A model generated the notes under the pieces. The model was not told the DNA's origin. It saw only the letters and a list, made by a program, of their open reading frames with translations, and did no database searches. The position numbers were made by a program, and so were the translations under genes. A stretch of 64,000 nucleotides of DNA from Candidatus Latescibacterota bacterium (lineage in GTDB: Bacteria > Latescibacterota > UBA2968 > UBA8231), in NCBI GenBank assembly GCA_965197905.1, contig CBDAOB010000003.1, positions 768,001 through 832,000 of the forward strand, in the 5' to 3' direction. This document shows, in pieces, positions 1 through 64,000 of this stretch. Each line of letters begins with the position of its first letter. Positions within the stretch are counted from its first letter, which is position 1.

Positions 1-3000
1 ACCGTCGAATCGCCCGGTTTCAACGGTGCCCTTGCCGAGGAGGTGGGTGGCCTCCTGGAAGAGGCCGGCCTGCCGCGCAGCGGCATGTTGCGGCTGCGCG
101 ACGGGCGCACCGGACAGCTCTTCGAGCGCGAGACGACCGTCGGGTATATCTACTACATGAAGCTGCACCACATGGCCGAGGATCTGATCAAAACGAGGCC
201 CGCCGGCCCAATGACCACGGAGGAAAACCCCGAGAAACCGCAGGGATATCGGCTGGGCATCATGGAAACCTGGGCTCTGCAAGCTCACGGCGCCGCACAC
301 ATGTTGCGCGAGATGTCGACGGTACAAGGCGGGCAGGAGCAGGAGGTGACCTACGACGCCCTCGTGCACGGGGTTGATTTTCCGCCGCCCCAGCCGACCC
401 AATCTATTGCCAGGCTTGCCAGGCAGCTGCGCGGGCTCTGCCTCGATCTCCAGCTGCACGACGCCGGCGGTCATCAAATCAGTCTGAAGGAAGCGGGAGA
501 AGCGCCGGATCTGGATGCGATCGAGATGGCATCCGTAGAATTCGCAACATCGCAGACCGTCGATAGTTGGGGAATCGTAACCGAACTTCCGGACGCGACG
601 GCAGTGGAAGCGTTTTTGCAGGGCGATGCCCGAGACGGTGTAGGTCTGATCCCGTTGGCCTGTCCGGTACTGCACCCCTGGCGAACCATGTTGCCCGCGG
701 ATACGACGCCATCGGAGATTGCCAAGCTTCCAGTGCTGGCGCGATCCCTGAGGAATGGGCGCGCCCACGATTCGCTCTATCTGGCGCTGGCAGCCGTGAA
801 CGACATCGTGCGGTCGGATGATACCTCCGACCACGAAATCCGCACGGCACTCCAGGAGGCGGTGGACGAGCTTTTCGGCGACGGCGGCGGCGGCGATGGC
901 TTGAATCGATTGCTCTACGGGAAGCGTGGTTGGTTTGCCGCCGCAATGACCGGAACTAGGGTGGACTACTCGGGCAAGGCGGTCATCGCGCCAGGACCGA
1001 ACCTGCTCCAGGATGAATGCGGACTGCCGCGAAGAATGGCACGTTCTTTGTTCGCGCCATTCGTGGTCGGAGCCTTGTTGCGAGCCGGGAAAGCGAAGTC
1101 GGAAGAGGAGGCGCGCCGCATGATACGAGACGGGCGCGCCGAACGAGAGCTGGACGAGATTGCCTCGACGAAGCTGGTACTGCTACACCGGGCGCCGGTC
1201 CTGCACCGCTGGGGCATTCAAGCGTTCAAGCCGGTGTTGACCGAGGAGGAGGTTCTGCGGCTGCACCCGCTGACCAACGTGACCTTCAACGCCGACTTCG
1301 ACGGCGATGCGCTGGAGGTGTTCCTCCCTCTATCCGCTATCGCACAGCGCGAAGCGCAGGAGATGAGACCCACCAACAACCAGTTGGGCTCGGCCGACGG
1401 CACCTACATCCACGGCTTGAGCCAGGAGATGGTATTCGGTTGTTATTACGCGACCGCCGCGACCGCCACGGAGAAGCCGGTAATTGACCTCGCCAGCACG
1501 GACGCGGTGGCGGCCACCTTCGACCGCGGAGACGTGCGCATTCATGACCCGGTGAGAGTAATGGATGGGAGCTCACGCATTTCATCCGTGGGTCGCGTTT
1601 TGTTCGGTCAGCTGCTGCCGGATGGGTTGGAATGGACGGACGGGCAAGTCGACAAACGGGCACTGAAGGACCTGCTCGATCGGTGTTGGCACCAGTTGGG
1701 CCCCCCGTCTGCTGCCGAGCTGGCGAACGCAATGATGGTTTTCGGCTTTCGCATGGCAACCCGGTCAGGCGTATCGATCGGCAAAGACACCTATTCTCAG
1801 TTCAGCGGCTACGACGAGATGCTCGCCGCCGCGTGGCAGCGTGCGGACGAGCTCGCGGCCACCGACAACGACGAGCAAAGGATCGTCGATCACTGGATGG
1901 AAGTGCGTGATCGAATGACCGTGCAGGCGTTGGAAGAGCATGCCGCCATAGAGGACGGTCTCAATCCGACCCACATGATGGTTGTATCCGGAGCGCGGGG
2001 CAATTCGAATCAGCTGCTCCAGCAGATCGCCATGCGTGGTCTTTTTGTGCGCCAGGACGGTTCCCTTTATTCGATCCCATGTACGACCACCAACGTGCGG
2101 GGACAAAACCCGCTCGAGTTCCTTGCGGGGGTTGAAGGAGCACGCCGAGGTCTGGCGGATTGCACCTTGAAGGCTGCGCGCTCAGGATATCTCTTCAAGA
2201 GGATCGTCAGCTCGGTACAAGACGTGTTGATCACCGAGGAGAACTGCGGCACCGATGCCAGCCTGGAAAAACGGCCGCTCCGTGTGCGCCAGCGGGAAGT
2301 GCAAACGCTTGAGAACCGAATCGCCGGGCGGTTTGCCGCCGCCGATATCCTGTTTCCGGGAAGTAAAGCTCCGATCGTGGCGGCCGGGAACCTGATTGGC
2401 AGAGTTGAAGCTGCCGAGATTGGAGAAAGTGCCGTCGAGTCGGTTCTCGTTCGCTCGCCCATAACATGCGAATCCTCACGGGGCGTCTGCAGCAAATGTT
2501 ATGGGGTCGAGCTGAGCCGCTGGTCGCCGGCGACGGCCCACCTGCCGGTCGGTATCATCGCTGCCCAATCACTGGGCGAGCCGCTGACGCAGCTCACCAT
2601 GCGGTCGTTCACCTTGTCGATGCAGGGACAGCCTCCATCTGCAAACATCATCGCCAGCCTACCTGGACTGGAGGATTTGTTCGAGGCGGGCAAAAGACCC
2701 GGGAAGGAAGCATCGGAACTGCGAACCGCTCTGGTCGAGATGCTGGAGAAGGAAGGTTCGGGGTGCGCAGGAGCCTACCTTCTGGACGCGGTGCTCCTGC
2801 ACTATCGCAACATGGGAGTTCCCCTCGACGACAGACACCTGGAGATCGTCATCCGTCGGATGGTCCGTAGCGACGGGATCGACAGTGGACCGACTATCAG
2901 GGGCGTGACTGAAGTTGCGCGTCAGGGCAACGACTTCATGACGGCGGCGGTTTCCTTCGATGGAGTAGCCGCGCTGGCGCGGGCGGCCGCCAGCAGCCAA

Positions 3001-3066
3001 CGGATGCACCTGGATGGTGTGAGCAGCAGCACCGCTTTCGGCAAGCTTATGCCTGCAAGGGTCTAG
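1..3066 (+). CDS. rpoBC: Divergent fused DNA-directed RNA polymerase beta-beta' paralog (5'-partial; streamlined beta')
   Basis: Frame is open from base 1 (TVESPGFNGA..., matching RpoB 'ATPVFDGA'). RpoB C-terminal motifs DGRTG, GYIYYMKLHH and GIMETWALQAHGAA run without a stop into RpoC motifs RVDYSG, HRAPVLHRWGIQAF, NADFDGD (1288-1308), SGARG, GARRGLAD..SGYL, EENCG, RSPITC..GVCSKCYG, GIIAAQSLGEP.TQLTMR, DDRHLEIVIRRM and GKLMPA. Confidence 0.93.
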   Translation, partial: TVESPGFNGALAEEVGGLLEEAGLPRSGMLRLRDGRTGQLFERETTVGYIYYMKLHHMAEDLIKTRPAGPMTTEENPEKPQGYRLGIMETWALQAHGAAHMLREMSTVQGGQEQEVTYDALVHGVDFPPPQPTQSIARLARQLRGLCLDLQLHDAGGHQISLKEAGEAPDLDAIEMASVEFATSQTVDSWGIVTELPDATAVEAFLQGDARDGVGLIPLACPVLHPWRTMLPADTTPSEIAKLPVLARSLRNGRAHDSLYLALAAVNDIVRSDDTSDHEIRTALQEAVDELFGDGGGGDGLNRLLYGKRGWFAAAMTGTRVDYSGKAVIAPGPNLLQDECGLPRRMARSLFAPFVVGALLRAGKAKSEEEARRMIRDGRAERELDEIASTKLVLLHRAPVLHRWGIQAFKPVLTEEEVLRLHPLTNVTFNADFDGDALEVFLPLSAIAQREAQEMRPTNNQLGSADGTYIHGLSQEMVFGCYYATAATATEKPVIDLASTDAVAATFDRGDVRIHDPVRVMDGSSRISSVGRVLFGQLLPDGLEWTDGQVDKRALKDLLDRCWHQLGPPSAAELANAMMVFGFRMATRSGVSIGKDTYSQFSGYDEMLAAAWQRADELAATDNDEQRIVDHWMEVRDRMTVQALEEHAAIEDGLNPTHMMVVSGARGNSNQLLQQIAMRGLFVRQDGSLYSIPCTTTNVRGQNPLEFLAGVEGARRGLADCTLKAARSGYLFKRIVSSVQDVLITEENCGTDASLEKRPLRVRQREVQTLENRIAGRFAAADILFPGSKAPIVAAGNLIGRVEAAEIGESAVESVLVRSPITCESSRGVCSKCYGVELSRWSPATAHLPVGIIAAQSLGEPLTQLTMRSFTLSMQGQPPSANIIASLPGLEDLFEAGKRPGKEASELRTALVEMLEKEGSGCAGAYLLDAVLLHYRNMGVPLDDRHLEIVIRRMVRSDGIDSGPTIRGVTEVARQGNDFMTAAVSFDGVAALARAAASSQRMHLDGVSSSTAFGKLMPARV

Positions 3067-3111
3067 GTCGAACGAGTTCGCGCAGACGGCACGCCCAATC
3101 CCAAACCATGC

Positions 3112-4086
3112 TCAAAAAGGAGACTTGACCCCCAGCTCCATGGCGATGCGCTCCAACGCCACCTGATGTTCGGGACCCACGGGAATCCCATGCCGGCGGT
3201 TCTCCTGCTCCCACCGCCATTCGGACCCCCCGGCCACTTCTGCCCCGTCTGACCCGGGCAAAGGCTCCAGAGTTCGGACCTCCGCGACGTACCGGTCCAC
3301 CGCCTCGCACAACTCGTCCAGCGGCATGAAGTGGCTGATATCGACGACCAGAATGAAGGATCCCTGGTTCGATTCCCATGGAGAATCTGGCGCTCGGAGG
3401 TCAGGCTGGTAGATCCCCGGGAATACCCCGCCCAACAGTTGAACGATGTTGCTCAGTCCCATGGCTTTAAAGAACGGAAACGGGTTTTCGACACATGAGG
3501 ATTCGTCGAAAGAGAGGAAGCTACTCCCCATGTCTAGAACTACCGGAGGTTGATTCTTCGTGGGGAACGCAACGCTTACGGGTGAATTGGTCACCGTGCT
3601 AAATATCGATTCTCCCGCTTCCCGGGAGGTCCGATGGGAGGACACCGCCATGCCGATGCAACCTGCCGACAGAGCCAAGCGAGTATAGTTACCGGCTGCC
3701 CCGAAATGATAGTGGTTTCGCGTTGTCAGCGCGGCAACGCCACTCGCCCGTGCTTTCGTTATCGCCCGCTGCGTACCCCGATAGCAAGGGAAATACCCCA
3801 ATCCTCCATCCCCGTCGATGACCAGGGCACCTGTTGACTCGCTGACGTCTCGAAGCTCGGGACGCGGATTCACGGCCCCTGTGGCTATCTTGCGAACATA
3901 ATCGGGAATCTGCAGCGTTCCGTGGCTGAACACACAGCGAAGATCGTTCGCTACGAGCAACTCACTCATCAGCAGCGCATCCTCGTGTGTGGTGCCGGCG
4001 CGCTCGAAAAGTTGAGCGGTAAAGCCATCCATGACCTCGCGCGGTATTCGAACGCCGGTTTCAGGAGGCCGATTCTGTTTCGCCAC
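3112..4086 (-). CDS. Ldh_2 family NAD(P)-dependent oxidoreductase (malate/L-lactate/sulfolactate dehydrogenase-like)
   Basis: Motifs ANDLRCVFSHG, IDGDGGLG, RNHYHFGAAG, NSPVSVAFP..VVLDM are typical of the Ldh_2 family. Confidence 0.85.
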   Translation of the reverse strand: MAKQNRPPETGVRIPREVMDGFTAQLFERAGTTHEDALLMSELLVANDLRCVFSHGTLQIPDYVRKIATGAVNPRPELRDVSESTGALVIDGDGGLGYFPCYRGTQRAITKARASGVAALTTRNHYHFGAAGNYTRLALSAGCIGMAVSSHRTSREAGESIFSTVTNSPVSVAFPTKNQPPVVLDMGSSFLSFDESSCVENPFPFFKAMGLSNIVQLLGGVFPGIYQPDLRAPDSPWESNQGSFILVVDISHFMPLDELCEAVDRYVAEVRTLEPLPGSDGAEVAGGSEWRWEQENRRHGIPVGPEHQVALERIAMELGVKSPF

Positions 4087-4105
4087 GTTGCCCGATCTGA
4101 CGGTG

Positions 4106-4453
4106 CTATTTCAGGTAGGTATCTTTGACGACGATTTTCCCGTCCCTGAAGGTAAAGACGTCGCAGCCCCGCTGCTCAACAACAGTTCCATCCTCTGTGT
4201 CGGTTCCTGCAAATACCCACTCCGACACCCCGCGATCGGCGCTGACGAAATGCCGCGGGGATTCGAAGCGGACATCAGGGAACGATTCCAGCACGGAACA
4301 GAAGGTTTCGCGCACCTGTGCAGCGCCCTCCACCTTCGTGCCATCAGATGAAACGAACACGCTATCTTCGGCCATGTGCGCCATAATGGCATCCACATCG
4401 TGCCTGTTCCAGGCGTCGGCGAACGCCTCCAGGAATGAGATCGTCGGCATCAA
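4106..4453 (-). CDS. SnoaL-like / NTF2 family protein
   Basis: FADAWNRHDVDAIMAHM...GCDVFTFRDGKIVVKDTY; GGAGG RBS upstream. Confidence 0.85.
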   Translation of the reverse strand: MMPTISFLEAFADAWNRHDVDAIMAHMAEDSVFVSSDGTKVEGAAQVRETFCSVLESFPDVRFESPRHFVSADRGVSEWVFAGTDTEDGTVVEQRGCDVFTFRDGKIVVKDTYLK

Positions 4454-4612
4454 TTACCTCCCCTTTCTTGACCGTTCTTCTTCTCCAATCAAGGCTCAGA
4501 GCCGAATAATACCAAGTCGTCATTGATATCTGAGTGCGTCGGTGTAATTTATCAAGTTGGCCCCTTAGCGTCAGACCAGGAAGAACCCCCAAACCTACCC
4601 TTTGGAGAGAGG

Positions 4613-5008
4613 ATGCCCAAACCACCTACATCCGATGTCCAGCAAGTCATTCAAGGGGCGCCTGTCGTTCAGGTCGAGAGCCCGCAAAAGACCGCGGAAT
4701 ACTATCGCGACGTGCTCGGATTCAAGTTCGATTACGGTACCGATGACTACGCCGTCGTCTGGCGCGACAACGCCGCCATTCACTTTTTCAAGGGCGAAAA
4801 ACCTGCTTCAGGGATAAAGATCTTTCTCTGGGTCAAGAATGCGGATGAGGTGCGCTCTGAACTCGGGAAAACGGGCGCAAAAATATCGGTCGAAGTCGAC
4901 GATCGCGACTACGGCATTCGTGATTTCGGTGTCACCGATTGCAACGGCCTCGAGCTGGTGATAGGCCATGACCTACATTGGAGCCCAGATGAATGCGCGG
5001 AATCCTAA
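4613..5008 (+). CDS. VOC (glyoxalase/bleomycin resistance) family protein
   Basis: YYRDVLGF and DRDYGIRDFGVTDCNG motifs; ATG 4613 follows GGAGAGG. Confidence 0.8.
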   Translation: MPKPPTSDVQQVIQGAPVVQVESPQKTAEYYRDVLGFKFDYGTDDYAVVWRDNAAIHFFKGEKPASGIKIFLWVKNADEVRSELGKTGAKISVEVDDRDYGIRDFGVTDCNGLELVIGHDLHWSPDECAES

Positions 5009-7250
5009 ATCCACTCTGGTGACATTAGCACTGGCCGCGTGCTGGATAGGGTCGCCAGTTCCTGCTCAGGAGATCGACGATCTCCTCGAGTTCTCCTTGG
5101 CAGAGCTGGTGGAGATGGATGTCACACTGGCCTCCGGCATCGAGGAGAGCATCTTCGACGCACCGGCGGCGATGGTGGTGATAACCGACGAGGAAATACG
5201 GCAGAGAGGATACACGAATCTCGCCGAAATCATTACCGACCTTCCCGGCTTCGACGTGGTGCTCGCCAACGGCATTCCCTACCTCTACGCCTATCAGCGG
5301 GGTTACAGACACCCCTCGACGCAACGCACTCTACTGATGATCGACGGACACGTCGACAACCACCTGTGGACACACCAGGCCGTCTTCAGTCGGCGATTTC
5401 CGGTTTCCAGCATCGAACGCGTGGAGGTGCTCTACGGACCGGCATCCGCCATTTACGGTCCCAACGCGTTTCTCGGCATCGTCAATATCGTAACCCAGGA
5501 TGGCAGCGAACTGAGGGACGCTGGTTATACCAGCAACATTCGAATTCATGGAGGCAGCTTCGACTCAAAGGGTGTGGACGTTTCAGTCAGAGGCAAGGTA
5601 GGTGCTGTCGAAAGTGGCGGCGTCTCCTTCGGCTTGGCGGGGCGTGTTTTCCGCAGCGAAGAGCCGGATTTCTCGAACGACTTCGGCTTCATCAGCAACG
5701 AACTGTATTCCGATGCCAATACGTGGGGTCCGATTCTCGATCTGGAACACCGCAATCGCAGTTTCGGGACCTACTACGATCCCACCGACGACAGTTCGAT
5801 TCTCGGTAACGTGAGCTACAAAGGCGCGAAGCTCGGCTTCGTGCACTGGGTCAGGAAGGAAGGCTACGGTCCCCACTATGTTGCCGACCGCGTACAGAAC
5901 AACATTTTCTGGAATTCCTCGGGAACACAGATTTACGGTGAGACTGAAAAACGCGTCCACGACAGACTGGTCAGCAGCTCCCTGTTGTCCTATCGGACGA
6001 GCCGAACGTGGGGAGGCTGGCCGGAAGCGTTGCCCGACTGGCGCGAGGGGATGCAAGACTTCTCGTTCGTCAGTCTCACCCAATGGAACTCGATCAGCGA
6101 CAGCTGGCTTTTCAAACAACAGTTCGAGGCCGCTGCGACCGACGATCTGGTACTGACCGGTGGACTCAAATTCGAACGCAAAGAACTCACGAAAGCGTAC
6201 GACATCCCCGGCTACTGGGGCGCATTCAGCTCCACCGTGCCTTCGAACGACCCCGGTCTCCACGGACAGGGTGCCGGTATCGGACACAGCACGGATTCTA
6301 CCTACGCGGCACCACCCCCACCCAACCCCAACATGCCACCGCAAAACCTGGCATTGACCGAAGACATTGGAGGATTCGTCCAGGGGATCTGGAACTGGGC
6401 GCCGTTTCGATTCAACGCCGGACTTCGCTATGACGACAATTCGCTCTATGGCAACTCGATCAACCCGAGGGTTTCAGCCGTTTACCACTTCTCATCCCGC
6501 AGCGCGTTCAAGTTGCTCTATGGAGAAGCGTTCCAGGAGCCGGCGCCGATCCAGGTTTGGGGCGGATGGAACGGCCGCCTGGCCAACCCCGACCTGGAGC
6601 CTGAGAAAGCACGCAACATCGAGGCGATCGCCATGTATCAGACCGACCGGATCTTTCATGACGCCTCCCTGTTCTTCTCACACTATGAAGACGTGATCAA
6701 GGAAGAGGCCGAGAATGCCGGAACGCGGGATATTTGGGGCCTCGAGTACCGTGGTCGTTTCACCCTGCCAAACCTGCTCGTCGGCGCTCCCGACATCAAC
6801 GGATTCCTCTACTATTCGTTCACCAGTGTGAAGAGCAGTACCCATTTCGATCATGAAGCGGGTCGGTGGGAGGACGGCGACACCGACCTGGGAGACATTG
6901 CTCCGCACAAAGTCAATCTCGGCCTCAACCTACCCGCCGCGAGACACTGGAACTTCAACCTGAGAGCCAACTTCGTGGGCGAACGCAAGCTTTACTCGCA
7001 GAATCCCCTGCGGGCACGCGGAAGAGCCGTGGACAGCTACGTAGTGGTCAACGGCGCAGCGTCCTACAGCGTCGGCGTTTTCGATCTCACATTGAAGGTG
7101 ACCAACCTTCTCGATCGCTCTTATTTCCACCCCGGCGTGGAGCAGGCGGATAGCGGAGATGACTTTAGTCAGAGGAGCCTGGGGTTTCGGAACTCGCTCA
7201 TCCCCCAGCCGGGTCGCTCCTTCATCTTGAAGCTGGGCATCGCCTACTAG
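4989..7250 (+). CDS. TonB-dependent receptor
   Basis: Signal peptide, 'LLEFSLAELVEMDV' leader, plug motif IERVEVLYGPASAIYGPNA, NPDLEPEK, C-terminal GRSFILKLGIAY. Confidence 0.9.
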   Translation: MNARNPKSTLVTLALAACWIGSPVPAQEIDDLLEFSLAELVEMDVTLASGIEESIFDAPAAMVVITDEEIRQRGYTNLAEIITDLPGFDVVLANGIPYLYAYQRGYRHPSTQRTLLMIDGHVDNHLWTHQAVFSRRFPVSSIERVEVLYGPASAIYGPNAFLGIVNIVTQDGSELRDAGYTSNIRIHGGSFDSKGVDVSVRGKVGAVESGGVSFGLAGRVFRSEEPDFSNDFGFISNELYSDANTWGPILDLEHRNRSFGTYYDPTDDSSILGNVSYKGAKLGFVHWVRKEGYGPHYVADRVQNNIFWNSSGTQIYGETEKRVHDRLVSSSLLSYRTSRTWGGWPEALPDWREGMQDFSFVSLTQWNSISDSWLFKQQFEAAATDDLVLTGGLKFERKELTKAYDIPGYWGAFSSTVPSNDPGLHGQGAGIGHSTDSTYAAPPPPNPNMPPQNLALTEDIGGFVQGIWNWAPFRFNAGLRYDDNSLYGNSINPRVSAVYHFSSRSAFKLLYGEAFQEPAPIQVWGGWNGRLANPDLEPEKARNIEAIAMYQTDRIFHDASLFFSHYEDVIKEEAENAGTRDIWGLEYRGRFTLPNLLVGAPDINGFLYYSFTSVKSSTHFDHEAGRWEDGDTDLGDIAPHKVNLGLNLPAARHWNFNLRANFVGERKLYSQNPLRARGRAVDSYVVVNGAASYSVGVFDLTLKVTNLLDRSYFHPGVEQADSGDDFSQRSLGFRNSLIPQPGRSFILKLGIAY

Positions 7251-7350
7251 ATAGCGTTGGCGCAGCACCTGTCGGCATGGTCCCAGCTTCTCGACAGCTT
7301 GGTCGAGACTCGAGTAGCTTGCCGGAGCTGACGAAACCTTCGACGGAAAG

Positions 7351-9639
7351 GTGGTCAACCTGAGTCAGTCCAGATCCCGTTCTCCTTCGAGGGCGGGTTT
7401 TTTAGCGCCCGCCCGATTTTGTGCCCCGGCTTTTCTTGCGCTCTTATCCACCTCCGCCTTCTGTGGTACGATCAGCGGCCGGGTCTCTGAGAGCAGTACC
7501 GATCTGCCCATCCGTGGCGCCGTGGTTCGCATTCAATCTTCATCCCCGCATATGCTCGGCGGCTCAGCTCTTAGCGATTCCACCGGAGCGTTCGCATTTC
7601 GTGGGCTTGAAACGGGCGACTGGATGCTGTCGGCGAAGATGGTCGGCTATCGGAGCTGGCGGCGCGCCATCTCGCTCAATCGGGAGCCGAGTGTGGTGGA
7701 AGTGCAGCTGGAAACCCAGCCGCTGCGCATGGAGCCTCTGGTCGTGTGGGCGCAGCGAGGCGAGGATCGTCATACCCCGGCCTACGTGGAAACCATACCA
7801 ATCGAGACCTTGCAGGCCCCCGGCGCCAATCTGGCGCAAGCCCTTGATGTTGCGACAAACGTCAATGTCCGGCGCTATGGCGGTCTCGGCAGTTTCAGTA
7901 CCGTCTCGATTCGCGGCTCCACCTCCGAACAGGTTCAGGTCTACCTGGATGGCGTGCTCCTCAATCAGGCGCTCGGCGGCGGCGTCAACCTGGGCAACCT
8001 GCCGCTCGCCGGAGTCGAAAGTGTGCAGATATACCGAGGCGCAACGCCCGCCCGGTTCGGCGGCAACAGCCTGGGCGGTGTCGTGCACTTGCGCACGAGT
8101 TCCTTGTCGCGATCCAAGAAGACCTATGTCCGCACGACGGCCGGTTCCTTCGGAACCCGTCACCTAGACGCGTCCGTTGCCGGCCCCTTGCAACGTTGGG
8201 AATACCTGGCATTGGCCAATCTCAGTACCAGCAAGAATGACTTTCGCTTTTGGGACGACAACGGCACCGCCTACAATTCGAACGACGACGGCTGGGCGCG
8301 CCGGGCCAACAGCGATTTTCAGTCGTTCCGTCTGCTCACGAAACTCGGCCGGCGTCTCGGTGAAAAACTCGTTCAGGTTCACAACACGCTGGATCTGAGC
8401 CATTCCGGGATTTCTGGAATTGGCGTTCATCAAGCCAAACACACCCGCTTGGACTCGTGGCGCAAGCTGTCGGAAGCCAACCTGCACGGCACTCTCGTCC
8501 GGGGGTTTGGCGGGTATGCGGTCAGGGCGTACCACTCCATCCAGACCAGCGAATACAAGGACCTCAAGAATGAGATCGGGGTCGGCACCCAGCATAACCG
8601 CAACACGACGACAAGCGTCGGCGTTCGCGGTGAGATCACTGGGATCATCCCGGGCCGGGGACTTTTCACCCTGTTTGGGTCCGGGTTGTACGAAAATTTC
8701 GAACCCGTGAATCTGATTCAGTCAACCCGGAAATCGATACGCAGCCGTCGCTACCGATCTTCATTGGGCGGCGAAATTGAATCGCTACCTCTGCTCCAGC
8801 GATTCACGTTGACGGCTGGCGCCCAGATCGAACGACTCGACAACCGTCTGCTGACCCACCAGGAGGTCGTGACCACCGCCCTGGAACGTGGCCGGCACGA
8901 CACAGAGACAGTTTGGGGATTTCGAATCGGAACGGGAATAGAGCTGGCCGAAGAGGTGCATCTCAAGGCACATCGGGGGCGGTATCAGCGTCCGCCCAAT
9001 TTCTTCGAGCTCTTTGGCGATCGCGGTTCCGTCGTGGGCAATCCGGACCTGGCGAGCGAGCGAGGCGAGAAATGGGACGTGGGTTTGGACGTTCGCAACG
9101 CTCTGGGGGGGGTCGTGCGACGCGGCGAGTTGGTGTATTACAGGAATTCCATCGAGAACCTGATCCGCTTCGTACAAAGCACGCAGCAGGTGTCTGAACC
9201 GCACAACATAGACGAGACTGCACTCAGCGGACTGGAAACGAGATTCAACATTCGCGTCGATTCCCGCTTGAGTCTGGGGGGAAATTATGTGTATCAGCGG
9301 GCCAGGAGCCGCGCTCCCTTTTCCTACGAAAGAGGAAATGACCTCCCGAACGCTCCACGTCATAGATTCGGCCTCGAATTGAGTGGCAGTTGGTCGGGAA
9401 ACGGTTTCCGCTACTCCTTCAACCGCGAAAGCAGAAGTTTTATCGACCGCGCCAATCTCAATCCAGTGCCGGCGCGTTCGGTGCACGGGATTGGTATCGA
9501 TTTCCCATTGATGGAGGGTACCAAGATAACCATGGAGGTGCGCAATCTCGGAAACAACCAGATTGCCGACGTGTGGGGATACCCTCTTCCGGGAAGGTCT
9601 TATTTCATCTCGGCGGCACTGGAACGCCCGTCAAACTGA
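7351..9639 (+). CDS. TonB-dependent receptor with N-terminal carboxypeptidase-regulatory-like domain
   Basis: GTISGRV..PIRGAVV N-domain; plug motifs SIRGSTSEQVQVYLDGV and VQIYRG; GNPDLASE; C-terminal GYPLPGRSYF. Start codon uncertain. Confidence 0.88.
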   Translation: MVNLSQSRSRSPSRAGFLAPARFCAPAFLALLSTSAFCGTISGRVSESSTDLPIRGAVVRIQSSSPHMLGGSALSDSTGAFAFRGLETGDWMLSAKMVGYRSWRRAISLNREPSVVEVQLETQPLRMEPLVVWAQRGEDRHTPAYVETIPIETLQAPGANLAQALDVATNVNVRRYGGLGSFSTVSIRGSTSEQVQVYLDGVLLNQALGGGVNLGNLPLAGVESVQIYRGATPARFGGNSLGGVVHLRTSSLSRSKKTYVRTTAGSFGTRHLDASVAGPLQRWEYLALANLSTSKNDFRFWDDNGTAYNSNDDGWARRANSDFQSFRLLTKLGRRLGEKLVQVHNTLDLSHSGISGIGVHQAKHTRLDSWRKLSEANLHGTLVRGFGGYAVRAYHSIQTSEYKDLKNEIGVGTQHNRNTTTSVGVRGEITGIIPGRGLFTLFGSGLYENFEPVNLIQSTRKSIRSRRYRSSLGGEIESLPLLQRFTLTAGAQIERLDNRLLTHQEVVTTALERGRHDTETVWGFRIGTGIELAEEVHLKAHRGRYQRPPNFFELFGDRGSVVGNPDLASERGEKWDVGLDVRNALGGVVRRGELVYYRNSIENLIRFVQSTQQVSEPHNIDETALSGLETRFNIRVDSRLSLGGNYVYQRARSRAPFSYERGNDLPNAPRHRFGLELSGSWSGNGFRYSFNRESRSFIDRANLNPVPARSVHGIGIDFPLMEGTKITMEVRNLGNNQIADVWGYPLPGRSYFISAALERPSN

Positions 9640-9677
9640 ATCATGGTTGTCGGTCGGACAACTGCCACGCCGAACCC

Positions 9678-12600
9678 TCATTTTACCAACAGCAAGCGGC
9701 TCGTTCTCACATCGCGACCGGTCGATAACTGATACATGTAGATACCCGTTGCCACCGCTCGTCCGGCGTCGTCGGTACCGTCCCAGGTTATAGAGTGGTG
9801 GCCGGACCTTTCCGCCGCGGCGACGATGTGTCGAATCCGTTGCCCCGTCACGTTGTAGATGGAGAATTCGACGGGACTCGCCTCGGGAAGATGGTAGTTT
9901 ATTACGGTTTGCGCGTTGAACGGATTCGGAAAGTTCGGGAAGAGCGTCAAGACCTCGGGTAGCGCTTGTCCATCGGCCGCTATCGACATAGGCAGCTCGG
10001 GATACGACACTTGCAGTTGCCGGTTTGCCTTCAGGTCGGTGCGGATGCTCTCGCGCCCATCCGGCCAGACGATGCGCAACGTGTCAACTCGAGTCCCGGC
10101 GCCCAAGCCGAAGTGAATCTCGAGAGGCGCCTGGCTGCCGTATCCGAATCCGGGATGCAGCTCTTTGTACTGTCGCCCTTCCTGCGTAACCAGTAAGATC
10201 TGGGCGCCCAGTGCGTCTCGATTACCGCCGATCCCGATGAGGTCCAGCTGCAGCCAGCGGCTCTCTTCCAACTCGCTGCGATACAAACGACTCGACACCG
10301 CGTCGGCAACCAGCAGATCTTGATCGCCATCTCCGTCGAAATCGGCAACGCTGAGGCCGCGCCCGGCCGATTCCTTCTCGAGGCCGGAAAAACCACCCAG
10401 CGATCTCCACCCGTCGGAACCGTTGTTGTACAACTGGTCTCCGCCGTTTGCAGAGCCCACTCCCGTAGTGATCAGATCGAGATCGCCGTCGTTGTCGGTA
10501 TCGACGAAAGCGGCGCCGGCACACGAGGTTCCCAGCTTCCCCGGTCTCTCCTCAGTGACCCAGTTGAAACCCGTTCCGTCCAGATTCTTGAACAGCCGAT
10601 TGTCTGACGTTTCCCCGGTGGTGAAAAGGTCGACAAATCCATCCCCGTCGTAGTCGCCGAAGACACCGGCCACGTCGTCGTTGGAAAACGGCACTCCCAA
10701 TTCCTCGCCGACCTCGGTAAACTGCCCGGTGTCATTCCGGTAGAGCCGGCTTGGACCGTTCCTGTTCGCCACCAGAACGTCAGCATCGCCATCGCGATCG
10801 AAGTCGCCGAAAGACAGACCGCGACCGTCTCCGGTATCGTTCAATCCCTTCTGTGCTGCCATATCGACAAAAGCTGTCCCGTCGTTGCGAAACAATCGAT
10901 TGGTATCCGGGCTGGCGTTTACCAGGAACAGATCCAGATCGCCATCGGCATCGGCATCCCAGAAACCGGCGCTGCGGCCGGAACCATCATCTCCCAATGA
11001 ACCGCCTTCACCGCCGACAAACTGCGTGGTTACGTCCGTGAACTGGGAATCTTCGTTGCGCAACAACCGATTGGCCTGGCCCTGGCGGACGAGATACAGA
11101 TCCAGATCGCCGTCGCCGTCGTAATCGCCCACGGCGAACCCGCGACCCACACCCTCGTCTGCAAGACCTACCTCTGCATCGACCAGACGAAATGCATCGC
11201 CGTCGTTGCGCAACAGCTGATCCTCATCTCCCTGTCGCACGAGCAGAAAATCGAGATCGTTGTCGCCGTCAAAGTCGAAGAATCCGGCGCCGTTACTGTT
11301 GTTCAGATCCGCTTCGATCTCCACCGTCGAATAGGTAACCGGCACCTCCACCAGTTCGAGGGGCCGCGGATCGAGAAAGGTCGCCAAACTCTCGAATGAC
11401 GTCGATATACCGAATTGCAGTTCATAATTCCCACCTGCTAGCCCTGAGACCGACGGAAATTCGATCTCTCTGTCGGTAAATGGCACCAGCGGCGGCTGCT
11501 GTTGTTGGTAAGAAGCTACCACTCGGCCGTCCCGCAAAATCCGGTATTCCACCGGGAAGGGCTGGGACTTTCCATTACCACCGTTGGATACCAGAAGTCG
11601 AGGAACTACATCGCTCGCGGCCGCCGCCGACTCGGGAGCCAACACCGATTTGATCTCCAGACGCGGTTTCACTTCAGCTTCCACATCTCCCATGAGGAAG
11701 GTGATCTGATCGCCGAGGAAGCGCTGTCGGCTTTCCGACAACGTCCGCGGAAGATCAAGACCGACGAATATGGTGCGAAAGCGACCGGCATCGAATCGCA
11801 CCGCGGCGACGCGCCCCAACGTGTCCTGCAAAATCGATTCCGTGCCGTCGTTAGGCCGGACAGAGGCGAAGTTTATGCTGCCGTCGGCCCGATCCCCTGT
11901 CACAGACTCGAACGCACCGAAACCTGCGCGGGTTAGCTGCGGTGCAATCCCCAGGATATTGCTTCGGAATTCGCCTCCAGTTGGAGAATACGCCATGTAC
12001 GGAGTCGCCAGGAGTATCCTCCCTCCCTGGTGTGCGAACTCCTCGACGAAGTTTTGTTCTAATTCGTTGATTCTCGGCATCAGCCATATCACGAATTTAC
12101 CCGCGCCGATGTAGTGCCGTAGGAGGAGGTCGTAGAGTGATTTATCGGATAGATCCGAACTCTTGTTCAACACGTTCGCTTCCAAACCCCTTTTTTCCAG
12201 GATCGAGCGGAGGTCGTCGACTAGCGGGGCACCCTTTTTTAGATGTTTGTCGATGATCAGAACGGGACTCCACCGGGTGAAGTTCACCGCTTCCACGGTC
12301 AGTAGTCGGGACCCCATGAGCCGGCGTCCGTTTTTGTCGCGCACGCGAGCCACGATCTTGTAGTTGCCGGGCGCCGGGGGATTGAACTTGATTTGGAACA
12401 GGCGGTGATCTTTGTCCTCGCTTCGTACTAGAGGAAGCACGAGCCCGCCCGGGGCACCGCCTCCTCGGCGAGAAAAGGCGGATCCACGCACCAGCAGCTC
12501 GACCGATTCCACTGCCGCCGTCGTCGTCACCTGTAGCAAGATTGAATCGCCGTGCAGGACGAGAGCCCCATCATTGCGAATGATTGTCCCTGGAATCTCC

Positions 12601-15600
12601 ATTTCCATCTCTTGACGGAGACTCTGATTCAGCAGTGGAATGGCATTCGCGACGATTTCGCCTATATCTGGCAAACGCGCCACGTCGAAGGCGAGGAACA
12701 CCGCCCGGTAGCCACCTGCATCCACGTGTACTCCTGCCGCATTGCCGGTCGTACTCAGGATCAGCGGGATAGCGTGTTCGTGGGGGACCAGCTTGCGATG
12801 GGTGATCCTTGCCCCCTGGCTCAAAAACGTTCCCGCGCTGTCGGAGAACACAGACTCGAGTTGCTTCTCTTCGTAGTTGCCGGCTGTTGTGTGCAGGTAG
12901 GTCTCGACGAATTCGGCAAAGCTGTGCGGAGAGCCGCCTTTCGAACCAAGGAACAATCGTCCGTGGCGATCGAGGAACTTCTGCAGAATTTCTGGCACGC
13001 CGTTCGCCCCGAACATCCCGAGCCAGAAGAGCGCCTTGTTTTCTCCGGCGTAGCTTAGAATCAACTCTTCGTACAGCCTTTTGTCCCTCTCGGGGTAATC
13101 GATGATGTCGGCGGAGGTATTGTTCTTGGACATCGCATGCACGATCTCCTCCCGCAAGAAAGACCGGATGCGTCCCGAAATCGATTGGTTGACGAAGACC
13201 AGGTTTGGTCGATCCATGAGCCGCAGAACCTGACGTCGGGCCGAGCTGGGCATACTGTTTCCCTGTTCATCAAAAATGCGTGCTGAATAGAGGAAGTGGC
13301 CCGATTCGGGGACCCGTACCGATCCCGTAAATCCGCCCCCTGCTTTTCGAGCCAATGGTACGGTCTCGACGAGGGCCATGGTCGGCAGCAGACGCACCTC
13401 AAGCTCGGAACGGACAACCTCTTCCGGTGCGTGGATATGAACCGTGGGTGCTTCGGACCCCTTCAGCAATACTGACTCCCCGACCAGTTCGTCCGTTTCA
13501 AACTCCAGCGCGACGTCTGATATATTCTCGGAGGTTAGATACGCCAACCCCGATTCGAGGAGGGAACGGGTTATGTAGGCGTCTAGCGGACCGAGATCGA
13601 AAGGGAAATAGATCATGCGGAAGGTGCCCGTGTCGACCCGCATTGCCGCGGCGTTGGAGGTGGCGTCATACAGCATCGGTTCAGCGGGATCTAAGAGCAT
13701 CAGGGACGAGTAGCTCGAGTTGAACGGATCCGATGACTGCAGGTCCAGCCCGGTAATCATGCTCGTCCTTCGAGACGATTGCTGCTGAATGTGCAACACC
13801 TCCCTCCCGAATGTTCCCCATGACCGTTGCCTGGAGGAGATCATCATCCGGCCCCCTTGCTCGAGGAATGAACGCATATGGATTCGTGCCTCCCGGCTGA
13901 TCTTCTCACCCATCCATAGCACCGTTCCACCGGTGCGAGCGAACGCGGGCAACAGAACCTCGTAAAGCTCGCCTTCCTCTGGTGCACCATCGATCATGTA
14001 GTGAGACTGACCCCGGGCGGTCATAACCTGGTCGAGGATTTCGACCAGGTTAGCACGGCTCTCTTCGTCTATCTCCTTGCTCACGAAGGTCAGTACTTCC
14101 GCCTCGCCAGATGTCCTCCCTAAGAGGAGCGTCGAGTCGGCGAAAGTTGCGTACCCATTCTGACCGTAGACCCGGACGAAAATTTCGTAGAAACCCTCGT
14201 ACTCGGGAGGAATCGAAGCTTCAAAAATATGGGCATCGCCTTGCATACCGAGCTTCTCCATCGATACGGTCAACACGTGATCGTGTTCTTGGAGGGTACG
14301 TATCATCAGATCCGCCTGGGAGATCTCGCCCTGCACCAAGGCTCGCACAGGAGTCGCAACTCCGCGTGGCACAACTGCTGCGCGGCCGAGGATTTCGTGG
14401 CCGGGGACTTCGAAGTCGACATCGTTTTCCGGGTATTCGCCCTCGACGACGAGCTTCAGGGTGTCCCGTTTTATCTGCGCGAACGCTGCGTTGTAGCTCG
14501 CGTAGATCTGGCGCCCGTATTCCACCACGATCTCGATCTCGGTGCCTGGCTCCGCTTCCCGGCTCACTCTCAGCGGGATAACCTCGACGTGGCTCTTACC
14601 GGGATCCAGATCGAACGATTCTTCGACCCTCAGCGTTTTGGATCGCGGCGTCCAGTTTCCGCGCTCCCATGCGGGCTCGATGAATTCCGAGTCCCAGCGT
14701 AAGGTGGGTCGCAGACGCTTGAAGTTCCGTAGGGTCCAATTGTCAAGGGTCAATTCCAGCTGGATGGTCTCTCCAGGATTGAGGCGCCCGTCGCCATTTC
14801 CCGCCGTATCAAAGGTCGGGGTGTCCACCAGGTCGAGATTGAAGTCCAGCATCAGTTCCAACAAACCGGAGGGAGCGCGCTGAAACACGAAACCGTGGAG
14901 AACCCCGTCGAGCACGATATTCGACGATGAAACCTCGATGCGGCTCGAGTCCGCCGGATCGATGAGGATTCCGTACCAGCTGTCTCCCAGCTGCATCGAT
15001 TTGAAGAAAACATCCGACTTTGAATGGTCACCGACGATCAGGTCGCCGTTGATCTCCAGCTCCGACAGGTTGGGATCCACTCCACCGCGCATCCGGTCGC
15101 TTCCCGACATGCGTACATTCGTCTCCCCGTGGATGTGCAGCTCGCCGTCGACCGCTACGCGCACATCTCCGTCGACTACGACATCGCCCGCCCAATCCAC
15201 CCGTTCATTGATGATGCCTGCCCAGCGGGGTTGGGTTACGTCGACGATCATGGTTGTGCCCCTGCGATTCATATCGAGGCTCAGACCTGTTGTGGCCGCC
15301 GAGGAGTGCCCCCACGGGTTGTTCGAAGGGTTGGAAAACTGATCCAATCGCTTCGCCTTCACGCCGTCGAAAGGGTCGGTGGCGTCGCCGAAGTTACCCC
15401 CGTTCAGCTGTGAATACGCGGTGTCATGGGCCCAATAATCGAGATTGTCGCGACCGAAACGACCATCCGGAAGGCGGCCTTTTGGGAATCCTGAATCGGC
15501 GTACAGACCGTCGGCACAGACCAGGTCCAAGGTCTTGGCGGTTTCGTCAGCGTTTCCCCACAATTGAGGTCGGACGTGCCAGACCAAGAGGCCTTCTCCG

Positions 15601-16709
15601 GGGATGTTCCGTCGGTAGAACGAACTCGACCGGGTCACTTGCTCGAGCAGGAGATACTCCTGGGTGGCGGAGCGGTCGCCCCTGGCAACCATACGCAGCG
15701 GAATCTTAAAGATGCTACCTCCGGAAAGGCGATCGGACACCTCCAGGCCGGTCGCATCCGTTTCAACCTCAATCAGCTGCTGATTGTCCACCCCGATCCA
15801 GCCGAGGAGCTCCAGACTGCGGGCGCTGAAGGGCGCGGGCCCGTCTTGACCGGTCCATCCGTGGGCACCCCATCCCATCAATCCCCAACGGCCGATGCCG
15901 GCGCTGTCCTCTTCAGGTGTGCCAAAAGCCCGGTCGTATAAGTCGGGGAGTCCCAGCCGGTGTCCGAACTCGTGGGCCATGGAACCAACCGTCTGGGCGT
16001 AGTTCCCCTCCTGCTGCAAGGCCCCATGCCTGATGGATCCGGCGATGGCGACCGTGCCGCCCTTGGCGGCAGCGTCATCGCTGTCGAGCATGAGCGAACC
16101 GAGGTTCGCAATGCCCGTGGCGCCTCCCGTAATGAATCCGCGAGGGGTGGACAGGGTGTTGACGAAGATGTAGTCGACGAACCCATCATCGTCACCGGAG
16201 TTCGGAACGCCATCCTCGCCGTCGTTGTCGAATTGCGACATGTCGACGTCCCGGTCGACCTGGGCCAAAATCTCGGCCAGGAATTCGTCATATTTGCCGT
16301 ATCGCGACGGGTCGTGCACCACGTATGCCGAAGCAGGGCGATCGGAGCTGTACCGTTTGGGCAGCACGCTACCATTGACCGTGAGCCGCGCACCGGACAT
16401 CTCGCTGAAAAAGTGAGAAAAGCTTCCTGGAAGATTCTCGTCGAAAAGCTTGCTGGCGAAGGGCGGCGCCGTCTGAATCTGTGGCGCCTCATTCTTGAAT
16501 TTCGCGTAGACGACGAGGACATTGACAGTTCCCGTCGTGTGTGACAAGGTCATCTTCGCCACCGCGCCGGCAGGTAGCGGCGGAGACTCGTATCCCGAAC
16601 AGACGAATTCTTGCGCGGCAAGCGGTACGGACGTACTGAGGCCCAGGAGGAGGGGGAGAATCCTTGGGGTGCATTTAAGATGCTCCAGTTTCCGTAAAGT
16701 ACCCAACAT
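9678..16709 (-). CDS. Giant secreted multidomain protein: M6 (immune inhibitor A-like) metallopeptidase, three internal ~300-aa repeats, CARDB-like domain, FG-GAP/CRTAC1 repeats, ASPIC/UnbV, FlgD-Ig C-terminal domain
   Basis: HEFGHRLGLPDLYD (HEFGH at 15960-15974), WGLMGWG Met-turn, many D(F/Y)DGDGDLD repeats, HPGFGYGSQ..IHFGLG, C-terminal NFPNPFN...WDGTDDAGRAVATGIY. ATG 16709 has a GGAG RBS. Confidence 0.88.
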   Translation of the reverse strand: MLGTLRKLEHLKCTPRILPLLLGLSTSVPLAAQEFVCSGYESPPLPAGAVAKMTLSHTTGTVNVLVVYAKFKNEAPQIQTAPPFASKLFDENLPGSFSHFFSEMSGARLTVNGSVLPKRYSSDRPASAYVVHDPSRYGKYDEFLAEILAQVDRDVDMSQFDNDGEDGVPNSGDDDGFVDYIFVNTLSTPRGFITGGATGIANLGSLMLDSDDAAAKGGTVAIAGSIRHGALQQEGNYAQTVGSMAHEFGHRLGLPDLYDRAFGTPEEDSAGIGRWGLMGWGAHGWTGQDGPAPFSARSLELLGWIGVDNQQLIEVETDATGLEVSDRLSGGSIFKIPLRMVARGDRSATQEYLLLEQVTRSSSFYRRNIPGEGLLVWHVRPQLWGNADETAKTLDLVCADGLYADSGFPKGRLPDGRFGRDNLDYWAHDTAYSQLNGGNFGDATDPFDGVKAKRLDQFSNPSNNPWGHSSAATTGLSLDMNRRGTTMIVDVTQPRWAGIINERVDWAGDVVVDGDVRVAVDGELHIHGETNVRMSGSDRMRGGVDPNLSELEINGDLIVGDHSKSDVFFKSMQLGDSWYGILIDPADSSRIEVSSSNIVLDGVLHGFVFQRAPSGLLELMLDFNLDLVDTPTFDTAGNGDGRLNPGETIQLELTLDNWTLRNFKRLRPTLRWDSEFIEPAWERGNWTPRSKTLRVEESFDLDPGKSHVEVIPLRVSREAEPGTEIEIVVEYGRQIYASYNAAFAQIKRDTLKLVVEGEYPENDVDFEVPGHEILGRAAVVPRGVATPVRALVQGEISQADLMIRTLQEHDHVLTVSMEKLGMQGDAHIFEASIPPEYEGFYEIFVRVYGQNGYATFADSTLLLGRTSGEAEVLTFVSKEIDEESRANLVEILDQVMTARGQSHYMIDGAPEEGELYEVLLPAFARTGGTVLWMGEKISREARIHMRSFLEQGGRMMISSRQRSWGTFGREVLHIQQQSSRRTSMITGLDLQSSDPFNSSYSSLMLLDPAEPMLYDATSNAAAMRVDTGTFRMIYFPFDLGPLDAYITRSLLESGLAYLTSENISDVALEFETDELVGESVLLKGSEAPTVHIHAPEEVVRSELEVRLLPTMALVETVPLARKAGGGFTGSVRVPESGHFLYSARIFDEQGNSMPSSARRQVLRLMDRPNLVFVNQSISGRIRSFLREEIVHAMSKNNTSADIIDYPERDKRLYEELILSYAGENKALFWLGMFGANGVPEILQKFLDRHGRLFLGSKGGSPHSFAEFVETYLHTTAGNYEEKQLESVFSDSAGTFLSQGARITHRKLVPHEHAIPLILSTTGNAAGVHVDAGGYRAVFLAFDVARLPDIGEIVANAIPLLNQSLRQEMEMEIPGTIIRNDGALVLHGDSILLQVTTTAAVESVELLVRGSAFSRRGGGAPGGLVLPLVRSEDKDHRLFQIKFNPPAPGNYKIVARVRDKNGRRLMGSRLLTVEAVNFTRWSPVLIIDKHLKKGAPLVDDLRSILEKRGLEANVLNKSSDLSDKSLYDLLLRHYIGAGKFVIWLMPRINELEQNFVEEFAHQGGRILLATPYMAYSPTGGEFRSNILGIAPQLTRAGFGAFESVTGDRADGSINFASVRPNDGTESILQDTLGRVAAVRFDAGRFRTIFVGLDLPRTLSESRQRFLGDQITFLMGDVEAEVKPRLEIKSVLAPESAAAASDVVPRLLVSNGGNGKSQPFPVEYRILRDGRVVASYQQQQPPLVPFTDREIEFPSVSGLAGGNYELQFGISTSFESLATFLDPRPLELVEVPVTYSTVEIEADLNNSNGAGFFDFDGDNDLDFLLVRQGDEDQLLRNDGDAFRLVDAEVGLADEGVGRGFAVGDYDGDGDLDLYLVRQGQANRLLRNEDSQFTDVTTQFVGGEGGSLGDDGSGRSAGFWDADADGDLDLFLVNASPDTNRLFRNDGTAFVDMAAQKGLNDTGDGRGLSFGDFDRDGDADVLVANRNGPSRLYRNDTGQFTEVGEELGVPFSNDDVAGVFGDYDGDGFVDLFTTGETSDNRLFKNLDGTGFNWVTEERPGKLGTSCAGAAFVDTDNDGDLDLITTGVGSANGGDQLYNNGSDGWRSLGGFSGLEKESAGRGLSVADFDGDGDQDLLVADAVSSRLYRSELEESRWLQLDLIGIGGNRDALGAQILLVTQEGRQYKELHPGFGYGSQAPLEIHFGLGAGTRVDTLRIVWPDGRESIRTDLKANRQLQVSYPELPMSIAADGQALPEVLTLFPNFPNPFNAQTVINYHLPEASPVEFSIYNVTGQRIRHIVAAAERSGHHSITWDGTDDAGRAVATGIYMYQLSTGRDVRTSRLLLVK

Positions 16710-16838
16710 TTTGTACTCCGTCTGTTTGCGGAACACAGTGTCTTGGGGAGACCTGAGGTTCAACGGTCGCTCATCCACAACGCGGATGGCGGTGGGACAG
16801 GAGAAAAGAGTCGTGGGGGAAGTTCGAGTATATCCAAT

Positions 16839-16854
16839 TGCAACTTGTGTGCCA
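16839..16854 (-). promoter_or_regulatory. sigma54 (-24/-12) promoter of the giant protease gene
   Basis: Minus strand reads TGGCAC-ACAAG-TTGCA, an exact match to TGGCAC-N5-TTGCW, 130 bp upstream of ATG 16709. Confidence 0.75.
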
Positions 16855-16884
16855 AACCCTTTATGATTCTTATATCTTGTTTAA

Positions 16885-16897
16885 TATCAATATCTTA
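16885..16897. promoter_or_regulatory. IHF-binding site
   Basis: TATCAATATCTTA matches WATCAA-N4-TTR, in an AT-rich tract 30-45 bp upstream of the -24 element. Confidence 0.6.
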
Positions 16898-16943
16898 TGT
16901 GGATCTCATCGTCCCAATAACCACATGATACCATATATTTTTA

Positions 16944-16966
16944 CGCAATTAGCATTTTAAGACTTG
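16944..16966 (+). repeat. Left terminal inverted repeat of IS
   Basis: Exact reverse complement of 19122-19144. Confidence 0.95.
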
Positions 16967-16992
16967 ACATTCGCCCTCTTATTGGTTATCTT
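16964..16992 (+). promoter_or_regulatory. sigma70-type promoter of the transposase
   Basis: TTGACA-17 bp-TATCTT, overlapping the left IR. Confidence 0.6.
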
Positions 16993-17027
16993 AAATATAA
17001 GAAAAACAAGCAATACGGGAGCGAAGA

Positions 17028-17897
17028 ATGAACTTGATTACCGTGACAGAGAGATTCCCGACGCAAGAATCCTGCATTGCTCATCTGGAGCGGATACGCT
17101 TCGGCGATGAGCCCTTTTGCCCCTTGTGCGGCACGGTCGGGGAATGCGCCCGCAAGAAGCAGGGGAATGTAATCGGGCGTTGGAACTGTCACGCTTGCAA
17201 ATCCAGCTTCAATGTCTTATCCCAGACCATGTTTCAAGGCACGCATCTTCCCTTGCAAAAGTGGTTCTGCGCCATCGCCCTGATCGTGAACGCCAAGAAA
17301 AGCCTGTCCAGTTGCCAGCTCGGGCGTGACTTGAACCTGAATCAGCGGTCCGCCTGGTACATGCAACAGCGCATCCGGGCTGAAATGGCTACCAAGCAGG
17401 GAAGAATCAGGTTAACTGGACTCATCGAAGCCGACGAGACCTACGTCGGCGGACGCCCCAGGAAGCGCAACAGGCGCGACGACGACAAACCCAACCTCAG
17501 AGGACGGGGAACGCGCAAGACCGCGGTTATCGGCGCTGTGGAGCGCTCAGGGAAGGTTGTGGCTCAGGTCGCCGACGATCTCTCCGCTAAGGGCGTGCTC
17601 GAGTTTATCAAACGTGCCATCAATCCTGACGCCTCGACGTTGGTCACGGACGAATATGGGGCCTACAACGTAGTGCGGCGGATCATGGATCACTGCGTGA
17701 TTCAGCATTCCAAGCGTTATGTTGATGGCACGATTCACACGAACACGATCGAAGGCGTGTGGTCTTTGCTCAAGCGGGCGTGGTATGGATCGCATCATCA
17801 CTACACGCCGCTTTACGTGGCCGAGGCTTGTTTCAAGTACAATCACCGCGACGACGACAACGCCTTCGGTTCTTTCCTACAAGGGTGCTTCAAGTAA
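17028..17897 (+). CDS. IS1595 family (ISXO2-like) transposase
   Basis: Zn ribbon CPLCG..WNCHAC, HTH region, catalytic motifs EADETYVGG, LVTDEY, HTNTIEGVWSLLKR. Confidence 0.95.
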   Translation: MNLITVTERFPTQESCIAHLERIRFGDEPFCPLCGTVGECARKKQGNVIGRWNCHACKSSFNVLSQTMFQGTHLPLQKWFCAIALIVNAKKSLSSCQLGRDLNLNQRSAWYMQQRIRAEMATKQGRIRLTGLIEADETYVGGRPRKRNRRDDDKPNLRGRGTRKTAVIGAVERSGKVVAQVADDLSAKGVLEFIKRAINPDASTLVTDEYGAYNVVRRIMDHCVIQHSKRYVDGTIHTNTIEGVWSLLKRAWYGSHHHYTPLYVAEACFKYNHRDDDNAFGSFLQGCFK

Positions 17898-17983
17898 TTG
17901 CGGATTCGCCGTTGGCCTGGCCTCGAAGTGAGGAAGCTTACGGGAATTATCGCAAACCACTTTAGGGGGAAAGGCCAAAGTCG

Positions 17984-18422
17984 TTAATAAGAGAAGGTAA
18001 AATGACCGTCACATGACACCGTTAAAACGCCTCGTTTTAAAACGTCTTGGCCTAAAAGAACTCCATACTTAGCATTTGAACCAGGATTGAAATGTATAGC
18101 TTGAACCAACATAAGTTGTAATTTTGCTCCATTCGGATCTTGTTCGTCTTCAAACGCGAATCCAACCAGAACGTTATAAGCGTTCATGGTTACAGCCCGC
18201 GTTATAAGCGTTCATGGTTACAGCCCGCTCAGAGTTTTGAATATCTACTTGCCCGATTGGTTCTAAGTTTAGAGCTTCAACAACTGACGGTGATATGCAT
18301 GTGTATGGGGCTCCAGTGTCAACTAATGCGGTGCAAGGATGGATATTATCTTCATCGACAGCTATAGCAACGTCACATGTAATGCCAACTGCCCAGTCAA
18401 ACCGAGATACTACCACGGACAT
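17984..18422 (-). pseudogene. Retropepsin-like aspartyl protease, frameshifted by a 28-bp tandem duplication
   Basis: N-half has ALVDTGAPYTCIS and C-half has VLLGQDVL. Removing one copy of the repeat at 18173-18228 joins ORFs 18174-18422 and 17984-18187 into one ~136-aa protein. Confidence 0.8.
18173..18228. repeat. 28-bp perfect tandem duplication
   Basis: GTTATAAGCGTTCATGGTTACAGCCCGC at 18173-18200 and 18201-18228. Confidence 0.95.
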
Positions 18423-18654
18423 GAGAAAAATACCCCAAATCTATAGGTCGTGAAGATACCTTTTGAATGGAAAATAATTTTCCAGGCAGGAACGTTTTTC
18501 CTGCTTCAATAGCATCCTGGCCGGTTTCAAACAAAGCCACAATTCCCCCGTTATGCATTAGAGCCGTTTTCCCATAATCGGTCTTGGACAGATTTGCAAG
18601 TTGCTCTTTGAAAGCATGGTAATTTCTCTCCACTTCTTCCTGCTGGGTTGGCAT
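18397..18654 (-). CDS. Small hypothetical protein (DUF5678-like), overlapping the protease gene
   Basis: 85 aa; NYHAFKEQL..YGKTALMHNGGIVALFET..DAIEAG resembles DUF5678-type proteins; GAGG RBS. Confidence 0.6.
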   Translation of the reverse strand: MPTQQEEVERNYHAFKEQLANLSKTDYGKTALMHNGGIVALFETGQDAIEAGKTFLPGKLFSIQKVSSRPIDLGYFSHVRGSISV

Positions 18655-18718
18655 GTGAGTACCCTCGTGGCTTTTAGTGGGTGCTACACTGAAAACCTAG
18701 TCGAATGGTGTATACGCT

Positions 18719-18747
18719 ATAATACGCGCATTTGAGCGTATTATCAA
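18719..18747 (-). promoter_or_regulatory. sigma70 promoter overlapped by a palindromic operator
   Basis: Minus strand TTGATA-17-TATTAT; inverted repeat ATAATACGC (18719-18727) / GCGTATTAT (18736-18744). Confidence 0.6.
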
Positions 18748-18759
18748 GAATTATTCAGT

Positions 18760-18984
18760 TCACCCAGTTCCCAACCCCGGGCTCTTGCCAATTTCAACAT
18801 AAAAATCTCCATCCAAATGCAAGAAGCGTTCTTCGAATTCGCTATAAGGTATGATTGTTTCTGGTTCACAAACCAACCTTAAGATTTTCGCATATCCCAA
18901 CTTCTCTTCTATTATTCCTTTGCTTGTGTCTGTTCCTCCCGTTTGATGCTCCAATAGAATAACTGTTCCAATTGGCGAAGCCAT
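18760..18984 (-). CDS. Hypothetical protein (IS passenger)
   Basis: 74-aa ORF with a strong AGGAGG RBS before ATG; no recognisable motif. Confidence 0.55.
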   Translation of the reverse strand: MASPIGTVILLEHQTGGTDTSKGIIEEKLGYAKILRLVCEPETIIPYSEFEERFLHLDGDFYVEIGKSPGLGTG

Positions 18985-19024
18985 GATACCTCCTTCTAAA
19001 AGTTGGGTAGTATCCTAATAACCG

Positions 19025-19078
19025 AATGTCAAGATTGTCGCCAGTCCAAATTGTTCTATTTTTGAAGTTGGGTTCCAT
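19025..19078 (-). pseudogene. 5' remnant of a DNA methyltransferase (N6/N4 type)
   Basis: MEPNFKNRTIWTGDNLDI matches the usual 'GDNL' N-terminus of beta-class MTases. Similarity stops before DLIYLDPPF. Confidence 0.55.
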
Positions 19079-19095
19079 TGCGCGTTGACAAGGGG

Positions 19096-19124
19096 AATGT
19101 ATTGAAGTTACTTCGCGAGGGCAA
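19096..19124 (-). promoter_or_regulatory. Inward-facing sigma70 promoter overlapping the right IR, driving the cargo
   Basis: Minus strand TTGCCC-17-TACATT. Confidence 0.5.
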
Positions 19125-19144
19125 GTCTTAAAATGCTAATTGCG
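19122..19144 (-). repeat. Right terminal inverted repeat of IS
   Basis: CAAGTCTTAAAATGCTAATTGCG. Confidence 0.95.
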
Positions 19145-19214
19145 TATTTTTATCGGTCGGGCTCGGGTGCAAGCGGGAGGCCTCCTGGTTTTTGTTCTCG
19201 TCCGCACACGCTTG

Positions 19215-21203
19215 TCACTTGGGCCATCCGTGAACGTAATGCCCGGCCGCGGGAAACCAGACGTAATCGACCGCGGTTGACAGTATTACCCCCAGCACGT
19301 AGGCGATCCCCAATCCATAGAAGAAGGGTTTTCCTGCCAGGTAGGCACGAACTCCGCCGTAGTGCAGCAGGGTCAGTTTGATGAGCCAGATCACGAAGAT
19401 ATTAGCCCCGTACCACCAGGTGGCATGGGTGGACTGGAAGATCAGACCAATGGGATGGATCGGAAACCAGTGAAACCGGGCGCGCAGGAAGGTGATGGAT
19501 GCGGCCTCGAAAAAGCCGCTCCACCAGATGGCCCACTTGCCCCAGTGGGGCGCGATCGGATTATCGAGCAGGTGGACGATCCCGTCGTAGAAGAACACAG
19601 GGCTGGCGCTGCCGGCCGTACCGTCCGCATAGGAAAGCTCGATGACCCCCCACACGGCCACGCCAAAGCCGACCACAAACGAGATGAAGACGGCGGACGT
19701 GGCCCGCGCGGGCCGGAGCCTGAAGGAAAAGATCCGCAGATGGTGGGCGATCGCCGGCCACGCCGGAATGCAGAATCCTCCAAAAAAAGCGTAGCTGGTG
19801 AACATCTTGTACGGCACCAGCTTCTCGGCCGACACGTAGACCGAGCCGATCAGCTCCATGGAGAACGATTCTCCCTTCAGATAGGACCGGTTGGGATAGA
19901 CGTAGGCGATGCCGCTGGCGGCCACCAGCTTTACAGTGACAAAGTACACCATGCTCATCAGCGCAAAGGTCCCAATTGCCATGAGCGGGCTCACCCCCAG
20001 ATGCATGGCCCACGCGATGACATAAACCGCCGCCAGCACCATTCCGGCCACGGCCAGTCGATAAGCTCGCACTTCGCGGGGATCGCCCTCGCCGCTCCGC
20101 ACCTGGCGCCACACCTGCCGCAGGTAGCTGCGGGCGATCCAGATCGACCACAGCCCCACGAAGACCATGGCCCCGTTGCTCTCGGTGTGAAGGATCATCT
20201 GACGGTCGAGAAACTTCCATCCGGAGAAGTCCAGGCTCGGAGTGCCCAAGTGCTTCATCAGACCCAGCTTGATAGTGGCGATCCAGTGGAAGAGCACCAT
20301 GCTGCCGAGGATGTCCACCGGGCACAGGTAGATGACCATCAGCATCAGCGGCATCAGGCGGATATATCCCACAAAGAGACCGTCGCCGAAATTGTAGACA
20401 TAGTGGGTCCAGAATAGGTCGAACGACGGCAGCCCCGGGGTGAAATAGGTGCCGATGTTATAGAGCTGGGGCAGAAACACCACGCCGCAACCGATCCAGA
20501 AGAGCCGCTTGTAGAAGATCTCCGGGAAGCGGCGCTTGCCGTCGAACCCATCGGTCATGTCCGCCGGCAGCTGTGCCAGCGGATAGGTGAGTTTTTCGGC
20601 GTCCTGCCATTGGCGCTGGAAAACCACCAGAAGACAGTAGCCGAACGCCACCATGGCTACCGAGAGTCCCATCCAGTTTGCGATTGGTCCCAGCCAGCCG
20701 TCCCAGGGAATGGCCATACCCTCGGGCAAGCCGTACCAGAAATAGTCGATCACCCGCGAGGTCGTGGGGGGCAGGACGTGCCAGGGCAGGTAGTCGAAGA
20801 AGCTCTCGGCCCAGCGGTTTTCAGCGTCGGCAAAATGGGCCGGGGTCGCCAGGATCGAGGCCAGGGACGGGATCCACACCGGGATAGCGGCCACCACCCA
20901 GGTCATGGAGAAGAGGGTCAGCATTTCACCCCGGCGCAGTGCCAGGCGCGGCCAAACGAGCTTGAGTGCCACGTTGGCTACGAGCCAGAGTACGAAGGGC
21001 ATGAACGCCGCGATGGGGTACTGCGACTGAACGTACCGACCCGAACCCTGGCGTTGGGCGATCAGAATGATGTAGTAGAACATCGCCGCAATGGTCAACA
21101 CGCCCAGGACCACCGCGCGGACGGTAATCAGGGGCGGGTCCGACCGAGCGGGCCCCTTTATGTCTTCCGAAGTCGCCAACGCTGGCAGTCGCCTTCGAAC
21201 CAT
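19215..21203 (-). CDS. Polytopic membrane protein, DUF6785/DUF6784-like (putative transporter)
   Basis: Many hydrophobic segments; RQWQDAEKLTYPLAQLP, WFPIHPIG, GGVRAY..KPFFYGL motifs. Confidence 0.75.
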   Translation of the reverse strand: MVRRRLPALATSEDIKGPARSDPPLITVRAVVLGVLTIAAMFYYIILIAQRQGSGRYVQSQYPIAAFMPFVLWLVANVALKLVWPRLALRRGEMLTLFSMTWVVAAIPVWIPSLASILATPAHFADAENRWAESFFDYLPWHVLPPTTSRVIDYFWYGLPEGMAIPWDGWLGPIANWMGLSVAMVAFGYCLLVVFQRQWQDAEKLTYPLAQLPADMTDGFDGKRRFPEIFYKRLFWIGCGVVFLPQLYNIGTYFTPGLPSFDLFWTHYVYNFGDGLFVGYIRLMPLMLMVIYLCPVDILGSMVLFHWIATIKLGLMKHLGTPSLDFSGWKFLDRQMILHTESNGAMVFVGLWSIWIARSYLRQVWRQVRSGEGDPREVRAYRLAVAGMVLAAVYVIAWAMHLGVSPLMAIGTFALMSMVYFVTVKLVAASGIAYVYPNRSYLKGESFSMELIGSVYVSAEKLVPYKMFTSYAFFGGFCIPAWPAIAHHLRIFSFRLRPARATSAVFISFVVGFGVAVWGVIELSYADGTAGSASPVFFYDGIVHLLDNPIAPHWGKWAIWWSGFFEAASITFLRARFHWFPIHPIGLIFQSTHATWWYGANIFVIWLIKLTLLHYGGVRAYLAGKPFFYGLGIAYVLGVILSTAVDYVWFPAAGHYVHGWPK

Positions 21204-21279
21204 GACGCGTAACTCAAGTCTGATTGCCTCGGTCTGTACCTACTTGAAAGCCGGCATCTTGCCAACTATACTCGCGTTC

Positions 21280-22368
21280 ATGGCGATGCTACTCTCTGTA
21301 GTGATGATATGCTGCTTCCTGGGTTTTGCTCAATGCTCCAATGAGTCGAACCAAACCTTCGACACCGGCGAGGGCCCACGCTTCGATCTCAAAACAGCCG
21401 CGGCGTACTACGAACTCGGCACCAGGCTCCACTCGCAGGGCGACATTGCCGGCGCCATGCGAACCTTCCAGCAGGCCGTTCGTATGGATCCGGAGTACGC
21501 CCCTGGCTACTATGGAGTGGCTACGATCTTCTACAGCGGTCGCGAGTTCGATCGCGCCATCGAGGCGTATCGCCAGACCATAAGCGTCGACCCCACCCAC
21601 ATCAATGCCCATTACAACCTGGGGCACTCCCTCAAGAAAATGGGTGACCTGGATGGCGCCAAATGGGCCTTTCGCCAGACCATTCGCCTGGATCCGAAAT
21701 TCACCCGCGCGCGCAACAGTCTGGGTAAAATTTTCCTCGAACAGGGCCACGAGGACAGCGCCGCGCGTGAATTCCGGGAAGGGCTCCGCTACGACCCCGA
21801 TAATGCCAGCCTCCACACCAACCTGGGTGTTGCGCTTTGGACGGATCGCGATCTGGACGGCGCGGTGGAGGTGCTGGGTACGGCCATTCGCCTCGATCCC
21901 AACCAGGGCAGAGCCCACTACGTGCTGGGCAACATCCTGAAAGAGCAGCACGACCCGGACGGGGCTATTGAGCATTACCGTGCAGCCATCCGGCTAGCCC
22001 CGGAGTACTCCGCCAATGCCCACTACCACCTCGCTCTGGTACTCATAAAGAAGGGGGAGGTGGACGAGGCAATCCGTAACTTCCGCCACGTTGTGCGGCT
22101 CGATCCCGGCCACAGCCGCGCCTACAACAACTTGGCCGCAACCCTTTACCAGCAGGGGAACAGCAAGGCGGCAGCCCGCGAGTACCGACAAGCCATCCGC
22201 ATCAAGCCCGATTTCGCCGGTGCCCGTCTTGGTCTGGCGACCATCCTCATGGAGCAGGGACAGAGGGCCGGTGCCATAGAACAGTACCGCGAAATCGTTC
22301 GCACAGGCGACGACCAACACCTGCAGGACATGAGCGCAAAGATCCTCCGCTCCCTGGGCGAGCGGTGA
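21280..22368 (+). CDS. Tetratricopeptide repeat protein
   Basis: About nine 34-aa repeats (A..NLG..L...GD.DGA...FRQ.IRLDP) after an N-terminal hydrophobic segment. Start uncertain. Confidence 0.9.
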   Translation: MAMLLSVVMICCFLGFAQCSNESNQTFDTGEGPRFDLKTAAAYYELGTRLHSQGDIAGAMRTFQQAVRMDPEYAPGYYGVATIFYSGREFDRAIEAYRQTISVDPTHINAHYNLGHSLKKMGDLDGAKWAFRQTIRLDPKFTRARNSLGKIFLEQGHEDSAAREFREGLRYDPDNASLHTNLGVALWTDRDLDGAVEVLGTAIRLDPNQGRAHYVLGNILKEQHDPDGAIEHYRAAIRLAPEYSANAHYHLALVLIKKGEVDEAIRNFRHVVRLDPGHSRAYNNLAATLYQQGNSKAAAREYRQAIRIKPDFAGARLGLATILMEQGQRAGAIEQYREIVRTGDDQHLQDMSAKILRSLGER

Positions 22369-22392
22369 GTAACCTGGACCGTCAGACCCACG

Positions 22393-25362
22393 CTAAGGCA
22401 GAGCGCCGAAACTGGGAAAACCTATGAGCGCTCTAACAAAGATCGACATGCCATTCAGCCCCTCGGTTCGCCGCGGGCGATCGTCGAAATTCGTCTCGTC
22501 GCGAACAAAACCGATTATCGTCGTTAGATCGTAGCCGAAATAGCGCGACCGGTTGGCCAGGGTGATGATGGTGGTTCGTCGGTCATAACTAGAGGATGGG
22601 TGCGCACGGTCCTCCAAGCGATACGGCAATGGTCCAATGCCCTGTATTCCTGCACCCAGGGTGGTGCGGGCCAGCAGTGGATAGCTCAGCTGCACGATCG
22701 GGATCGTCTCGAACTCCCAGCGAATGGTCAGGTCCCGCTGTTGGTCGACGAAGCGCAGGAGCTGAAATTTGAATTTCGGCTGTACGCTCAACGCCCCGAG
22801 ATTCCATGTGTAATCCACCCGGCTGACCGTGGTCCAGTGATCCAGCCGGCTATCTCGCTGGAAGAGTCCTCCGTGCAGGTGCCCGCCCTGCTGCCAGTTG
22901 ACCCGCAGGCGTAGCTTTTGCACTACATTGAAAGTCGACAAGGGCCGCAGTCTTCCTTCGAGGTAGGTCTCGTTGACAAAACTGTCCTTGTAGAGCAGCG
23001 GATCCGCCCGCTGCCGGCCCGGAAACACTGGAAAATCGAGGATACCGCCACCGCGTAGGTATTGGGAGTGCTGGGTTTGAGTAAAATCGCGTCGCTCCAC
23101 AATCGAGTTGTATGCATCGGGGATATCGTCCTGGACCCGGCGAAAGTGGTTCTCGAAAAACAGCCGACGGACGCGATCGAGCCCGTCCCTGCGGTAGGTC
23201 AGAATCGCGTAGGTGGATTTGTAGCGCCCCGCACCGGCGATCTCCTCCACATCATGGCGCCCGACGGTCGCGGACCAGCGACGGCTTAAATCCATCTGTC
23301 CAAAGAGATGAAATCCGCGCTGGTCCGGGTCATACGGATAGTCGGGGTCCAGGTCGTCTTCGCGGTGATCGGGCTCGTCGTTGTTGTTGCGATCCAGGCC
23401 GTAGACGTACTCGTTCGGCTCTACATCGTACATCAGAAACGGTTCGTCGTAGTCCGGTTCCAGGTTGTGGTTGCGGTTGGTATCGGGAAAACCGTCGCCG
23501 TCCTCATCCTGGCTCAGATAGACCCCGTCCGGATCGACGCCGCGCGTGTCGTATATGGAGGAGGTTAGGAATTTGCCGATCCTCTTGTCGGGAAACGCGT
23601 CGCCGTCCTCATTGTCCTGTACCAGATCCCAGTAGATCGTGTTGTTGACCACGCCATTTATGGGGCTGAAGGGATGTAAGTCCCCGCCATCCGGCCGCAG
23701 GAAATTGCGCATCGAGGTCCTGTAGTCCGGATTCATGGAGAAGTACTCGCCGCCCAGCCGCCAGCGCCCGAACCAGCGCGTCGCATTGACGAAGTAGGCC
23801 GAGCCGCGATCGGCGAAGCGCGGACTCTCATCGAACAGGGGTTCCCCTGATCTCCGCGCCGGATAGCGGGCGTAGAGGGCCGAACGCGCGTACTCGCCGT
23901 TGATCTCCAGACCGGCCAGTCGCAGGTTCACATCCGTGCTGTAGGTAAAGATCGCCGTGTTCTCCCCCACCCTGAAGCGCACTGACTTCAGGTTCGACAT
24001 ATCCTGAACATTTCCTTCGGCGCGTCCGACGGTGCCATAGAAGGTGCTCTTGAATCGCTTCACATAGTCAGTGGAGCTCGGATTCAACGTGTACAGAGTC
24101 GCCACCTCCACTCGGTAATCGTTGCCCACCAAAGCCTCCACCTCTACCTCTGCGACGTGGGGTTCCCTTGAAACGTCGAACAGGTAGACCAGTTGTTCGT
24201 CTCCGTTAGCTCGCAAAACCTCGTCGGGCGATTCCAGTGCAAGATTGGCCACCAGTCCCTCGAGATTCGTCTGGCCGCTGACATCGATCCCGTTGGCGTG
24301 ATCCAGGCGGTAGAGATAGTCGGCAAACACTGGAATCTCGTCCCGACCCCGGAAAAAGAGAGGTTGTGGTATTACGCCGCCACCCGCATAACCATAGTTG
24401 ACCGCTTCGTACCCATTCGCGCTAAATGCTCCTGTAATCCGTGAGAGCCTTCCCACCTGGGATTGCACGTTGGCGATATGGCGTATGACTACGGCCTTGA
24501 TATCCGGCCGCGCCTGACCATCGACCACCAGCTGCACCTGCTGCACTACGGCACCACCCCTGCCATCCGCAGGCGAGTCGTCCGCAAAGCGCACCAGGAT
24601 CCAGTCGATCAAAGGCTGGTTGGGCCGCAGCCGGCCCTTGAGACCGTTGCCCGGCTGCGTGCTATTGTACACATGCAGGTTCACCCCGTTGAGACCCACG
24701 CGCAACCGACCGACTTCAGCCTGCAAGCGACCGCCTAGGAGCAGACTGGAATCCTCGGCGAACTGGCTTTGCTCGCGTTGCCACGGAGCTCTCGCCGAGG
24801 TGCCGGTTGGTAAAATGAAGTGGGGCCTCTCGATACGGGATGCCAGGGCGGTGAACTTTAGATAGGGAACGGCCCCATCCAGCCGGATCCCGCTGAAATC
24901 GGTCATCGACAGGGTCAGAGGCGTAAAGCGCGCCGTGAGCGCATCCCCTACCACTAGACTGTAGTTCCAACTACCGTACCCGTCACCCCCTACTACAACG
25001 GACCCGAACAAGTCGCTCCAGGAAAGCTCTTCTTTGAAGGTTTGGCTGCCATAGACTTGACTGTGCCTGCGGCGCTCAAGCCAATTGTACAGGTCGTATC
25101 CCGTGGTGAGATAGTCCCCGGTATGGCCGTAGAAGGACTTCGGAGTATCTTCGTAGGGAGACGCGTGGTTTGGGTAGTTTTCGAACGGATGAAACGCGTA
25201 GTTGCGGTAGGACGGCAAGTTCTGCCGCAGAAAGGTCCGTGGCGGATCAATTCCACGTAAGGATAAACGCGGCCGCTCCTCTGCGCTGCTCTCTGATGCG
25301 ACGATCCAGGTTGCGAGCAGGAAGAGGCATCCAACAACCGTGCGGACCGGGGAAAATACCAT
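22393..25362 (-). CDS. Large secreted/outer-membrane hypothetical protein with an acidic DxDxDG-type Ca-binding cluster
   Basis: Signal peptide; DNEDGDAFPD, DEDGDGFPDTNRN, DRNNNDEPDHREDD; C-terminal amphipathic beta-strand pattern. Confidence 0.7.
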   Translation of the reverse strand: MVFSPVRTVVGCLFLLATWIVASESSAEERPRLSLRGIDPPRTFLRQNLPSYRNYAFHPFENYPNHASPYEDTPKSFYGHTGDYLTTGYDLYNWLERRRHSQVYGSQTFKEELSWSDLFGSVVVGGDGYGSWNYSLVVGDALTARFTPLTLSMTDFSGIRLDGAVPYLKFTALASRIERPHFILPTGTSARAPWQREQSQFAEDSSLLLGGRLQAEVGRLRVGLNGVNLHVYNSTQPGNGLKGRLRPNQPLIDWILVRFADDSPADGRGGAVVQQVQLVVDGQARPDIKAVVIRHIANVQSQVGRLSRITGAFSANGYEAVNYGYAGGGVIPQPLFFRGRDEIPVFADYLYRLDHANGIDVSGQTNLEGLVANLALESPDEVLRANGDEQLVYLFDVSREPHVAEVEVEALVGNDYRVEVATLYTLNPSSTDYVKRFKSTFYGTVGRAEGNVQDMSNLKSVRFRVGENTAIFTYSTDVNLRLAGLEINGEYARSALYARYPARRSGEPLFDESPRFADRGSAYFVNATRWFGRWRLGGEYFSMNPDYRTSMRNFLRPDGGDLHPFSPINGVVNNTIYWDLVQDNEDGDAFPDKRIGKFLTSSIYDTRGVDPDGVYLSQDEDGDGFPDTNRNHNLEPDYDEPFLMYDVEPNEYVYGLDRNNNDEPDHREDDLDPDYPYDPDQRGFHLFGQMDLSRRWSATVGRHDVEEIAGAGRYKSTYAILTYRRDGLDRVRRLFFENHFRRVQDDIPDAYNSIVERRDFTQTQHSQYLRGGGILDFPVFPGRQRADPLLYKDSFVNETYLEGRLRPLSTFNVVQKLRLRVNWQQGGHLHGGLFQRDSRLDHWTTVSRVDYTWNLGALSVQPKFKFQLLRFVDQQRDLTIRWEFETIPIVQLSYPLLARTTLGAGIQGIGPLPYRLEDRAHPSSSYDRRTTIITLANRSRYFGYDLTTIIGFVRDETNFDDRPRRTEGLNGMSIFVRALIGFPSFGALP

Positions 25363-25401
25363 AAACCCAATCCTCTACAAGCGAAACTTCAGTTGCTGGC
25401 G

Positions 25402-25430
25402 AATGTAAGTTCTCCAGAAAACTAATGCAA
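25402..25430 (-). promoter_or_regulatory. Putative sigma70 promoter of the 989-aa gene
   Basis: Minus strand TTGCAT-17-TACATT, 40 bp upstream of ATG 25362. Confidence 0.45.
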
Positions 25431-25465
25431 TTTCCCGGACGTGTACATCATACTGAGGAGGACTC

Positions 25466-26272
25466 ATGTTGACTTCAGATCAAGTTGAAATCTACAAGGA
25501 GCAAGGATACCTCATCTACGACCAACCCGTGTTTTCACACGACAAGTTCACGGCGCTCAAGAAGCATTGCGAATCTCGCATGGCGGCATGGAGTGAGGCC
25601 CTTGGCAGACCGCTCGAATCAATCGATCGCTCCCACTTCATCGATCCGAAGTTGAATGAGTGGCTCCTGGCCGATGCAGTGCTCGATCTTGTCGAGCCGA
25701 TTATCGGTCCGGACATCGCCCTCTTTGCCAGCTCCTTCATGATCAAGTCCGCGACTGTCGTCAAGAGAGCTCCCTGGCACGAAGATGCGTCGTATTGGGG
25801 CAAGCTGGCGGATCCCGTCGAAGCGTGTACAATATGGCTCGCCATCGACCCTTCTGTGGTCGAAAACGGCTGCATGCGCGTCATCCCCGGTTCGCATCTC
25901 GAACCGAACCGCGAGCACGTCTACTTGAGCGATGCCAGTCAGTCTTTCCTGAGCAGGGAGGCTAAGCCGGATACCTTCGATGAATCGAAAGCCGTCGATT
26001 GCATTCTCGAGCCCAACACCTGCTCACTGCACGATGCCTATTTGATACACGGCTCGAACACCAATACGGGCACCATACGCCGTTGTGGATTTCAGATGCG
26101 CTACATGCCGACAACGGTCAAGGCGAAAGATTACAAAGGGCACCAGATGTACCTGGCTCGCGGCAAAGATCACGCCGGCAACGACTACGGCGATCCGACG
26201 AAGGTCAACGAGCAATGGCTCGTAGAGAATCCTGAGCACATGATGGCCCGTATCAGTCAGGAGATCAGCTGA
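25466..26272 (+). CDS. Phytanoyl-CoA dioxygenase (PhyH) family protein
   Basis: PWHEDASYW, ENGCMRVIPGSH, HGSNTN..RR. Confidence 0.9.
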   Translation: MLTSDQVEIYKEQGYLIYDQPVFSHDKFTALKKHCESRMAAWSEALGRPLESIDRSHFIDPKLNEWLLADAVLDLVEPIIGPDIALFASSFMIKSATVVKRAPWHEDASYWGKLADPVEACTIWLAIDPSVVENGCMRVIPGSHLEPNREHVYLSDASQSFLSREAKPDTFDESKAVDCILEPNTCSLHDAYLIHGSNTNTGTIRRCGFQMRYMPTTVKAKDYKGHQMYLARGKDHAGNDYGDPTKVNEQWLVENPEHMMARISQEIS

Positions 26273-26429
26273 AGGGTGTAGAGGGCGCTGTCTCGGCCCT
26301 CCTCATTGCGCTATATTCTGGGAGATTTCGGAAATTTTGTCCTCGATTGAGGGGTAGTTGAGGGACAGACGAAAGGCGACTCCGTAGTCCAGTAGTCGTA
26401 ACCTCCTTATTTAACAAGGGGATAAGCAA

Positions 26430-27317
26430 ATGCTGGAAATGACCGAGCGCGAGAAGTTCCTCTTCGACCTGCAGGGGTTCCTCCACATCAAAGGTTTTCT
26501 CACCGCCGAGGAGGTAAAGGCGCTCAACGATGCGGTGGATGCCAATGTCGTACCCATGGACGAGTACGAGTGGAAGGGACCCAGTACCTACGGTGGGGGC
26601 ATGGGCGGGGAGTACAGAATCCGCAGTGTGAGCGGGATGCTCACCTGGGACCAACCGTGGTGTCAGCCGTTCCGCGACCTGCTCGCCCATCCCAAGCTGA
26701 TTCCGTACATGAACTCGCTTTTCGGGCGCGGATGGCGCTGCGAGAGCGAGCCAGGTCTCATCATGGCTCGCAAAGGATGCGGCGGGCACGGCCTGCATGG
26801 GTTCACCAGCCGACAGCACGACGGATCCCAGCATTATACCTACGCCAACGGGCAGTTTCGCACCGGCATGTCGGTGATCCAATATCAGCTGCACGATATC
26901 GAAGAGGGGATGGGTGGGGTGACGGTGATGCCCGGAAGTCACAAGGCCAACTTCAAATGCCCGGAAGACATCATGCTCTACAACACCGACAAGGAGGTGG
27001 CGCGAAACATCGGGTGCAAGGCGGGTGACCTCGTAATTTTCATGGAGGCGACCATTCACGGATCACTGCCGTGGAAGTCGGATTGGGAGCGCCGATCGCT
27101 GCTATTTCGCTACAGTCCCAGGCACTTGGCCTTCGCCCCGGGGATCTACGAGACTGAGATGCCCGAGTGGTACGACGAGCTCACCGAGGTCCAGAAATCC
27201 GTGCTCGAGCCTCCGTACGTCTACAGCCGGCCGCTCATCGAGGACGACGTCGAAACTCTGGTCAGTCCCTCGAACGAGCCCAAGGACCACATCCCCCGCA
27301 AACGCCACGAGTATTAG
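26430..27317 (+). CDS. PhyH-like Fe(II)/2OG dioxygenase, non-canonical metal motif
   Basis: FLFDLQGFL, MPGSHKANF, AGDLVIFMEATIHGSLPW..RR; LHGF where HxD is expected. Confidence 0.85.
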   Translation: MLEMTEREKFLFDLQGFLHIKGFLTAEEVKALNDAVDANVVPMDEYEWKGPSTYGGGMGGEYRIRSVSGMLTWDQPWCQPFRDLLAHPKLIPYMNSLFGRGWRCESEPGLIMARKGCGGHGLHGFTSRQHDGSQHYTYANGQFRTGMSVIQYQLHDIEEGMGGVTVMPGSHKANFKCPEDIMLYNTDKEVARNIGCKAGDLVIFMEATIHGSLPWKSDWERRSLLFRYSPRHLAFAPGIYETEMPEWYDELTEVQKSVLEPPYVYSRPLIEDDVETLVSPSNEPKDHIPRKRHEY

Positions 27318-28792
27318 TGGCCCAATCCACAAAGCAGAAATACCCGAACATCGTCCTGATCGCGATTGATTCGCTGCGCGCCGATCACATGAGCTGCTAT
27401 GGGTATGATCGGCTGACGACACCGCATATCGATCGCTTCGCCCAGTCAGGCACGTTGTTCGAACGCACCTTTAGTGCCCACATCCCTACAACGAGCGCGT
27501 ACGCCTCCATGCTCACCGGCAAGGACTGCTTTGGCACCCAGGTGGTGGCGCTGCGCCACCAGGGGGGATTGCGCGCCGATATCAAGACCCTGCCAGAGAT
27601 ACTGCGCAAATCGGGGTACAGCTCAACCTGTGTCGGCTTTTCGGGCAATGCCGCTTCGCGCGGATTCGATACCTATCTCGAGTATCCGGCATGGGGTAGC
27701 TGGAGCGAAGGACGCAGTCCGAAGGCCCAGCTGTTGAACGACGTGGCGTTGCCGGAGCTGGATCGGCTTGCTTCGGGCAAGGATCCGTTTCTTCTCTTCC
27801 TGCGCCACATGGATCCCCACGCTCCATACCTGCCCCCGGAACCGTTTGAAAGACTCTTCTACCACGGCGACGAGTGCGATCCGAAGAACAGGTCGATGAA
27901 GCCGGTGATGTCTTTCAAGCCGTTCTGCGATTTCTTCGCCAAATGGATGCCGCCGGGGATCACCGACAAGGATTACGTCATAGCGCAGTACGACGGGGCC
28001 ATCGCCTATATGGACGCCTGTATACGGAACATCTTCAATGCCCTTGAGGCTTGTGGAATCCTCGATGACACCATCGTCATCCTCAATGGCGATCACGGCG
28101 AGACGCTCTACGATCACGAGTGCTGGTTCGACCATCACGGCATCTACGACGTGACCCTGCGCGTGCCGAGACGCTCTACGATCACGAGTGCTGGTTCGAC
28201 CATCACGGCATCTACGACGTGACCCTGCGCGTGCCATTGATTATCCGCTACCCGTCCCATTCCGGCGGGGAAGAGGATTGCCGGATACAACCAGCACAAG
28301 GATCTGGTGCCGACCATCCTCGAGCTGGCCGGCATCAAGAAACCCCGAGGCACCACTTTCGACGGCCAAAGCCTGATGCCGATGATCCGCGGCGAGGTGG
28401 CTTCCCACGAGAGTGAGTTCTACATCAGCGAGTGCACCTGGATGCGCAAACATGGTTGGCGCACCCCTCAGTGGAAGCTGATCGTGGCCCTGGAACGGGA
28501 CTTCCATTTCAAACCACCGGTAGAGCTGTACAACCTGGTCGAAGACCCTGACGAAAACCGAAACCTGGCGGAGGAGCATCCCGACGTCGTAAGGACGCTG
28601 AAGAAGAGGATGCGGGCGTGGATCTCGCTTCGGGAGGAGCAGACCGGGAAGAAGAACCCGATGTTGAGCCAGGGGGCTTGGCACGGCCACGAGAGGATTG
28701 GGGCGTTCAAAAACTCGCAGCAAGCCTACGATACCCTGCACATCGGCAATGCCGGTGAGGCGCAGAGACTGCAAGCAAAAGGCCGGAAGTAA
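27317..28792 (+). pseudogene. Sulfatase-like hydrolase (alkaline phosphatase superfamily), interrupted
   Basis: PNIVLIAIDSLRADHMSCYGY, DPHAPY, GDHGE, ELYNLVEDPDE. A 68-bp duplication (28100-28235) plus a small indel near 28258 leave stops at 28220 and 28238. GTG start overlaps the upstream TAG. Confidence 0.85.
28100..28235. repeat. 68-bp perfect tandem duplication
   Basis: GAGACGCTCTACGATCACGAG...CTGCGCGTGCC at 28100-28167 and 28168-28235. Confidence 0.95.
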
Positions 28793-28817
28793 GTCACGCG
28801 AAGGACGGTAGGATCAG

Positions 28818-29615
28818 GTGAGACTGGGGGCAAACACGGTACTGTTTGGCGGATACGACATGCAGACCGCGTTCAAACATCTGGCTATGGCGGGGTACGA
28901 CGGAGTTGAGCTGTCGGCGATCAGCAGCATGAGCGAGCATCTCGTACTAAGCCGCTGGCAGGAGATTGCACCGGAGGTTAAACGCCTCAGTAGCGAGTAC
29001 GGCCTTGAGCTCTTGGCTATGGAACAGCCGTCCCAGGATCCCCAAATCATGGAAGAGGCCTTCCGCGCCGCGGTTGAGACGGGGATTCCACTCGTGAACT
29101 GTGGCCCGGGTGGAAAGACTGGAGACGAGGAGAGTTTTCGGCATTCGATCGATTCTCTCGGGGGATTGGCGGCGATGGCCGAGAAATACGGCGTCACCCT
29201 ATGTGTAAAAGCGCACGTCGGTGCTTGTATTCACGACACCCCCACCACCCTGCGGGTGATGGCCGCGATCGATTCCCCCGCCTTCGGCATCGACATGGAT
29301 CCCTCTCACATCCACCGTGCGAACGAGAATCCGGTGGAGGCGATCGCGGCTGTAATCTCGCGGGTGAAACATGTGCACATTCGCGACTGCAAGGGGAAGC
29401 AGGCGGGACCGGGGAATCCGGAGGATCAGGCGAACGGGCGGGGAGACATCGATCTGGTGGGGTACGTCCGGGTGCTGCACGAAAACGGCTACGACGGACC
29501 CCTCGATCTGGAGGTGATCGGGGCCAAGGAGTACGCACTGGAACAATGCTGCGTTATCGCCGCCGAAACCCGCGGTCACATGCAGGCTTGTCTGCAGGCG
29601 TGCGGAGCGCGGTAG
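28818..29615 (+). CDS. Sugar phosphate isomerase/epimerase (xylose isomerase-like TIM barrel)
   Basis: AGYDGVEL, DMDPSH, HVHIRD, GRGDID, GYDGPLDLE. Confidence 0.88.
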   Translation: MRLGANTVLFGGYDMQTAFKHLAMAGYDGVELSAISSMSEHLVLSRWQEIAPEVKRLSSEYGLELLAMEQPSQDPQIMEEAFRAAVETGIPLVNCGPGGKTGDEESFRHSIDSLGGLAAMAEKYGVTLCVKAHVGACIHDTPTTLRVMAAIDSPAFGIDMDPSHIHRANENPVEAIAAVISRVKHVHIRDCKGKQAGPGNPEDQANGRGDIDLVGYVRVLHENGYDGPLDLEVIGAKEYALEQCCVIAAETRGHMQACLQACGAR

Positions 29616-29665
29616 TCATCTCCACACACCTGTCTTCCCACGCGATGCTAACGCGCCACGGCGGG

Positions 29666-30526
29666 TCAATCCCGCTCCCTCGAAAGCTCCTCCGCGGTAA
29701 TGAACCGGCCCTCAACTTGCCGGGCGGTAACGGCGGCAGCCTGCCGCAACGCCTCATCGATATCCGCACCTTCGTAGAGGTGGTAGGTCAAGTAGGTGGC
29801 GAAGAAGACGTCGCCGGCCCCTGTGGGATCGGCGACCTCGCCGACGTTGGCGGCGCGAAAATCGTAACGTTTCCCGGAACGGCTCTGTAACCAGCCACCT
29901 CTCTTGCCATCCGTGGTGAGCCATTGTTCGATACCGTACTCCTGCATCAGGGTCCCTACCTCGCGGCTGCAAAAATTCACCACAGCCTCGGTTTCGTCCC
30001 GCGAGGCGGTGACGATATCGGCCTGCTCGAGGGCAAACCGCACGTGCGGGGAGACTCCGGGTCGCACCTCGGTCCCCTCGAGCTGTCGAGTGTACCCCTG
30101 GATGTCCACGCTTACTCGATCCACACCCTGTAACACCTGTAACGCCTCCGGGTCGATGTCGAGTGGATGCAGCGGCCCCAGGTAGACATGGTCGACGCTG
30201 GAGGCGATCCCTGCCAGCTGCGAGGCCGAGATCGGTGTGGCACGCGAAAGCAGCTCCTGGCGTCGTTCGTCCCCGGTTACATGATTGACGAACTCGGTGG
30301 TGACCTCGCTGTCGCCGACCTCGACGGCGACTCCGGCATTTGTTAGCAGGTCCACCACGGCGCGGTCGCGAGCAGCGATATTTGTCAGGACGCCGACAGA
30401 AATCCTCAACCGCGCAAAGGTCAGTCCGGAGTAGACCACAACACCGCCCCACTTGAGGCGATTGACCTCACCAAGTACGACCCGATCTCGGGTAGCGGGT
30501 CCGATGACGGCCACCTGTGCATTCAA
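29666..30526 (-). CDS. PfkB family carbohydrate kinase
   Basis: DPTGAGDVF signature; N-terminal GPATRD..GG. Confidence 0.88.
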   Translation of the reverse strand: MNAQVAVIGPATRDRVVLGEVNRLKWGGVVVYSGLTFARLRISVGVLTNIAARDRAVVDLLTNAGVAVEVGDSEVTTEFVNHVTGDERRQELLSRATPISASQLAGIASSVDHVYLGPLHPLDIDPEALQVLQGVDRVSVDIQGYTRQLEGTEVRPGVSPHVRFALEQADIVTASRDETEAVVNFCSREVGTLMQEYGIEQWLTTDGKRGGWLQSRSGKRYDFRAANVGEVADPTGAGDVFFATYLTYHLYEGADIDEALRQAAAVTARQVEGRFITAEELSRERD

Positions 30527-30609
30527 CGCTCAGGTGCTCTTCTTTCCGACGGAGTTTGGTGCCACGGTTCCCCTAGCGCGGTCGAGCGTGAGCCAGGGAT
30601 CTCGATGCG

Positions 30610-32904
30610 TTAGAATTCCAGCTCGAAACCGCCGATAGGCAGGAGCTTCCACTGATCGATCCGATCCACTTCCCGATCCTCGTTGTCCCAGTAGTAGGTG
30701 AAAATATTGGCTCTATTGTAGGTATTCAACACGCTGAAAAACAGAACCAGATTGTAGCTGGCATAGTGACGACGATGGTCAAATCGAAGATCCAACCGGT
30801 GATAGGATTCGTAGCGCTTCGAGTTCACCAAATCCGGATCGATAATCCCGGTATTGAGGGCACTCGAGGTTTCCACGTCGAAGGGGGTGCGGGGTCTGCC
30901 CCCGGCATAGACCCAGCGCAGGCTGTACTCCCACCGGTCGGAAGGGCGGTAGCCGACGATCAGTGAGACCAGGTGCCGGTTGTCGAAATTGCGGTCCCGT
31001 TCTGTGCCCAGCAGATCGGTGTAACGTGAGCGGCTAAACGAATAACCGGCGGTTCCGTAGAGGGCCTGAGCCAGCTTTTTCTGCAGTAGGAGCTCGATGC
31101 CGTCGGACTTGGCCGTGCCGCCCCCGATGAGCCGACCGGGAACCGGGGAACCGAAGTCGGCATAGGCGTCCACCACCGAAATCGTCGGATCATCCGGGTC
31201 GTACGGCAGTTCGCGGTATTTCTTGCGGTAGGCCTCAACGGTGAGCTGCGTGCTGGTCGTTACCTGCCGATTGATCCCCATGACGAAATGATCGGCGCGC
31301 GGATTCTCCAGCCGTCGATTGTCGGGGTGCTGGACCAGGAGGGAGGGGGGCAGGTTCTGGTAATAGATGCCCCAGGCAGCATTCAGCGAAGTCAGGTCGT
31401 TCAGTTTGAAGCTGGCGGCCAATCGCGGGCTCCAATCTACTTCCTCGTTGTAATCGAAATAGTCCAAACGGGCGCCGGCCCGCAGCTGAACGCGCAAGGC
31501 CAACTCCTGCTTGAAGCCCACGTAGCCTCCCAGCTTCGTGGTGGAGACGTCGTTTTCGATCCTCAACTCTGGGATGACGACGTTGACGCGATTGGTATCC
31601 GCGGCGACGAAAAACTGGAAGTCCGACCCGATGCGTTTGATGTCGAATCCGCTCTCAACCGCCAGTCCCGGCTTCGGGCGGTAGAAGGATTTATTCCGCA
31701 GGGTGATCTCGCGTTCCCGAGAGTCGTTGTCAAAGAGCCGAACCCGGGTGGGGTTGTCATTCACCCTTATGCCGAAATCATTGGCAGTGAGCGCCAGTGA
31801 GGTTTCACTGTAGCCCGACTGGCTGAACAGCCACCGCCAATTGGCACCCGCCACAACCTGGTTGACGTCCTGCTTGAAGAAATCCTCGCCGTCGACCGCG
31901 TCGTCGGCATCCTTCGGTTTGAGCTCTATTAGATCGAAGCCGGCAACGCCCAGCAGGTCGAATTGGTGCCGATCATTGAAGTCATAGGAGAGCTTGCCCT
32001 GCCAGTCGCTGTAGACCGGAACGGCGCCGGTGCCGATGGCTCCTACCAACAGATCCAGATAGCTGCGACGAGCCGAACCGACCCAGGAGCCACGACCCCC
32101 GGAGAGAGGTCCCTCGACAATAAAACCAACCCCTGACATGCTCATGTTGAGCTCGGCATCGAACTCCTCGCGATTTCCGTCGCGCATGCGGATCTCCAAG
32201 ACCGAAGATAGCCGGTCGCCAAACTGGGCTCCGAATCCGCCGGCAGAAAACGTGGCGTCTTCGATCAAGTCGACGTTCAACAGACCTATGGGGCCTCCGG
32301 AGGCTCCCTGGGTTGGAAAGTGGTTGATGTTCGGTATTTCGATGTTGTCCACCAGAGTCAGGTTCTCGGTCGGACTCCCGCCGCGCACCACCAGATCGTT
32401 CCGCTGATCGTTGTTCATGTTGATGCTGGGCAGGGCTTGCACCAGGCGGGAGATATCTTGGGCAGATCCCGGCGAGCGGCGAATCTCCTCGAAATTGAAA
32501 TTCACCGCACTCACCTCGTCGGTCAGCTCCTCCGAGAAATAGCCCGCGGTAACGACCGTCTCCGCCAGTCCGAGCGCCCGTTCCTGCAGGCGGACCTCGA
32601 TGGCGGTAATGCGGTTTGAGCGCACCACAAGATCAGAGCGAATCTGCGCTTCGTAACCAATCATGGAGGCGCGCAGTTTGTAACTGCCCACGGGCAGACC
32701 GCTGAGAACGAATCGACCATCGTCGCCGGCAATCGAACCCGCCGTCGTGTCTACGAGAACGATGTTGGCGCCGGGCAGCGGCTGTCGCGTTTCGCCGTCG
32801 ATAACGATGCCTCGAATCGATCCGGTAAAGACCGTCTCTCCCGTCGCCAGCGCGTTAAAGACAAAAACACCAGTTGTGATAAGAAGCAGAAGTTGTTTAC
32901 GCAT
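30610..32904 (-). CDS. TonB-dependent receptor with carboxypeptidase-regulatory-like domain
   Basis: GSIRGIVIDGETRQPLPGANIV, VRGGSPTENL, GGFGAQFGDRLSSVL, C-terminal GFELEF; AAGGAGG RBS. Confidence 0.9.
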   Translation of the reverse strand: MRKQLLLLITTGVFVFNALATGETVFTGSIRGIVIDGETRQPLPGANIVLVDTTAGSIAGDDGRFVLSGLPVGSYKLRASMIGYEAQIRSDLVVRSNRITAIEVRLQERALGLAETVVTAGYFSEELTDEVSAVNFNFEEIRRSPGSAQDISRLVQALPSINMNNDQRNDLVVRGGSPTENLTLVDNIEIPNINHFPTQGASGGPIGLLNVDLIEDATFSAGGFGAQFGDRLSSVLEIRMRDGNREEFDAELNMSMSGVGFIVEGPLSGGRGSWVGSARRSYLDLLVGAIGTGAVPVYSDWQGKLSYDFNDRHQFDLLGVAGFDLIELKPKDADDAVDGEDFFKQDVNQVVAGANWRWLFSQSGYSETSLALTANDFGIRVNDNPTRVRLFDNDSREREITLRNKSFYRPKPGLAVESGFDIKRIGSDFQFFVAADTNRVNVVIPELRIENDVSTTKLGGYVGFKQELALRVQLRAGARLDYFDYNEEVDWSPRLAASFKLNDLTSLNAAWGIYYQNLPPSLLVQHPDNRRLENPRADHFVMGINRQVTTSTQLTVEAYRKKYRELPYDPDDPTISVVDAYADFGSPVPGRLIGGGTAKSDGIELLLQKKLAQALYGTAGYSFSRSRYTDLLGTERDRNFDNRHLVSLIVGYRPSDRWEYSLRWVYAGGRPRTPFDVETSSALNTGIIDPDLVNSKRYESYHRLDLRFDHRRHYASYNLVLFFSVLNTYNRANIFTYYWDNEDREVDRIDQWKLLPIGGFELEF

Positions 32905-32955
32905 GTTAACCTCCTTGGCGCAGTTCGATACAGGGGCGATTTGATAGACCGCCGA

Positions 32956-33555
32956 TTAGTTTGCCGAGTTCAATGAGCTGGGGTCAGCGAGTCCGCGACA
33001 GAAGCGCTGGCACGAACGGTTGTACAGGTCCCTGAAGGTATCGGTGTCGTCGCCGAATTTTCCGGTAAAATAAAGCGTCACCAGGCCATGGGAATGGGCC
33101 CACGTGGTAAGCGCTACCTCGGTCGGATCGTCCCGCCGCAACAGTCCGGCTTGCATGCATTCCGCTATGCGATCCACCAGGAACTGAAAGGTCGCCGAGC
33201 GCCGCGCCTCGAGATCGGTGCAGTCGCCGATGTCATGTCGCGCCGAAGACATAAAAAGGGTTTCGTAGTACCGCGGATGCTCGAGGGCAAAACGCAGATA
33301 CTCTTGACCCGACTGTTGAAATCGCTCCCAGGGGGTGTCGGCGGCGAGGGAACGGTTCAGGTAACTGGCGAAGACATCGAGGCCCTGCTCGATCACCTGC
33401 GTGAGGATCTCCTCTTTGTTCGCGAAGTGTCGGTAGAGGGCAGTGGCCGTGACGCCGATGCGCCCGGCGAGGGTTCGCATGGTGAGGGCATCGATCCCAC
33501 CTTCCAGATAGACCTCTCGGGCAGCGGTGAGAATGTCGGCGCGGGAAGTATTCAT
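32956..33555 (-). CDS. TetR/AcrR family transcriptional regulator (WHG-type C-domain)
   Basis: LTMRTLAGRIGVTATALYRHFANKEE; WAHSHGLVTL. Start placed at ATG 33555. Confidence 0.9.
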   Translation of the reverse strand: MNTSRADILTAAREVYLEGGIDALTMRTLAGRIGVTATALYRHFANKEEILTQVIEQGLDVFASYLNRSLAADTPWERFQQSGQEYLRFALEHPRYYETLFMSSARHDIGDCTDLEARRSATFQFLVDRIAECMQAGLLRRDDPTEVALTTWAHSHGLVTLYFTGKFGDDTDTFRDLYNRSCQRFCRGLADPSSLNSAN

Positions 33556-33571
33556 GTTAACAAGTGTAAAC
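33556..33571. promoter_or_regulatory. Palindromic TetR-type operator overlapping the tetR -10 element
   Basis: GTTAACA-AG-TGTAAAC imperfect palindrome. Minus-strand TTGCGA-16-TACACT ends 7 nt before the ATG. Confidence 0.65.
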
Positions 33572-33754
33572 AAATAGGTCGAAATCGCAAATGGGGTGCC
33601 CAAATAGGACCGGGTGGAGCAGTGACTCGCTAACGACCGGGCGTCGCGGAACAATTGCGGCCGGAGCGCGGTTCCTGGACCCCCACCAGCAGCATCATAG
33701 CTTCTCGGGGCATGTCTTTGGCAGACTGGGCATTTTCCACCCAAGGAGGAATTC

Positions 33755-34540
33755 ATGACTACAATGGCAGGATACAAACCCGGAACATTCTGTTGGGTAG
33801 ATTTGGCCACCACCGACGCAGATGGCGCAAAGGCGTTCTATGGCACGCTTTTCGGTTGGGAGGTGGTCGACATCCCAATTGGGGACGAGGATTTCTACTC
33901 GATGCTGAAACAGAACGACAGGAAGGTCTGCGCCCTCTACAAAATGCGTCCAGAGATGATGGAGCACGGGGTTCCGCCGCACTGGGATAGTTATGTTTCC
34001 GTAGAGAGTGCGGACGATGCCGCGTCCAAGGTGGCCGACCTCGGCGGCTCCGTCGTCATGGAACCGTTCGATGTTATGGAAGACGGTCGTATGGCCGTGA
34101 TTCAAGATCCGGCAGGCGCTACCTTCTCCGTTTGGCAACCCAAGGAGAGCTTCGGCGCAGAGCTCGTCAACGAGCCGAATAGTCTCTGCTGGAACGAGCT
34201 TTTCACGAACGACCTAAATGCAGGCTCAGCCTTTTATACCGGCGTCTTCGGGTGGTCGCCGGAAACGATGGAAATGCCAACCGGCGACTACGTCATTTTC
34301 AAGAATAGCGACCAAAACAATGCCGGAATGATGGCCATTCAGGAGGAATGGGGCGATGTGCCACCCCACTGGAGTGTCTATTTCGCGGTAGAGGATTGCG
34401 ACGCCACCATCGAGCAGGCACAAAAGCTAGGAGCAGATGTAATCTCTGGGCCGACAGAGATGGGCGTGGGCAAGTTCGCGACTCTTCAGGATCCCCCGGG
34501 CGCTCACTTTTCAGTCATTCAACTGGCTGATCCGGATTGA
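33755..34540 (+). CDS. Two-domain VOC family protein (Cfp30B/glyoxalase-like)
   Basis: PGTFCWVDLAT..AKAFYGTLFGW repeated as CWNELFT..AFYTGVFGW; DPAGATF. Confidence 0.9.
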   Translation: MTTMAGYKPGTFCWVDLATTDADGAKAFYGTLFGWEVVDIPIGDEDFYSMLKQNDRKVCALYKMRPEMMEHGVPPHWDSYVSVESADDAASKVADLGGSVVMEPFDVMEDGRMAVIQDPAGATFSVWQPKESFGAELVNEPNSLCWNELFTNDLNAGSAFYTGVFGWSPETMEMPTGDYVIFKNSDQNNAGMMAIQEEWGDVPPHWSVYFAVEDCDATIEQAQKLGADVISGPTEMGVGKFATLQDPPGAHFSVIQLADPD

Positions 34541-34546
34541 AACCTA

Positions 34547-35209
34547 ATGAGCAGCCGAAACAACTACATCCCCGAGACCGTGTACGACTACATCCTGGAA
34601 AACACGTTACGGGACAACCCGCGATACCAGGCTCTCCGGGACGAGACCCGAGATCTTCCGGATGCCGTCATGCAGATCTCGCCTGACCAGGGCCAGCTCA
34701 TGGCTTTGCTGATCAAGCTGATCGGTGCGAAAGCGGCCATCGAGGTGGGCACCTACACGGGATACAGCTCCATGGTGGTTGCCGCAGCCCTACCCGCGGA
34801 CGGCAGGTTGGTTGCATGCGATATCGATCCGAAGATGCCCGCCATAGGTCGGCGCCACTGGGAGCGCAGCGGTTTGGCCGACAAGATCGATCTCCGCATC
34901 GGTCCGGCATCCGAAACCCTCGACGCCATGATTGCCGCGGGCGAAGCAGGTAGCTACGACTTCGCTTTCATCGATGCAGATAAGGACAGTTACGGCCAAT
35001 ATTACGAGCAATGCCTGGAGCTTGTCCGCCAGCGAGGTTTGATTCTGATCGACAATGTACTGTGGGGTGGGCGGACGGCGGATCCCGCAAACAATGATGA
35101 ATCGACGGTTGCGATTCGAACCTTGACGAAACAGATGCAGGCAGATGAACGGGTGGACTTTTCGCTTATTCCGGTGGGGGACGGCCTGTCCTTGGCGGTC
35201 AAGCGCTGA
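34547..35209 (+). CDS. Class I SAM-dependent O-methyltransferase (caffeoyl-CoA OMT-like)
   Basis: MQISPDQG, EVGTYTGYS, DFAFIDADK, DNVLWGG, PVGDGL. Confidence 0.92.
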   Translation: MSSRNNYIPETVYDYILENTLRDNPRYQALRDETRDLPDAVMQISPDQGQLMALLIKLIGAKAAIEVGTYTGYSSMVVAAALPADGRLVACDIDPKMPAIGRRHWERSGLADKIDLRIGPASETLDAMIAAGEAGSYDFAFIDADKDSYGQYYEQCLELVRQRGLILIDNVLWGGRTADPANNDESTVAIRTLTKQMQADERVDFSLIPVGDGLSLAVKR

Positions 35210-35228
35210 TCACTGCGTTAGACGATCG

Positions 35229-36383
35229 TTAGGCACGGTTCGCTCCATCAATGCCCAACAAACGGGCGCAGGTACCGCCCATCATGAGTCCAATCTCTTC
35301 GTTGCTCAGCCCAGTTGCCTTGGCGCACGGTAACTCGAGCCACTTGCGGGACTGCCGATAGGTACAAAATCGATTTTGAAAAGGCATATCGGTGCCCCAT
35401 AAGAGATGCCCGGCCCCGATGTGCTCCACCATCGCTCCGAGAGCGGGCCAGACCTCGCGGTACGGATAGTCGAATAGGTCTCCGATCCGCACGGGAAAAC
35501 AGACTTCCAGATTGCAATTCTCCCCCCGGAACGGCTCCCATAACTCGTCGGGAAGTTCGAAGTTTCCGTTGTCGTCGAGAAAGGTGCGCCACGGAAAACC
35601 GTGGGTCAGGCTGCAGACAACATCTGGATAACGCTCCATCCAGCGCATGAGGATGGTCTGCTCGTCTAGATAGCCGCGACGCTGCTCCGCTTTGCTTCGC
35701 TCGTGCCTGCCGAAATCGTCCGGACCGGTGCCCAGAGTGAAGAAGACGGGCACGCCAAGCTGGACCACTGCCTCCCAGAATCGCCGGTAAGGTCCGTCGT
35801 CCCATGGTTCGCCGCTGGTCAAATAGCAGAGAGGCGGGATGAATTTGATGGCGTGCAGGTGGTGCTCCTCGATGGCCCGAACCGTTTCTGTGATTACCTC
35901 ATCCGTTTCCCCGATGATACGCCACTCATCCACTGGAGCCATTGAGTAAAACCGGCCTGGGAACGCCTGCACGATTTCGCCCAGGAAGGAACTGTCGCGG
36001 ACCAGCATGGGGTCGGTGTGCATCAGTGCGGCATCGATGCCGGCGTAGTGCATCTCTCAATCGAGGCTGTGCGGCGTCGACTCGCAGTTCGTCTGGTTTG
36101 GCGGCAGGAAGTATTTGGTATACTCTCGCCCTTCCCAACTCCATGCCACACGACCTCTCTCTTTGTCGAGACCAAAATCCACATCGGGCAACTTGTGGGC
36201 TTGGAAGGACCCATCGGGGTCAAGAATCTCAGATGGTCCATCAGCGCCGTCCGGAATGCGCATGGTGGGCTGATGATGGGAGGCGTGGCACATCTGCGCC
36301 CACTTGAGGTGTTCCTCGGGCGACGAGTAGCCGCGCGCACTGTCCAGCGCCTCGAAACAGTATAGATGGGAGTCGATAATCAT
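35229..36383 (-). pseudogene. Amidohydrolase_2 family protein with an in-frame TGA
   Basis: N-terminal IIDSHLY and C-terminal LLWGTDMPF. ORFs 36057-36443 and 35229-36053 share a frame, separated by TGA (36057-36059) and one GAG codon. Confidence 0.75.
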
Positions 36384-36554
36384 GACTAGGCTGGGCTTGG
36401 ACGCATCACAATTCCGAGGCAGTTGTAGGCCGTTTGATGTCATATCCGCCGGCCTCTAAATTGCAGTGCGCGCTGTACGAGCTGACCCACACAGCGATCA
36501 TTCCAAAAAGTTCATCAAGCTAAGAAGGATTGGCCGGTCTATCCACCTGCGACC

Positions 36555-38333
36555 ATGACGTGGCAGACAAACCCCTTCAGCATTCCCTTGTTCGTGGCGG
36601 CAGCCATATGCGCTGCGTTGATGCCGTACATATGGCCACGCCGATCTCGCCCGGGCGCAATGCCGCTTGTAGCGCTGCTCGCAGCGGTAGGCATTTGGTC
36701 TCTGGGCAATGCTCTGGAAATGATAACGATCGAGATGGGAGCGAAGGTTCTGTGGGTGCGCGCCAGCTACGTGGGCATCGTGCTTGTGCCGGCGACCTGG
36801 CTGCTGTTTGCGCTCCAGTACGCCGGAGTCGGCGGCTGGTTGCGGCGCCGAGCGTGGCTCTTGGCGGCGGAACCGCTGCTCGTCACCCTCCTTGTGTGGA
36901 CCAACGAGTTCCACCACCTCCACTGGAAGTCGATCTATCTCAGCAGCGAATACTCCTTTTGGTTCATGGAAGTGAGCTTTGGACCGGCATTCTGGGCGCA
37001 TGCCATCTACTCCAATCTGCTTCTCGTCAGCGGAACAGTCTTGCTTCTCCGCAGGCTGTTCAGCGAATCCCAGACCTATCGCACCCAACTGGCGACCGTG
37101 CTCGTCGGCCTTGCGTTTCCGTGGGTCGGCAACCTCATCTATATCCTGGGTCTTAACCCGTATCCGTTTATCGATCCGACTCCTTTCGCCTTCACAATCA
37201 CCGGATTGGCAATAACCTGGGGGCTCTACCGCTTTCAGCTTTTCGAGCTCTTGCCGTTGGCCCGGGCCGCCATCGTTGAAGAAATGGACGACGGTCTTCT
37301 CGTGCTCGACGACAGGGGGCGCATCGCAGACCTAAATCCCGCGGCCAAACGCCTCTTGGGGCCGTCCGTATCGGGCTTGCTCCGGCGTCCACTCGCGGAG
37401 GCGCTGCCTGCGCTGGCGCGAGTCCTGCCCGTAAAATACCTGGAAGCCTCGTCGGTGGTGGAGTTCACGGATGCCGATTCTCTCCGCAGTTACGCGGTGC
37501 GGATCTCGCCTGTGCGCGTAGAACCGGATCGGCTCGGTGGATGCCTGGTGATGCTCTTGGATATCACTGAGCAGAAAGCTCGGGAGGCAGAACTGGAGCG
37601 GTTGAAGGAGGCAGCCGAGGCAGCAAACCGTGCCAAGAGTGAATTCTTGGCCAGCATGAGCCATGAGCTGCGAACGCCGCTAAACGCCATAATTGGCTAT
37701 AGCGAGCTTCTGCAGGAGATGGCCAAAGAGCAAGACCGAGGCAGCGAGGATTCCGACGATCTCGCCAAGATTGCCAGCTCCGGCAAACATCTACTGACAC
37801 TGGTCGACGACATCCTCGACCTGTCCCGAATTGAGGCGGATCGTCTTCAGCTGCACCCGGTGAAATTTACCCTGTGCGATTTGCTCGCCGACGTTGCCAA
37901 TGCCGTTGCTCCTCAGGTCGAACGAAGTGGCAACCAATTCACCGTGTACGCCGACGACGCGCCTGAATCTCTGGTTACGGACCCCGTCCGTTTGCGCCAG
38001 TGCCTGCTCAATCTACTGTCCAACGCGCTCAAGTTCACCAGAGATGGTCGCGTCGAGTTAACCGTCGATAGGTCAGCGCGCGACGACACCGACCTTGCGG
38101 TCTTTTGCGTGCGCGACACGGGTATTGGCATGAGCCAAGATCAGCTGAAGTGCATCTTCAAGCCTTTTGTGCAGGCCGACTCGTCAACGACGCGTCGCTA
38201 TGGTGGTACGGGTCTAGGTTTGGCGATTACTCGTCGCCTCGCGAACATGATGGAAGGTGATGTCTCCGTTGAGAGCGTTCTCGGCGAAGGTTCGAGCTTC
38301 ACCATCTGGCTGCCGTTGGCGAAATCTTCCTGA
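36555..38333 (+). CDS. Sensor histidine kinase (N-terminal 7TM, PAS, HisKA, HATPase)
   Basis: Seven hydrophobic segments, PAS (DDRGRIADLNPAA), FLASMSHELRTPL, NLLSNALKFT, DTGIG, GGTGLGL. No receiver domain. Confidence 0.92.
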   Translation: MTWQTNPFSIPLFVAAAICAALMPYIWPRRSRPGAMPLVALLAAVGIWSLGNALEMITIEMGAKVLWVRASYVGIVLVPATWLLFALQYAGVGGWLRRRAWLLAAEPLLVTLLVWTNEFHHLHWKSIYLSSEYSFWFMEVSFGPAFWAHAIYSNLLLVSGTVLLLRRLFSESQTYRTQLATVLVGLAFPWVGNLIYILGLNPYPFIDPTPFAFTITGLAITWGLYRFQLFELLPLARAAIVEEMDDGLLVLDDRGRIADLNPAAKRLLGPSVSGLLRRPLAEALPALARVLPVKYLEASSVVEFTDADSLRSYAVRISPVRVEPDRLGGCLVMLLDITEQKAREAELERLKEAAEAANRAKSEFLASMSHELRTPLNAIIGYSELLQEMAKEQDRGSEDSDDLAKIASSGKHLLTLVDDILDLSRIEADRLQLHPVKFTLCDLLADVANAVAPQVERSGNQFTVYADDAPESLVTDPVRLRQCLLNLLSNALKFTRDGRVELTVDRSARDDTDLAVFCVRDTGIGMSQDQLKCIFKPFVQADSSTTRRYGGTGLGLAITRRLANMMEGDVSVESVLGEGSSFTIWLPLAKSS

Positions 38334-38465
38334 GTGCCCTTTAAATACCTACGAAGTGCTCATCCTTGACGATCCACCAAAAAAGAAGCTTAATCCCACC
38401 CACGAACCGGCGCGCCTAGGCCGCTGATCAAGTAGGAAAATCCTCAAAACCCTGCGGAGGATTAC

Positions 38466-40151
38466 ATGAGATCTACAGTTGTGGCAGTTGCGATTTGGAC
38501 GGTTTCATTTCTGGTACTAGTTGGTGAAGCCTTGGCCGCCGAAGTGGACACCAAACGCCTCATCGAGGCTCGGAGCGAGCCGCAGAACTGGCTCACCTAT
38601 GGCGGAACTTACGACGCCTGGCGTTACAGCCCCCTGGACCAGATCGATCGCAAGAACGTGAAGGACCTGGTGCCGGCGTGGATTTTCCAGACCGGTAAGG
38701 ATGACGGCGGGTTCTCCTGTACGCCATTGGTGGTGGACGGCGTCATGTACATCACCACTCCGTGGAACCGGGTGTTTGCCATAGATGCAGTTAGCGGCAA
38801 GGAGATTTGGCATTACTACCATCCGGAACCGACAGATTTTGGTTTGCTCTATGGGCCCTGGAACAGGGGTGTCGCCATCGGGGACGGCCTGGTGTTCATG
38901 GGGACGATCGACAACCACTTGGTCGGGTTGGACCGGGAAACTGGAGAGGTTGTCTGGGACGTGAACATCGAGGACTGGGAGCAGTGCGGCTGCAATATCA
39001 CCGGTGCTCCGATGGTCGTGAAGAACAAGGTGATCGTCGGGGTGACCGGGGGCGATTCCGCCCATCGCGGCTACTTGAATGCGTTTGATACGAAAACCGG
39101 CAAACACGAATGGCGTTTTTGGACCATTCCGGGGCCCGGTGAGGAAGGGAACGAAACCTGGAAGGGGGACAGTTGGAAATTTGGTGGCGGCGCCACTTGG
39201 CTGACCGGATCCTACGACGCCGAGCTCGATCTGTTGTACTGGGGCATCGGCAACCCGGCGGCCGATTTCTACGGCGAGGATCGCCGCGGCGACAACCTCT
39301 ATACCGACTGCATGGTGGCGCTGAATCCGGACGACGGCAAACTCGTCTGGCATTATCAGGAGATTCCCTTCGACGTCTGGGATTGGGATGCTACCTACGA
39401 GCAGATTCTGCTGGATGCAAAGGTGGACGGCAAAAAGCGGAAGCTGCTGATCAATCCGAACAAGGGCGGTTTCACCTGGGTTTTGGATCGCACCAACGGC
39501 GAGTTCATCGGCACCTGGCGGTTGGCGGAGAACATCAACTGGATCAGTGGCATCGACGACGAAGGCAACCTGCTCGACCGCCTGGAACCTGCGGTCAACG
39601 AACCTACGCTGGTTTGTCCTGCCATCGGCGGGGGACGCAGCTGGAACCATGCTGCCTACAGTCCAAAGACGGGTCTGCTTTACACCGTAGGTATAGAGTG
39701 GTGCCAGGAACTGATCGTGCAAAAAGAAGACCCGGTGCCCGGCGCCACCTTCTTGGGCGGGCTATTCGAGCTGCGAGGAACACCCATCGGCGACCCTGGC
39801 AGTCATTTCGACGCCTACGACCCGGTGACCGGCGAAAAGAAGTGGAGTTACTGGTCGAAGTATCCGCTACTGGCGTCGTCTCTGGCAACCGGAGGCAACC
39901 TGGTGTTCACCGGGGACCCGGAAGGCGATTTCATGGCGTTCGACGCGGAGACCGGCGAGAAGCTGTGGAAGTTCAACACCGGGTCGGGCCACCGGGGGTC
40001 GCCGATCAGCTACGCCGTGGATGGCACCCAGTACATCGCCGTCCCCTCCGGGTGGGGATCGGCGCTGGCCGGTCTGATTCCCCAATTGTGGCCCGAAGCC
40101 GAGGATTTCCCGGGGGGTGGGGCGCTGGTGGTGTTCGCGCTCAAGCGATAA
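38466..40151 (+). CDS. PQQ-dependent dehydrogenase, methanol/ethanol family
   Basis: NWLTYGG, RYSPLDQI, TPLVVDGVMY, WGIGNP, WDWD, KGG, GTQYIAV; tryptophan-docking repeats; signal peptide. Confidence 0.92.
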   Translation: MRSTVVAVAIWTVSFLVLVGEALAAEVDTKRLIEARSEPQNWLTYGGTYDAWRYSPLDQIDRKNVKDLVPAWIFQTGKDDGGFSCTPLVVDGVMYITTPWNRVFAIDAVSGKEIWHYYHPEPTDFGLLYGPWNRGVAIGDGLVFMGTIDNHLVGLDRETGEVVWDVNIEDWEQCGCNITGAPMVVKNKVIVGVTGGDSAHRGYLNAFDTKTGKHEWRFWTIPGPGEEGNETWKGDSWKFGGGATWLTGSYDAELDLLYWGIGNPAADFYGEDRRGDNLYTDCMVALNPDDGKLVWHYQEIPFDVWDWDATYEQILLDAKVDGKKRKLLINPNKGGFTWVLDRTNGEFIGTWRLAENINWISGIDDEGNLLDRLEPAVNEPTLVCPAIGGGRSWNHAAYSPKTGLLYTVGIEWCQELIVQKEDPVPGATFLGGLFELRGTPIGDPGSHFDAYDPVTGEKKWSYWSKYPLLASSLATGGNLVFTGDPEGDFMAFDAETGEKLWKFNTGSGHRGSPISYAVDGTQYIAVPSGWGSALAGLIPQLWPEAEDFPGGGALVVFALKR

Positions 40152-40248
40152 CGGAACAGAGTGACGACAAGCGGAATCCGAGCGCTAACCGCCATAGGCC
40201 GGTGGTAGCGAGTTGTCCGAGCTTCTCGACAGTGCAAGCGGTCGAGTC

Positions 40249-41241
40249 ATGCTGCGCTCGATTCGTCCATGCCTGGTGCTGGCAGTGGTTATTGCCGCAT
40301 CGACGGCCTCCCACGACCAGGTTTCGCCCACCATCGATCTGACCGAGCCCGCCGTCATCGACTCCGGAGGGGCTACCTTCGCCAGGTCTTGTTCGGTCGG
40401 TTATTGCCACGGTAAGGACGGCCGTGCCGGCAGAGGGCCGCGCTTTAGAGGTCGAAAACTGGATCGCGAATACATGTTCCGTTCGATCGCCGAAGGCGTT
40501 CCGGGCTCTTCAATGGCGAGCTGGAAGCCAGCTCTCAATGACGCGCAGATCTGGGCGATTATCGCCTACATTGAATCCCTGTCCGAACTGGACCCGGGTG
40601 TGCCGTCTCTTTCCGGCGAAGAGGGTGAATCAAGGCATGAGTTCGCGCGCTGGCTTCCGGCGCTTTTTGCATCCGTTCCGCAACAAGAACAGAAGCGAGG
40701 GACCATCGCCGACCGTCCCACCTCCATCGCTGCTTTGAAACGCGAGCTTGGATGGGAGTTTCGCGCCGACCTGGTGGGGAATCCTCAAGAGGGCGAGAAC
40801 CTCTTTTTCCAGCTCAGCGAGACACCCACCTGCGCTGCCTGTCACAAGCTCAACGGAAAAGGGGGAGAGATAGGTCCTGACCTCAGTCTCAGCTCCAGCA
40901 AACCAGCCCGAGAGCTCTTCAAAAACATCGTCCTGCCCGATGCCGAAGTAGCTCCCTCCGGTCAGTTGTTCGAGATGACCACGACGTCCAAGGAACGCCT
41001 CCGGGTAGTCCTCTCCGGCGAGAGTGCCTCGCGCATCAAGGTGTACGAAGTCAGCGGAATGCCCGTGTTTCGCTCGATCAAGAAGAGTGAGGTCATAGCG
41101 CTCGCACCGGGAGGAAGGTCAGCCATGCCCGTCTCCTATAGCAAGGTGTACAGCCTCGAAGAGTTGCTCGATATCGTTGCTTTCCTGAAGAGCAGCTCCG
41201 CCGACTCGACGGTGTCGGTTTCGCTAGCCGATCTACTTTGA
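40249..41241 (+). CDS. Di-heme c-type cytochrome with putative heme-binding domain
   Basis: CSVGYCH (CX4CH) followed by GVPGSSM, and CAACH..GGEIGPDLS..SAMP. Confidence 0.85.
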   Translation: MLRSIRPCLVLAVVIAASTASHDQVSPTIDLTEPAVIDSGGATFARSCSVGYCHGKDGRAGRGPRFRGRKLDREYMFRSIAEGVPGSSMASWKPALNDAQIWAIIAYIESLSELDPGVPSLSGEEGESRHEFARWLPALFASVPQQEQKRGTIADRPTSIAALKRELGWEFRADLVGNPQEGENLFFQLSETPTCAACHKLNGKGGEIGPDLSLSSSKPARELFKNIVLPDAEVAPSGQLFEMTTTSKERLRVVLSGESASRIKVYEVSGMPVFRSIKKSEVIALAPGGRSAMPVSYSKVYSLEELLDIVAFLKSSSADSTVSVSLADLL

Positions 41242-41258
41242 TCCGCGCGTGCAAAGCG

Positions 41259-43322
41259 ATGACACCTGGCACCCAGATATCTCTTGTCGCGCTGATCACA
41301 GCTTCCATATCGGTCGCCGATGAGATCATGTTACCAGAAACCGTGGTCAGAGCGAGTCGCGCCGAACAATCGGTAGAAGAGATTCCGGCGCATGTAACCA
41401 TTCTGAACGGCACCGCGGTGGATCTGTCGCCGGCTCAATCCACTGACGATCTGCTTCGCCAGGTGCCCGGGTTCAGTCTCTTCCGGCGCTCTAGCAGCGT
41501 CGTCTCCCACCCGACTTCTCAAGGGGTTTCGTTGCGCGGCATCGGCGCCAGCGGCGCCAGCAGGGCGCTGGTTCTTCTCGATGGCATGCCGCTGAACGAT
41601 CCATTTGGCGGCTGGGTACAGTGGAGCAAGGTGGACCCGTGGAGTCTCGAACGCGCCGAGATACTGCGTGGGGGCGGTTCACACCTGTGGGGAAACTACG
41701 CCCTCAGTGGGGTCGTCGATCTCAAGACAAGGATGCCGGAGCGGTCCGTGCGGGTGACCGGAGCACGCGGAAATGGCGGCACGAACAAGATCGGCATTTC
41801 CCTCAGTGAGCGGATCGGCCAAACAGGCGTCAACATGGGGGCGAGTTATTACGACACCGACGGCTATTTCGTATTGCGCGACGACCATCGCGGGTCGATC
41901 GACGAACCGGCCCGGTCGCAGTACGGGGTCCTGAGCACCCGAATGAGCCGGGAAATGGGACGTGCGCGCCTGTTCGCCCAAGGAGGCATCTTCCTGGAAG
42001 AGCGGGGTAACGGCACCGCATTGACGGGGAACAGCACAGAGGCCGGGTACCTCGGAATGCGCACGACCTGGACGGGTCAGTCGAAGTGGACGCTTTCCGG
42101 CTTTCTCCAGAAGCAAAGGTTTGAGAGCAGTTTTTCGGCCCAAGCAGCCGACCGGGAATCGGAGCGCCCAGCTCTGGATCAGTTTCGTGTTCCCGCAACC
42201 GCCGTCGGGATAACAGTCGAGTGGCTGCGCCCGACGCCCGGGGACCACCTTCTGGTGGCCGGATCCGACCTGCGACAGTCGAGCGGCCACACGAACGAAC
42301 GATATCGCAATCTCGGTGACGGATTTACCCGACGACGGCGCGCCGGCGGCACGCAACAGTTTGCCGGTTTTTTCCTTCAGGATATGATCCGCTTGAAGGA
42401 TCGCTTGCAGCTTACCCTGGGGAGCCGAATCGATTTTTGGCGCTTTTCAGACGGATTCCGGCGTGAGTTCGACCTCGAGGAGGGCGGTATTCTGCGGGAT
42501 GACGACTACGATCATCGCACGGGCATCGCTTTGGGCCCGAAGGCAGGTGTCCGCTACCAGGTGAATCAAATGTTTGTGTTGCGGAGCTCAGCATACCGCA
42601 CCTTTCGCACGCCTACTTTGAACGAGCTCTACCGGCCGTTCAGGGTTCGCAACGATATCACAGAGGCGAACCGAAAGCTCGAACCTGAAAGACTGACCGG
42701 TGGAGAGGTCGGCATGGATGCCAACCGGTCGTTTGTGAGCGTACGGGTTACGGGGTACTGGAACGAAGTCGAGGACGCCATTGGAAATCTCACGGTCGGC
42801 CTAGGGCCCGGCCAGGTTGCCCCCTGCGGATTCGTTCCCGAAGGCGGGAGCTGCCGGCAGCGAGGGAACCTGGAGCGCACCCGAATCCGGGGTTTGGAAG
42901 CAGATCTGAGCGTAATAGATCGAAACGGATGGTCTCTGTTTCTGGCTTATCTTTTCAGTGACAGCGAAGTCCGTCGCGCCAACCAGCGAACGGAACTCAA
43001 GGGTAAGCAGCTGGCACAGGTGCCCCAACAGCGTTTCCAGTTGACGCTTGACTATTCCCATCCGACCATCGCAGAATTTTCTCTGGCGTTGCGTTATGTC
43101 GGAGAGCAGTTCGAGGATGATCTCAATTCCCTGGATCTGTCTCCTTACGCCACCGTCGATATGGCGGCGCGAAAGGAGCTATCGCCGCACTACAATCTAT
43201 TCGCGAAGCTGGAGAATCTATTTGACACCGAGATAGAAGTGGGCCGCTCTGGCGGCTTGATCGGCATCGGGGCGCCAAGGCGCGTATTTGTTGGCGTCCA
43301 TGCCAAAATGGGAACAAGATGA
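41259..43322 (+). CDS. TonB-dependent receptor (quinoprotein-associated)
   Basis: TonB box ETVVRAS, plug LRGIG..RALVLLDGMP, AEILRGG, FRTPTLNELYRPF, KLEPE. Confidence 0.9.
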   Translation: MTPGTQISLVALITASISVADEIMLPETVVRASRAEQSVEEIPAHVTILNGTAVDLSPAQSTDDLLRQVPGFSLFRRSSSVVSHPTSQGVSLRGIGASGASRALVLLDGMPLNDPFGGWVQWSKVDPWSLERAEILRGGGSHLWGNYALSGVVDLKTRMPERSVRVTGARGNGGTNKIGISLSERIGQTGVNMGASYYDTDGYFVLRDDHRGSIDEPARSQYGVLSTRMSREMGRARLFAQGGIFLEERGNGTALTGNSTEAGYLGMRTTWTGQSKWTLSGFLQKQRFESSFSAQAADRESERPALDQFRVPATAVGITVEWLRPTPGDHLLVAGSDLRQSSGHTNERYRNLGDGFTRRRRAGGTQQFAGFFLQDMIRLKDRLQLTLGSRIDFWRFSDGFRREFDLEEGGILRDDDYDHRTGIALGPKAGVRYQVNQMFVLRSSAYRTFRTPTLNELYRPFRVRNDITEANRKLEPERLTGGEVGMDANRSFVSVRVTGYWNEVEDAIGNLTVGLGPGQVAPCGFVPEGGSCRQRGNLERTRIRGLEADLSVIDRNGWSLFLAYLFSDSEVRRANQRTELKGKQLAQVPQQRFQLTLDYSHPTIAEFSLALRYVGEQFEDDLNSLDLSPYATVDMAARKELSPHYNLFAKLENLFDTEIEVGRSGGLIGIGAPRRVFVGVHAKMGTR

Positions 43323-43403
43323 CCGCGCTTTCGATTCGGCCCGAACCGACCTATTTTCTAACGCATCCATCAGCGTAGCGAACGGCCAGACAGAAAACCT
43401 ACG

Positions 43404-44282
43404 ATGTTATCGCAGCAGCAGATCGAAGAGTATCACGAAAAGGGATATCTCGGCGTGGAGAACGTGCTCTCTGCCGCTGAGGTACAGGAACTCCGCGACG
43501 TTACGGATGAATTCATCGAGAAATCGCGTAACTTCACCGACCACGCCGACGAGTTTGACCTGGAGCCGGACCACACGCCGGAGTTCCCCAGGGTGAGACG
43601 GCTGAAGATGCCTCACAAGATTCATCCGATCTACGCCAAGACCTTGCGGCACGACTCGATTCTGAAGATGGCCTCAGCGCTGGTCGGCACCTATGCGATG
43701 CACTGCAACGGCACCAAGCTCAATATGAAATCGGAGGAGATCGGCAGTCCCGTGCACTGGCACCAGGATTGGGCGTTCTATCCATACACCAACGACGATC
43801 TGCTGGCGGTCGGCGTAGCGATCGACGACATGACCCGCGAGAACGGCTGCCTGCTAGTTATTCCCGGCTCGCACAAAGGGCGGATCTACGATCACCACCT
43901 GGACGGGCATTTCTGCGGCGCCGTTACCGAGCCCGACTTCGACGATTCTACCGCCGAAGCTATAGAATTGAAGGCGGGCGGCATCTCGATTCATCACGTG
44001 CGCACGTTGCACGCCTCGCTGCCCAACAGCTCGTCCAGCCCACGCCGGCTGTTGCTGCAGCAATACTGCGCCGGTGATTCGATGCCGCTGCAGGCCGTGG
44101 CGCAGAAACCGCTGGATTGGGGCGAGTTCGTGGCGAGTTTCGTGCAGGGCGAGCCGACTCTGGATATCCGCATGGAACCGGCTCCAGTGCGCATGCCCCA
44201 GCCTCCGGCGCTTAAAGGGGGATCGATCTACGAGAATCAGTCCGTGTTAAAGGCCTCGACCTTCCGAAAGACCTCGCCGTAA
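43404..44282 (+). CDS. PhyH family dioxygenase
   Basis: HWHQDWAFYP, ENGCLLVIPGSH, HASLPN..PRR. Confidence 0.9.
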   Translation: MLSQQQIEEYHEKGYLGVENVLSAAEVQELRDVTDEFIEKSRNFTDHADEFDLEPDHTPEFPRVRRLKMPHKIHPIYAKTLRHDSILKMASALVGTYAMHCNGTKLNMKSEEIGSPVHWHQDWAFYPYTNDDLLAVGVAIDDMTRENGCLLVIPGSHKGRIYDHHLDGHFCGAVTEPDFDDSTAEAIELKAGGISIHHVRTLHASLPNSSSSPRRLLLQQYCAGDSMPLQAVAQKPLDWGEFVASFVQGEPTLDIRMEPAPVRMPQPPALKGGSIYENQSVLKASTFRKTSP

Positions 44283-44306
44283 CCACCATCTCCAAAGGAT
44301 TTCTTC

Positions 44307-45494
44307 GTGAAGATTACCGCATCCACCACGTACGTGATTTCTGTTCCAACCGGTCAGGAGATCCGCGATCCGGGGACGGGCGAACTCATCTGCAGCACCA
44401 AGAAAAGCTGGATTTTCCTCAAGCTGGAGACCGACGCCGGCATCACCGGCTGGGGGGACGGCGGTGGCGAGTGGCTTTCCCCGCAGGTGTCTGCCGCGTT
44501 GGAACAAGTGAAACCATTGCTCATCGGCAGTGATCCGCTCAAGGTGGAGGCGTTGACCGCAGATATTTGCACCCGCAGTCCGTGGAAGGGAGGACCGATC
44601 ATCGGTACCGCGGCGGCGGCGATCAACATGGCCCTCTACGACATCGCCGGAAAAGCATGGGGAGTACCGGTGCACACGATCCTCGGCGGCAAGCGGCGGG
44701 ACAAAGTGCAAGTTTACGCGAGCGGCGGTCTCAGTGAAGGTTCTCCTGAAGAAGCGGTGGCCAAAGCGAAGAAACATATGGAAGAGGGGTATTCGGGGGT
44801 CAAAGGGAATCCGCTGGAATCGCGCACCTGGCCGATGGATCCCGCGGCGATTGCGCGCAGTCTCGAAAGCATATCCGCAGTGCGAGAGGCGCTGCCGGAC
44901 GCGGCCATTCTGCTGGATTGCCACGGCAGCCCGATCCCCGAGATCAGCATCGAGTTCGCCCGCCAGGTGGCGCCGTACGCGCCGCTGTTCCTGGAGGAGC
45001 CGGTAAAGGTGGGCTCAGTGGATGCGCTCGCGGCTGTGTCCCGCAAGAGTCCGGTTCCGGTGGCTACGGGAGAGAAGCTGTTTTCCGCGGAGCAATTCGA
45101 GCCCCTGACTCAACAGCGCGCCTGCGCCTTCCTGCAGCCGGACATCACCCACTGTCACGGCATCACCGAGTTCAAGGTGATCGCCAAAATGGCGGAAGCG
45201 CAGCAGATGCAGATGGCTCCTCACAACGTCGCCGGTCCGGTGGGGTGCGCCGCCGCCATTCACGCCTCAGCGGCCATTTCCAACTTCCTGATTCTGGAGA
45301 TGAGTCCGCACTATTTCCCGCACTTCCATAAATACGCCGATCACGATCTGTCGATGGCGGGGGGCTTTGTCAACGTGAGCGACCGGCCCGGTCTGGGGAT
45401 CGATGTGAAGGAAGCGGACATCGCCGCCATGGAGCACGAGCCGATGCCGTACCGCCAGTACCGCCACGCCGACGGCAGCTGGAAGGGATGGTGA
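44307..45494 (+). CDS. Mandelate racemase/muconate lactonizing enzyme family (galactonate dehydratase-like)
   Basis: ALYDIAGKAWGVPV..LGG, LDCHG, FLEEP, ATGEKL, LQPD, APHN, PGLGI. Confidence 0.9.
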   Translation: MKITASTTYVISVPTGQEIRDPGTGELICSTKKSWIFLKLETDAGITGWGDGGGEWLSPQVSAALEQVKPLLIGSDPLKVEALTADICTRSPWKGGPIIGTAAAAINMALYDIAGKAWGVPVHTILGGKRRDKVQVYASGGLSEGSPEEAVAKAKKHMEEGYSGVKGNPLESRTWPMDPAAIARSLESISAVREALPDAAILLDCHGSPIPEISIEFARQVAPYAPLFLEEPVKVGSVDALAAVSRKSPVPVATGEKLFSAEQFEPLTQQRACAFLQPDITHCHGITEFKVIAKMAEAQQMQMAPHNVAGPVGCAAAIHASAAISNFLILEMSPHYFPHFHKYADHDLSMAGGFVNVSDRPGLGIDVKEADIAAMEHEPMPYRQYRHADGSWKGW

Positions 45495-45542
45495 CGGTGT
45501 GGTTTGCAATTCGTCCGTGACGCCTGGCGGCACCACAGCATA

Positions 45543-45992
45543 CTAGGGTTGGATGAAGGTGTACTGGTAGGGTGATTCGGCGACACCGACAACAAGCGTG
45601 TCGCCATTATTGATGAGACAGGAGTCAGATCTACCGTCGGGACCGAGACGGATTTCGTTCACGCAGATCCCACAACGGCTTCCGCGGTCCAACACTTCGT
45701 ATGTATCCTCATCCATCAAGTTGATCAAGAAGTGCTCGCGGGAAATCTGAATCTTGTAGCCGACGTCCCACATGTAGATATCGTTGTTCGGTTTCATCAA
45801 AAAGGCGCGGCGATTTTGGACCCAGTGGTTTTTCTTCCCTCCACGGCACTCTCTGCCGAAGCGGTAGGGAAACTTGTCGAGTGCCAGCTGGGGCCCCCCT
45901 ATCGCCTTTTCGGCCGGCTCGGTTAAAGCTTCGAGGACAGGGTGGTTGTTTCCGTTCATATCACCATTTCCGTTATTTTTGGACCAAAACAA
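45543..45992 (-). CDS. FHA domain-containing protein
   Basis: FGRE...ISREH...DRGSRCG..VN...GDTLVVG pattern. Confidence 0.75.
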   Translation of the reverse strand: MFWSKNNGNGDMNGNNHPVLEALTEPAEKAIGGPQLALDKFPYRFGRECRGGKKNHWVQNRRAFLMKPNNDIYMWDVGYKIQISREHFLINLMDEDTYEVLDRGSRCGICVNEIRLGPDGRSDSCLINNGDTLVVGVAESPYQYTFIQP

Positions 45993-46131
45993 CTATAAAA
46001 TGATAAATATAGGCCATATGTCTGCCACGGGTAGGGCACGGCTCTTCGGGCAAGACATCGAGGCCGGCGGCAGCAATATGCCCTGACCGCAGCAGCTCGG
46101 CAAGCGCCTCGTCATCGATCAGCCCTCCCCT

Positions 46132-46257
46132 TACTTCAAGAAGCGACACGTTGACTGTGAAGCCTGGCAGGTGACAGCCGTCGGCGACCGCGACTTCACC
46201 TCGCCGGAGGGAATCCGGGTCTGCCCGGCGCTGAACCTGCTCCGACAGCTGATCTGA
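46132..46257 (+). pseudogene. 3' remnant of an AAA+ ATPase (DUF4143-type) gene
   Basis: Frame with no start codon reads YFKKRHVDCEAWQVTAVGDRDFTSPEGIRVCPALNLLRQLI*, resembling the C-terminus of that family. Confidence 0.45.
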
Positions 46258-46370
46258 TCGTCACGGAGATCGTTGGTCGACCGACTTCTTTCTGCTCATA
46301 TTCGACGGGTGGTTACCGGTCTCCGACGGGCTTACGGGAGCGCTCAAGAGTAGTAATCAGGAGGGGCACG

Positions 46371-46685
46371 ATGAGAACGTTACTTGCCTTGGTGATTGCA
46401 TGTCTTGTCTGGATACCAGCAGTTGGCAGTCACAATGCGGATTCTGAGAAAGCAGGTGTGTATTTTCTCCAATCTGCATTGACTCTGCTCGACCGCTCCG
46501 TCGAAATCGACGGCAAATACGGTGAAGAAACAACAAAGGCGCTTCGCTCCTTCCAACGGAGCGTCAGTGTCCCCGAGAGTGGAGTTCTAGATTGGGCGAC
46601 TTACAGGATGCTCTTGATCGAGCTGAAGAAAAGGGGGCCGCCGACACTTCCGAGGAAGCCTTCAAAAGGGGAATTGGAGAAATGA
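46371..46685 (+). CDS. Small secreted peptidoglycan-binding domain protein
   Basis: Signal peptide then LQSAL..IDGKYGEETTKALRSFQ..SGVLDWAT (PG_binding_1 pattern); AGGAGG RBS. Confidence 0.8.
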   Translation: MRTLLALVIACLVWIPAVGSHNADSEKAGVYFLQSALTLLDRSVEIDGKYGEETTKALRSFQRSVSVPESGVLDWATYRMLLIELKKRGPPTLPRKPSKGELEK

Positions 46686-47458
46686 CACTCAGCGACCAGG
46701 TTGCGGTAGTGACCGGCGGCGGGCGCGGCTTGGGCAAGCGCATTGCGATACGGCTGTCGCAGAAGGGAGCCGCCGTAGTGCTGGCGGCGCCCGAAGAGAA
46801 CGAACTGGAAGAGAGCGCCCGGGAGATCCGCGGTGACGGTGGTCGGGCGCTTCCGGTTCAGATGGACATCACACAGGAGGATCAGGTGTCGCAGATGGTC
46901 GCTCGGGCACAGGGCGAGCTCGGTCGCATCGACATTCTGGTCAACAATGCCGGCATCGCGGGCCCGACGGCGCCCATCCATGATATAGACCGAGCCGACT
47001 GGGACGAAACGCTGGCGGTCAATCTCACCGGCGCGTACCTGTGCTCGAAGGCGGTGCTGCCGGAGATGATGGCCCGGCGGTCCGGCAAAATCGTCAACAT
47101 CTCGTCCATCGCCGGCAAGATCGGCTACAAGTTCCGCAGCCCCTACGCCGTCTCCAAGTGGGGCGTGATCGGCCTGACGCTGACGGTGGCCAGCGAAGTC
47201 GGCGAGCACAACATCCAGGTCAATGCCATCTGCCCCGGTCCGGTTGAAGGCGAGCGTACCCAGTCGGTTTTCGAACACCGGGCCCACGCACTGGGCCAGA
47301 CGTTCGATGAGGTCCAACAGAATTACCTGGATCAGATGGCACTCAAGCGACTGGTCCGGCCCGACGACGTGGCCGCCATGGTCGCGTTTCTCGCGTCATC
47401 CGAAGCCGACAACATCACCGGCCAGGCGATCGAGGTATCGGCTGGATGGGGACTGTAG
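46682..47458 (+). CDS. SDR family oxidoreductase
   Basis: TGGGRGLG, NNAG, YAVSK, VNAICPG. Confidence 0.92.
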   Translation: MTLSDQVAVVTGGGRGLGKRIAIRLSQKGAAVVLAAPEENELEESAREIRGDGGRALPVQMDITQEDQVSQMVARAQGELGRIDILVNNAGIAGPTAPIHDIDRADWDETLAVNLTGAYLCSKAVLPEMMARRSGKIVNISSIAGKIGYKFRSPYAVSKWGVIGLTLTVASEVGEHNIQVNAICPGPVEGERTQSVFEHRAHALGQTFDEVQQNYLDQMALKRLVRPDDVAAMVAFLASSEADNITGQAIEVSAGWGL

Positions 47459-47519
47459 GCTGCCATGGTCGGTCGCGGCCATCGAACGCATAACATCAGA
47501 AAGAGGTAGCAGGTATCCA

Positions 47520-47906
47520 ATGTCACTTTCGGAACGTCAAGAACGCGGCCTGAAACTGCTGCAGGAAATGCTCGGTGCGGAACAGGCCGAGAAGACACTT
47601 CAGCACTGGCAGGAGATCTGTCCGGATTTCGAAGGGTACGTCACCGAGTTCCTCTCGGGGGAGATCTGGAGTCGTCCCGGACTGGACCGCCGCACGAAGA
47701 GTCTGGTCACGATCGCCGCGACGGCAGCCCTAGGCCGCACGCGTGCCCTGGAACTGAACATTCGGATGGCGGAGAACAACGGAGCGACGCGCGAGGAGGT
47801 GGTGGAGACGCTGCTGCACCTCGCCCCGTACGCCGGTTTTCCCGCCTGCTGGGAGGGGCTGGCGGTGGCGGATCAGGTGTTTGGTGGTGGCGGTGGGGAA
47901 GAGTGA
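47520..47906 (+). CDS. Carboxymuconolactone decarboxylase family protein
   Basis: GEIWSRPGLDRRTKSLVTIA, YAGFPA. Confidence 0.88.
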   Translation: MSLSERQERGLKLLQEMLGAEQAEKTLQHWQEICPDFEGYVTEFLSGEIWSRPGLDRRTKSLVTIAATAALGRTRALELNIRMAENNGATREEVVETLLHLAPYAGFPACWEGLAVADQVFGGGGGEE

Positions 47907-48038
47907 GGGTGGCTCGACAGTTAAGGGCCCGAATCGTGAGCTGAATGGCCTTCATTATCTTGACGTCCGTGCTCATCCTCGGGCGAGCCCCTGGCGTCGT
48001 TTCTGATTGCGGGACTTTCGGGGTTTACTAAGTAGAAA

Positions 48039-48761
48039 TTGGGTCCCGAAATCTCAGGGCAGGTGGTCAAAGCTGAATGGTGGACTTCCGCCTTACATAC
48101 TTCGGGCTCGAGCAAGGCATTTCTAAGGAGTTCATCGATCGAGTTCCCGACACCGGACCGAACCGTCGATCCGCACACTCTGTCCAACGACCGTTTCGGC
48201 TATTCTTGCTACGCCGTGATAGTCTATGCTACTCCGGTACAACAAGCCTCAGTTCAACAGATCCGCGACGCGGTACGGGTACGCCGTTCAATGCTCGCTG
48301 CTCACGTGATCGTGAAAGGTCCCGTGTGCGAAATACTTTCGATTGAGGATCTTCAACGAGTGATCGGATCAGTCGCTGAAGCCAGCTGGCCATTCGCGGT
48401 AGAATTCGAAGGCTCACCGACCGCCCGGAAGTTTCCGAATGGAGAAATGACAGCCCTTCAGTCGATACGCGTAACAGATCATCTCGTAGACATCCATCAC
48501 AGACTGTTGAGAGCGATCGACCCCATCTCCACGAACGCCGACTCATTGGACGCCAGGGGCGAATACCGCCCACATCTTACCATTTATCGCGATCCCGAAC
48601 CTGGTCTCGAAGATCAGGGCGCGGAGTTGTTGGAACGGATGGACATCGGTTCGAATTTCACGGCTGACAGCCTGCACTTGATCGCACACAGAGGCACGCC
48701 GGGCCGCGGGAAGTGGGAAGACCTGTCGGTGCACCCGCTCACCGGCGATGATCAAACCTAA
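48039..48761 (+). CDS. 2H phosphoesterase / 2'-5' RNA ligase family protein (possibly frameshifted at the 5' end)
   Basis: AHVIVKGP and YRPHLTI motifs. ATG 48077 in another frame (MVDFRLTYFG...) may be the true N-terminus. Confidence 0.6.
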   Translation: MGPEISGQVVKAEWWTSALHTSGSSKAFLRSSSIEFPTPDRTVDPHTLSNDRFGYSCYAVIVYATPVQQASVQQIRDAVRVRRSMLAAHVIVKGPVCEILSIEDLQRVIGSVAEASWPFAVEFEGSPTARKFPNGEMTALQSIRVTDHLVDIHHRLLRAIDPISTNADSLDARGEYRPHLTIYRDPEPGLEDQGAELLERMDIGSNFTADSLHLIAHRGTPGRGKWEDLSVHPLTGDDQT

Positions 48762-48892
48762 GGGAGTCAGAATTCCGGTCCTGATTCGCACCGCTTGGTT
48801 GAGCTGGTGCGGCGCAGATCTTGGGCCGTGTGCTGGCGTCGTTTCTGATAGCGGGACTGTCGGGATTCACGAAATAAGATTAGAGAGACGCC

Positions 48893-49010
48893 ATGAAGCT
48901 GCTCTTCGACGACGACGCCATCGACCGGACCGCCGGCGTCCGCAGGGTGCTCGGCTCCCCGAAGAAGGAGCCGGACCCGATTCTGGAACCGCAGATGCCG
49001 TGGGAGACCG
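48893..49010 (+). pseudogene. 5' fragment of a beta-propeller hydrolase gene
   Basis: MKLLFDDDAIDRTAGVRRVLGSPKKEPDPILEPQMPWET parallels the N-termini of the intact paralogs at 53540-55045 and 57661-59133 (QLFVDD..RPTK..NPIL..PWE). Similarity ends at about 49010. Confidence 0.65.
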
Positions 49011-49235
49011 CCAAAATTGAGAATCGCCACCTCAAGGTTGGCCTTCAATTCGCCTGTGGGAAGTGTCAACAAGTGTACGAGGTAACAGGAACGAACTGGG
49101 AATGTATTCCCATTGATGGTCCTGATCATCCCAGTAGATAAACAGTAACGGGCTTGAATCGCTGGTTACCGAAGGTCGGGGTATATCTCGGTCGCATAAT
49201 GCAGATCTTTGTATCGCGGGGTCTGCACGCGAAAC

Positions 49236-49460
49236 TTAAGGTCCAGGGCGCTGAAGATCGAACGCCTTTAACGCCTTCTTTACTGACTCCGCATTGACCT
49301 GGGCGTACAGCCTGCGTCGTGCGTAGTGACTTGTGACCCATCAGGTCCCGCAGGATCATAGTAACCATCTGGCCCGCACTCTCTGAACCGAAAGTGTGCC
49401 TAAGCTGGTGAATCGTGAGCGGCTGATCGTTTTTCTCGAGCCCATCGGCAAGCCGGAACT
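49236..49460 (-). pseudogene. Tyrosine recombinase C-terminal remnant
   Basis: HQLRHTFGS..LMGHKSLRTTQ, then an extra base before LYAQV (catalytic Tyr). N-terminal domains are absent. Confidence 0.8.
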
Positions 49461-49608
49461 GGTCAAGTGTGTTGGTTTGGTATCCTTTTGGCAGGTTAAT
49501 TTTCTTTACGCTACCGTAGCCTACCTCAACAGCGATTTCCGACAGCAAGCACAGAATCATCGCCTCGTGTTGTACCTCGGAGAGGAAGTCGCTCCGTTGG
49601 GCCCAAAT

Positions 49609-50724
49609 CTACGCCGTAGCCCTCGGGGCGTTGTGGCAATGGTGGCCCGCGTCTGACCGCAGGAAAGGCTCACACATCTCCTTCGGCAGTTCAGGCGCGC
49701 CCGGCAGGTAGAAGAGGTCGGCGAGGTAACGACCGTATTTGTCGCGTACGCTGGTGCAGACCACCATGAACGGTACCTGGCTCAAGGCTTCGCGCACGAA
49801 GTCGCGTGCCTGCTGGCCGGCACCGGAGTAGAGCTCGGGGGTGTCGATGCCGCGCAGGCGCAGACGTTCAGTGCGCCAGATGCGAAATCCGAGGTCGAGA
49901 CGGACGAGAAGGGTGTCGCCGTCGACGACGCGCTGGCACACTGCTTTGACGGTGTAGAGCTTGCGACCGCGGTGCCGATTGACGGCGAAGCGATAGGCGG
50001 GCGCGCTACCGCGCCGGTGTTTCTCGGCGGTGACGATCATGCCGGGTCTGGGATCGCCGATGCCGTCGACGGGTCCGCTCCAACTAGTGTTGAAGCCGAG
50101 ATCGACGACGAGGCCATCGGCCGTGTTCTGTTCGGGCATCGAGCGAATGAGGCGGTAGGTGTAGAGCTTGCCTTTGCGCGGTGTAGGGGAAGTGCTGTCA
50201 GTTTGGTCCAGCGGCCGGTAGGCGGCGGAGCCGATTTGGCGAGCGTCTGCGAAGAGATCGCTCTTTATCTGGTCTTTGAGCTGACGCACCGACCAGGACT
50301 CGTGGCTGGCGGCGCGCTCATAAAACTCACGCTGCTGTTGGGTCTCGAGCGGGATGATCTGGACATAATGGGACCAGGTCAAATGTGCAAACGTTTGCAC
50401 ATTTGGCATGCCGCGACGGAAGCGCAGCATGAGGTAAACCAATGTTTTGGCTAAGTTTAAGTCATCGGAGAGGCGGTCGAAGAAGGCTTCGCCGTAGGTG
50501 GTTTTGCCCTCGCTGGCGCGAAGATGCTCGTGAATGGCGTCGCCGATCTCCCAGTAGGTGCGGGCCAGGCGCCGGCCTCGGGTCTGGGTGCCGAGGTCCT
50601 TGCCGACGGCGAGGATGTCGTCGATGCCCTCGAGGAGGGCGCTGTAGGAATCGAAGAGCACGGCCTGATGGCTGGAGTTGGATGGGTCGCGCGGAACAAC
50701 GACAGGCGGGGAGCTGCGTCCCAC
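49609..50724 (-). CDS. DUF1016 N-terminal domain fused to a thermonuclease (SNase) domain, C-terminus probably truncated
   Basis: TYWEIG..YGE..LSDDL..LTWSHY..REFYE..WSVRQL (DUF1016_N); RVVDGDTL..RLRGIDTPE..DKYGRYLA (SNase). Confidence 0.8.
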   Translation of the reverse strand: MGRSSPPVVVPRDPSNSSHQAVLFDSYSALLEGIDDILAVGKDLGTQTRGRRLARTYWEIGDAIHEHLRASEGKTTYGEAFFDRLSDDLNLAKTLVYLMLRFRRGMPNVQTFAHLTWSHYVQIIPLETQQQREFYERAASHESWSVRQLKDQIKSDLFADARQIGSAAYRPLDQTDSTSPTPRKGKLYTYRLIRSMPEQNTADGLVVDLGFNTSWSGPVDGIGDPRPGMIVTAEKHRRGSAPAYRFAVNRHRGRKLYTVKAVCQRVVDGDTLLVRLDLGFRIWRTERLRLRGIDTPELYSGAGQQARDFVREALSQVPFMVVCTSVRDKYGRYLADLFYLPGAPELPKEMCEPFLRSDAGHHCHNAPRATA

Positions 50725-50750
50725 CGGTCTACATTATATGTATAGTCAAC

Positions 50751-51722
50751 TCAGGCAGGGTCCGGCGCGAGAATGGTCGGCGAACCCGCGTAATAGTTCA
50801 CCACATTGTCGATAGAGATGTCGTAGAGCCGGTCGGTGGCTTCCGGCGTGTTCCAAGCCACATGCGGGGTCAACACCACGTTATCCAGCTGCAGCAAAGG
50901 ATGGTCGGTGGGCGACGGCTCCTCCGGCAGGACATCCAAACCGGCTGCCGCCACATGCCCCGATTGCAGCAGTTCGGCCAGCGCCTCACCATCGATCAGA
51001 CCGCCTCTGGCACTGTTTACCACCAGTACCCCTTTCTTGGTTCGCGCCAGCTCCTCACGTCCCAAAAAACCCTCCGTTTCTGGTTTGTGTGCCAGATGCA
51101 TCGACAACACGTCGCTCTCCTCCAGAATCTCGTCCAGCGATACGAGCTCGAAGCCGGCTTCTTCGGCGCGCTCGGGGCTGGGATGAGGCGTCCAGGCGCG
51201 CACCTCCATGCCCAATCCCTGGGCCAGTCTGCCGAAGAGGACCGCGATCGTGCCGCATCCCAACAAACCCAATTTCTTCCGGTGCAGCTCGATGGCCGGC
51301 AAGGCGTGGTTCCAGTGTCCGTTGCGCACATCCCGGTCCAGGCGGGGAAGGTGACGGGCCGCACCCAGCATCAACGCGATAGCGTGTTCGGCGACGGTGG
51401 TCTCGGCCGCACCCGGGGCTATGCAAACAGTGATTCCTAGTTCCTTGGCCACGGCGAGATCTATGTAGGTGGACGCGCCCCGGCCGGTAAACGAGATCAC
51501 CTCCAGGTCCTTCGCCTGCCGCATCACATCGGCGGGGAACACGCACGGCCCGCCGATCATCATGGCGTGCGCTCCAAGCACCCGTTTCAGATATTCCTCG
51601 TCGCTCTCGGGATCGCCGTAGTGGATCGTGAACTCACCGAGGTCCTCGAGGCGCTGCCGCCGTGGGCCGACGAGGACCACGTCTACCTCGGGGCCGGCAT
51701 CCGCGAAAATCAGCTTTCTCAT
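50751..51722 (-). CDS. D-isomer-specific 2-hydroxyacid dehydrogenase
   Basis: VAEHAIAL, GLLGCGTIA, VNSARGGLID, AGLDV..EP, LTPHVA. Confidence 0.92.
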   Translation of the reverse strand: MRKLIFADAGPEVDVVLVGPRRQRLEDLGEFTIHYGDPESDEEYLKRVLGAHAMMIGGPCVFPADVMRQAKDLEVISFTGRGASTYIDLAVAKELGITVCIAPGAAETTVAEHAIALMLGAARHLPRLDRDVRNGHWNHALPAIELHRKKLGLLGCGTIAVLFGRLAQGLGMEVRAWTPHPSPERAEEAGFELVSLDEILEESDVLSMHLAHKPETEGFLGREELARTKKGVLVVNSARGGLIDGEALAELLQSGHVAAAGLDVLPEEPSPTDHPLLQLDNVVLTPHVAWNTPEATDRLYDISIDNVVNYYAGSPTILAPDPA

Positions 51723-51894
51723 TTGAATTCCATTCCGTTTGGGAGCGCTCCCTTCGTGCAAGGGTCCGCGCCATTGCGTGGCATGGTCGGTCTCGCTCTA
51801 CGAGGCCGACCGCAGGGGGACGCCCGGTGTCGTTATTTCGGCCCCGGTTGCGCCTGACGCCGCCAGGTGCCGCTCGTCTGGTGCGATCAAGCCT

Positions 51895-52656
51895 TCAGGC
51901 GCCAACCGATTCGCCGAGGACCAGATCGTGAACAATGATCTCTTCGCGTCCCTCGCGATTCGCCTTCGCCAGCACCCTTCCCTCGCGATCGTAGATGACG
52001 CTGCCGCCGCTGGTGCTTACGGTCCAGGACATGCCGACGCGGTTAGCGGCCAGCATTGGAGCACCCAGGTCCCTGACCAGCTCCCCAAACTCGTCGAACT
52101 CGGGCATCGCGCGGCGATTGTTCGGGTAGAATACAACCTCAGGGCGCAGGTCCCGGATTCGCTGAAGGCAGCGGGGTGAGTCGCCGTCCGAACAAATGTA
52201 GCAGGTTGCCTGAACGCCATCTATTTCAAAAAGCGCGGGCCCGGTACCAGGATCGTAACGTGCCCATTCGTTGCGGAAACCGCGATCCCTGAGTTCCGGC
52301 CAGATCCAGGTCTTGCGGTAACAGTAGATCAACCCCTTCGGTCCGACGAAAACCTGGGACATGTAATAACGATCCCCATCGACCTCGGACAGGCCGAAGG
52401 CGATGACGCAGTCGAGCTCTCGCGCCAGCTCGATAAAGACGGTTGTGGATTCGCCGTCTGGAACCGATTCCGCGAACCGATCGGTATGCTCCGAATAATC
52501 GCAGAGGGCGCCCTCGTGAAACAGGATCCATCGTGCTCCGCTGGTGCGCGCCCGGCGGGCAAGCTGGACCATGCGGTCGCGGTTTCCGACTACGTCCTCC
52601 GGCTTTGCATCGAATTGCACTACGGCTACGCGGATGGTTGGCATCGCTCCACTCAA
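51895..52656 (-). CDS. Carbon-nitrogen hydrolase (nitrilase superfamily)
   Basis: Catalytic E-K-C in LFHEG, YRKT, YICSD; ANRVG. Confidence 0.85.
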   Translation of the reverse strand: MSGAMPTIRVAVVQFDAKPEDVVGNRDRMVQLARRARTSGARWILFHEGALCDYSEHTDRFAESVPDGESTTVFIELARELDCVIAFGLSEVDGDRYYMSQVFVGPKGLIYCYRKTWIWPELRDRGFRNEWARYDPGTGPALFEIDGVQATCYICSDGDSPRCLQRIRDLRPEVVFYPNNRRAMPEFDEFGELVRDLGAPMLAANRVGMSWTVSTSGGSVIYDREGRVLAKANREGREEIIVHDLVLGESVGA

Positions 52657-52760
52657 TTCTAGGCACTCGACAAATGGAACGGCGCAGACGGCGGGATGTC
52701 AACGGCCCGCGCTACCGTCGGAGGTTTGGAAGGAGCCGTCGGTGCGCCGGCGGCCTCCGA

Positions 52761-53525
52761 TCAGGCGCAGTCGGCGTACTCGCGACCGCGCAGCAGCGGA
52801 TAGTGCGGCTTTTCGGCGGGATTCCCTACCCACTGAGAACGGGAGCTCATGTAATGGGTTGCCAGACCCCGACGATGTTGGTTGGTATTGTTGGGACCGG
52901 AGCGGTGGAGCAGAACACTGTGGTGGAAGGAGCAGCTCCCCGCCTTCATGGTGATCGGCACCTCGCGATTTCGGTCCAGCTTGTTGTCGGGCACCATCAT
53001 GTCCTTGCGGTCCCCGATAATCCACTCCTGGCTGTGATCGACGATGCCGTGCTTGTGGCTACCGGGAATGACCCAAAGGCAGCCGTTCTCTTTGGTGACG
53101 TCGTCCAGCGCGACCCAGCAGGTGATGATCGCCTTGGGCTCGATGGCGAAATAGGCCGAATCCTGGTGGTAGGTCTTCTCGGTGCCGCCGGGCGGTTTGA
53201 TGAACGCCTGATCACCGAACAGCTTGATGTCCGAGCCCAGCAAGGATTCGATAGCGTCGAGTATTGCCGGTTTGGAGGCGTGATCGACGAAAAACGGATC
53301 GTGATCGGCACAGCTGTTGATCTTGCGCAGGGTCATCATGCCGCGATTTTCCGTCGGGGTTCCCGGCTCCCACTCAAGCGATTCCTGCGGAAACGGCAAG
53401 CGCCCGTCGGCGATCTGCTTGGTGTGCTCTTTGAGCTCCTCCACCTGGGATGGGCTCAAGAGGTTCTCAACAACGAGGAAGCCTTGCTCTTCAAATTGGT
53501 CGACCTGCGATTGGGTAAGACTCAT
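52761..53525 (-). CDS. PhyH family dioxygenase
   Basis: YHQDSAYF, ENGCLWVIPGSH, HRSGPN..RR. Confidence 0.92.
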   Translation of the reverse strand: MSLTQSQVDQFEEQGFLVVENLLSPSQVEELKEHTKQIADGRLPFPQESLEWEPGTPTENRGMMTLRKINSCADHDPFFVDHASKPAILDAIESLLGSDIKLFGDQAFIKPPGGTEKTYHQDSAYFAIEPKAIITCWVALDDVTKENGCLWVIPGSHKHGIVDHSQEWIIGDRKDMMVPDNKLDRNREVPITMKAGSCSFHHSVLLHRSGPNNTNQHRRGLATHYMSSRSQWVGNPAEKPHYPLLRGREYADCA

Positions 53526-53539
53526 TGGATCATTCTCTC

Positions 53540-55045
53540 CTATTCCAACCAGAACGAATAAAGCCGCGCCTGCCTCAAAATAAACCGGATCTGCACCGGC
53601 TTGTCAGCGGGCGGTTTGGCATTCTCTTTCCAGGCCAAACGGTGGCGCAGGTGATCTCCGCTCATCGGATCGGTCTCGCCCCGGTGGGCCACGAAGCCGC
53701 GAATCGCCCCGAAGGTATCGGGTCCCACCGAGCCCTGGGGGTCGTCGGGCAGTCTCTCCGGATCCATGATCTCGGCATGGATCTCCCCCCAGCGCGCGTC
53801 GGCGTTGACGAACAGCTCTTCGCCGCGCCAGATGAACGGCTCGGTGATGATCCACCCGACCTTCTCCGCATCCATGGAGACGAACCGGTCCCGCGGCAGT
53901 TTGGCCAGCAATAGGGCGCTGGCATCGTCGAACATCGCCGGATCCACGTTCAGCCGGAAGAGCTCGCGGTTGCCGTCGTGTTTTTCATACATCTCGCGGC
54001 TCCCGGGCAGTCGAGAACCACAGTAATAGACCCAGATCTCGTCTTCGCGCACCACGGGCCGTCCGCAGGCGTAGACCTGATTGGTGTCGTAACTCGTCCC
54101 GTCCCAGGGCTGCACCGGCAGGAAAAGGGCGCGATCTGCTACCCGATGCCAGTTCTTCAGGTCGCGGGAGACAGCAAGCTCGGTCTGGTTGATGCGGGTG
54201 AAGTTCATGTGCGGAGGTGGAACGGCGCCGAAGGGATTGAAGATCAAGGGCAGACCGATGTAGATGCCTTCGTAGGGTAAGATCGGCATCATGTAGAGCT
54301 CGGCGATGTAATCCTCGTCATCGATGACCGCCGGTGTGATGTACGCCGGATTCTCGATGATTTTCCGCACTCGCTGGCGTCGGTTTTCCCAGTCGATCTC
54401 GTCGGTGGTGAGGATGAGCTCCGGTTTGCTGAACTGCCCGAACTTCTCGCAGGTGCTCAGCCAAACAGAGCGACCCCACCTCGTGCCCTGCTTCACCGTG
54501 GCCACGAACTGGCCGCTGCTCTCGTCGTAAATAAGGTGAGAGGTGTCGGCGCTGGGGATCGGCGGCACGTCCAGCATGGTCCAGTTGAAGCCATCCGGCG
54601 ACACCGCCGGTTGGCGCGGGCCGCCGCTGAACAGCGCCTTGTAGCGCCACTCCGGATTCTGCTCACGCTCATCGCGGAGGACGTGGTACAGCGTCTCGCC
54701 GTCCGGGGGCGCGGTCACGTTGTTCTTCTTGCCGCCCTGCCATTCGTAGACGCCAACAGACGGGGCGTCCCAGTGCACACCGTCTTCCGAAGTAATACGT
54801 CGGCAAACGGACCCATCCGGTCCATTGGACCAATACCACCATTCCCAAAGGTTCTTTCCCGAGTTCCACTGGGGGGCGGTAAAGCTTGCCGCGCTGGTCT
54901 CGCCGAGGCCGGGATCGGCTCGAACCACGGGTCCGCAGCGCTCGGGTTGATGCAGCGTGCGCTGGATGCCGTGGGTCCTCCATACGCCATGGTCGTCGAG
55001 GAAGAGTTGGCGGTGTTTTTTGGGATCGATCAGTTGGTCAGCCAT
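53540..55045 (-). CDS. Five-bladed beta-propeller glycoside-hydrolase-like protein
   Basis: QLFLDD, SEDGVHW, SPDGFNW, SRDLKNW repeats, EIWVYY, DRFVS, ARLYSF. ATG 55045 overlaps the upstream stop. Confidence 0.7.
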   Translation of the reverse strand: MADQLIDPKKHRQLFLDDHGVWRTHGIQRTLHQPERCGPVVRADPGLGETSAASFTAPQWNSGKNLWEWWYWSNGPDGSVCRRITSEDGVHWDAPSVGVYEWQGGKKNNVTAPPDGETLYHVLRDEREQNPEWRYKALFSGGPRQPAVSPDGFNWTMLDVPPIPSADTSHLIYDESSGQFVATVKQGTRWGRSVWLSTCEKFGQFSKPELILTTDEIDWENRRQRVRKIIENPAYITPAVIDDEDYIAELYMMPILPYEGIYIGLPLIFNPFGAVPPPHMNFTRINQTELAVSRDLKNWHRVADRALFLPVQPWDGTSYDTNQVYACGRPVVREDEIWVYYCGSRLPGSREMYEKHDGNRELFRLNVDPAMFDDASALLLAKLPRDRFVSMDAEKVGWIITEPFIWRGEELFVNADARWGEIHAEIMDPERLPDDPQGSVGPDTFGAIRGFVAHRGETDPMSGDHLRHRLAWKENAKPPADKPVQIRFILRQARLYSFWLE

Positions 55046-55863
55046 CAAGCGCTCAGCACCCTTTCCACCTGGGCGTCCCAGGTTCCTTCCACGCACTCGC
55101 CGTATTCCCGCTTCCCGCCGGTGGTTTCCGCACCGGTGAGGTGGACCGCTTTCCAGTGGTCCTTCGGGGGGACGTAGTCGGCGCGCAGGAAGTGCAGTGC
55201 TAAGCCGGCGCGGTCGGCTTCGGTGTTGTTCGCTTTGGTGCAATGGGCTGTGCCGAAATTGAAGAAAACTGCACCGCCGGCTTTGAGCACGATCGGTACC
55301 GCACGCTCCTCGGGCACCTGACAGGTGATGTGATGATCACTGCCCATGTCGCGGCCGTGCGCAAAAGACTCGCGGTAACTTCCGGGGACCACATGCAGCG
55401 TGCCGTTCTCGAGGGTGGCATCGTGTAAGGCAACCCACATGGCGGTGCCCTTGGACGGGTCGCTCACCTTGAAGTAGGCGTTGTCCTGATGCCAGCTGGT
55501 GCCACGGCCGGTCCGTGCCGGCTTGAAGAAGATCTGGTCCAGGTAGAAGACAAACGGATCGCCGATCAGTTGACCGACGGCGCTGACTACCTTCGGATGA
55601 AATTGCAGGGACCGGTAGAAATCGCTCTTCGGTGTTATGGGACATATCTGCCAGTTGAACTCGTCATCGGAATGGGATTCGCCGTCTCCTTCGGTCGCCA
55701 CGTTGCGAATCAGCCCTTCTTCGAAGAATCGGGCGAGTTCGGCGCGCATTGCAGCCAGCTCCCGTTCCTCGAAGAGTTTCTCGATGAAGGTGAATCCGTG
55801 CTTGCGAAACTGTTCCACGCGGTCAGTTGGCAAGATTTGGTTATCGACACTCAACGGCTTCAA
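55045..55863 (-). CDS. PhyH family dioxygenase
   Basis: WHQDNAYF, ENGTLHVVPGS, HCTKAN..R. Confidence 0.9.
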   Translation of the reverse strand: MKPLSVDNQILPTDRVEQFRKHGFTFIEKLFEERELAAMRAELARFFEEGLIRNVATEGDGESHSDDEFNWQICPITPKSDFYRSLQFHPKVVSAVGQLIGDPFVFYLDQIFFKPARTGRGTSWHQDNAYFKVSDPSKGTAMWVALHDATLENGTLHVVPGSYRESFAHGRDMGSDHHITCQVPEERAVPIVLKAGGAVFFNFGTAHCTKANNTEADRAGLALHFLRADYVPPKDHWKAVHLTGAETTGGKREYGECVEGTWDAQVERVLSA

Positions 55864-55871
55864 TCCTTGCT

Positions 55872-57650
55872 TCAGCTAGCTGTGGTAAAGGTGGCGTCAT
55901 CCCCATAGGTCACGCCATGCTGATTTACGGCCACTAAACGATAGTGATAGGTGGTGTCAGGTTCCAAATCCGTCAAATTGTCCACTACCGTGCGCATGGT
56001 CTGCTGCAGGCCGGCGTAGGTTCCGGGAAGAGGGAGCTGCACCGCCTGCGGCGATTCGGCCAGCGGCCGCTTGCGGTGCACGGTGGCGACGGTAGCGTGT
56101 TCGAAGGGGGTGTCGCGGTAGTCGATATCCCGCCCGTATTGGAAGAAATAGTGGGTATAACATCCCATGGGGTTCATGCGGCCATCCAATTTTGCGGTCG
56201 TGGCCGTCATGCGGCTGGCGCCACCCGTAGTTGCAATCGGCTTGGGCGCAGCGGGAATCTGGAAGGTTCGCGGCTCTCCGTAGCTGGTGCCGAATTCGTT
56301 TTCGGCCACCAGGCGATAGTGGCAGGCAGAGCCCGGCGTCAAACCGCGGATCTCCGCCCCAACGTGCTGCTCGATATCATCGTGAGGCAGCTGCGCGCCG
56401 GACCCAAAAATCTCGATCTCGCCCAGTCCCCAATGGCGGTCGCGGTAGCCCGAGAGCAGGCGCACCTTCAGATAGCGCGCCGACGCCCGCAGTCCGCGCT
56501 CGAGCTTGTGAACCTGGTTGGGACCGTTTGGGTTGCTTTCCGGGACAGTCACTTGGGAACCAGAGAGGATGGGGCTGAATCGGTCTCCATCCTGCGAAAC
56601 CAGCACCTCTACACCTTTGGTCGGCCATTCGGTATGCTGGTGTAGCTGGATCGCTTCGACGATCACTTCGCGCTCGAAGCGGTAGACGAATTCCTGTGGG
56701 GACTTCGGGTTGACCGCGCTGCGCCACATTTTACCGTCGCCGAACCGCCAGCCATCGGTCAACGTCGCCGGATCGTCATCCGAGTCTTGCGGCCAACTGA
56801 TCAGCTCACCGCCGTTTCCCGGCTGGATCAGCGAGTGGTTGCAGTAGGTGATCTCCAACTCGTCGAAATCGACCGATCCGGTGGGCGGGTTCTCGGGATT
56901 AACGAAGTTCGACAGGAATATGATGTTGCAGTTGGCGTGGGCGAGGCACTGGTCGATGGGCCAGTACTCGTAGCGCACGGCGCTGGGTCCCTGCTGAATG
57001 CTGTTGTTGCCACCGTAGGACCAGGCGGTCGAGTCGTTGACCAGATCGAACTCTACCTTGTGCCACTCGCCGTCCATCAGATAATCGGTCAGTGGGTTGC
57101 CGCAATAGGCGTAGTTTGCCCGTCGCCAACCTGGATTGTTCAACAGCTCTATGTTGCTCTGGCACTGCAGCCAGAAGCCGAACTCGGATCCGTTCGGTTG
57201 CCAATCGTTGCCACGCAAATAAAGGGAGACATGGGCATCCCGCAGGTCTCCATCGCCGCCTCCAAGATGCAGCCCCAACTCGTTTAACGGCCCGGTCTCG
57301 ACGCCGGTCATCAGATGCAGCACCCCGGAGGCGTCGTGATTGAAGTCGTTGACCAGGGGTTGCTCGGTGAGTCGAAAGAACCCTGGCGAAGGTCCGCCTT
57401 CGGTCAGGTGCTCGTGGTTGCAACCGAAGTGGCTGTGCCAACCGGCCACTCCGTCGTCCCAGCTTTCGACGTAGTGCGCTGTTCGTCTAGCAGAGAGTGG
57501 AGTCGGTTCGGTGCGCCAGCCAAAGGTGTCGCTGGTGCCGTACTCGAAGTAATAGTGAGTGTGCTCCCCGTGGGGATGCACGACCCCGTTGGCCGTAAGA
57601 CCGGTGGTGCCGATGGCAGTGGCGGCGCCGGTGGTGGCGTCAGGCTTCAC
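55872..57650 (-). CDS. Fibronectin-III / discoidin (F5/8 type C) domain protein
   Basis: FN3 motifs YYFEYGT, GLTPGSACHYRLVAEN, LEPDTTYHYRLVAVN; discoidin LTDG..W..ARYLKV..LGEIEIFG. Confidence 0.7.
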   Translation of the reverse strand: MKPDATTGAATAIGTTGLTANGVVHPHGEHTHYYFEYGTSDTFGWRTEPTPLSARRTAHYVESWDDGVAGWHSHFGCNHEHLTEGGPSPGFFRLTEQPLVNDFNHDASGVLHLMTGVETGPLNELGLHLGGGDGDLRDAHVSLYLRGNDWQPNGSEFGFWLQCQSNIELLNNPGWRRANYAYCGNPLTDYLMDGEWHKVEFDLVNDSTAWSYGGNNSIQQGPSAVRYEYWPIDQCLAHANCNIIFLSNFVNPENPPTGSVDFDELEITYCNHSLIQPGNGGELISWPQDSDDDPATLTDGWRFGDGKMWRSAVNPKSPQEFVYRFEREVIVEAIQLHQHTEWPTKGVEVLVSQDGDRFSPILSGSQVTVPESNPNGPNQVHKLERGLRASARYLKVRLLSGYRDRHWGLGEIEIFGSGAQLPHDDIEQHVGAEIRGLTPGSACHYRLVAENEFGTSYGEPRTFQIPAAPKPIATTGGASRMTATTAKLDGRMNPMGCYTHYFFQYGRDIDYRDTPFEHATVATVHRKRPLAESPQAVQLPLPGTYAGLQQTMRTVVDNLTDLEPDTTYHYRLVAVNQHGVTYGDDATFTTAS

Positions 57651-57660
57651 GTTACCCGGC

Positions 57661-59133
57661 TCAACTGATCCAAAACGAGAACAACCGGGCGTCCCGCATG
57701 TGGAAGCGCAACCGCACCGGCTGGGACTGGCCGCCGAGTTTGCCGCCCCCGTTCCAGACTACCTCCTGGTCCACGCCATCGGTACTGATCGGCTGGCAAT
57801 CGGCGCGGGTCAAGCCGGCGATCGGCTCACCGTAGATGGTCAGCGCTTCCACCTCGATAACGCCCCTGGCGGCGTTGGCGTTGATCCGCAGCTCGCCGCC
57901 GTCGAAATGGAACGGATTGGTGGTGAGGCTGCCCTCCTCCTCCTGGGCGCTGATCGAGGCGAATCCATCCAAACGGAGGGTAGCCATTCCCAGCGCGTCG
58001 CCTATCAGCGTCTGACCGTTGCGCTCGGTGCCCATGAGGTCGCCGATGCCCCGGTGGGGGATGTTGGAGCCGCGGTAATAGAGGCGAACCTCGTCGTCCA
58101 CCACTACCGCATCGTCGAGATAGATCCGCTTCTCGTCCCAGGTACCTGGTGTACCCACCATGAACAGATGGCGGTTCCCCACCCGGGTCCACTGCCGGCC
58201 GTCGCGGCTGAAGGTGAGCTGCGTGTCCATCGTATAGTTGAACCCCTCCATGAACCGATCGTCGCCGGTGAACTCGTGGTAGACGTTGAGAAAGCCGATA
58301 TAACACCCTTCGTAGGGCAGTACCCGCATGTAATAGAACTCGGTGCCATCGCCATCCCGTTCGTCTGGAGAGATCACTTCCTCGATATCCGTCCAGTTCA
58401 GAAAATCGATGCTTTCGCTGCGTCCGATACGGCGGGTGGGAAACGCCGACAAATCGTAGGGCACGCCCTTTTTGGGCCAGTGGCGCATGACGTGCCGGCC
58501 GTTGGGACGCACATACATCACGTAGCGACCGATCTTTTCGTCCCAGAACGACCACTGGGAGCCGTCTCCCGTCGGTGAAAGCACCGGATTGGCTTCGTTG
58601 GCGGTCCAGGTCAGTCCGTCGCGCGAAAATGCCACCCCAACACCACCCTTTACATAGTGGATCATCTTGTAGCGCCGTTGATCGTCCTCATCGTGATCGT
58701 CCTTGAGCACCGTCTTGTCATGGTTAAATCCGTCGGGGAGGCGGACCATGTTGTTGTCGGTGGAGCCGTTGTATTCAACCAGGCCGAGCTTGGGGCGTTC
58801 GAAGTGGATTCCGTCTTCGGACACGGCGTAACACATGCCTGGGTCGGGCTCCGGATATACGGAATACCAGAGCTTGTAGATCTTCTCGTCGCGGTCGTAG
58901 ACCAGGTCGCAGTAGAGGAATCGCTGCCTTTCCCACGGCTCTTCCATGACGAGGATCGGATTGTCGTCCCGTTTGGTTGGACGGTGAATGAAACGCGAGA
59001 CGTTGTCCATGATGGCGATGTGGTAGTCGTCCACAAAGAGCTGGCGTTCGCGGCCGACGGTGCGGATCGGGGGCAATCGGTCTAGTGGGCTATCGCTGGT
59101 GAGGGTGACCCTTCTGGCTGCGTCCGTGGCCAT
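57661..59133 (-). CDS. Five-bladed beta-propeller glycoside-hydrolase-like protein
   Basis: QLFVDD, SEDGIHFERP, SRDGLTW, SRDGRQW, LRLDGFAS, ARLFSF; GAGG RBS before ATG 59133. Confidence 0.72.
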   Translation of the reverse strand: MATDAARRVTLTSDSPLDRLPPIRTVGRERQLFVDDYHIAIMDNVSRFIHRPTKRDDNPILVMEEPWERQRFLYCDLVYDRDEKIYKLWYSVYPEPDPGMCYAVSEDGIHFERPKLGLVEYNGSTDNNMVRLPDGFNHDKTVLKDDHDEDDQRRYKMIHYVKGGVGVAFSRDGLTWTANEANPVLSPTGDGSQWSFWDEKIGRYVMYVRPNGRHVMRHWPKKGVPYDLSAFPTRRIGRSESIDFLNWTDIEEVISPDERDGDGTEFYYMRVLPYEGCYIGFLNVYHEFTGDDRFMEGFNYTMDTQLTFSRDGRQWTRVGNRHLFMVGTPGTWDEKRIYLDDAVVVDDEVRLYYRGSNIPHRGIGDLMGTERNGQTLIGDALGMATLRLDGFASISAQEEEGSLTTNPFHFDGGELRINANAARGVIEVEALTIYGEPIAGLTRADCQPISTDGVDQEVVWNGGGKLGGQSQPVRLRFHMRDARLFSFWIS

Positions 59134-59372
59134 GATCCTCCGTTCGTGTTTTAATGCGTCGGCCACAGAAGGTAATACAGAGAGAAATCCAAGTCAGGCT
59201 ACAAGCCCAGGAAATTCCAGGGTCCGAGCGCCCAGCGTTGGTCCGGTGATGAACTTGACGATGAGCGCAGATTGAAGCTAGCTTCGGCTGGTTTGACGGA
59301 TCAGCCGCCAGGCCAGTACCCGAATCGGACGAACGCTACCCGGGCGATGTCTGCCCAAACACCCGCGGACCA

Positions 59373-59921
59373 GTGAAGAGATCGTCTCGTCAAAGCGCGC
59401 TGCTTGCTCTGTTGCTGCTGATCACCGCGACGGTATACGCCCAGTCAACGCCAGCAGACCGACTGAGTCGCTTCAAGGCCATATTTCTGTACAACTTCAT
59501 TCAGTTCGTGCGCTGGCCCGAGGCGGATACGGCCCGGACCTTCACGATTTCTGTGCTAGGGCCCACAGTGATCGAGGAACCGTTGCGCAAGATTGCCGAT
59601 AGGCGCACCGTGGCGGGGAAGAAGCTCGAAATCAAGGTGTTGCGTAACCTCGACGATCTCGCCTCTCCCCACATAATCTTCCTACCTGCTGCGCAGAGCC
59701 ACCAGGCAAGTGCCGTACTCAAACGGATCGAAGGCACGAATATTCTCGCTATCGGAGATGCGCCCGGATTGGGCCAACAGGGAATGGCGATCAATTTCGC
59801 GCAGGTCGGAGAACATCTGAAATTCGAGATCAACCAGAGTGCTTTGGCGCGGGCCGGGCTCGGTGCTAGCTCGCAGCTGCTGAAACTTGCCATCCCGGTT
59901 GAAGACCCCAAGACCCCATGA
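59373..59921 (+). CDS. YfiR/HmsC (DUF4154) family periplasmic protein
   Basis: KAIFLYNFIQFVRWP...FEINQSAL..AGL..SSQLLKLA. Confidence 0.88.
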   Translation: MKRSSRQSALLALLLLITATVYAQSTPADRLSRFKAIFLYNFIQFVRWPEADTARTFTISVLGPTVIEEPLRKIADRRTVAGKKLEIKVLRNLDDLASPHIIFLPAAQSHQASAVLKRIEGTNILAIGDAPGLGQQGMAINFAQVGEHLKFEINQSALARAGLGASSQLLKLAIPVEDPKTP

Positions 59922-62092
59922 AATTGACGGATGAGGAGGTCCGCCGACGGTTCGGCTGGGCGGAGATCGATCCCGCAACCTCGGTAGTAGCCGGCTTGGT
60001 CGGCACCTGGAGAATCACCTACCACGTAGGCAGCCAAGGGGTGGACGATGGCGGTGGTCTCAAGATCTCCTGGCGGGATGTCAGCGATTGGCAGCCGCCT
60101 CAATTTGCCGACGGTGCGGCTTCAAACTTCGCCACCGTGACCGCCACCGGAGCAGCGTCCGTGCGCGCTCGGTACGAGCGGATGAATTATCTGCGTCCGT
60201 GGAGGTCGGGTGTAACCATCGATATCTTCGACGATTCGCTGGCGGAGGGCGACACCGTTACGCTGATCCTCGGAGATCGGTCGGCGGGATCTCCGGGAAG
60301 TTTCGCGCAGACTTTCTGTGCCGATGCCTTCGAGTTTCGTACCGCGGTGGATTGGTGTGGCACTTGGGTATGGACGGAGATCGAGTCGCCCAAGATTCCT
60401 ATTGTCAGCGGTGACCCCCACCGCCTGGTCGTGGTCGGCACCTCTGAAGTCGCACCCGACATCGATGCGTGGGTCGGAGTCAAAGCTGAGGATGTGTGGG
60501 GGAATCCCTGCGCCACGTATCTCGGCGAGATTCAGATCGATTCGGGCGACCTTACCGGATTGCCGAGCAGCTATCAGTTCCGTCCTGAGGACGATGGTGT
60601 AGTGCGCTTCACGGGATTAAAAGCGTCGGAGCCAGGCATCTCCAGGGTTAAGGTGATCGATACGGAAAACGGCCTTGAAGCGGAGAGCAATCCGCTGCGT
60701 CGTCTGTCGGCGCCGGCCGAGCGCGGCCGCTTCTGGGGGGATCTCCATGGGCAGAGCGGAGAAACGGTCGGTACGAATACGGTGGAGTCGTATTTCCACT
60801 TCGCGCGCACGAAGGCGATGGTGGATTTCGCCGGGCACCAGGGGAACGACTTCCAGATTACCAGAGCCGTGTGGGATGAGATCCGACATCAGGCCAATAC
60901 TCAGACCGAGGAAGGTGTATTTGTTGCGCTGGTGGGATACGAATGGTCCGGGAACACGCCGCTGGGAGGAGATCACAATGTTTATTATCCAGGAGAAGAC
61001 GGCCCGATATATCGTTCCAGCCACGAACTAATCGACGACAAGTACGACGGTGACACGGACTGTCCCCACGTAACCGATCTGTACAGGGCCCTAGAAAGCC
61101 GAGATGCCCTGCTCGTTCCCCATGTTGGAGGTCGCTACGCCAATCTGGATTGGCACGATCCCCGTCTGGAACCGGTAATAGAGGTATACTCCAACTGGGG
61201 TGAGTTCGAGTGGTTTTTGCAGGAGGCACTCGAGAAGGGTTACCGGGTAGGTTTCGTCGCCGGCAGCGATGACCACAAAGGGAGGCCAGGCGCCGCCCAC
61301 CCTGGTCGCGGCGCGTTCGGCTGCTACGGCGGTTTGACCTGCGTTATGGCGCGGGAACTGACGCGGGAGGCAATTTTCGAAGCGCTGCGGGCGCGGCGAT
61401 GCTACGGCACGACCGGCCAGCGAATCCTTCTGGATGTGAGCGCTGACGGACACCCGATGGGTTCCCAGATAAGAGCTGAAGAACCTCCCGAGTTCAAGGT
61501 CGAGTGCGTCGGAACGGCTCCTATCGAGCGGGTCCATCTGATGCGCGGGACGGAAGAGGTTTATCGCTTTCCGGAGCATGTCGAGCGCGATGAATCGAGG
61601 GTGCGGATCTCTTGGTCGGGCCAACGCATCCGGGCGCGAAACCGGCGCATCGTTTGGGATGGGTCGGTCGTACTGAGTGCGGGTCGGATTCTGAAGGCGG
61701 ATGGGCACGCCTTCGATTCGGCGGCCGAGGGTATCCGCGAGGTGGGAGAGCAACGGGTGAGCTGGGAATCGGTGACAACCGGCGACGAGGACGGAGTAGT
61801 GTTGACGGTAGATGCACCAGATGATGCCGTGCTCCGCTTCGAATCACCGGTGATGAACCGCGACGTTAGTTTGAAGGATATCAAGTCGGGACCCATCGTC
61901 GTCGAAGCGGTCGGCATCGGTGTGAAAGTTGTCTTCGAGCTCTTGCCCAAGGGGGTGGGGCGCGAGGTGAGCTTCACATACCGTGAGCCCGATCTGCGGA
62001 ATGGTAGCTATCCGTACTGGGTCAGGGTGGTTCAGGTAGACGGTGCCAAAGCGTGGGCAAGCCCGATCTACGTAACGATCGGATCGTCTTGA
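59918..62092 (+). CDS. DUF3604 / PHP-like domain protein
   Basis: WGDLHGQS, GYEWSG, GDHNV, PHVGG, GFVAGSDDH, RRCYGTTG, AWASPI. Confidence 0.82.
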   Translation: MKLTDEEVRRRFGWAEIDPATSVVAGLVGTWRITYHVGSQGVDDGGGLKISWRDVSDWQPPQFADGAASNFATVTATGAASVRARYERMNYLRPWRSGVTIDIFDDSLAEGDTVTLILGDRSAGSPGSFAQTFCADAFEFRTAVDWCGTWVWTEIESPKIPIVSGDPHRLVVVGTSEVAPDIDAWVGVKAEDVWGNPCATYLGEIQIDSGDLTGLPSSYQFRPEDDGVVRFTGLKASEPGISRVKVIDTENGLEAESNPLRRLSAPAERGRFWGDLHGQSGETVGTNTVESYFHFARTKAMVDFAGHQGNDFQITRAVWDEIRHQANTQTEEGVFVALVGYEWSGNTPLGGDHNVYYPGEDGPIYRSSHELIDDKYDGDTDCPHVTDLYRALESRDALLVPHVGGRYANLDWHDPRLEPVIEVYSNWGEFEWFLQEALEKGYRVGFVAGSDDHKGRPGAAHPGRGAFGCYGGLTCVMARELTREAIFEALRARRCYGTTGQRILLDVSADGHPMGSQIRAEEPPEFKVECVGTAPIERVHLMRGTEEVYRFPEHVERDESRVRISWSGQRIRARNRRIVWDGSVVLSAGRILKADGHAFDSAAEGIREVGEQRVSWESVTTGDEDGVVLTVDAPDDAVLRFESPVMNRDVSLKDIKSGPIVVEAVGIGVKVVFELLPKGVGREVSFTYREPDLRNGSYPYWVRVVQVDGAKAWASPIYVTIGSS

Positions 62093-62187
62093 GTGACATC
62101 CGCAGTGTTCGGATCCTGCACTGCGCAACCCACACCTGCGACTTTGTATCTGAAGAAAAGGCGCGAAAATTTAGTTTCCAAGGAACT

Positions 62188-63945
62188 CTACGCCCTTTTG
62201 ATCTCGGTCTCGGCCACTAGCTCCTGCGCCTCGATCATTTGGCTGTAGAGCCCGCCCCGAGCCAGCAGCTGATTGTGGTTGCCTACCTCTACAACGCGTC
62301 CCTCGTCCATAACGATCAGACAATCGGCGTTGCGAACCGTGGACAGTCGATGGGCGATGACTAACGTGGTCCGGTGACTCAGCAACCGGCTCACTGCCTG
62401 CTGAATCAGCAGTTCCGTCCGCGTGTCTACCGACGACGTGGCTTCGTCGAAAATGAGAATGGCGGCGTCCTTCAAAAGGGCGCGGGCGATGGACAAGCGC
62501 TGCTTCTGACCCCCCGAAAGCCGCATCCCACGTTCCCCGATGACCGTATCGTAGCCATCCGGCAGTTCCCGAATGAACTCCTCGGCGTTGGCCGCCTGGG
62601 CCGCCCGCTCTACGTCAGCTCTGCTCGCTTCGGGCCGGCCGAAGATGATGTTGTTGAGTACCGTGCCGTGAAACAGGAAAACGTCCTGCTGCACCGAGGC
62701 GATATTTTCGCGCAGGTAGTCCAGCGGCAGTTTGCGGATGTCGTGTCCGCCAATGAGAATGCCGCCCTGTTGCGGATCGTAGTAACGCGGCAACAGGCTC
62801 GATAAGGTGGTCTTGCCGGCTCCCGTATGCCCCACCAACGCGACCACCTGACCTTCGCCAATGCTGAAATCCACGTCGTGTACCACCGGATGGTTTGAGT
62901 CGTAGCCGAAGGTGACGCCGCTGAAACCTACGTCCCATTTGTGTTCTCCAGGCGGGATCGCCGCATCGGGGGCATCGACGATGTCCGATTCAACCGCCAA
63001 CAGCTGGAATACGCGATCGGTGCTCACGCTCGCTTTCTGTAGCACGTCGTTAATCGATGCGAGTGTTAGGAACGGCTGGTAGATATGGCCGACGTAAAGG
63101 ATGAAAACGAACAGGTCGGCCAACGCGATGCGACCCCCCAGGGCGGCACTGCCGCCGCTCAAGATGACGAGCACGATGCCGATGCCTCCCACGGTTTCGA
63201 TGAGACCTGAGGGAATCAGGGAGATCATGTTGGCTTCGATGGAGGCGTCGCGAAAGGAACGACTATGCCCCTCGATGCGGCGGTCGGCTGCCTCCTCTTG
63301 CACGAAAGACTTGATGACGGTAATGCCCGAGAGGTTGTCGTGAATCTGGGCGACAAGCTCTGAGAGCCTGGCGCGCACCGTGTGCCACTTGCTGCGAACC
63401 CTGCGTACGTATCTGTAGACTAGGAAGCCTGCCAGCGGTATCGGCAGCAGCGTGATCAGGGCGAGTTCTGCATCCAGCGAAAAAAGGATCACCATCATCG
63501 CCGTCGGTAAGACCAGCGCAAGGACGGTTTCCGGGACCCCGTGTGCGATGAAATCCTCCACCGCTTCTACGTCGTTGACGGAACGGGCGATCAGGTTGCC
63601 GGTGCGTTCGTTGGTGAAAAAACGGTGAGGCAGGCGTTGCACGTGACGGTAGGTACGCACCATCAGATCGTGCATCACCTTGTAAGCGGCGACATGGGAG
63701 AAGCGGCCATAACCATAGCGGGTCAAGCCGCGAACGGCGTAGATCGCCAGCAGGGCAGCGGTCATCTCGATGAGCCCGAAATCGGAGTCGGTGGGAACAC
63801 CTTCCGTGAGCCAGATTATGAGCTGCCGAATCAATAACGGCGGCAGCAGATTGGCTCCGGCGAAGGCCAAGCCACAGCCTATTGAGAACACTAACAGGAG
63901 CCGGTTGCCCTCCAACAACTGGTAGAATTGGCGCAGAAATTTCAT
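62188..63945 (-). CDS. ABC transporter fused permease/ATP-binding protein (MsbA-like exporter)
   Basis: TM domain, Walker A GHTGAGKT, LSGGQKQR, IFDEATS, IAHRLST. Confidence 0.93.
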   Translation of the reverse strand: MKFLRQFYQLLEGNRLLLVFSIGCGLAFAGANLLPPLLIRQLIIWLTEGVPTDSDFGLIEMTAALLAIYAVRGLTRYGYGRFSHVAAYKVMHDLMVRTYRHVQRLPHRFFTNERTGNLIARSVNDVEAVEDFIAHGVPETVLALVLPTAMMVILFSLDAELALITLLPIPLAGFLVYRYVRRVRSKWHTVRARLSELVAQIHDNLSGITVIKSFVQEEAADRRIEGHSRSFRDASIEANMISLIPSGLIETVGGIGIVLVILSGGSAALGGRIALADLFVFILYVGHIYQPFLTLASINDVLQKASVSTDRVFQLLAVESDIVDAPDAAIPPGEHKWDVGFSGVTFGYDSNHPVVHDVDFSIGEGQVVALVGHTGAGKTTLSSLLPRYYDPQQGGILIGGHDIRKLPLDYLRENIASVQQDVFLFHGTVLNNIIFGRPEASRADVERAAQAANAEEFIRELPDGYDTVIGERGMRLSGGQKQRLSIARALLKDAAILIFDEATSSVDTRTELLIQQAVSRLLSHRTTLVIAHRLSTVRNADCLIVMDEGRVVEVGNHNQLLARGGLYSQMIEAQELVAETEIKRA

Positions 63946-64000
63946 AGCAGATTCTTGAGTTCGGGGACACAAAATGGCGGGAAGGATTGAATATAGGCGC

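Follow-up and report, generated by a model that had tools for sequence, protein, structure and literature searches.

Does this bacterium carry, beside its housekeeping RNA polymerase, an accessory one built as a single chain? The question is raised by the first gene of the window (the whole stretch of 64,000 nucleotides analysed here), where one forward-strand frame, open from the first base and closed by a stop codon at 3064-3066 (1..3066, 1,021 codons), joins the end of RpoB to an RpoC-like part. The original prediction took it for a fast-evolving beta-beta-prime paralog distinct from the main enzyme. Its description of the window holds: the Pfam domains follow in that order, a linker lies at 457-510, the RpoC part, put at about 850 aa, has 851 and keeps NADFDGD (1288-1308), and the next gene is a convergent Ldh_2 dehydrogenase.

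The beta-beta-prime label, however, is incomplete, since the edge of the window cuts the gene. The full ORF (G000:C3:765313-771066, also L013:13313-19066) begins 2,688 nt 5' of the window and comprises 1,917 codons, only the last 1,021 of which fall in the window (1-3066). Upstream, the beta half proves complete in reduced form, and in front of it PF01193 and PF01000, both above their cut-offs, span residues 20-197. Because an alpha N-terminal domain makes up the first 200 or so residues, more than beta and beta-prime are joined: this is a triple fusion, in which that domain precedes reduced forms of beta and beta-prime in one chain. Its features are as follows, all on the forward strand except the last.

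Residues 1 to ~200, upstream of the window: alpha N-terminal domain (Pfam)
Residues ~201-235: linker with one helix, between the alpha and beta modules
Residues ~236-1048: reduced beta module (Pfam; alignment to the genome's own RpoB)
Window 1..456, residues 897-1048: C-terminal part of the beta module (Pfam Rpb2_6, Rpb2_7; own-RpoB alignment)
Window 457..510: beta/beta-prime linker, HDAGGHQISLKEAGEAPD (translation), whose sequence varies across the family in the alignment
Window 511..3063, residues 1067-1917: reduced beta-prime module, 851 aa (Pfam Rpb1_2-5; aligned with residues 219-915 and 1182-1322 of own RpoC)
Window 760..876, residues ~1150-1188: shortened clamp-helix coiled coil, about 16 aa under own RpoC (alignment)
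Window 1288..1308, residues 1326-1332: NADFDGD motif, invariant in 7 of 7 aligned family members
Window 2137..2226, residues ~1609-1638: bridge helix, closely resembling that of own RpoC (alignment)
Window 2245..2499: four invariant cysteines (C1645, C1719, C1726, C1729), aligned with four cysteines of own RpoC
Window 2575..2691, residues 1755-1793: short trigger loop with no lineage insertion (alignment)
Window 3064..3066: stop codon of the fusion (translation)
Window 3112-4086, reverse strand: convergent Ldh_2 gene, next after the fusion (ORF listing and Pfam)

Behind the alpha domain, Rpb2_3, 6 and 7 span residues 423-1011 and Rpb1_2 to 5 residues 1282-1769; the window part shows the end of beta (Rpb2_6, Rpb2_7), then Rpb1_2, 3, 4 and 5. 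Eight of the nine Pfam families score above cut-off, with E-values down to 1e-79, and Rpb2_7 falls slightly below (31.7 versus 32.1 bits). Both barrels of the active centre are recognised, the beta-type one by PF00562 (266.7 bits, cut-off 23.4) and the beta-prime-type one by PF00623 (88 bits, cut-off 25.3). All the NCBIfam models for alpha, beta and beta-prime give matches as well (E from 1e-26 to 1e-237), and the Pfam scan returned no match in the protein for Rpb2_1, Rpb2_2, Rpb2_45, Rpb1_1 or PF03118. With 1,917 aa, the chain amounts to about 58% of the residues of the genome's own alpha2-beta-beta-prime. An AT-rich leader of 125 nt precedes it, with a GGAGG Shine-Dalgarno sequence and a promoter-like TTGCCT-17-TATTAT. 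A search for sequencing runs containing the gene listed none of RNA, a result that is neutral as to expression. Its GC3 stands at the 53rd percentile among the genome's long ORFs and its codon usage is near the genome mean, in line with the earlier view that composition gives no sign of recent acquisition.

Could such a frame be an assembly chimera of rpoA, rpoB and rpoC fragments? The genome is a metagenome-type assembly of 5 contigs with 4.5% contamination, which would allow it. However, contigs of three separate studies run across both the alpha-beta and the beta-beta-prime junction with no indel (for the beta/beta-prime linker, X1 record 6, X3 record 10 and X6 record 27), so that the junction seen in the window has independent support. 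Other genomes share the architecture, which also recurs in several metagenomic collections, and the modules share only 31-45% identity with the genome's own rpoA, rpoB and rpoC products. We regard a chimera as extremely improbable.

Coexistence with the housekeeping polymerase

The fusion is not the housekeeping enzyme, as had been predicted. Contig C5 carries canonical rpoB (1262 aa) and rpoC (1362 aa), with flanking ORFs that, by size alone, fit ribosomal-protein, fusA and tuf genes, and a separate rpoA is present; all three are on a contig other than the fusion's. The fusion itself falls outside the housekeeping families and stays under every equivalog cut-off, be it for RpoB (TIGR02013, 638.8 versus 801.15; NF001616, 657.4 versus 896), RpoC (TIGR02386, 486.3 versus 963.5; NF011498, 376.6 versus 1437) or RpoA (TIGR02027, 93.7 versus 227.8). 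Its modules are homologous to those of the canonical alpha2-beta-beta-prime-omega core, represented by the genome's own RpoA, RpoB and RpoC, and have the same motif order. In contrast to that core, it consists of a single polypeptide, has only one alpha domain and lacks the alpha C-terminal domain, aligning only with residues 30-220 of own RpoA.

Natural full-length beta/beta-prime fusions occur in Helicobacter and Wolbachia. The profiles of such fusions, NF007172 and NF011417, give the best E-values for our protein, which like them has beta then beta-prime covalently joined. However, they describe housekeeping enzymes of about 2840-2890 positions with no fused alpha, whereas the triple fusion coexists with canonical rpoB and rpoC and scores far from their cut-offs (789.8 versus 5372 and 741.9 versus 4632). 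The genome encodes a third polymerase, a 1019-aa beta-beta-prime mini-fusion (P0002) with an ECF sigma gene directly upstream. It too is an extra single-chain polymerase paralog of the phylum, but one without an alpha domain and only half as large; its type occurs in 65 of 168 phylum genomes, the triple fusion being present in 4, and it always sits on a very long branch.

Selection was measured between this genome and the same-genus genome G098. At similar dS, dN/dS is 0.219 for the fusion, against 0.033 for rpoC and 0.047 for rpoB, which bears out the predicted fast evolution; seven genes neighbouring the fusion range from 0.03 to 0.27. The value is about five times that of rpoB and rpoC, yet far below 1, and it is therefore non-neutral. 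A decaying duplicate heading for loss would be in keeping with this faster rate, with the rarity of the gene and with split protein forms that appear in near-identical strains, within the 90% cluster of the G098-type protein. Decay nevertheless seems very unlikely to us. The ratio lies between 0.18 and 0.33 in each of seven segments, alpha domain included; no fewer than four distinct sequences, 83-100% identical, retain an unbroken frame of 1917 codons, and relatives with 45-50% identity have it intact too; and the deletions are common to the whole clade in the alignment, not random.

Kept and lost elements of the catalytic core

What has been retained through these deletions? Invariant in 7 of 7 family members (45-83% identity) are NADFDGD, NFED (N703-D706) and GDK..RHG.KG (833-844), together with bridge-helix residues, the trigger-loop stretch GEP.TQLT.R.F and the four cysteines, which we take to be the second zinc site. 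Some active-site positions have changed. The usual trigger-loop histidine after ..RTF is a threonine in the fusion and in its relative P0004, a tyrosine in four of the seven aligned members and a histidine in one; the histidine of the own-RpoB motif D.IHAR is a lysine; and the loop aligning with own RpoB GPYSLVTQQPLGGKAQFGG is degenerate.

The losses are larger. From beta, about 240 aa (own RpoB ~148-390), read as the beta lobe, and about 125 aa (~879-1005), read as the flap-tip arm plus a lineage insert, are missing. Beta-prime has lost the zinc-ribbon segment, about 120 aa of clamp (own RpoC 113-235), the trigger-loop insertion and the jaw, along with part of what are presumably the clamp helices and the rudder, the latter 11 aa shorter than in own RpoC. 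Predicted structures agree with the domain assignments: the alpha plus beta model (pLDDT 76, pTM 0.76) has bacterial beta chains as its top Foldseek matches (E 1e-61), and the beta-prime model (pLDDT 72) places two helices, at model residues 110-128 and 133-148, at the clamp-helix coiled coil. Several of the absent elements are needed for sigma-dependent initiation and hairpin-dependent pausing, which makes ordinary promoter-driven transcription by the fusion doubtful.

A complex prediction of fused alpha (1-240) with housekeeping alpha (1-240) scored 0.11 and 0.07, values that, obtained without controls, speak neither for nor against such a pairing. The fused alpha is also shorter where own RpoA has ..RVGRRTDYDKL.., and we considered this shortened loop as a sign of an alpha that binds beta only; the idea was rejected, two of the four ordinary RpoA sequences in the alignment being equally short.

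These changes could also be read as those of a derivative without catalytic activity, whose role would be to titrate sigma, alpha, omega or other transcription factors or to act as their scaffold. The replaced trigger-loop and beta histidines, the remodelling of large regulatory surfaces and the faster evolution relative to housekeeping genes would all suit it. However, a scaffold would not need invariant catalytic motifs, and here the NADFDGD aspartates, NFED, GDK..RHG.KG, the bridge helix and the four cysteines are all invariant at 45-48% identity; moreover, the main sigma-contact elements, as aligned and with the roles generally attributed to them, are trimmed or lost. Such a scaffold is in our judgement improbable, and a catalytic role remains the preferred reading.

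Family, neighbourhood and viral relatives

We group as a single-chain alpha-beta-beta-prime family those proteins in which one frame encodes an alpha N-terminal domain followed by beta and beta-prime and which have deletions in common. P0004, P0006-P0010, P0062, P0065 and the G150 ortholog show this order of Pfam domains. Orthologs with the same deletions exist, as the original prediction had anticipated for a genuine gene. Of the 168 phylum genomes, 4 carry the triple fusion, which also occurs in about ten metagenomic clusters. A GTDB-wide scan with generic patterns yielded one true ortholog among the 80 loci listed and missed the one in G154, and a metagenome scan with LYGKRGW[FI], a pattern narrower than the family, gave 133 matches of which 4 were confirmed, all on contigs of at most 2.6 kb that added no further gene neighbourhoods. 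Even within the genus the gene may be lacking: no fusion was found in G097 (89% complete), where the only match to the fusion's neighbouring DNA is FliG (76% identity).

Trees of beta-prime (41 rows) and beta (32 rows), with canonical sampling from seven named phyla only and without an archaeal outgroup, both recover a canonical clade (support 99). The window's fusion clade forms a single group (94 and 100, respectively), and less reduced fusions branch between the two. This position could be partly due to long-branch attraction. The trees indicate that the family is an old lineage whose beta and beta-prime modules share the same history. The predicted derivation from cellular rpoBC has to be qualified: the family falls outside all sampled canonical subunits in both trees, and the fusion is therefore not a recent in-lineage duplicate. 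Several relatives (P0012, P0068, P0075, P0081 and P0078) carry a module of about 90-110 aa behind the alpha domain, which Pfam names RNA_pol_L_2 (Rpb11-like) in P0068 and P0078. Only one helix is left at this position in the window's clade.

The neighbourhood is poorly conserved. Synteny around the fusion is shared only with G098 and is lost beyond the genus, and no conserved partner gene hinting at a pathway was found around the fusion loci compared. No sigma gene adjoins the fusion among its ORF neighbours scanned with Pfam. An Ldh_2 gene lies near it in this genome, G098 and G154; we set it aside as a linked partner, three of the four genomes having about 15-20 Ldh_2 loci each. A PcfJ-like ORF is located 4 kb upstream of the fusion, and an M78/IrrE-like ORF adjoins the fusion gene in G154.

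Does the gene then descend from a mobile element or a virus, having been retained for genetic conflict, for the element's own transcription or as an inhibitor-proof back-up? The jaw, flap tip and zinc ribbon are surfaces of host polymerases targeted by phage inhibitors, and the loss of all three is what suggests such a back-up. The patchy distribution, the loss of synteny, the branching outside the canonical clade in both trees and the PcfJ-like and M78/IrrE-like ORFs point the same way, as does the fact that viral contigs carry many beta/beta-prime genes of single-chain or compact form (a search with P0012 gave 291 confirmed stretches). However, all 78 viral loci found with P0012 start at query residue 321 or beyond, an alpha-led N-terminus was confirmed in none of 141 viral stretches, and none of eight viral proteins scanned has PF01000 or PF01193. 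With the viral forms, identity (measured from P0012) is 24-36%; with canonical subunits it is 35-39%. Native codon usage speaks against such an origin too, and Pfam and PHROGs scans revealed no integrase or defence gene among the tested ORFs, the PHROGs matches being to generic polymerase beta families only. We therefore hold mobile or viral ancestry to be unlikely, if a reading worth keeping in mind.

Other single-chain enzymes differ in similar ways. Phage polymerases on IMG/VR contigs also have reduced beta and beta-prime, sometimes fused, in chains of 2056-2302 aa, but no alpha domain in the eight proteins scanned. YonO of the Bacillus SPbeta prophage is an enzyme of about 100 kDa; its homology to multisubunit polymerases is reported as only very distant (PMC5467207), and the crAss-like fused polymerase is described as too divergent for the COG HMMs used there (PMC7481178). 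As these accounts present them, both, like the fusion, are one-chain relatives of multisubunit polymerases that occur beside the host enzyme (PMC5467207, PMC7481178). The fusion, in contrast, matches ordinary Pfam domains and has an alpha domain; YonO is set apart here by its published description. Such clear domains of all three subunits speak for a lineage different from the YonO-like one and far less diverged. No natural alpha-led polymerase fusion was found in the literature searched.

A candidate minimal polymerase core

The fusion coexists with normal rpoA, rpoB and rpoC and keeps the motifs of the two-barrel active centre, and purifying selection maintains it in a family that is small, old and patchily distributed. 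Judged from its sequence, it is probably a self-contained minimal core of a cellular-type RNA polymerase in one polypeptide, a putative accessory enzyme. It would polymerise RNA on a nucleic-acid template. The fused alpha domain may take the role of the beta-bound alpha, with covalent linkage substituting for the alpha-dimer assembly platform so that a second alpha would be unneeded. Standard sigma contacts are probably weakened or unused, and, the flap-tip arm, zinc ribbon, jaw and much of the clamp being absent and the clamp helices trimmed, initiation and termination are probably unlike those of the housekeeping enzyme. Its presence in so few phylum genomes shows the gene to be dispensable, and the task it serves is probably narrow.

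In the view of textbooks and recent papers (for example PMC5467207), multisubunit polymerases always share a five-subunit core. More tentatively, the fusion might stand last in a natural course of reduction that led from alpha2-beta-beta-prime to single chains having alpha and an Rpb11-like partner, and from these to alpha-beta-beta-prime alone. The product would then be fully self-sufficient without a second alpha, omega or standard sigma contacts, and could perform an orthogonal transcription or priming task in a free-living bacterium with three such polymerases; we see this as possible, though not the likelier outcome.

If the reading as a minimal core is right, a selected single chain at this fraction of the core size, still clearly homologous to alpha, beta and beta-prime, would reveal which parts of the bacterial enzyme are dispensable in evolution, and would illustrate a way for covalent linkage to stand in for the alpha platform. 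The fusion and its less reduced relatives offer a stepwise natural series for studies of polymerase assembly, and a cellular-type polymerase encoded by one gene may serve as an orthogonal transcription tool. For the organism, it raises the question of what role a second, here a third, polymerase plays in one bacterium.

A single chain encoded in addition to a canonical polymerase

The frame at window positions 1-3066 (+) was confirmed and is already open at the first base of the window. On the upstream DNA of the same contig, it starts at an ATG 2688 nucleotides before the window (ORF L013:13313-19066, in the locus around the gene), for a product of 1917 amino acids. The predicted joining of an RpoB C-terminus to an RpoC-like region was recovered, with Pfam domains Rpb2_6 and Rpb2_7 followed by Rpb1_2 to Rpb1_5, the junction linker at 457-510, NADFDGD retained at 1288-1308 and a convergent Ldh_2 gene next (3112-4086). 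The original prediction of a single beta-beta-prime chain is right for these two subunits but falls short as a full description, as Pfam finds an alpha N-terminal domain also fused at the N-terminus:

Residues 20-197: RNA_pol_L and RNA_pol_A_bac, the alpha N-terminal domain (Pfam)
Residues 423-1011: beta domains Rpb2_3, Rpb2_6 and Rpb2_7 (Pfam)
Residues 1282-1769: beta-prime domains Rpb1_2 to Rpb1_5 (Pfam)

Because of this domain order and of strong matches to the NCBIfam alpha, beta, beta-prime and beta/beta-prime fusion models (all far under the equivalog cut-off), the protein is a single chain of alpha N-terminal domain, beta and beta-prime. The Pfam scan detected no Rpb2_1, Rpb2_2, Rpb2_45, Rpb1_1 or alpha C-terminal domain in it. 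Its gene has an AT-rich leader in which a promoter-like match and a ribosome-binding site, GGAGG, are found. GC content is 0.619, versus 0.584 for the genome, GC3 lies at the 53rd percentile among 1781 long ORFs of the genome, and none of the 112 ORFs with at least 1000 amino acids comes closer to the genome mean in codon usage. Public databases leave family members nameless, except for one JGI entry, 'DNA-directed RNA polymerase beta subunit'.

The genome assembly (G000; 6.69 Mb, 5 contigs, 91% complete), in which the window is C3:768001-832000, contains, on contig C5, a canonical rpoB (1262 amino acids) directly followed by rpoC (1362 amino acids), and a separate rpoA (338 amino acids). The fusion protein is thus, as had been proposed, not the housekeeping RNA polymerase. 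Judged by size alone, the ORFs upstream of rpoB-rpoC correspond to rplKAJL and those downstream to rpsL, rpsG, fusA and tuf. Only two alpha insert domain matches occur in the genome, in rpoA and in the fusion gene. A third polymerase-like frame, the 1019-residue beta-beta-prime mini-fusion P0002 (G000:C5:903590-906646 (-); L014:7590-10646), carries only Rpb2_3, Rpb2_6 and Rpb1_2; an ECF-type sigma gene (L014:10607-11203) overlaps its start, and members of its family occur in 65 of the phylum's 168 genomes. This sigma-linked form is distinct from the fusion protein.

The open frames of rpoB and rpoC are separate in this genome (1266 and 1384 amino acids). In other genomes of the phylum (for example G034:C71, G001:C137, G041:C1, G071:C1 and most of genus g31), many canonical rpoC matches lie within open frames of about 2,640-2,730 amino acids, where rpoB and rpoC may share a single frame as a possible housekeeping fusion.

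Anatomy of the fused chain

We aligned the protein with RpoA, RpoB and RpoC of the same genome, naming structural elements after those described for bacterial RNA polymerase structures. Its alpha part (residues 20-197) aligns with RpoA 30-220, and its beta part (236-358, 372-799 and 808-1051) with RpoB 13-151, 393-878 and 1006-1256. Two beta segments are missing: RpoB ~148-390, which we take to be the beta lobe, and RpoB ~879-1005, presumably the flap-tip arm plus a lineage insert, which leaves the two flap strands connected by just six residues. The beta-prime part (1097-1768) aligns with RpoC 219-915. It has lost the zinc-ribbon segment, the clamp segment RpoC 113-235, RpoC ~1227-1260, the large trigger-loop insertion and the jaw (RpoC ~1110-1180), while the clamp-helix coiled coil is about 16 and the rudder 11 residues shorter than in RpoC.

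The catalytic motifs are conserved. Among seven aligned family members (45-83% identity), NADFDGD, NFED (703-706), GDK..RHG.KG (833-844), the bridge helix, the trigger-loop frame GEP.TQLT.R.F and four cysteines (1645, 1719, 1726 and 1729) are all invariant. The trigger-loop histidine position is Thr in our protein and in P0004 (a family member at 83% identity), Tyr in four members and His in one. The beta histidine of the RpoB motif D.IHAR is replaced by Lys, and the loop aligned with RpoB GPYSLVTQQPLGGKAQFGG is degenerate. AlphaFold modelled alpha plus beta (residues 1-1060) with pLDDT 76 and pTM 0.76, a model whose top Foldseek matches are bacterial beta chains (E 1e-61); beta-prime alone gave pLDDT 72 and pTM 0.43.

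Integrity, selection and distribution

The fusion gene is neither an artefact nor decaying. Logan contigs from three studies cover it without gaps: X1 record 1 and X6 record 24 run across the alpha-beta junction, and X1 record 6, X3 record 10 and X6 record 27 across the beta-beta-prime junction. Compared with its ortholog in G098, a genome of the same genus (83% identity), the gene has a dN/dS of 0.219 (dS 0.43), and every one of seven segments falls within 0.18-0.33; values for seven genes nearby range from 0.03 to 0.27. Since canonical rpoC and rpoB stand at 0.033 (dS 0.47) and 0.047 (dS 0.39) between the same genomes, the fusion gene is clearly constrained, but its rate of evolution is about five times that of its housekeeping homologs. 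Speaking against an intact gene, the 90% cluster of P0004, the G098-type protein, also contains split forms (1-1010 + 1012-1919; 1-341 + 346-1919), broken near residues 1011 and 342-345. These pairs (P0211 + P0213, P0212 + P0215) are ~100% identical to the intact protein, each on a single contig, and could represent either disrupted alleles or errors of long-read assembly.

Orthologs with the same architecture were found among 5.8 billion clustered proteins: P0004 (83%) and P0006-P0010 (43-47% identity, 1946-2081 amino acids), along with truncated pieces and one larger relative, P0012. In an exhaustive search of 1.84 billion representatives with an alpha plus beta-N-terminus profile, the best 150 matches included seven proteins of 1948-2309 amino acids above a background of ordinary ~320-residue alpha subunits. 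Pfam sorts the long proteins into a reduced type, as in the window, including P0062 and P0065, and a less reduced type (P0012, P0068, P0075, P0081, P0107) in which Rpb1_1 is still present, as are some of Rpb2_1, Rpb2_2 and Rpb2_45. Within the phylum, 162 of 168 genomes match at E 1e-50 or better, but these are canonical beta or beta-prime apart from four triple fusions, whose genomes all belong to one family: G000, G098, G150 (50% identity) and G154 (in two parts, located at contig ends). In JGI metagenomes, just four short fragments were confirmed. A metagenomic protein, P0069 (664 amino acids), carries the alpha insert domain, the dimerisation domain and an alpha C-terminal-domain stretch twice each in one chain, which resembles two alpha subunits covalently joined in tandem.

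The fusion gene has neither a sigma gene nor any other conserved partner next to it. An Ldh_2-family gene adjoins it in G000 (window 3112-4086 (-)) and G098 (L111:48-737) and lies 2.5 kb upstream in G154 (L113:7280-8326); this family is expanded (G000, G098 and G150 each have roughly 15-20 loci), and the proximity could be ancestral linkage or chance. Upstream of the window are a 670-residue ORF with a PcfJ-like domain (L013:7009-9021 (-); two ORFs in G098) and, divergent and overlapping its 5' end, a lone FliG gene (L013:8894-9940 (+)) that is 99% identical between G000 and G098. Two ORFs of ~760 amino acids at window 4968-7250 (+) and 7351-9639 (+) resemble, by eye, TonB-dependent outer-membrane receptors; a Plug/CarboxypepD_reg protein is encoded in the counterpart region of G098.

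Origin and possible mode of action

The beta-prime tree combines 10 sequences of the window's type with 5 less reduced ones, the mini-fusion and 25 hand-chosen canonical sequences (41 rows in all), and it has no archaeal outgroup. Every canonical RpoC, that of the same genome included, falls in one clade (support 99), sequences of the window's type group together (94), and the less reduced fusions branch in between. The beta tree (32 rows, leaving out P0008, P0009 and the mini-fusion) gives the same picture (99 and 100); the two modules therefore have one shared history. By its placement in both trees, the gene did not arise through recent duplication of Latescibacterota rpoBC; long-branch effects are possible.

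Compact or fused beta/beta-prime genes are numerous on viral contigs. No alpha-led N-terminus was confirmed in 141 stretches of these contigs, all 78 loci found with P0012 start at query residue 321 or later, and none of eight viral proteins scanned has an alpha domain, which sets the fusion protein apart from the scanned phage forms. One viral locus (L184:3688-12288 (+)) encodes a 2,867-residue beta-beta-prime chain with a LAGLIDADG_3 match within its beta-prime part, which may mark an inserted intein or homing endonuclease.

In P0012, P0068, P0075, P0081 and fragment P0078, a module of ~90-110 residues follows the alpha domain, recognized in P0068 and P0078 as RNA_pol_L_2 (Rpb11-type dimerisation domain); these chains thus seem to carry both alpha-type platform halves in cis. 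The window's clade has only one short helix there (residues ~204-214). Covalent linkage would have made a second platform subunit dispensable, with the single alpha domain occupying the beta-bound alpha position.

How might such an enzyme work? It is probably an active accessory RNA polymerase. Since it lacks the flap-tip arm and the zinc ribbon and has shortened clamp helices, standard sigma use seems unlikely; initiation may involve another factor, ends or nicks, or primers. The protein has a common ancestry and, by prediction, a common chemistry with the canonical core, yet it scores below each equivalog cut-off, and differs from housekeeping beta/beta-prime fusions in size, fused alpha and paralog status. 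Its close similarity to cellular subunits, evident at the Pfam level, separates it from YonO and crAss-like enzymes as these have been described. The openly available literature searched yielded no natural alpha-beta-beta-prime chain. The rarity of the fusion gene shows that its task is dispensable.

Follow-up and report, generated by a model that had tools for sequence, protein, structure and literature searches.

Sequence alignments, structure predictions and phylogenetic comparisons together suggest that a 1917-residue protein encoded by a Candidatus Latescibacterota bacterium is a working minimal RNA polymerase, which joins α, β and β' in one chain, is unable to dock ordinary σ factors or NusG in the canonical manner, is poorly equipped for melting duplex DNA and probably synthesizes RNA independently of σ; on balance this is the explanation that we favour. 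The protein is an accessory paralog beside normal rpoA, rpoB and rpoC, belonging to a small conserved family. Its peripheral modules have been excised cleanly (Zn finger/zipper, clamp head, lid, rudder, clamp-helix tip and basic face, flap-tip helix, lobe, jaw and C-terminal tail), and it keeps the Mg-binding and NTP-binding residues, the bridge helix, the second Zn site and a short trigger loop.

The fused gene and its genomic setting

The window, a contig stretch of 64,000 nt, opens within the gene, whose start lies 2688 nt further upstream at G000:C3:765313 (L003:13313-19066), and window positions 568-900 encode the N-terminal portion of β' (Table 1). Pfam and NCBIfam models place the α NTD at residues 8-199, β at 407-1049 and β' at 1197-1798, all under the equivalog cut-offs, and the α domain is joined to β through a Pro-rich linker. 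PF01193 and PF01000 are both present at residues 20-197 (31.2 bits with a cut-off of 24, and 56 bits with a cut-off of 33.9), the RpoA model TIGR02027 scores 93.7 bits, short of its cut-off of 227.8 and over model positions 3-202 only, and no α-CTD family is found among the Pfam matches of the fusion. The RpoB model TIGR02013 (638.8 bits, cut-off 801.15) and the RpoC model TIGR02386 (486.3 bits, cut-off 963.5) likewise stay below threshold, the latter match starting at model position 309.

Ordinary rpoA, rpoB and rpoC are also encoded in this genome, and the separate rpoB and rpoC, on contig C5, exceed their cut-offs. A third polymerase is represented by a miniature β-β' gene (about G000:C5:903,300-906,500), the product of which is ~1000 aa long and has no α domain, Zn finger or clamp head; immediately upstream of it lies a σ region-2 gene. 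Profile matches across the genome number 29 for σ region 2, none of them within 101 kb of the fusion gene. Upstream of the fusion gene is a promoter-like TTGCCT-17-TATTAT, with GGAGG ahead of the ATG, and the gene is apparently transcribed by the host polymerase from this ordinary promoter-like site. It is flanked by metabolic, flagellar and outer-membrane genes, with no phage genes beside it. Elsewhere in the genome we found no second copy of PF04997 (clamp head) or PF04561 (lobe) that could make good the losses of the fusion, PF04997 being matched by the canonical rpoC only. In a genome of the same genus the locus is fully syntenic with this one and hence uninformative on conserved neighbours, and this genome has no neighbour gene in common with the flanks of two other carriers, which consist of three short contig ends, so that a linked partner may be missed. 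When the fused α NTD was modelled as a complex with the NTD of the host RpoA, without controls, the score was 0.13 (mark 0.32).

Table 1. Features of the fused polymerase gene, in window coordinates.
Feature	Position (nt)	Strand	Extent and basis
Single-chain α(NTD)-β-β' RNA polymerase gene	1..3066	+	Last 1021 codons plus stop, of 1917 codons; ORF lists, translations
β C-terminal part (Rpb2 domains 6 and 7)	1..450	+	PF00562, PF04560
β/β' joint, poorly conserved (P0002 1047-1071)	451..525	+	17-residue insertion past the last aligned β residue
First β' strand and helix, ending in conserved SW	526..570	+	Aligns with canonical 'ASPExIRxWS'; AF2 strand 176-181, helix 184-188
Zipper/Zn-finger stand-in, 24 codons, no cysteines	571..642	+	E. 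coli counterpart ~69 residues
GLIPLACPVLHPW, counterpart of canonical 'GHIELAxPVxHIW' anchor	643..681	+	Family consensus 'HxELAxPVKHPW' aligns
Clamp-head replacement, 15 codons	682..726	+	126 residues in E. coli
LPVLARSLR anchor, then lid remnant NGRAHDS	727..774	+	7 residues, 17 in E. coli
Shortened acidic clamp-helix hairpin (P0001 helices 257-272, 278-292)	769..876	+	AF2, pLDDT blocks 73-93
GDGGGGDG at rudder site	877..900	+	E. coli β' 314-324 absent; Gly run genus-specific
Switch 2 (LLYGKRGWFAAAMTGTRVDYSG), conserved arginines replaced	910..975	+	Alignment, 15 family and 14 canonical sequences
Catalytic NADFDGD motif	1288..1308	+	N458, D460, D462, D464 invariant in 15/15
Bridge helix	2137..2208	+	R780 in 15/15, K789 in 14/15; AF2 long helix 704-739
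Short trigger loop, Thr at catalytic-His position	2560..2688	+	R933 kept in 15/15

Clamp modules are deleted at the same boundaries throughout the family

A preliminary description of this DNA had claimed that the zipper/Zn finger, clamp head, lid and rudder were removed from β' by in-frame deletions at module boundaries. The codon counts behind this claim proved exact in frame 1: SW (nt 565-570) is followed after 24 codons without a Cys pair by GLIPLACPVLHPW (nt 643-681), HPW is separated from LPVL (nt 727-738) by 15 codons, LR from LY by NGRAHDS (nt 754-774), and GDGGGGDG occupies nt 877-900. The E. coli intervals quoted with them also hold, being 69, 126 and 17 residues when measured on E. 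coli rpoC, and LY to LQEAVD spans 29 residues there and 23 in the fusion. The whole stretch from SW to LQEAVD counts 93 residues in the fusion but 265 in E. coli, a shortfall of ~172. A different register, obtained with phmmer against solved chains, lays 'PLACPVLHPW' on the canonical 'LPVLPPDLR' and would imply a lid and clamp helices that have diverged without losing length; we rejected it because the family consensus carries both anchors separately ('HxELAxPVKHPW' and 'LPVLPRSLR'), and the same 172 residues are missing either way.

Our family alignments comprised 50 sequences, together with a 29-sequence β' alignment in E. coli numbering, and included 15 full-length family members. This E. 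coli-referenced comparison, to which the preliminary description had pointed, shows the peripheral clamp modules gapped in 15/15 members (β' 57-100 at the Zn finger, 116-185 plus 190-230 at the clamp head, 257-266 at the lid, 314-324 at the rudder, and also 285-290); all four named modules are deleted in every member, and the deletion boundaries are identical family-wide. The Zn cysteines C70, C72, C85 and C88 fall in these gaps in 15/15 family sequences and are Cys in 14/14 canonical ones, and PF04997, which covers the clamp head, lid, clamp helices and rudder, has no match in the fusion at E 0.1. As the same gaps recur in all 15 full-length members, which keep an open frame of 1917-2003 aa at 45-50% mutual identity, the deletions cannot be attributed to chance or local decay, and their characterization as in frame and at module boundaries extends from one gene to the whole family. 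What did not extend is the idea of a Gly linker as the general seal of these deletions: the Gly-rich stretch is confined to this genome and the 83%-identical same-genus ortholog P0004 (GDGIGGDG), whereas in other members the rudder junction is even shorter and has no Gly run.

The remaining segments are similarly uniform. The clamp-head interval has a family median of 10 residues compared with 120 in canonical sequences, and the lid segment is 7 residues long in 15/15 members compared with 15. All 15 retain the clamp-helix hairpin, in a form that is shorter than the canonical one (34 against 43 residues) and of opposite net charge (-3 against +4, with 2 against 9.5 Lys and Arg residues), and its sequence shows little conservation among the members. 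Losses are not confined to β': the β lobe and flap-tip helix are absent in 15/15 members (E. coli β 155-442 and 893-911), the lobe families PF04561 and PF04563 have no match in the fusion, and the alignment further lacks the β' jaw and C-terminal tail. Compared with the canonical β' and β encoded in the same genome, the fusion lacks 481 aa and 413 aa, respectively, counting blocks of 8 or more. AF2 nevertheless returned confident models for both β' (pLDDT 84.5, pTM 0.86) and α-β (pLDDT 82.9, pTM 0.81), and all 50 Foldseek matches listed are RNA polymerase (49 largest-subunit chains D/J/N/F/G and one integrative RPOA-RPOC model), the best query-normalised TM-score among them being 0.68.

The catalytic centre is kept and switch 2 is changed

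Residues of the active centre are invariant in 15/15 members, both in β' (R425, N458, D460, D462, D464, R731, R780, C814, C888, C895 and C898) and in β (R678, E813, D814, K1065, K1073, R1106 and H1237), and C814, C888, C895 and C898 leave the second Zn site intact. The catalytic centre is intact, and we infer that the fusion still polymerises RNA. The trigger loop is more variable at the H936 position, where His is found in 1/15 members and Tyr (8), Ala (3), Thr (2) or Ser (1) in the others. Four switch-2 positions that are invariant in 14/14 canonical sequences are altered here, R337 being Trp and N341 Ala in 15/15 members, R339 being Ala in 13 and Thr in 2, and R346 being kept in only 3/15. 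Fork loop 2 is shorter by 4-5 residues in 15/15. In addition, rifampicin-pocket positions carry Q513R (13/15), H526Q (14/15), S531V (14/15) and I572N (15/15), changes which suggest that the enzyme may be insensitive to the drug.

In E. coli and Pyrococcus enzymes, substitutions in switch 2 and fork loop 2 compromise melting, de novo initiation and elongation through duplex DNA (excerpts of PMC2943606 and PMC2241882). Substitutions of E. coli β' R339 cause melting defects, primer dependence and unstable elongation complexes, according to excerpts of one report (PMC2943606). For Pyrococcus, the excerpted text of another (PMC2241882) describes a switch-2 Arg mutant as inactive on templates with a downstream duplex, fork 2 as required for de novo initiation, and enzymes without lid, rudder or fork 2 as yielding short products only, even on a single-stranded template. 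Part of a third paper (PMC5467207) states that, under mild conditions in vitro, any one of the lid, rudder, zipper, lobe and flap can be dispensed with. The fusion lacks or replaces the same elements as the Pyrococcus lid, rudder and fork 2 deletions and the E. coli R339 mutants, but those laboratory enzymes, so far as these excerpts describe them (PMC2241882, PMC2943606), carry one lesion each and are impaired, whereas here a single protein, conserved in nature, has all of them together.

Relatives and known systems

The fusion shares with the canonical core (E. coli, T. thermophilus 1iw7, 4jkr) the two double-psi barrels, NADFDGD, bridge helix, trigger loop, second Zn site and α NTD. It departs from the canonical α2-β-β'-ω enzyme in being one chain instead of five, an accessory copy and without an α CTD, and in having its trigger-loop His and switch-2 arginines replaced and its clamp helices short and acidic. 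The best NCBIfam matches are NF007172 and NF011417, models of housekeeping β-β' fusions, the member proteins of which, to our knowledge, have the full set of modules and serve as the cell's sole polymerase. Although both subunits are likewise in one polypeptide here, the fusion also carries α, coexists with separate rpoB and rpoC, and scores far below these models (790 bits with a cut-off of 5372, and 742 with a cut-off of 4632), which have ~2840-2890 positions compared with its 1917 aa. Wolinella and Cand. Adlerbacteria have been mentioned as carrying β-β' fusions (PMC11515920).

Larger α-β-β' fusions, unnamed by their sources, are found in metagenomes (P0026, P0027, P0030, P0128 and P0136, of 2241-2437 aa, and P0131, of 1948 aa). 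Like the short family they have an N-terminal α fused to β-β' and no Zn finger, but they retain the clamp head, lid, basic clamp helices and rudder that the short family has lost. In a tree of the β' core the two form one group (SH-aLRT 98), with P0131 as sister to the short family and the latter on a long stem of 0.77 substitutions per site. Since the larger relatives keep lid, rudder and clamp head, the reduction of the clamp was a later step in a stepwise process.

Two other one-piece enzymes invite comparison. The excerpted text of PMC5467207 describes YonO, of the B. subtilis SP-β prophage, as a single polypeptide that works without cellular regulatory modules, and as prophage-encoded, ~100 kDa, very distant and with no detectable trigger-loop homology; the fusion is about twice this size, clearly bacterial-type (35-40% identity to canonical β and β'), retains its trigger loop and has no adjoining phage genes. 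The miniature β-β' protein of the same genome is similarly accessory, one-piece and without Zn finger or clamp head, but at ~1000 aa it is much shorter, has no α, adjoins a σ gene and sits on a very long branch of the tree.

Selection and distribution

Between this genome and the same-genus ortholog, dN/dS is 0.22 for the fusion and 0.018 for rpoC, about 12 times lower. The region of window positions 568-900 gives 0.15, indicating purifying selection, and the β/β' joint gives 0.41, the highest among the segments tested; no 80-codon window has a pN/pS above 0.84, and thus none points to positive selection. The gene is carried by 4/168 genomes of the phylum, and at E 1e-150, with 2-5 candidates scored per genome, a match was found in 0/79 and 0/401 genomes of two other phyla. 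The 90% cluster of the ortholog includes three interrupted copies, of 1010+908 aa, of 350+1574 aa and a 995-aa piece, and these may be assembly errors. Considering its dN/dS relative to rpoC, these interrupted copies and its presence in 4/168 genomes, the gene is dispensable and could be losing its function in some lineages. A phage origin was considered and rejected, as the best 80 viral-contig matches are only 24-38% identical and none spans the α part.

How the fusion might work

The preliminary description had gone on to suggest that such a core would no longer use ordinary σ factors or NusG, and at the level of sequence this is independently supported by a flap tip deleted in 15/15 members, a deleted lobe and clamp helices shifted from +4 to -3. 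With its switch-2 arginines gone, a short fork loop 2 and neither lobe nor jaw, the enzyme would be poorly equipped to melt promoters or hold a downstream duplex, and the switch-2 and fork-loop-2 changes lend indirect support to the further idea of a pre-melted or single-stranded template. Losing lid and rudder alone does not predict good activity on single-stranded DNA, because the Pyrococcus deletion enzymes were poor on such templates (excerpts of PMC2241882), and since they made short products even there, the family must compensate for its loop losses by some means. In the σ-independent mechanism that we favour, RNA would be synthesized on a template that is single-stranded or has been opened beforehand, perhaps starting at a primer, nick or end, and would tend to stay paired to that template, as there is no lid, rudder or Zn finger for product separation.

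It speaks against this mechanism that the retained clamp-helix hairpin, confidently folded in the predicted model, could bind a co-evolved partner, and reduction alone does not exclude σ use given that the miniature polymerase adjoins its own σ gene. The fusion might then be a promoter-specific transcriptase with a dedicated, unlinked factor, either a diverged σ among the 29 or an unrelated protein, that docks on the acidic clamp helices and takes over melting, for which the extra subunits of jumbo-phage non-virion polymerases offer a model. Non-σ promoter factors are indeed used by phage multisubunit polymerases, as excerpts of two papers describe (PMC5449584, PMC7598289), and the persistence of the hairpin in all 15 members, the many σ region-2 matches in the genome and the σ gene directly upstream of the miniature gene fit such a scheme. 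We nonetheless consider it rather unlikely, for no σ region-2 match lies within 101 kb, no neighbour is in common with the flanks of the two other carriers, all 15 members have lost the flap tip and carry replacements of the switch-2 arginines that help to hold melted template, and the clamp-helix sequence is less conserved than a fixed docking site would be expected to be.

It is improbable that the fusion is simply a slimmer alternative core, for example a rifamycin- or phage-inhibitor-insensitive one, that uses host σ, NusG, ω and free α through its remaining contacts: the α dimerisation domain (PF01193, PF01000), the β'-like core fold and the changed rifampicin-pocket positions would suit this role, but the σ contacts (clamp-helix basic face, flap-tip helix, zipper and Zn finger) are deleted or charge-reversed in 15/15 members, so are those for NusG (clamp-helix tip and β lobe), and the β' C-terminal tail and jaw are missing. 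Very improbable, in our estimate, is a decaying duplicate without present function, the deletions of which reflect erosion. The elevated dN/dS relative to rpoC, the sparse distribution in the phylum and the interrupted copies in the ortholog cluster would be expected of such a gene, yet the last may be assembly errors, and the frame stays open over 1917-2003 aa in 15 members at 45-50% identity, none of the catalytic residues checked varies among the 15, the deletion boundaries are identical family-wide and every segment has a dN/dS well below 1.

Significance

Our full-text literature search found no description of an α-β-β' fusion or of this short family, the members of which are annotated only as 'hypothetical protein' or 'RNA polymerase beta subunit'. 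The lid, rudder, zipper, Zn finger, flap tip, lobe and switch-2 arginines have each been studied singly in laboratory mutants; here all of these elements are removed together in a long-kept protein, the members of which are 45-50% identical. The questions of what constitutes a minimal working bacterial-type polymerase, and of what a core can do without σ, NusG and strand-separating loops, thereby become addressable with a single recombinant polypeptide, and a one-chain α-β-β' enzyme would be a practical tool, requiring one gene and no assembly. We can only tentatively propose, as a possibility that we hold with some doubt, that this chromosomal one-piece polymerase of a free-living bacterium, cut back to its catalytic core, acts in the manner of an RdRP or primase, loading without σ on single-stranded DNA or RNA, a nick or a primer, leaving its product base-paired, and serving some purpose other than ordinary gene expression, for example priming, the formation of R-loops or dsRNA, or defence. 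If this were true, the series from the larger α-fused relatives to the short form would be a natural record of the conversion of a multisubunit polymerase into such an enzyme.

Gene and domain organization of the fusion

An open reading frame occupies bases 1-3066 of the window in frame 1, and in the genome holding the window it continues a further 2688 nt upstream; the complete gene is one open frame. Domain assignment with Pfam and NCBIfam places three RNA polymerase subunits in the single chain, with nt 568-900 forming the beginning of the beta-prime moiety. The NCBIfam equivalog matches all lie far under cut-off, the beta-prime match begins only at model position 309, and the Rpb1 domain 1, beta lobe and alpha C-terminal domain families are absent from the Pfam hits. 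Five related gene calls (P0019-P0023) begin at the beta N-terminus and lack alpha, therefore either the alpha fusion is not family-wide or alpha is encoded separately in those cases.

Coordinates of the fusion gene, its domains and other loci (L003, locus carrying the complete gene; G000, genome holding the window; G002, same-genus genome)
Feature	Location	Strand	Description
Complete fusion gene	L003:13313-19066		1917 codons, open frame
Alpha N-terminal domain	fusion residues 8-199		PF01193 + PF01000
Beta	fusion residues about 407-1049		Pfam/NCBIfam
Beta-prime	fusion residues about 1197-1798		Pfam/NCBIfam
Alpha N-terminal domain and Pro-rich linker (about 40 residues) to beta	L003:13313-14050		gene residues 1-245, upstream of window
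Third RNA-polymerase-like gene	G000:C5 about 903,300-906,500	minus	beta-beta-prime fusion, roughly 1000 aa in 1073-aa open frame, NADFDGD
Sigma-70 region-2 match	C5:906,940-907,140		directly upstream of third polymerase gene
33-base match, 91% identity	window:597-629 to G000:C5:955130-955162		inside nt 568-900
TonB-dependent receptor gene	window 4968-7250		most of it lies in window:5084-7287, without counterpart in otherwise syntenic G002
2366-aa ORF	window:9678-16778	minus	M6 peptidase domain, FG-GAP repeats, ASPIC/UnbV, FlgD-Ig, weak type IX secretion sorting tail
IS1595-family transposase	window:17028-17897		DDE_Tnp_IS1595 + zinc ribbon; lower-GC stretch, 0.50-0.55 at 16-20 kb

Reduction of the clamp segment

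The preliminary description had argued from anchor spacing that the Zn finger/zipper, clamp head, lid and rudder were removed here, and its counts are exact in window frame 1: 24 codons from SW to GLIPLACPVLHPW, 15 from HPW to LPVL, NGRAHDS between LR and LY, and GDGGGGDG at nt 877-900. On the E. coli rpoB-rpoC locus, fetched as numbering reference, we measured the intervals as 69, 126, 17 and 29 residues, the first three having been given as roughly 70, 125 and 17; the last compares with 23 codons from LY to LQEAVD here, which bears out the shortened helix pair. Another register, obtained by pairwise phmmer against solved chains, was rejected, the family alignment having both canonical anchors separately. 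Whatever the register, the stretch from SW to LQEAVD is 172 residues shorter than in E. coli. The 33-base match of this segment to contig C5 is probably due to chance.

Our alignment set 15 full-length family members (A1) against 14 canonical beta-prime sequences (E. coli, this genome's own and 12 more); numbered after E. coli beta-prime, it shows the modules absent from 15/15 members. Residues 57-100 are missing throughout (15/15), the four Zn cysteines being gaps in every member, while the clamp head measures 9-15 residues versus at least 119 in canonical sequences, the lid 7 versus 15 and the rudder region 10-16 versus 27, in all 15 cases. P0002, the fusion protein used for block mapping, additionally lacks beta-prime 116-185 and 190-230, 257-266, 285-290 and 314-324. 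The clamp helices are indeed eroded and have lost their basic face (34 residues versus 43; net charge -3 versus +4; K+R 2 versus 9.5). The suggestion that a Gly linker seals the deletion holds only locally: GDGGGGDG is real here, but a Gly-rich stretch occurs only in this protein and its same-genus ortholog, and in the remaining ones just 0-2 residues connect the helices with 'GLTRLLYGKRGW'. As judged from the alignment, the clamp reduction is a family trait and not local decay.

Catalytic centre, predicted fold and losses elsewhere

The catalytic centre is, by its residues, intact. Invariant in 15/15 are beta-prime R425, N458, D460, D462, D464, R731 and R780, the second Zn site (C814, C888, C895, C898), and beta R678, N684, M685, E813, D814, K1065, K1073, R1106 and H1237; the trigger loop is present but short, with His936 retained in 1/15 (Y 8, A 3, T 2, S 1). 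AlphaFold2 models were confident both for the 1021 window-encoded residues (pLDDT 84.5, pTM 0.86) and for residues 1-1100 (pLDDT 82.9, pTM 0.81), the clamp segment scoring pLDDT 72-93 in 10-residue blocks and the residual clamp hairpin being predicted as two helices (window-protein residues 257-272 and 278-292). All 50 Foldseek matches listed are RNA polymerase, 49 being largest-subunit chains (D/J/N/F/G) and one an integrative RPOA-RPOC model; their query-normalised TM-scores reach 0.68 at best.

Relative to the genome's own canonical subunits, 481 beta-prime and 413 beta residues are gone (blocks of 8 or more). In P0002 the lobe (beta 155-442) is missing, as are parts of the jaw and of the beta-prime C-tail, and in 15/15 members the flap-tip helix (beta 893-911) is truncated or lost altogether and fork loop 2 is shorter by 4-5 residues. 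In switch 2, R337 is replaced by W (15/15), R339 by A (13/15) or T (2/15), and N341 by A (15/15), with R346 retained in 3/15; none of the four varies among the 14 canonical sequences. Replacements in the rifampicin pocket (Q513R 13/15, H526Q 14/15, S531V 14/15, I572N 15/15; gene residues about 430-480, in beta, upstream of the window) suggest that rifamycins may not inhibit the enzyme.

Genomic context

The genome also carries canonical rpoB and rpoC, both scoring above cut-off, a single canonical rpoA, and a third polymerase-like gene with a sigma-70 region-2 gene directly upstream; the closest of its 29 sigma matches to the fusion gene lies 101 kb off. Matches to PF04997 (clamp head) and PF04561 (lobe) occur only in rpoC and rpoB, so there is no detectable in-trans source of the lost modules. 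A TTGCCT-17-TATTAT site lies upstream of the fusion gene and GGAGG precedes its ATG. The flanking genes are in opposite orientation, and the neighbours are unrelated (dehydrogenase, metallopeptidase, FliG, rhodanese, TonB-dependent receptors and others).

Distribution, selection and history of the family

When 5.8 billion proteins were searched by word index, 23 clusters at 43-100% identity were recovered, of which 16 (1917-2003 aa) carry the alpha insert domain, six are of 1589-1712 aa (five beginning at the beta N-terminus and the sixth, P0024, inside beta), and P0025 is a 1227-aa fragment limited to alpha and beta domains. Among 1.84 billion representatives scanned exhaustively with HMMER, 8 score 752 bits or above and the next falls to 545 bits. 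The gene is present in 4/168 species genomes of the phylum, all of one family (3/75 there besides this genome), and in 0/79 and 0/401 genomes of two other sampled phyla; one member of the protein family is source-labelled Candidatus Latescibacteria. The viral contigs searched contained no close relative; in many of them (L220-L294) a single coding stretch of about 4.2-4.9 kb aligns with fusion residues about 370-1766 at 24-30% identity. These stretches lack alpha and appear to be one-chain beta-beta-prime phage polymerases.

Compared with its ortholog in the same-genus genome, the fusion shows 83% identity and a dN/dS of 0.22 across the gene and 0.15 in the clamp segment, whereas rpoC of the same two genomes shows 98.3% and 0.018 at similar dS. 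The ortholog's 90% cluster includes interrupted copies (P0272+P0274, P0273+P0276, P0277): one is divided by a lone stop at codon 1011, close to where beta meets beta-prime (1010 + 908 aa), another (350+1574 aa) has a frame break near codon 341-346, and a third is a 995-aa piece. Genuine pseudogenes, functional splits and assembly errors are all conceivable explanations.

The fused-alpha profile also matches the N-termini of P0026, P0027, P0030, P0128 and P0136 (2241-2437 aa) and of P0131 (1948 aa). In a beta-prime core tree inferred rapidly by maximum likelihood (56 rows, SH-aLRT support only; P0137 excluded beforehand because its matched envelope was anomalous), one branch (98) separates all alpha-fused proteins, the long forms branch first, and P0131 is sister to the short family, whose stem is long at 0.77 (100). 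In the long forms and P0131 the Zn finger is already absent, but clamp head, lid, basic clamp helices and rudder are retained, and the changes seen here are therefore a later step within the alpha-fused lineage.

Discussion

Taken together, our comparisons establish, at the level of sequence, a conserved, selected and catalytically complete polymerase core. Missing from it are all the elements with which canonical enzymes contact sigma regions 2-4 and NusG, peel off RNA at the upstream edge and hold downstream duplex DNA. Judged by curated thresholds and by defining modules, the protein falls outside RpoC, RpoB and RpoA, and belongs neither to the housekeeping beta/beta-prime fusions nor to the YonO-like enzymes. 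Neither an alpha-beta-beta-prime fusion nor this family turned up in full-text literature searches, although other papers could describe one, and a survey of beta/beta-prime architectures mentions, in the passages searched, only beta-beta-prime fusions (PMC11515920).

Several observations bear on how such a core might work. E. coli enzymes with R339 substituted are reported to be defective in melting, to depend on primers and to form unstable elongation complexes (PMC2943606). For the Pyrococcus enzyme, one study describes a need for fork 2 in unprimed initiation, a switch-2 Arg mutant inactive with downstream duplex, and upstream DNA rewinding as the driver of RNA displacement; against the reading we prefer, its loop deletions were also poor on single-stranded template (PMC2241882). 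Lid, rudder, zipper, lobe and flap are apparently individually dispensable in vitro under mild conditions, according to the YonO paper (PMC5467207). The retained clamp hairpin could hold an unlinked specificity factor, an explanation we regard as unlikely; that the protein is a slimmer core still using host factors seems quite improbable, and a decaying relic more improbable still. Most likely, on our analysis, the fusion would synthesize RNA independently of sigma on a single-stranded or pre-opened template, possibly from a primer, with a product that would tend to remain paired to its template, and in these predicted workings it may be likened to a minimal two-barrel polymerase.

What the first reader, a model, noticed from the sequence alone, without database searches (positions are those of the whole stretch)
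2560..2720. Trigger loop lacks the catalytic His; jaw deleted
Seen: GEPLTQLTMRSFTLSM replaces the canonical GEPGTQLTMRTFHxGG. The hinge Gly is Leu, His is Thr (ACC 2611-2613) and the GG is lost, while Q, M and R are kept. After LPGLEDLFEAGKRP the chain jumps almost directly to the YLLDAV..DDRHLEIVIRRM region. Known: beta' His936 (E. coli numbering) helps nucleotide addition and intrinsic RNA cleavage; its loss slows but does not abolish catalysis. The jaw holds downstream DNA. Inference: a slow, low-fidelity or non-proofreading polymerase, or a pseudo-enzyme that still binds Mg.
Basis: partly seen in the sequence, partly recalled or inferred. Interest (0 to 1): 0.75.

Follow-up and report, generated by a model that had tools for sequence, protein, structure and literature searches.

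The report
One-chain spare RNA polymerase lacking trigger-loop histidine
The odd trigger loop belongs not to the cell's normal RNA polymerase but to a rare extra gene that fuses trimmed alpha, beta and beta-prime subunits into one protein, probably a slower, specialised second transcription enzyme.

Summary
At window 2575-2622 the protein reads GEPLTQLTMRSFTLSM: Thr (ACC 2611-2613) stands where canonical beta' has His, Leu replaces the hinge Gly, the GG is gone, and the jaw is deleted.

The gene is not rpoC. It is a 1917-aa ORF that starts 2688 nt upstream of the window. It fuses an RpoA N-terminal domain, a trimmed beta and a trimmed beta'. The same genome keeps normal rpoA, rpoB and rpoC, whose beta' has the canonical GEPGTQLTLRTFHIGG. 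It also holds a third, miniature beta-beta' gene with its own ECF sigma.

The fused form defines a small, rare family, found in 4 of 168 genomes of the phylum and in Lentisphaerae/Victivallales MAGs. All six holder genomes I examined also have a canonical rpoC.

Across 36 family sequences NADFDGD, the bridge helix and the trigger-loop Gln and Arg are conserved (Met is M, L or F). The "His" position is H13, Y11, A5, T4, S2, V1, against 174 His in 176 canonical beta'.

dN/dS is 0.22, against 0.03-0.05 for rpoC and rpoB.

Best reading: an active accessory RNA polymerase with a weakened trigger loop and a reduced DNA clamp, comparable to plant Pol IV. I found no description in the papers searched. 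Its function is inferred, not shown.

The parts
1..3066 (+). 3' 3066 nt (last 1021 codons plus stop) of a 1917-codon gene for a fused RpoA-NTD / beta / beta' protein. The gene starts 2688 nt upstream of the window (L006:10313 = contig C3:765313).
   Evidence: Searches give the ORF. Pfam finds RNA_pol_L and RNA_pol_A_bac (aa 20-197), Rpb2_3/6/7 (aa 423-1011) and Rpb1_2/3/4/5 (aa about 1214-1769). A sigma70-like promoter (TTGCCT-17-TATTAT) and GGAGG before the ATG are conserved in the sister species.
1..492 (+). C-terminal part of the beta module (aa 897-1060), including the degenerate 'GYRLGIMETWALQAHGA' stretch that matches the GGQRFGEMEVWALEAYG stretch of this genome's own RpoB.
   Evidence: Alignment to own RpoB and family alignment.
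493..642 (+). Poorly conserved beta-to-beta' linker (aa 1061-1110). It stands in place of the first roughly 215 residues of beta', including the four-Cys zinc finger.
   Evidence: dN/dS of aa 1012-1110 is 0.25.
643..684 (+). 'GLIPLACPVLHPWR'. The family consensus HxELAxPVxHPWR resembles the GHIELAVSVSHIW motif of this genome's own beta', which follows the zinc finger there.
   Evidence: Family alignment. This is my reading of the motif. A pairwise HMMER alignment places the stretch differently.
760..876 (+). Two helices (aa about 1150-1168 and 1173-1188) at the position of the beta' clamp helices. The flanking lid and rudder loops are each about 10 residues shorter than in own RpoC.
   Evidence: Alignment. 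The helices are H66-84 and H89-104 of the model, with block pLDDT 67-86. The model as a whole is poor.
1288..1308 (+). NADFDGD catalytic Mg-binding loop (aa 1326-1332).
   Evidence: N, A and the three Asp are invariant in 21 of 21 aligned relatives. F is Y in P0010 and P0011.
2113..2226 (+). Bridge helix region (aa 1601-1638, ...GARRGLADCTLKAARSGYLFKRIVSSVQDV).
   Evidence: G1609, A1610, R1611, G1613, L1614, D1616, L1619, G1625, L1627, K1629 and D1637 are invariant.
2551..2700 (+). Compact trigger loop with no SI3 insert (aa 1747-1796): GIIAAQSLGEPLTQLTMRSFTLSMQGQPPSANIIASLPGLEDLFEAGKRP.
2584..2586 (+). CTG = Leu1758 at the place of the trigger-loop hinge Gly.
   Evidence: The family has 0 Gly in 36 sequences here (M12, A12, L11, V1), against Gly in 172 of 176 canonical beta'.
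2611..2613 (+). ACC = Thr1767 at the place of the NTP-contacting His (E. coli beta' H936).
2701..2778 (+). Short helical filler (aa 1797-1822) where canonical beta' has the jaw. About 65 canonical residues are missing.
   Evidence: The jaw is deleted in all 21 aligned relatives.
2779..3066 (+). C-terminal beta' core (YLLDAV...DDRHLEIVIRRM...FGKLMPARV) and stop codon. It lacks canonical residues about 1227-1260 and the C-terminal tail.

Best explanation
The trigger loop belongs to an accessory, single-polypeptide RNA polymerase, not to the housekeeping enzyme. One 1917-aa chain carries an alpha N-terminal (assembly) domain, a beta module and a beta' module.

The beta module lacks the lobe (beta2) and the flap tip/SI2 region. 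The beta' module lacks the N-terminal zinc finger and most of the N-terminal clamp. Its lid and rudder are shortened, and it has no SI3, no jaw and no C-terminal tail.

The two-barrel active centre is intact, so the protein most likely still makes RNA. The trigger loop can probably still fold: helix 1, Gln, Met, Arg and Phe are kept. But it has lost the His that positions the NTP beta-phosphate and the Gly residues that flank it.

By analogy with characterised His substitutions and with plant Pol IV, I infer slower nucleotide addition, weaker NTP binding, lower fidelity and poor trigger-loop-dependent intrinsic cleavage. Loss of the jaw, lobe, lid, zinc finger and flap tip predicts a loose grip on downstream DNA. 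It also predicts initiation and RNA-exit behaviour unlike the sigma70 holoenzyme. That points to a specialised job rather than bulk mRNA synthesis.

Shown: the architecture, the paralogy, the conservation pattern, purifying selection and rarity. Inferred: catalytic activity, the kinetic consequences, and the template and biological role.
For: 1. Architecture. Pfam finds RpoA NTD, Rpb2 and Rpb1 domains on one chain. Alignment to own RpoA, RpoB and RpoC gives 28%, 41% and 36% identity and maps the deletions.

2. Paralogy. The genome also holds a canonical rpoB (1262 aa), rpoC (1362 aa, trigger loop GEPGTQLTLRTFHIGG) and rpoA. All six distinct holder genomes examined (G000, G002, G023, G157=G168, G169, G170) also carry a canonical rpoC.

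3. Family. 24 further clusters at 90% identity (P0005-P0026 and P0029) and about 9 representatives at 50% identity among 1.84 billion proteins.

4. Active-site conservation. In 21 aligned relatives (43-50% identical, plus one at 83%), the following are invariant: N, A and the three Asp of NADFDGD; beta R579 (DxNRALMG), N703/E705/D706, R839-H840-G841-K843-G844 and P874-S875-R876; beta' R1293-A1294-P1295; bridge-helix residues; four Cys (1645, 1719, 1726, 1729); and trigger-loop G1755-E-P, Q1760, L1761, T1762, R1764 and F1766.

5. The His position is free to vary. It reads H13, Y11, A5, T4, S2, V1 in 36 sequences. It needs at least 9 state changes on a 33-row family tree built without the trigger loop. 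Canonical beta' has His in 174 of 176.

6. Selection. dN/dS between G000 and G002 is 0.22 (dS 0.43). For rpoC it is 0.033 and for rpoB 0.047, at similar dS of 0.39-0.47. The gene is constrained but about five-fold more relaxed, and appears co-inherited with the chromosome in this genus.

7. Expression signals. A sigma70-like promoter and GGAGG are conserved in the sister species.

8. Literature. H936 is a positional catalyst and H936Q has minor effects (passages of PMC13198411). Pol IV has Ser at this position, disordered lid and rudder, and lower NTP affinity, rate and fidelity (passages of PMC11343019).
Against: There is no expression or biochemical data. No RNA run holds the gene, so activity is inferred from conservation alone.

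dN/dS is about five times that of the housekeeping subunits. The lineage leading to this genus has a long stem branch (0.59).

In the sister species' cluster, two assemblies carry the gene split into two ORFs. One splits at codon 1011 and one near codons 341-346. These could be real decay or long-read assembly errors.

The gene is absent from most relatives: it is present in 4 of 168 genomes of the phylum.

The beta residue that matches K1073 lies in a stretch that is 5 residues shorter in this genus than in other family members, which mostly have Arg there.

No conserved neighbour, sigma factor or template-related gene hints at a role.

The AlphaFold model of the beta' module was poor (mean pLDDT 61; trigger loop below 50), so trigger-loop folding is not supported structurally.
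Confidence: 0.6

Rival explanations
1. It is a decaying or non-catalytic paralog (pseudo-enzyme). The protein keeps the fold and perhaps Mg or DNA binding, but no longer polymerises. It may act as a scaffold or decoy, or be on its way to loss.
For: The 'universally conserved' His is lost. dN/dS of 0.22 is five to six times that of rpoC and rpoB. Copies are split in two assemblies of the sister species. The distribution is patchy, 4 of 168 genomes. Many functional modules are lost.
Against: All three catalytic Asp, the beta active-site residues, the bridge helix and most trigger-loop residues are invariant in 21 relatives at 43-50% identity (plus one at 83%). That is not expected without catalysis. 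The 1917-codon frame is open in G000, G002 and other lineages. dN/dS is well below 1 in every module, including the trigger loop at 0.21. H936Q has only minor effects in E. coli (PMC13198411 passages).
Confidence: 0.12
2. It is a back-up housekeeping polymerase. It still uses host sigma factors through the retained clamp helices and transcribes ordinary genes when the main enzyme is blocked, for example by RNAP-targeting antibiotics.
For: Two helices are predicted and conserved at the clamp-helix position. The stretch matching the rifampicin-binding cluster I differs from own RpoB: 'TQLRRVVQTDVG' against 'THKRRLSALGPGG'. That these are resistance positions is recalled, not tested. Second rpoB copies giving rifamycin resistance in some actinomycetes are also recalled, not checked.
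Against: The flap tip (the docking site of sigma region 4), the zinc finger, the lid and the beta lobe, all used in canonical open-complex formation, are deleted. The weakened trigger loop and missing jaw argue against efficient, processive mRNA synthesis. There is no link to antibiotic gene clusters in the neighbourhood.
Confidence: 0.15
3. It is the polymerase of a mobile element (prophage, ICE or plasmid remnant) that transcribes the element's own genes, as phage multisubunit RNAPs and YonO do.
For: The distribution is patchy across two phyla. The family branches outside the 33 sampled canonical beta'. A PcfJ-like gene lies about 4.3 kb upstream and an IS1595 transposase about 14 kb downstream. 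In the Lentisphaerae subclade an IrrE/M78-like gene lies nearby in 2 distinct loci.
Against: No family member was found in IMG/VR viral contigs or in PLSDB plasmids, where the 8 of 68 matching records that were listed are all canonical-type rpoB/rpoC regions at under 60% identity. No neighbour is shared among the alpha-fused loci L006, L022, L025 and L029; their flanks are ordinary metabolic genes. GC (0.62 against a genome value of 0.58) and GC3 (0.715 against 0.685-0.705 for rpoC and rpoB) are host-like. dS equals that of rpoB and rpoC within the genus. PADLOC gives no hit.
Confidence: 0.08
4. It is simply this organism's rpoC with an unusual trigger loop.
For: The window alone shows only the beta' part, with good RNAP motifs.
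Against: Canonical rpoB, rpoC and rpoA lie elsewhere in the genome with a normal trigger loop. The protein scores below every NCBIfam rpoA, rpoB, rpoC and rpoBC cut-off. An AU test rejects grouping the family with own RpoC (p 0.0057).
Confidence: 0.01

Closest known systems
Canonical bacterial RNAP core subunits RpoA, RpoB, RpoC (here: the genome's own copies on contig C5)
   Same: Bacterial-type alpha NTD, beta and beta' cores in the same order as assembly (alpha, beta, beta'). Identity to the own subunits is 28%, 41% and 36%. NADFDGD, bridge helix, trigger-loop helix 1, the second zinc site and beta active-site residues are kept.
   Different: One chain with a single alpha NTD and no alpha CTD. 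It has no beta lobe, no flap tip/SI2, no zinc finger and no jaw. Lid and rudder are short. The trigger-loop His, hinge Gly and GG are lost. It scores below all NCBIfam equivalog cut-offs. It is rare and dispensable in relatives.
Natural RpoB-RpoC fusions (Helicobacter/Wolinella, Wolbachia type; NCBIfam NF007172, NF011417)
   Same: Beta is fused to beta' in one polypeptide.
   Different: Those are the sole, full-length housekeeping enzymes of about 2800-2900 aa with canonical motifs. This protein scores 790 bits against a cut-off of 5372, and 742 against 4632. It is a paralog, is trimmed by about a third, and adds alpha at the N-terminus. PMC2919709 and PMC11515920 (passages) list beta::beta' fusions only.
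Plant RNA polymerase IV (NRPD1), as a functional analogy only
   Same: An accessory paralog of the main multisubunit RNAP. Ser stands at the invariant trigger-loop His position, with loose lid and rudder and reduced NTP affinity, rate and fidelity (PMC11343019 passages). Here Thr stands there, with Ser, Ala, Tyr or Val in relatives, and lid and rudder are shortened.
   Different: Pol IV is eukaryotic with 12 subunits, a kinked bridge helix and RDR2 coupling. There is no evolutionary link and no evidence here for a silencing-type role.
Miniature fused beta-beta' RNAP with its own ECF sigma
   Same: A chromosomal, single-chain, trimmed RNAP paralog beside a normal RNAP, in little-studied phyla.
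   Different: The mini form is 1019 aa, ends after the bridge helix (no trigger loop at all), has no alpha, and sits directly downstream of an ECF-type sigma gene. The present family is about 1600-2000 aa, keeps a trigger loop, often carries alpha and has no sigma neighbour. The two share only local similarity (E 6e-13).
YonO (SPbeta prophage) and phage or killer-plasmid single-chain two-barrel RNAPs
   Same: A single polypeptide homologous to multisubunit RNAP, with accessory modules lost.
   Different: YonO shares only 'very distant homology' with msRNAPs (abstract of PMC5467207, seen in the listing). Killer-plasmid Orf6 is a 982-aa Rpb2::Rpb1 fusion (PMC2919709 passages). The present protein is plainly bacterial-type (36-41% identity to host beta and beta'), chromosomal, and not found in viral or plasmid collections. 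I made no direct sequence comparison with YonO.

Membership tests
RpoC (beta') equivalog, TIGR02386 / NF011498 | Score above NCBI's curated cut-off | tested here: not met
   486.3 bits against a cut-off of 963.5; 376.6 against 1437.
RpoC (beta') equivalog | Catalytic NADFDGD loop and bridge helix | tested here: met
RpoC (beta') equivalog | Trigger loop with GEPGTQLTMRTFHxGG (hinge Gly, His, GG) | tested here: not met
   GEPLTQLTMRSFTLSM. Canonical control: His in 174 of 176, Gly in 172 of 176, GG in 172 of 176.
RpoC (beta') equivalog | N-terminal zinc finger, N-terminal clamp and jaw | tested here: not met
   Canonical residues about 1-215 and about 1117-1181 have no counterpart. Pfam Rpb1_1 is not detected.
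RpoC (beta') equivalog | The genome's only (housekeeping) beta' gene | tested here: not met
   A canonical rpoC lies on contig C5. The same holds in all six holder genomes examined.
RpoB (beta) equivalog, NF001616 / TIGR02013 | Score above cut-off; lobe (Rpb2_1, Rpb2_2) and flap present | tested here: not met
   657.4 bits against 896; 638.8 against 801. Own-RpoB residues 149-390 and 880-1004 are deleted. Pfam Rpb2_1, Rpb2_2 and Rpb2_45 are not detected.
RpoA (alpha) equivalog, TIGR02027 / NF003519 | Score above cut-off; NTD plus CTD | tested here: not met
   104.6 bits against 277; 93.7 against 227.8. The NTD is present (PF01193 and PF01000) and aligns end to end with own RpoA NTD at 29% identity. 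No CTD (PF03118) is detected.
Full-length RpoB-RpoC fusion, NF007172 / NF011417 | Score above cut-off; full-length beta and beta' | tested here: not met
   789.8 bits against 5372; 741.9 against 4632.
Two-barrel multisubunit-type RNA polymerase superfamily | Both catalytic modules: beta (Rpb2_6, with the conserved Glu-Asp and Lys/Arg residues) and beta' (Rpb1_2, with the Asp triad) | tested here: met
   Pfam PF00562 at 4.6e-79 and PF00623 at 1.1e-24. Invariant residues are listed.
Two-barrel multisubunit-type RNA polymerase superfamily | Templated RNA synthesis | not testable with these tools
   This needs biochemistry.
Miniature fused RNAP plus own sigma (earlier scan findings) | Chain of about 1000 aa, adjacent ECF-type sigma gene, no trigger loop | tested here: not met
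   This protein has 1917 aa and keeps a trigger loop. No sigma domain was found in the flanking ORFs of L006, L021, L022, L025 or L029. The genome's separate mini copy (P0003) does meet these features.
Phage or plasmid-borne RNAP | Encoded on a viral or plasmid replicon | tested here: not met
   0 relatives in IMG/VR. In PLSDB, 68 records matched, all under 60% identity, and the 8 listed are canonical-type rpoB/rpoC regions.

The most novel reading that the evidence does not exclude
Some bacteria own a second, sigma-independent, single-chain alpha-beta-beta' RNA polymerase that works like plant Pol IV. It would be a slow, low-fidelity, weakly clamped enzyme that makes short non-coding or primer-like RNAs from unusual templates (single-stranded, nicked or RNA templates), for example in genome defence, repair or regulation. 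The free variation at the trigger-loop His would then mark release from the speed and fidelity demands of mRNA synthesis. This fused lineage would be old, since it branches outside the sampled canonical bacterial beta'.
Probability: 0.15. Interest if true: 0.9.

Novelty: new variant of a known kind. Interest (0 to 1): 0.72.

Why it matters
Textbooks give bacteria one multisubunit RNA polymerase core, specialised only by sigma factors. This genome holds three RNAP-type catalytic genes: the normal set, a miniature beta-beta' with its own sigma, and this alpha-beta-beta' single chain.

The fused family is a natural experiment on what can be removed from RNAP (lobe, flap tip, zinc finger, lid, jaw, SI3). 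It also tests how essential the 'universally conserved' trigger-loop His is. Evolution has replaced it with Tyr, Ala, Thr, Ser or Val at least several times, while the neighbouring Gln, Arg and Phe stay fixed.

If the protein is active, it offers three things:
- a compact, single-gene bacterial-type RNAP for structural and synthetic-biology work;
- a direct test of positional catalysis by the trigger loop;
- a possible new layer of bacterial RNA synthesis, parallel to the eukaryotic Pol IV/V story.

If it is inactive, it is an unusually well preserved pseudo-polymerase.

Tried and rejected
**Structure.** The AlphaFold2 model of the beta' module (aa 1085-1917, 9-row alignment A2) came out poor: mean pLDDT 61.2, pTM 0.39, trigger loop and bridge-helix region below 50. 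I ran no fold search on it. I used it only for the two helices at the clamp-helix position.

**Complex prediction.** Fused alpha NTD (alignment A5) with the host RpoA NTD gave no verdict (score 0.09, mark 0.32). Whether a second alpha comes from the host stays open.

**Expression.** No RNA holder is listed for the gene. Only contigs of DNA-type or unknown-type runs could be laid.

**Conserved partners.** An all-against-all BLAST of flanking ORFs of 11 loci found no neighbour shared by the alpha-fused loci. Only the Lentisphaerae subclade shares a small convergent ORF and an M78/IrrE-like gene ([script error, repeated as 31], 31, 28). The 319-aa divergent upstream ORF (L006:9228-10187) has no Pfam, NCBIfam or PADLOC hit.

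**Mobile-element origin.** Nothing was found in IMG/VR. PLSDB returned canonical-type rpoB/rpoC regions among the 8 of 68 records listed.

**Synteny in the same-genus genome G001, which lacks the gene.** The upstream flank was not found. The downstream Ldh_2-like gene matches at only 68% nucleotide identity, with a different neighbour. G001 is 89% complete in 320 contigs, so this does not tell gain from loss.

**Literature.** Nine full-text searches and passages of PMC2919709 and PMC11515920 turned up no description of an alpha-beta-beta' fused paralog. The library lacks most subscription journals, and I opened no supplements, so prior description cannot be excluded.

**Recent duplication of the host rpoC.** This is rejected by the tree and by an AU test (p 0.0057). 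The group was named after the tree was seen, and long branches are in play.


Full report
**1. What is in the sequence**

Frame 1 of the window is open from base 1 to the stop at 3064-3066. Around the reported site it reads GIIAAQSLGEPLTQLTMRSFTLSMQGQPPSANIIASLPGLEDLFEAGKRPGKEASELRTALVEMLEKEGSGCAGAYLLDAVLLHYRNMGVPLDDRHLEIVIRRM. ACC at 2611-2613 encodes the Thr after Phe, and CTG at 2584-2586 encodes the Leu in GEPL.

A HMMER alignment to a solved beta' chain (6j9e_D) lays GEPLTQLTMRSFTLS on GEPGTQLTMRTFHIG. An alignment to the genome's own RpoC does the same. It also shows that about 65 canonical residues after LFEARRPK (the jaw) are missing, as is the SI3-type insert of the host's trigger loop.

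**2. It is not rpoC**

The ORF runs off the window. In the genome it is a 1917-codon gene at contig C3:765313-771066.

Pfam finds the following on the single chain:
- the RpoA dimerisation and insert domains at aa 20-197;
- Rpb2 domains 3, 6 and 7 at aa 423-1011;
- Rpb1 domains 2-5 at aa about 1214-1769.

The alpha part aligns end to end with the host RpoA N-terminal domain at 29% identity, including the invariant G..LRR.L motif. There is no alpha C-terminal domain.

The same genome has a normal rpoB (1262 aa), rpoC (1362 aa, trigger loop GEPGTQLTLRTFHIGG) and rpoA on contig C5. It also has a third, 1019-aa beta-beta' mini-gene.

NCBIfam places the fused protein below the curated cut-off of every rpoA, rpoB, rpoC and rpoBC model. 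For example, rpoC scores 486 against 963.5, and the rpoBC fusion model scores 790 against 5372.

**3. What has been removed**

Relative to the host subunits, the chain lacks:
- beta residues about 149-390 (lobe/beta2 with its insert);
- beta residues about 880-1004 (flap tip and SI2 region);
- roughly the first 215 residues of beta', including the four-Cys zinc finger;
- about 10 residues each of the lid and the rudder;
- SI3, the jaw, a further 34-residue segment (canonical 1227-1260) and the C-terminal tail.

It keeps the fork, the two catalytic barrels, two helices at the clamp-helix position, the rim-helix region, the F-loop, the bridge helix, the second zinc site (four invariant Cys) and a compact trigger loop. 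The naming of these modules rests on my knowledge of E. coli and Thermus RNAP. The coordinates rest on the alignments.

**4. The family**

The word-indexed search returned 24 further clusters at 90% identity (P0005-P0026 and P0029). They are 43-86% identical. Some have 1946-2003 aa with alpha, and some have 1589-1712 aa without alpha, alongside some shorter partial forms.

The exhaustive search of 1.84 billion representatives found about nine representatives at 50% identity before scores drop to other forms.

Named records are Latescibacterota MAGs (alpha-fused) and Victivallales/Lentisphaerae MAGs (beta-beta' only). A query that spans the family-specific beta/beta' junction hit 4 of 168 species genomes of the phylum. 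That is 3 of 49 genera, all in one family. Among the 41 nearest genomes only G000, G002 and G023 have the gene.

All six distinct holder genomes examined also carry a canonical rpoC.

No member was found in IMG/VR or PLSDB. PADLOC gives nothing. The flanks are ordinary metabolic genes, and the alpha-fused loci share no neighbour. So the gene travels alone, without a sigma factor. This contrasts with the genome's mini-RNAP, which sits directly downstream of an ECF-type sigma gene.

**5. Conservation pattern**

In an alignment of 21 members (mean column identity 59%), these are invariant:
- N, A and the three Asp of NADFDGD;
- the beta motifs DxNRALMG, NFED, RHGxKG and PSRMN;
- beta' RAP;
- bridge-helix residues;
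- trigger-loop G-E-P, Q, L, T, R and F.

The position of the canonical His is not conserved. Over 36 distinct family sequences it reads H13, Y11, A5, T4, S2, V1. The hinge Gly is never Gly (M12, A12, L11, V1), the Arg is kept in 36 of 36, and GG is never present.

As a control I took the 188 canonical-type beta' proteins from the same searches. Of these, 176 had a recognisable motif. His occurs in 174 of 176 (2 Gln), the hinge Gly in 172 and GG in 172.

On a family tree built without the trigger loop (33 rows), the His position needs at least 9 changes of state, and at least 3 between His and non-His. Thr is specific to this genus-level clade: P0002, P0005, P0006, P0271 and further copies.

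Jaw loss is shared by all 21 aligned members.

A second, looser group of long fused forms includes P0027, P0028, P0031, P0129, P0131, P0132, P0133 and P0137, some with an alpha NTD. It also mostly lacks His: 7 of the 8 aligned read A, V, Q, Q, A, Y, A, and P0131 has His. I do not know whether those are paralogs in their genomes.

**6. Selection and history**

Between G000 and the sister species G002 (83% protein identity), dN/dS is 0.22 for the whole gene. By module it is 0.34 for alpha, 0.21 for beta, 0.25 for the linker, 0.19 for beta' and 0.21 for the trigger-loop region, with dS 0.43. For the same genome pair, rpoC gives 0.033 and rpoB 0.047, at dS 0.47 and 0.39. The gene is thus under purifying selection, about five-fold relaxed, and has diverged in step with the chromosome.

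GC (0.62 against 0.58) and GC3 are host-like.

In a quick maximum-likelihood tree of the beta' core (60 rows), the 33 canonical sequences form one side of a branch (SH-aLRT 97). The family forms a clade (97), and the other fused forms fall between them. An AU test rejects uniting the family with the host RpoC (delta lnL 86.9, p 0.0057). So it is not a recent duplicate of the host gene. Fast evolution and long-branch effects prevent a claim of deep origin.

**7. Reality of the codon**

A contig of run X1 is identical over 2000-3100, though it may be the source sample. A contig of run X3, from a different study, spans the stretch with 7 differences. The five that are listed lie at 2505-2577, and two are unlisted.

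Short contigs of other organisms' rpoC match up to base 2610 and then continue with CAC or CAT (His). This shows where the canonical genes of the same communities diverge (table 7).

**8. How it most likely works**

Passages of PMC13198411 state that beta'H936 H-bonds the NTP beta-phosphate in the Michaelis complex. They say it acts as a positional rather than acid-base catalyst, and that the H936Q substitution has only minor effects. Passages of PMC11343019 report that plant Pol IV has Ser at this position and an unfolded trigger loop. They also report disordered lid and rudder, about six-fold lower NTP affinity, about seven-fold lower incorporation efficiency and lower fidelity.

On this basis I infer an active but slow and less accurate polymerase. 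It should have little trigger-loop-dependent cleavage and a weak hold on downstream DNA (no jaw, no lobe). Its initiation chemistry should differ from the sigma70 holoenzyme (no flap tip, zinc finger or full lid).

The beta' Asn of NADFDGD and the Arg of the conserved LHRAP motif (NRAP in own RpoC) are invariant. I recall these as the 2'-OH readers, which would suggest it still prefers rNTPs.

A conserved sigma70-like promoter and a GGAGG site precede the gene, so the host enzyme probably transcribes it.

The template, the product and the biological role are unknown. Whether a second alpha is needed is also unknown, because the complex prediction gave no verdict.

**9. Points against**

There is no expression evidence. 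Constraint is relaxed. The stem branch of this clade is long (0.59). Two assemblies of the sister species carry the gene split in two ORFs. The stretch matching beta K1073 is 5 residues shorter in this genus. The structure model is poor. These keep a decaying or non-catalytic paralog alive as a rival at about 0.12.

**10. Comparison and novelty**

Fused beta-beta' housekeeping enzymes, phage and killer-plasmid single-chain RNAPs and YonO are all known (passages of PMC2919709 and PMC11515920; abstract of PMC5467207).

I found no description of an alpha-beta-beta' fused, trimmed, chromosomal paralog in nine full-text searches. The limits are stated under Tried and rejected.

Earlier notes of this scan describe a different family, the miniature fused RNAP with its own sigma, on other genomes. 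I confirmed a copy of that cassette in this genome.

I class the finding as a new variant of a known kind.

Noticed in passing
L007:7587-11203 (= G000 contig C5:903587-907203), minus strand: A third RNAP-type gene. It is a 1019-aa fused beta-beta' mini-protein (NADFDGDQ kept) that ends just after the bridge helix, so it has no trigger loop. A 198-aa ECF-type sigma gene (Sigma70_r2 plus r4) lies directly upstream and overlaps its start. Similar open frames of about 1000-1130 aa occur in at least 16 of the 41 nearest genomes (listed rows). It matches the 'miniature fused RNA polymerase with own sigma' noted earlier in this scan on other genomes.
   Followed up: partly
relatives G031, G033, G036-G039, G007, G012, G016, G019-G021, G023, G027, G030, G034 and others (table): In many genomes of this class the canonical rpoB and rpoC matches lie in one open frame of 2635-2698 aa. 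This suggests a natural full-length rpoB-rpoC fusion in part of the phylum. In G000 the two genes are separate, with a 31-nt gap.
   Followed up: no
window aa 425-445 of the full protein (upstream of the window; L006:11585-11650): The stretch that matches rifampicin-binding cluster I of beta reads TQLRRVVQTDVG, against THKRRLSALGPGG in the host RpoB. Family members mostly have Gln (some His) and Val or Thr at the two positions I recall as the classic resistance sites. The fused enzyme may be naturally insensitive to rifamycins. The numbering and the resistance link are recalled, not tested.
   Followed up: partly
proteins P0273+P0275 and P0274+P0277 (sister-species cluster): Two assemblies that are 99.6-100% identical to the sister-species protein P0005 carry the fused gene as two ORFs. 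One breaks at codon 1011 and one near codons 341-346. These are either real inactivating alleles or assembly errors.
   Followed up: partly
G001:C300:1113-1931 (minus strand): In the same-genus genome that lacks the fused gene, there is a beta-like fragment 41% identical to aa 661-911 with three in-frame stops (2 TAG, 1 TAA). It may be a relic of some RNAP paralog.
   Followed up: no
window 9678-16778, minus strand: A 2366-aa secreted giant protein with an M6 (immune inhibitor A-like) peptidase domain, FG-GAP/ASPIC repeats and a FlgD-Ig/T9SS-type C-terminal sorting domain.
   Followed up: no
window 17028-17897 (+) and L006:4009-6021 (-): An IS1595-family transposase lies about 14 kb downstream of the fused gene, and a 670-aa PcfJ-like protein lies about 4.3 kb upstream. 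Neither is conserved next to other family members.
   Followed up: partly
proteins P0143 (2683 aa) and P0253 (1365 aa): These are the only two of 176 canonical-type beta' proteins with Gln instead of the trigger-loop His (GEPGTQLTMKNFQSGG and GEPGTQLTMRTFQVGG). They are natural counterparts of the laboratory H936Q variant.
   Followed up: no
L024:8344-10537, L026:5143-7277, L027:5574-6083: In the Lentisphaerae (alpha-less) subclade, a small convergent ORF without Pfam hits follows the fused gene in 3 distinct loci. An M78/IrrE-like peptidase gene follows in 2 of them. This may be plain shared synteny.
   Followed up: partly
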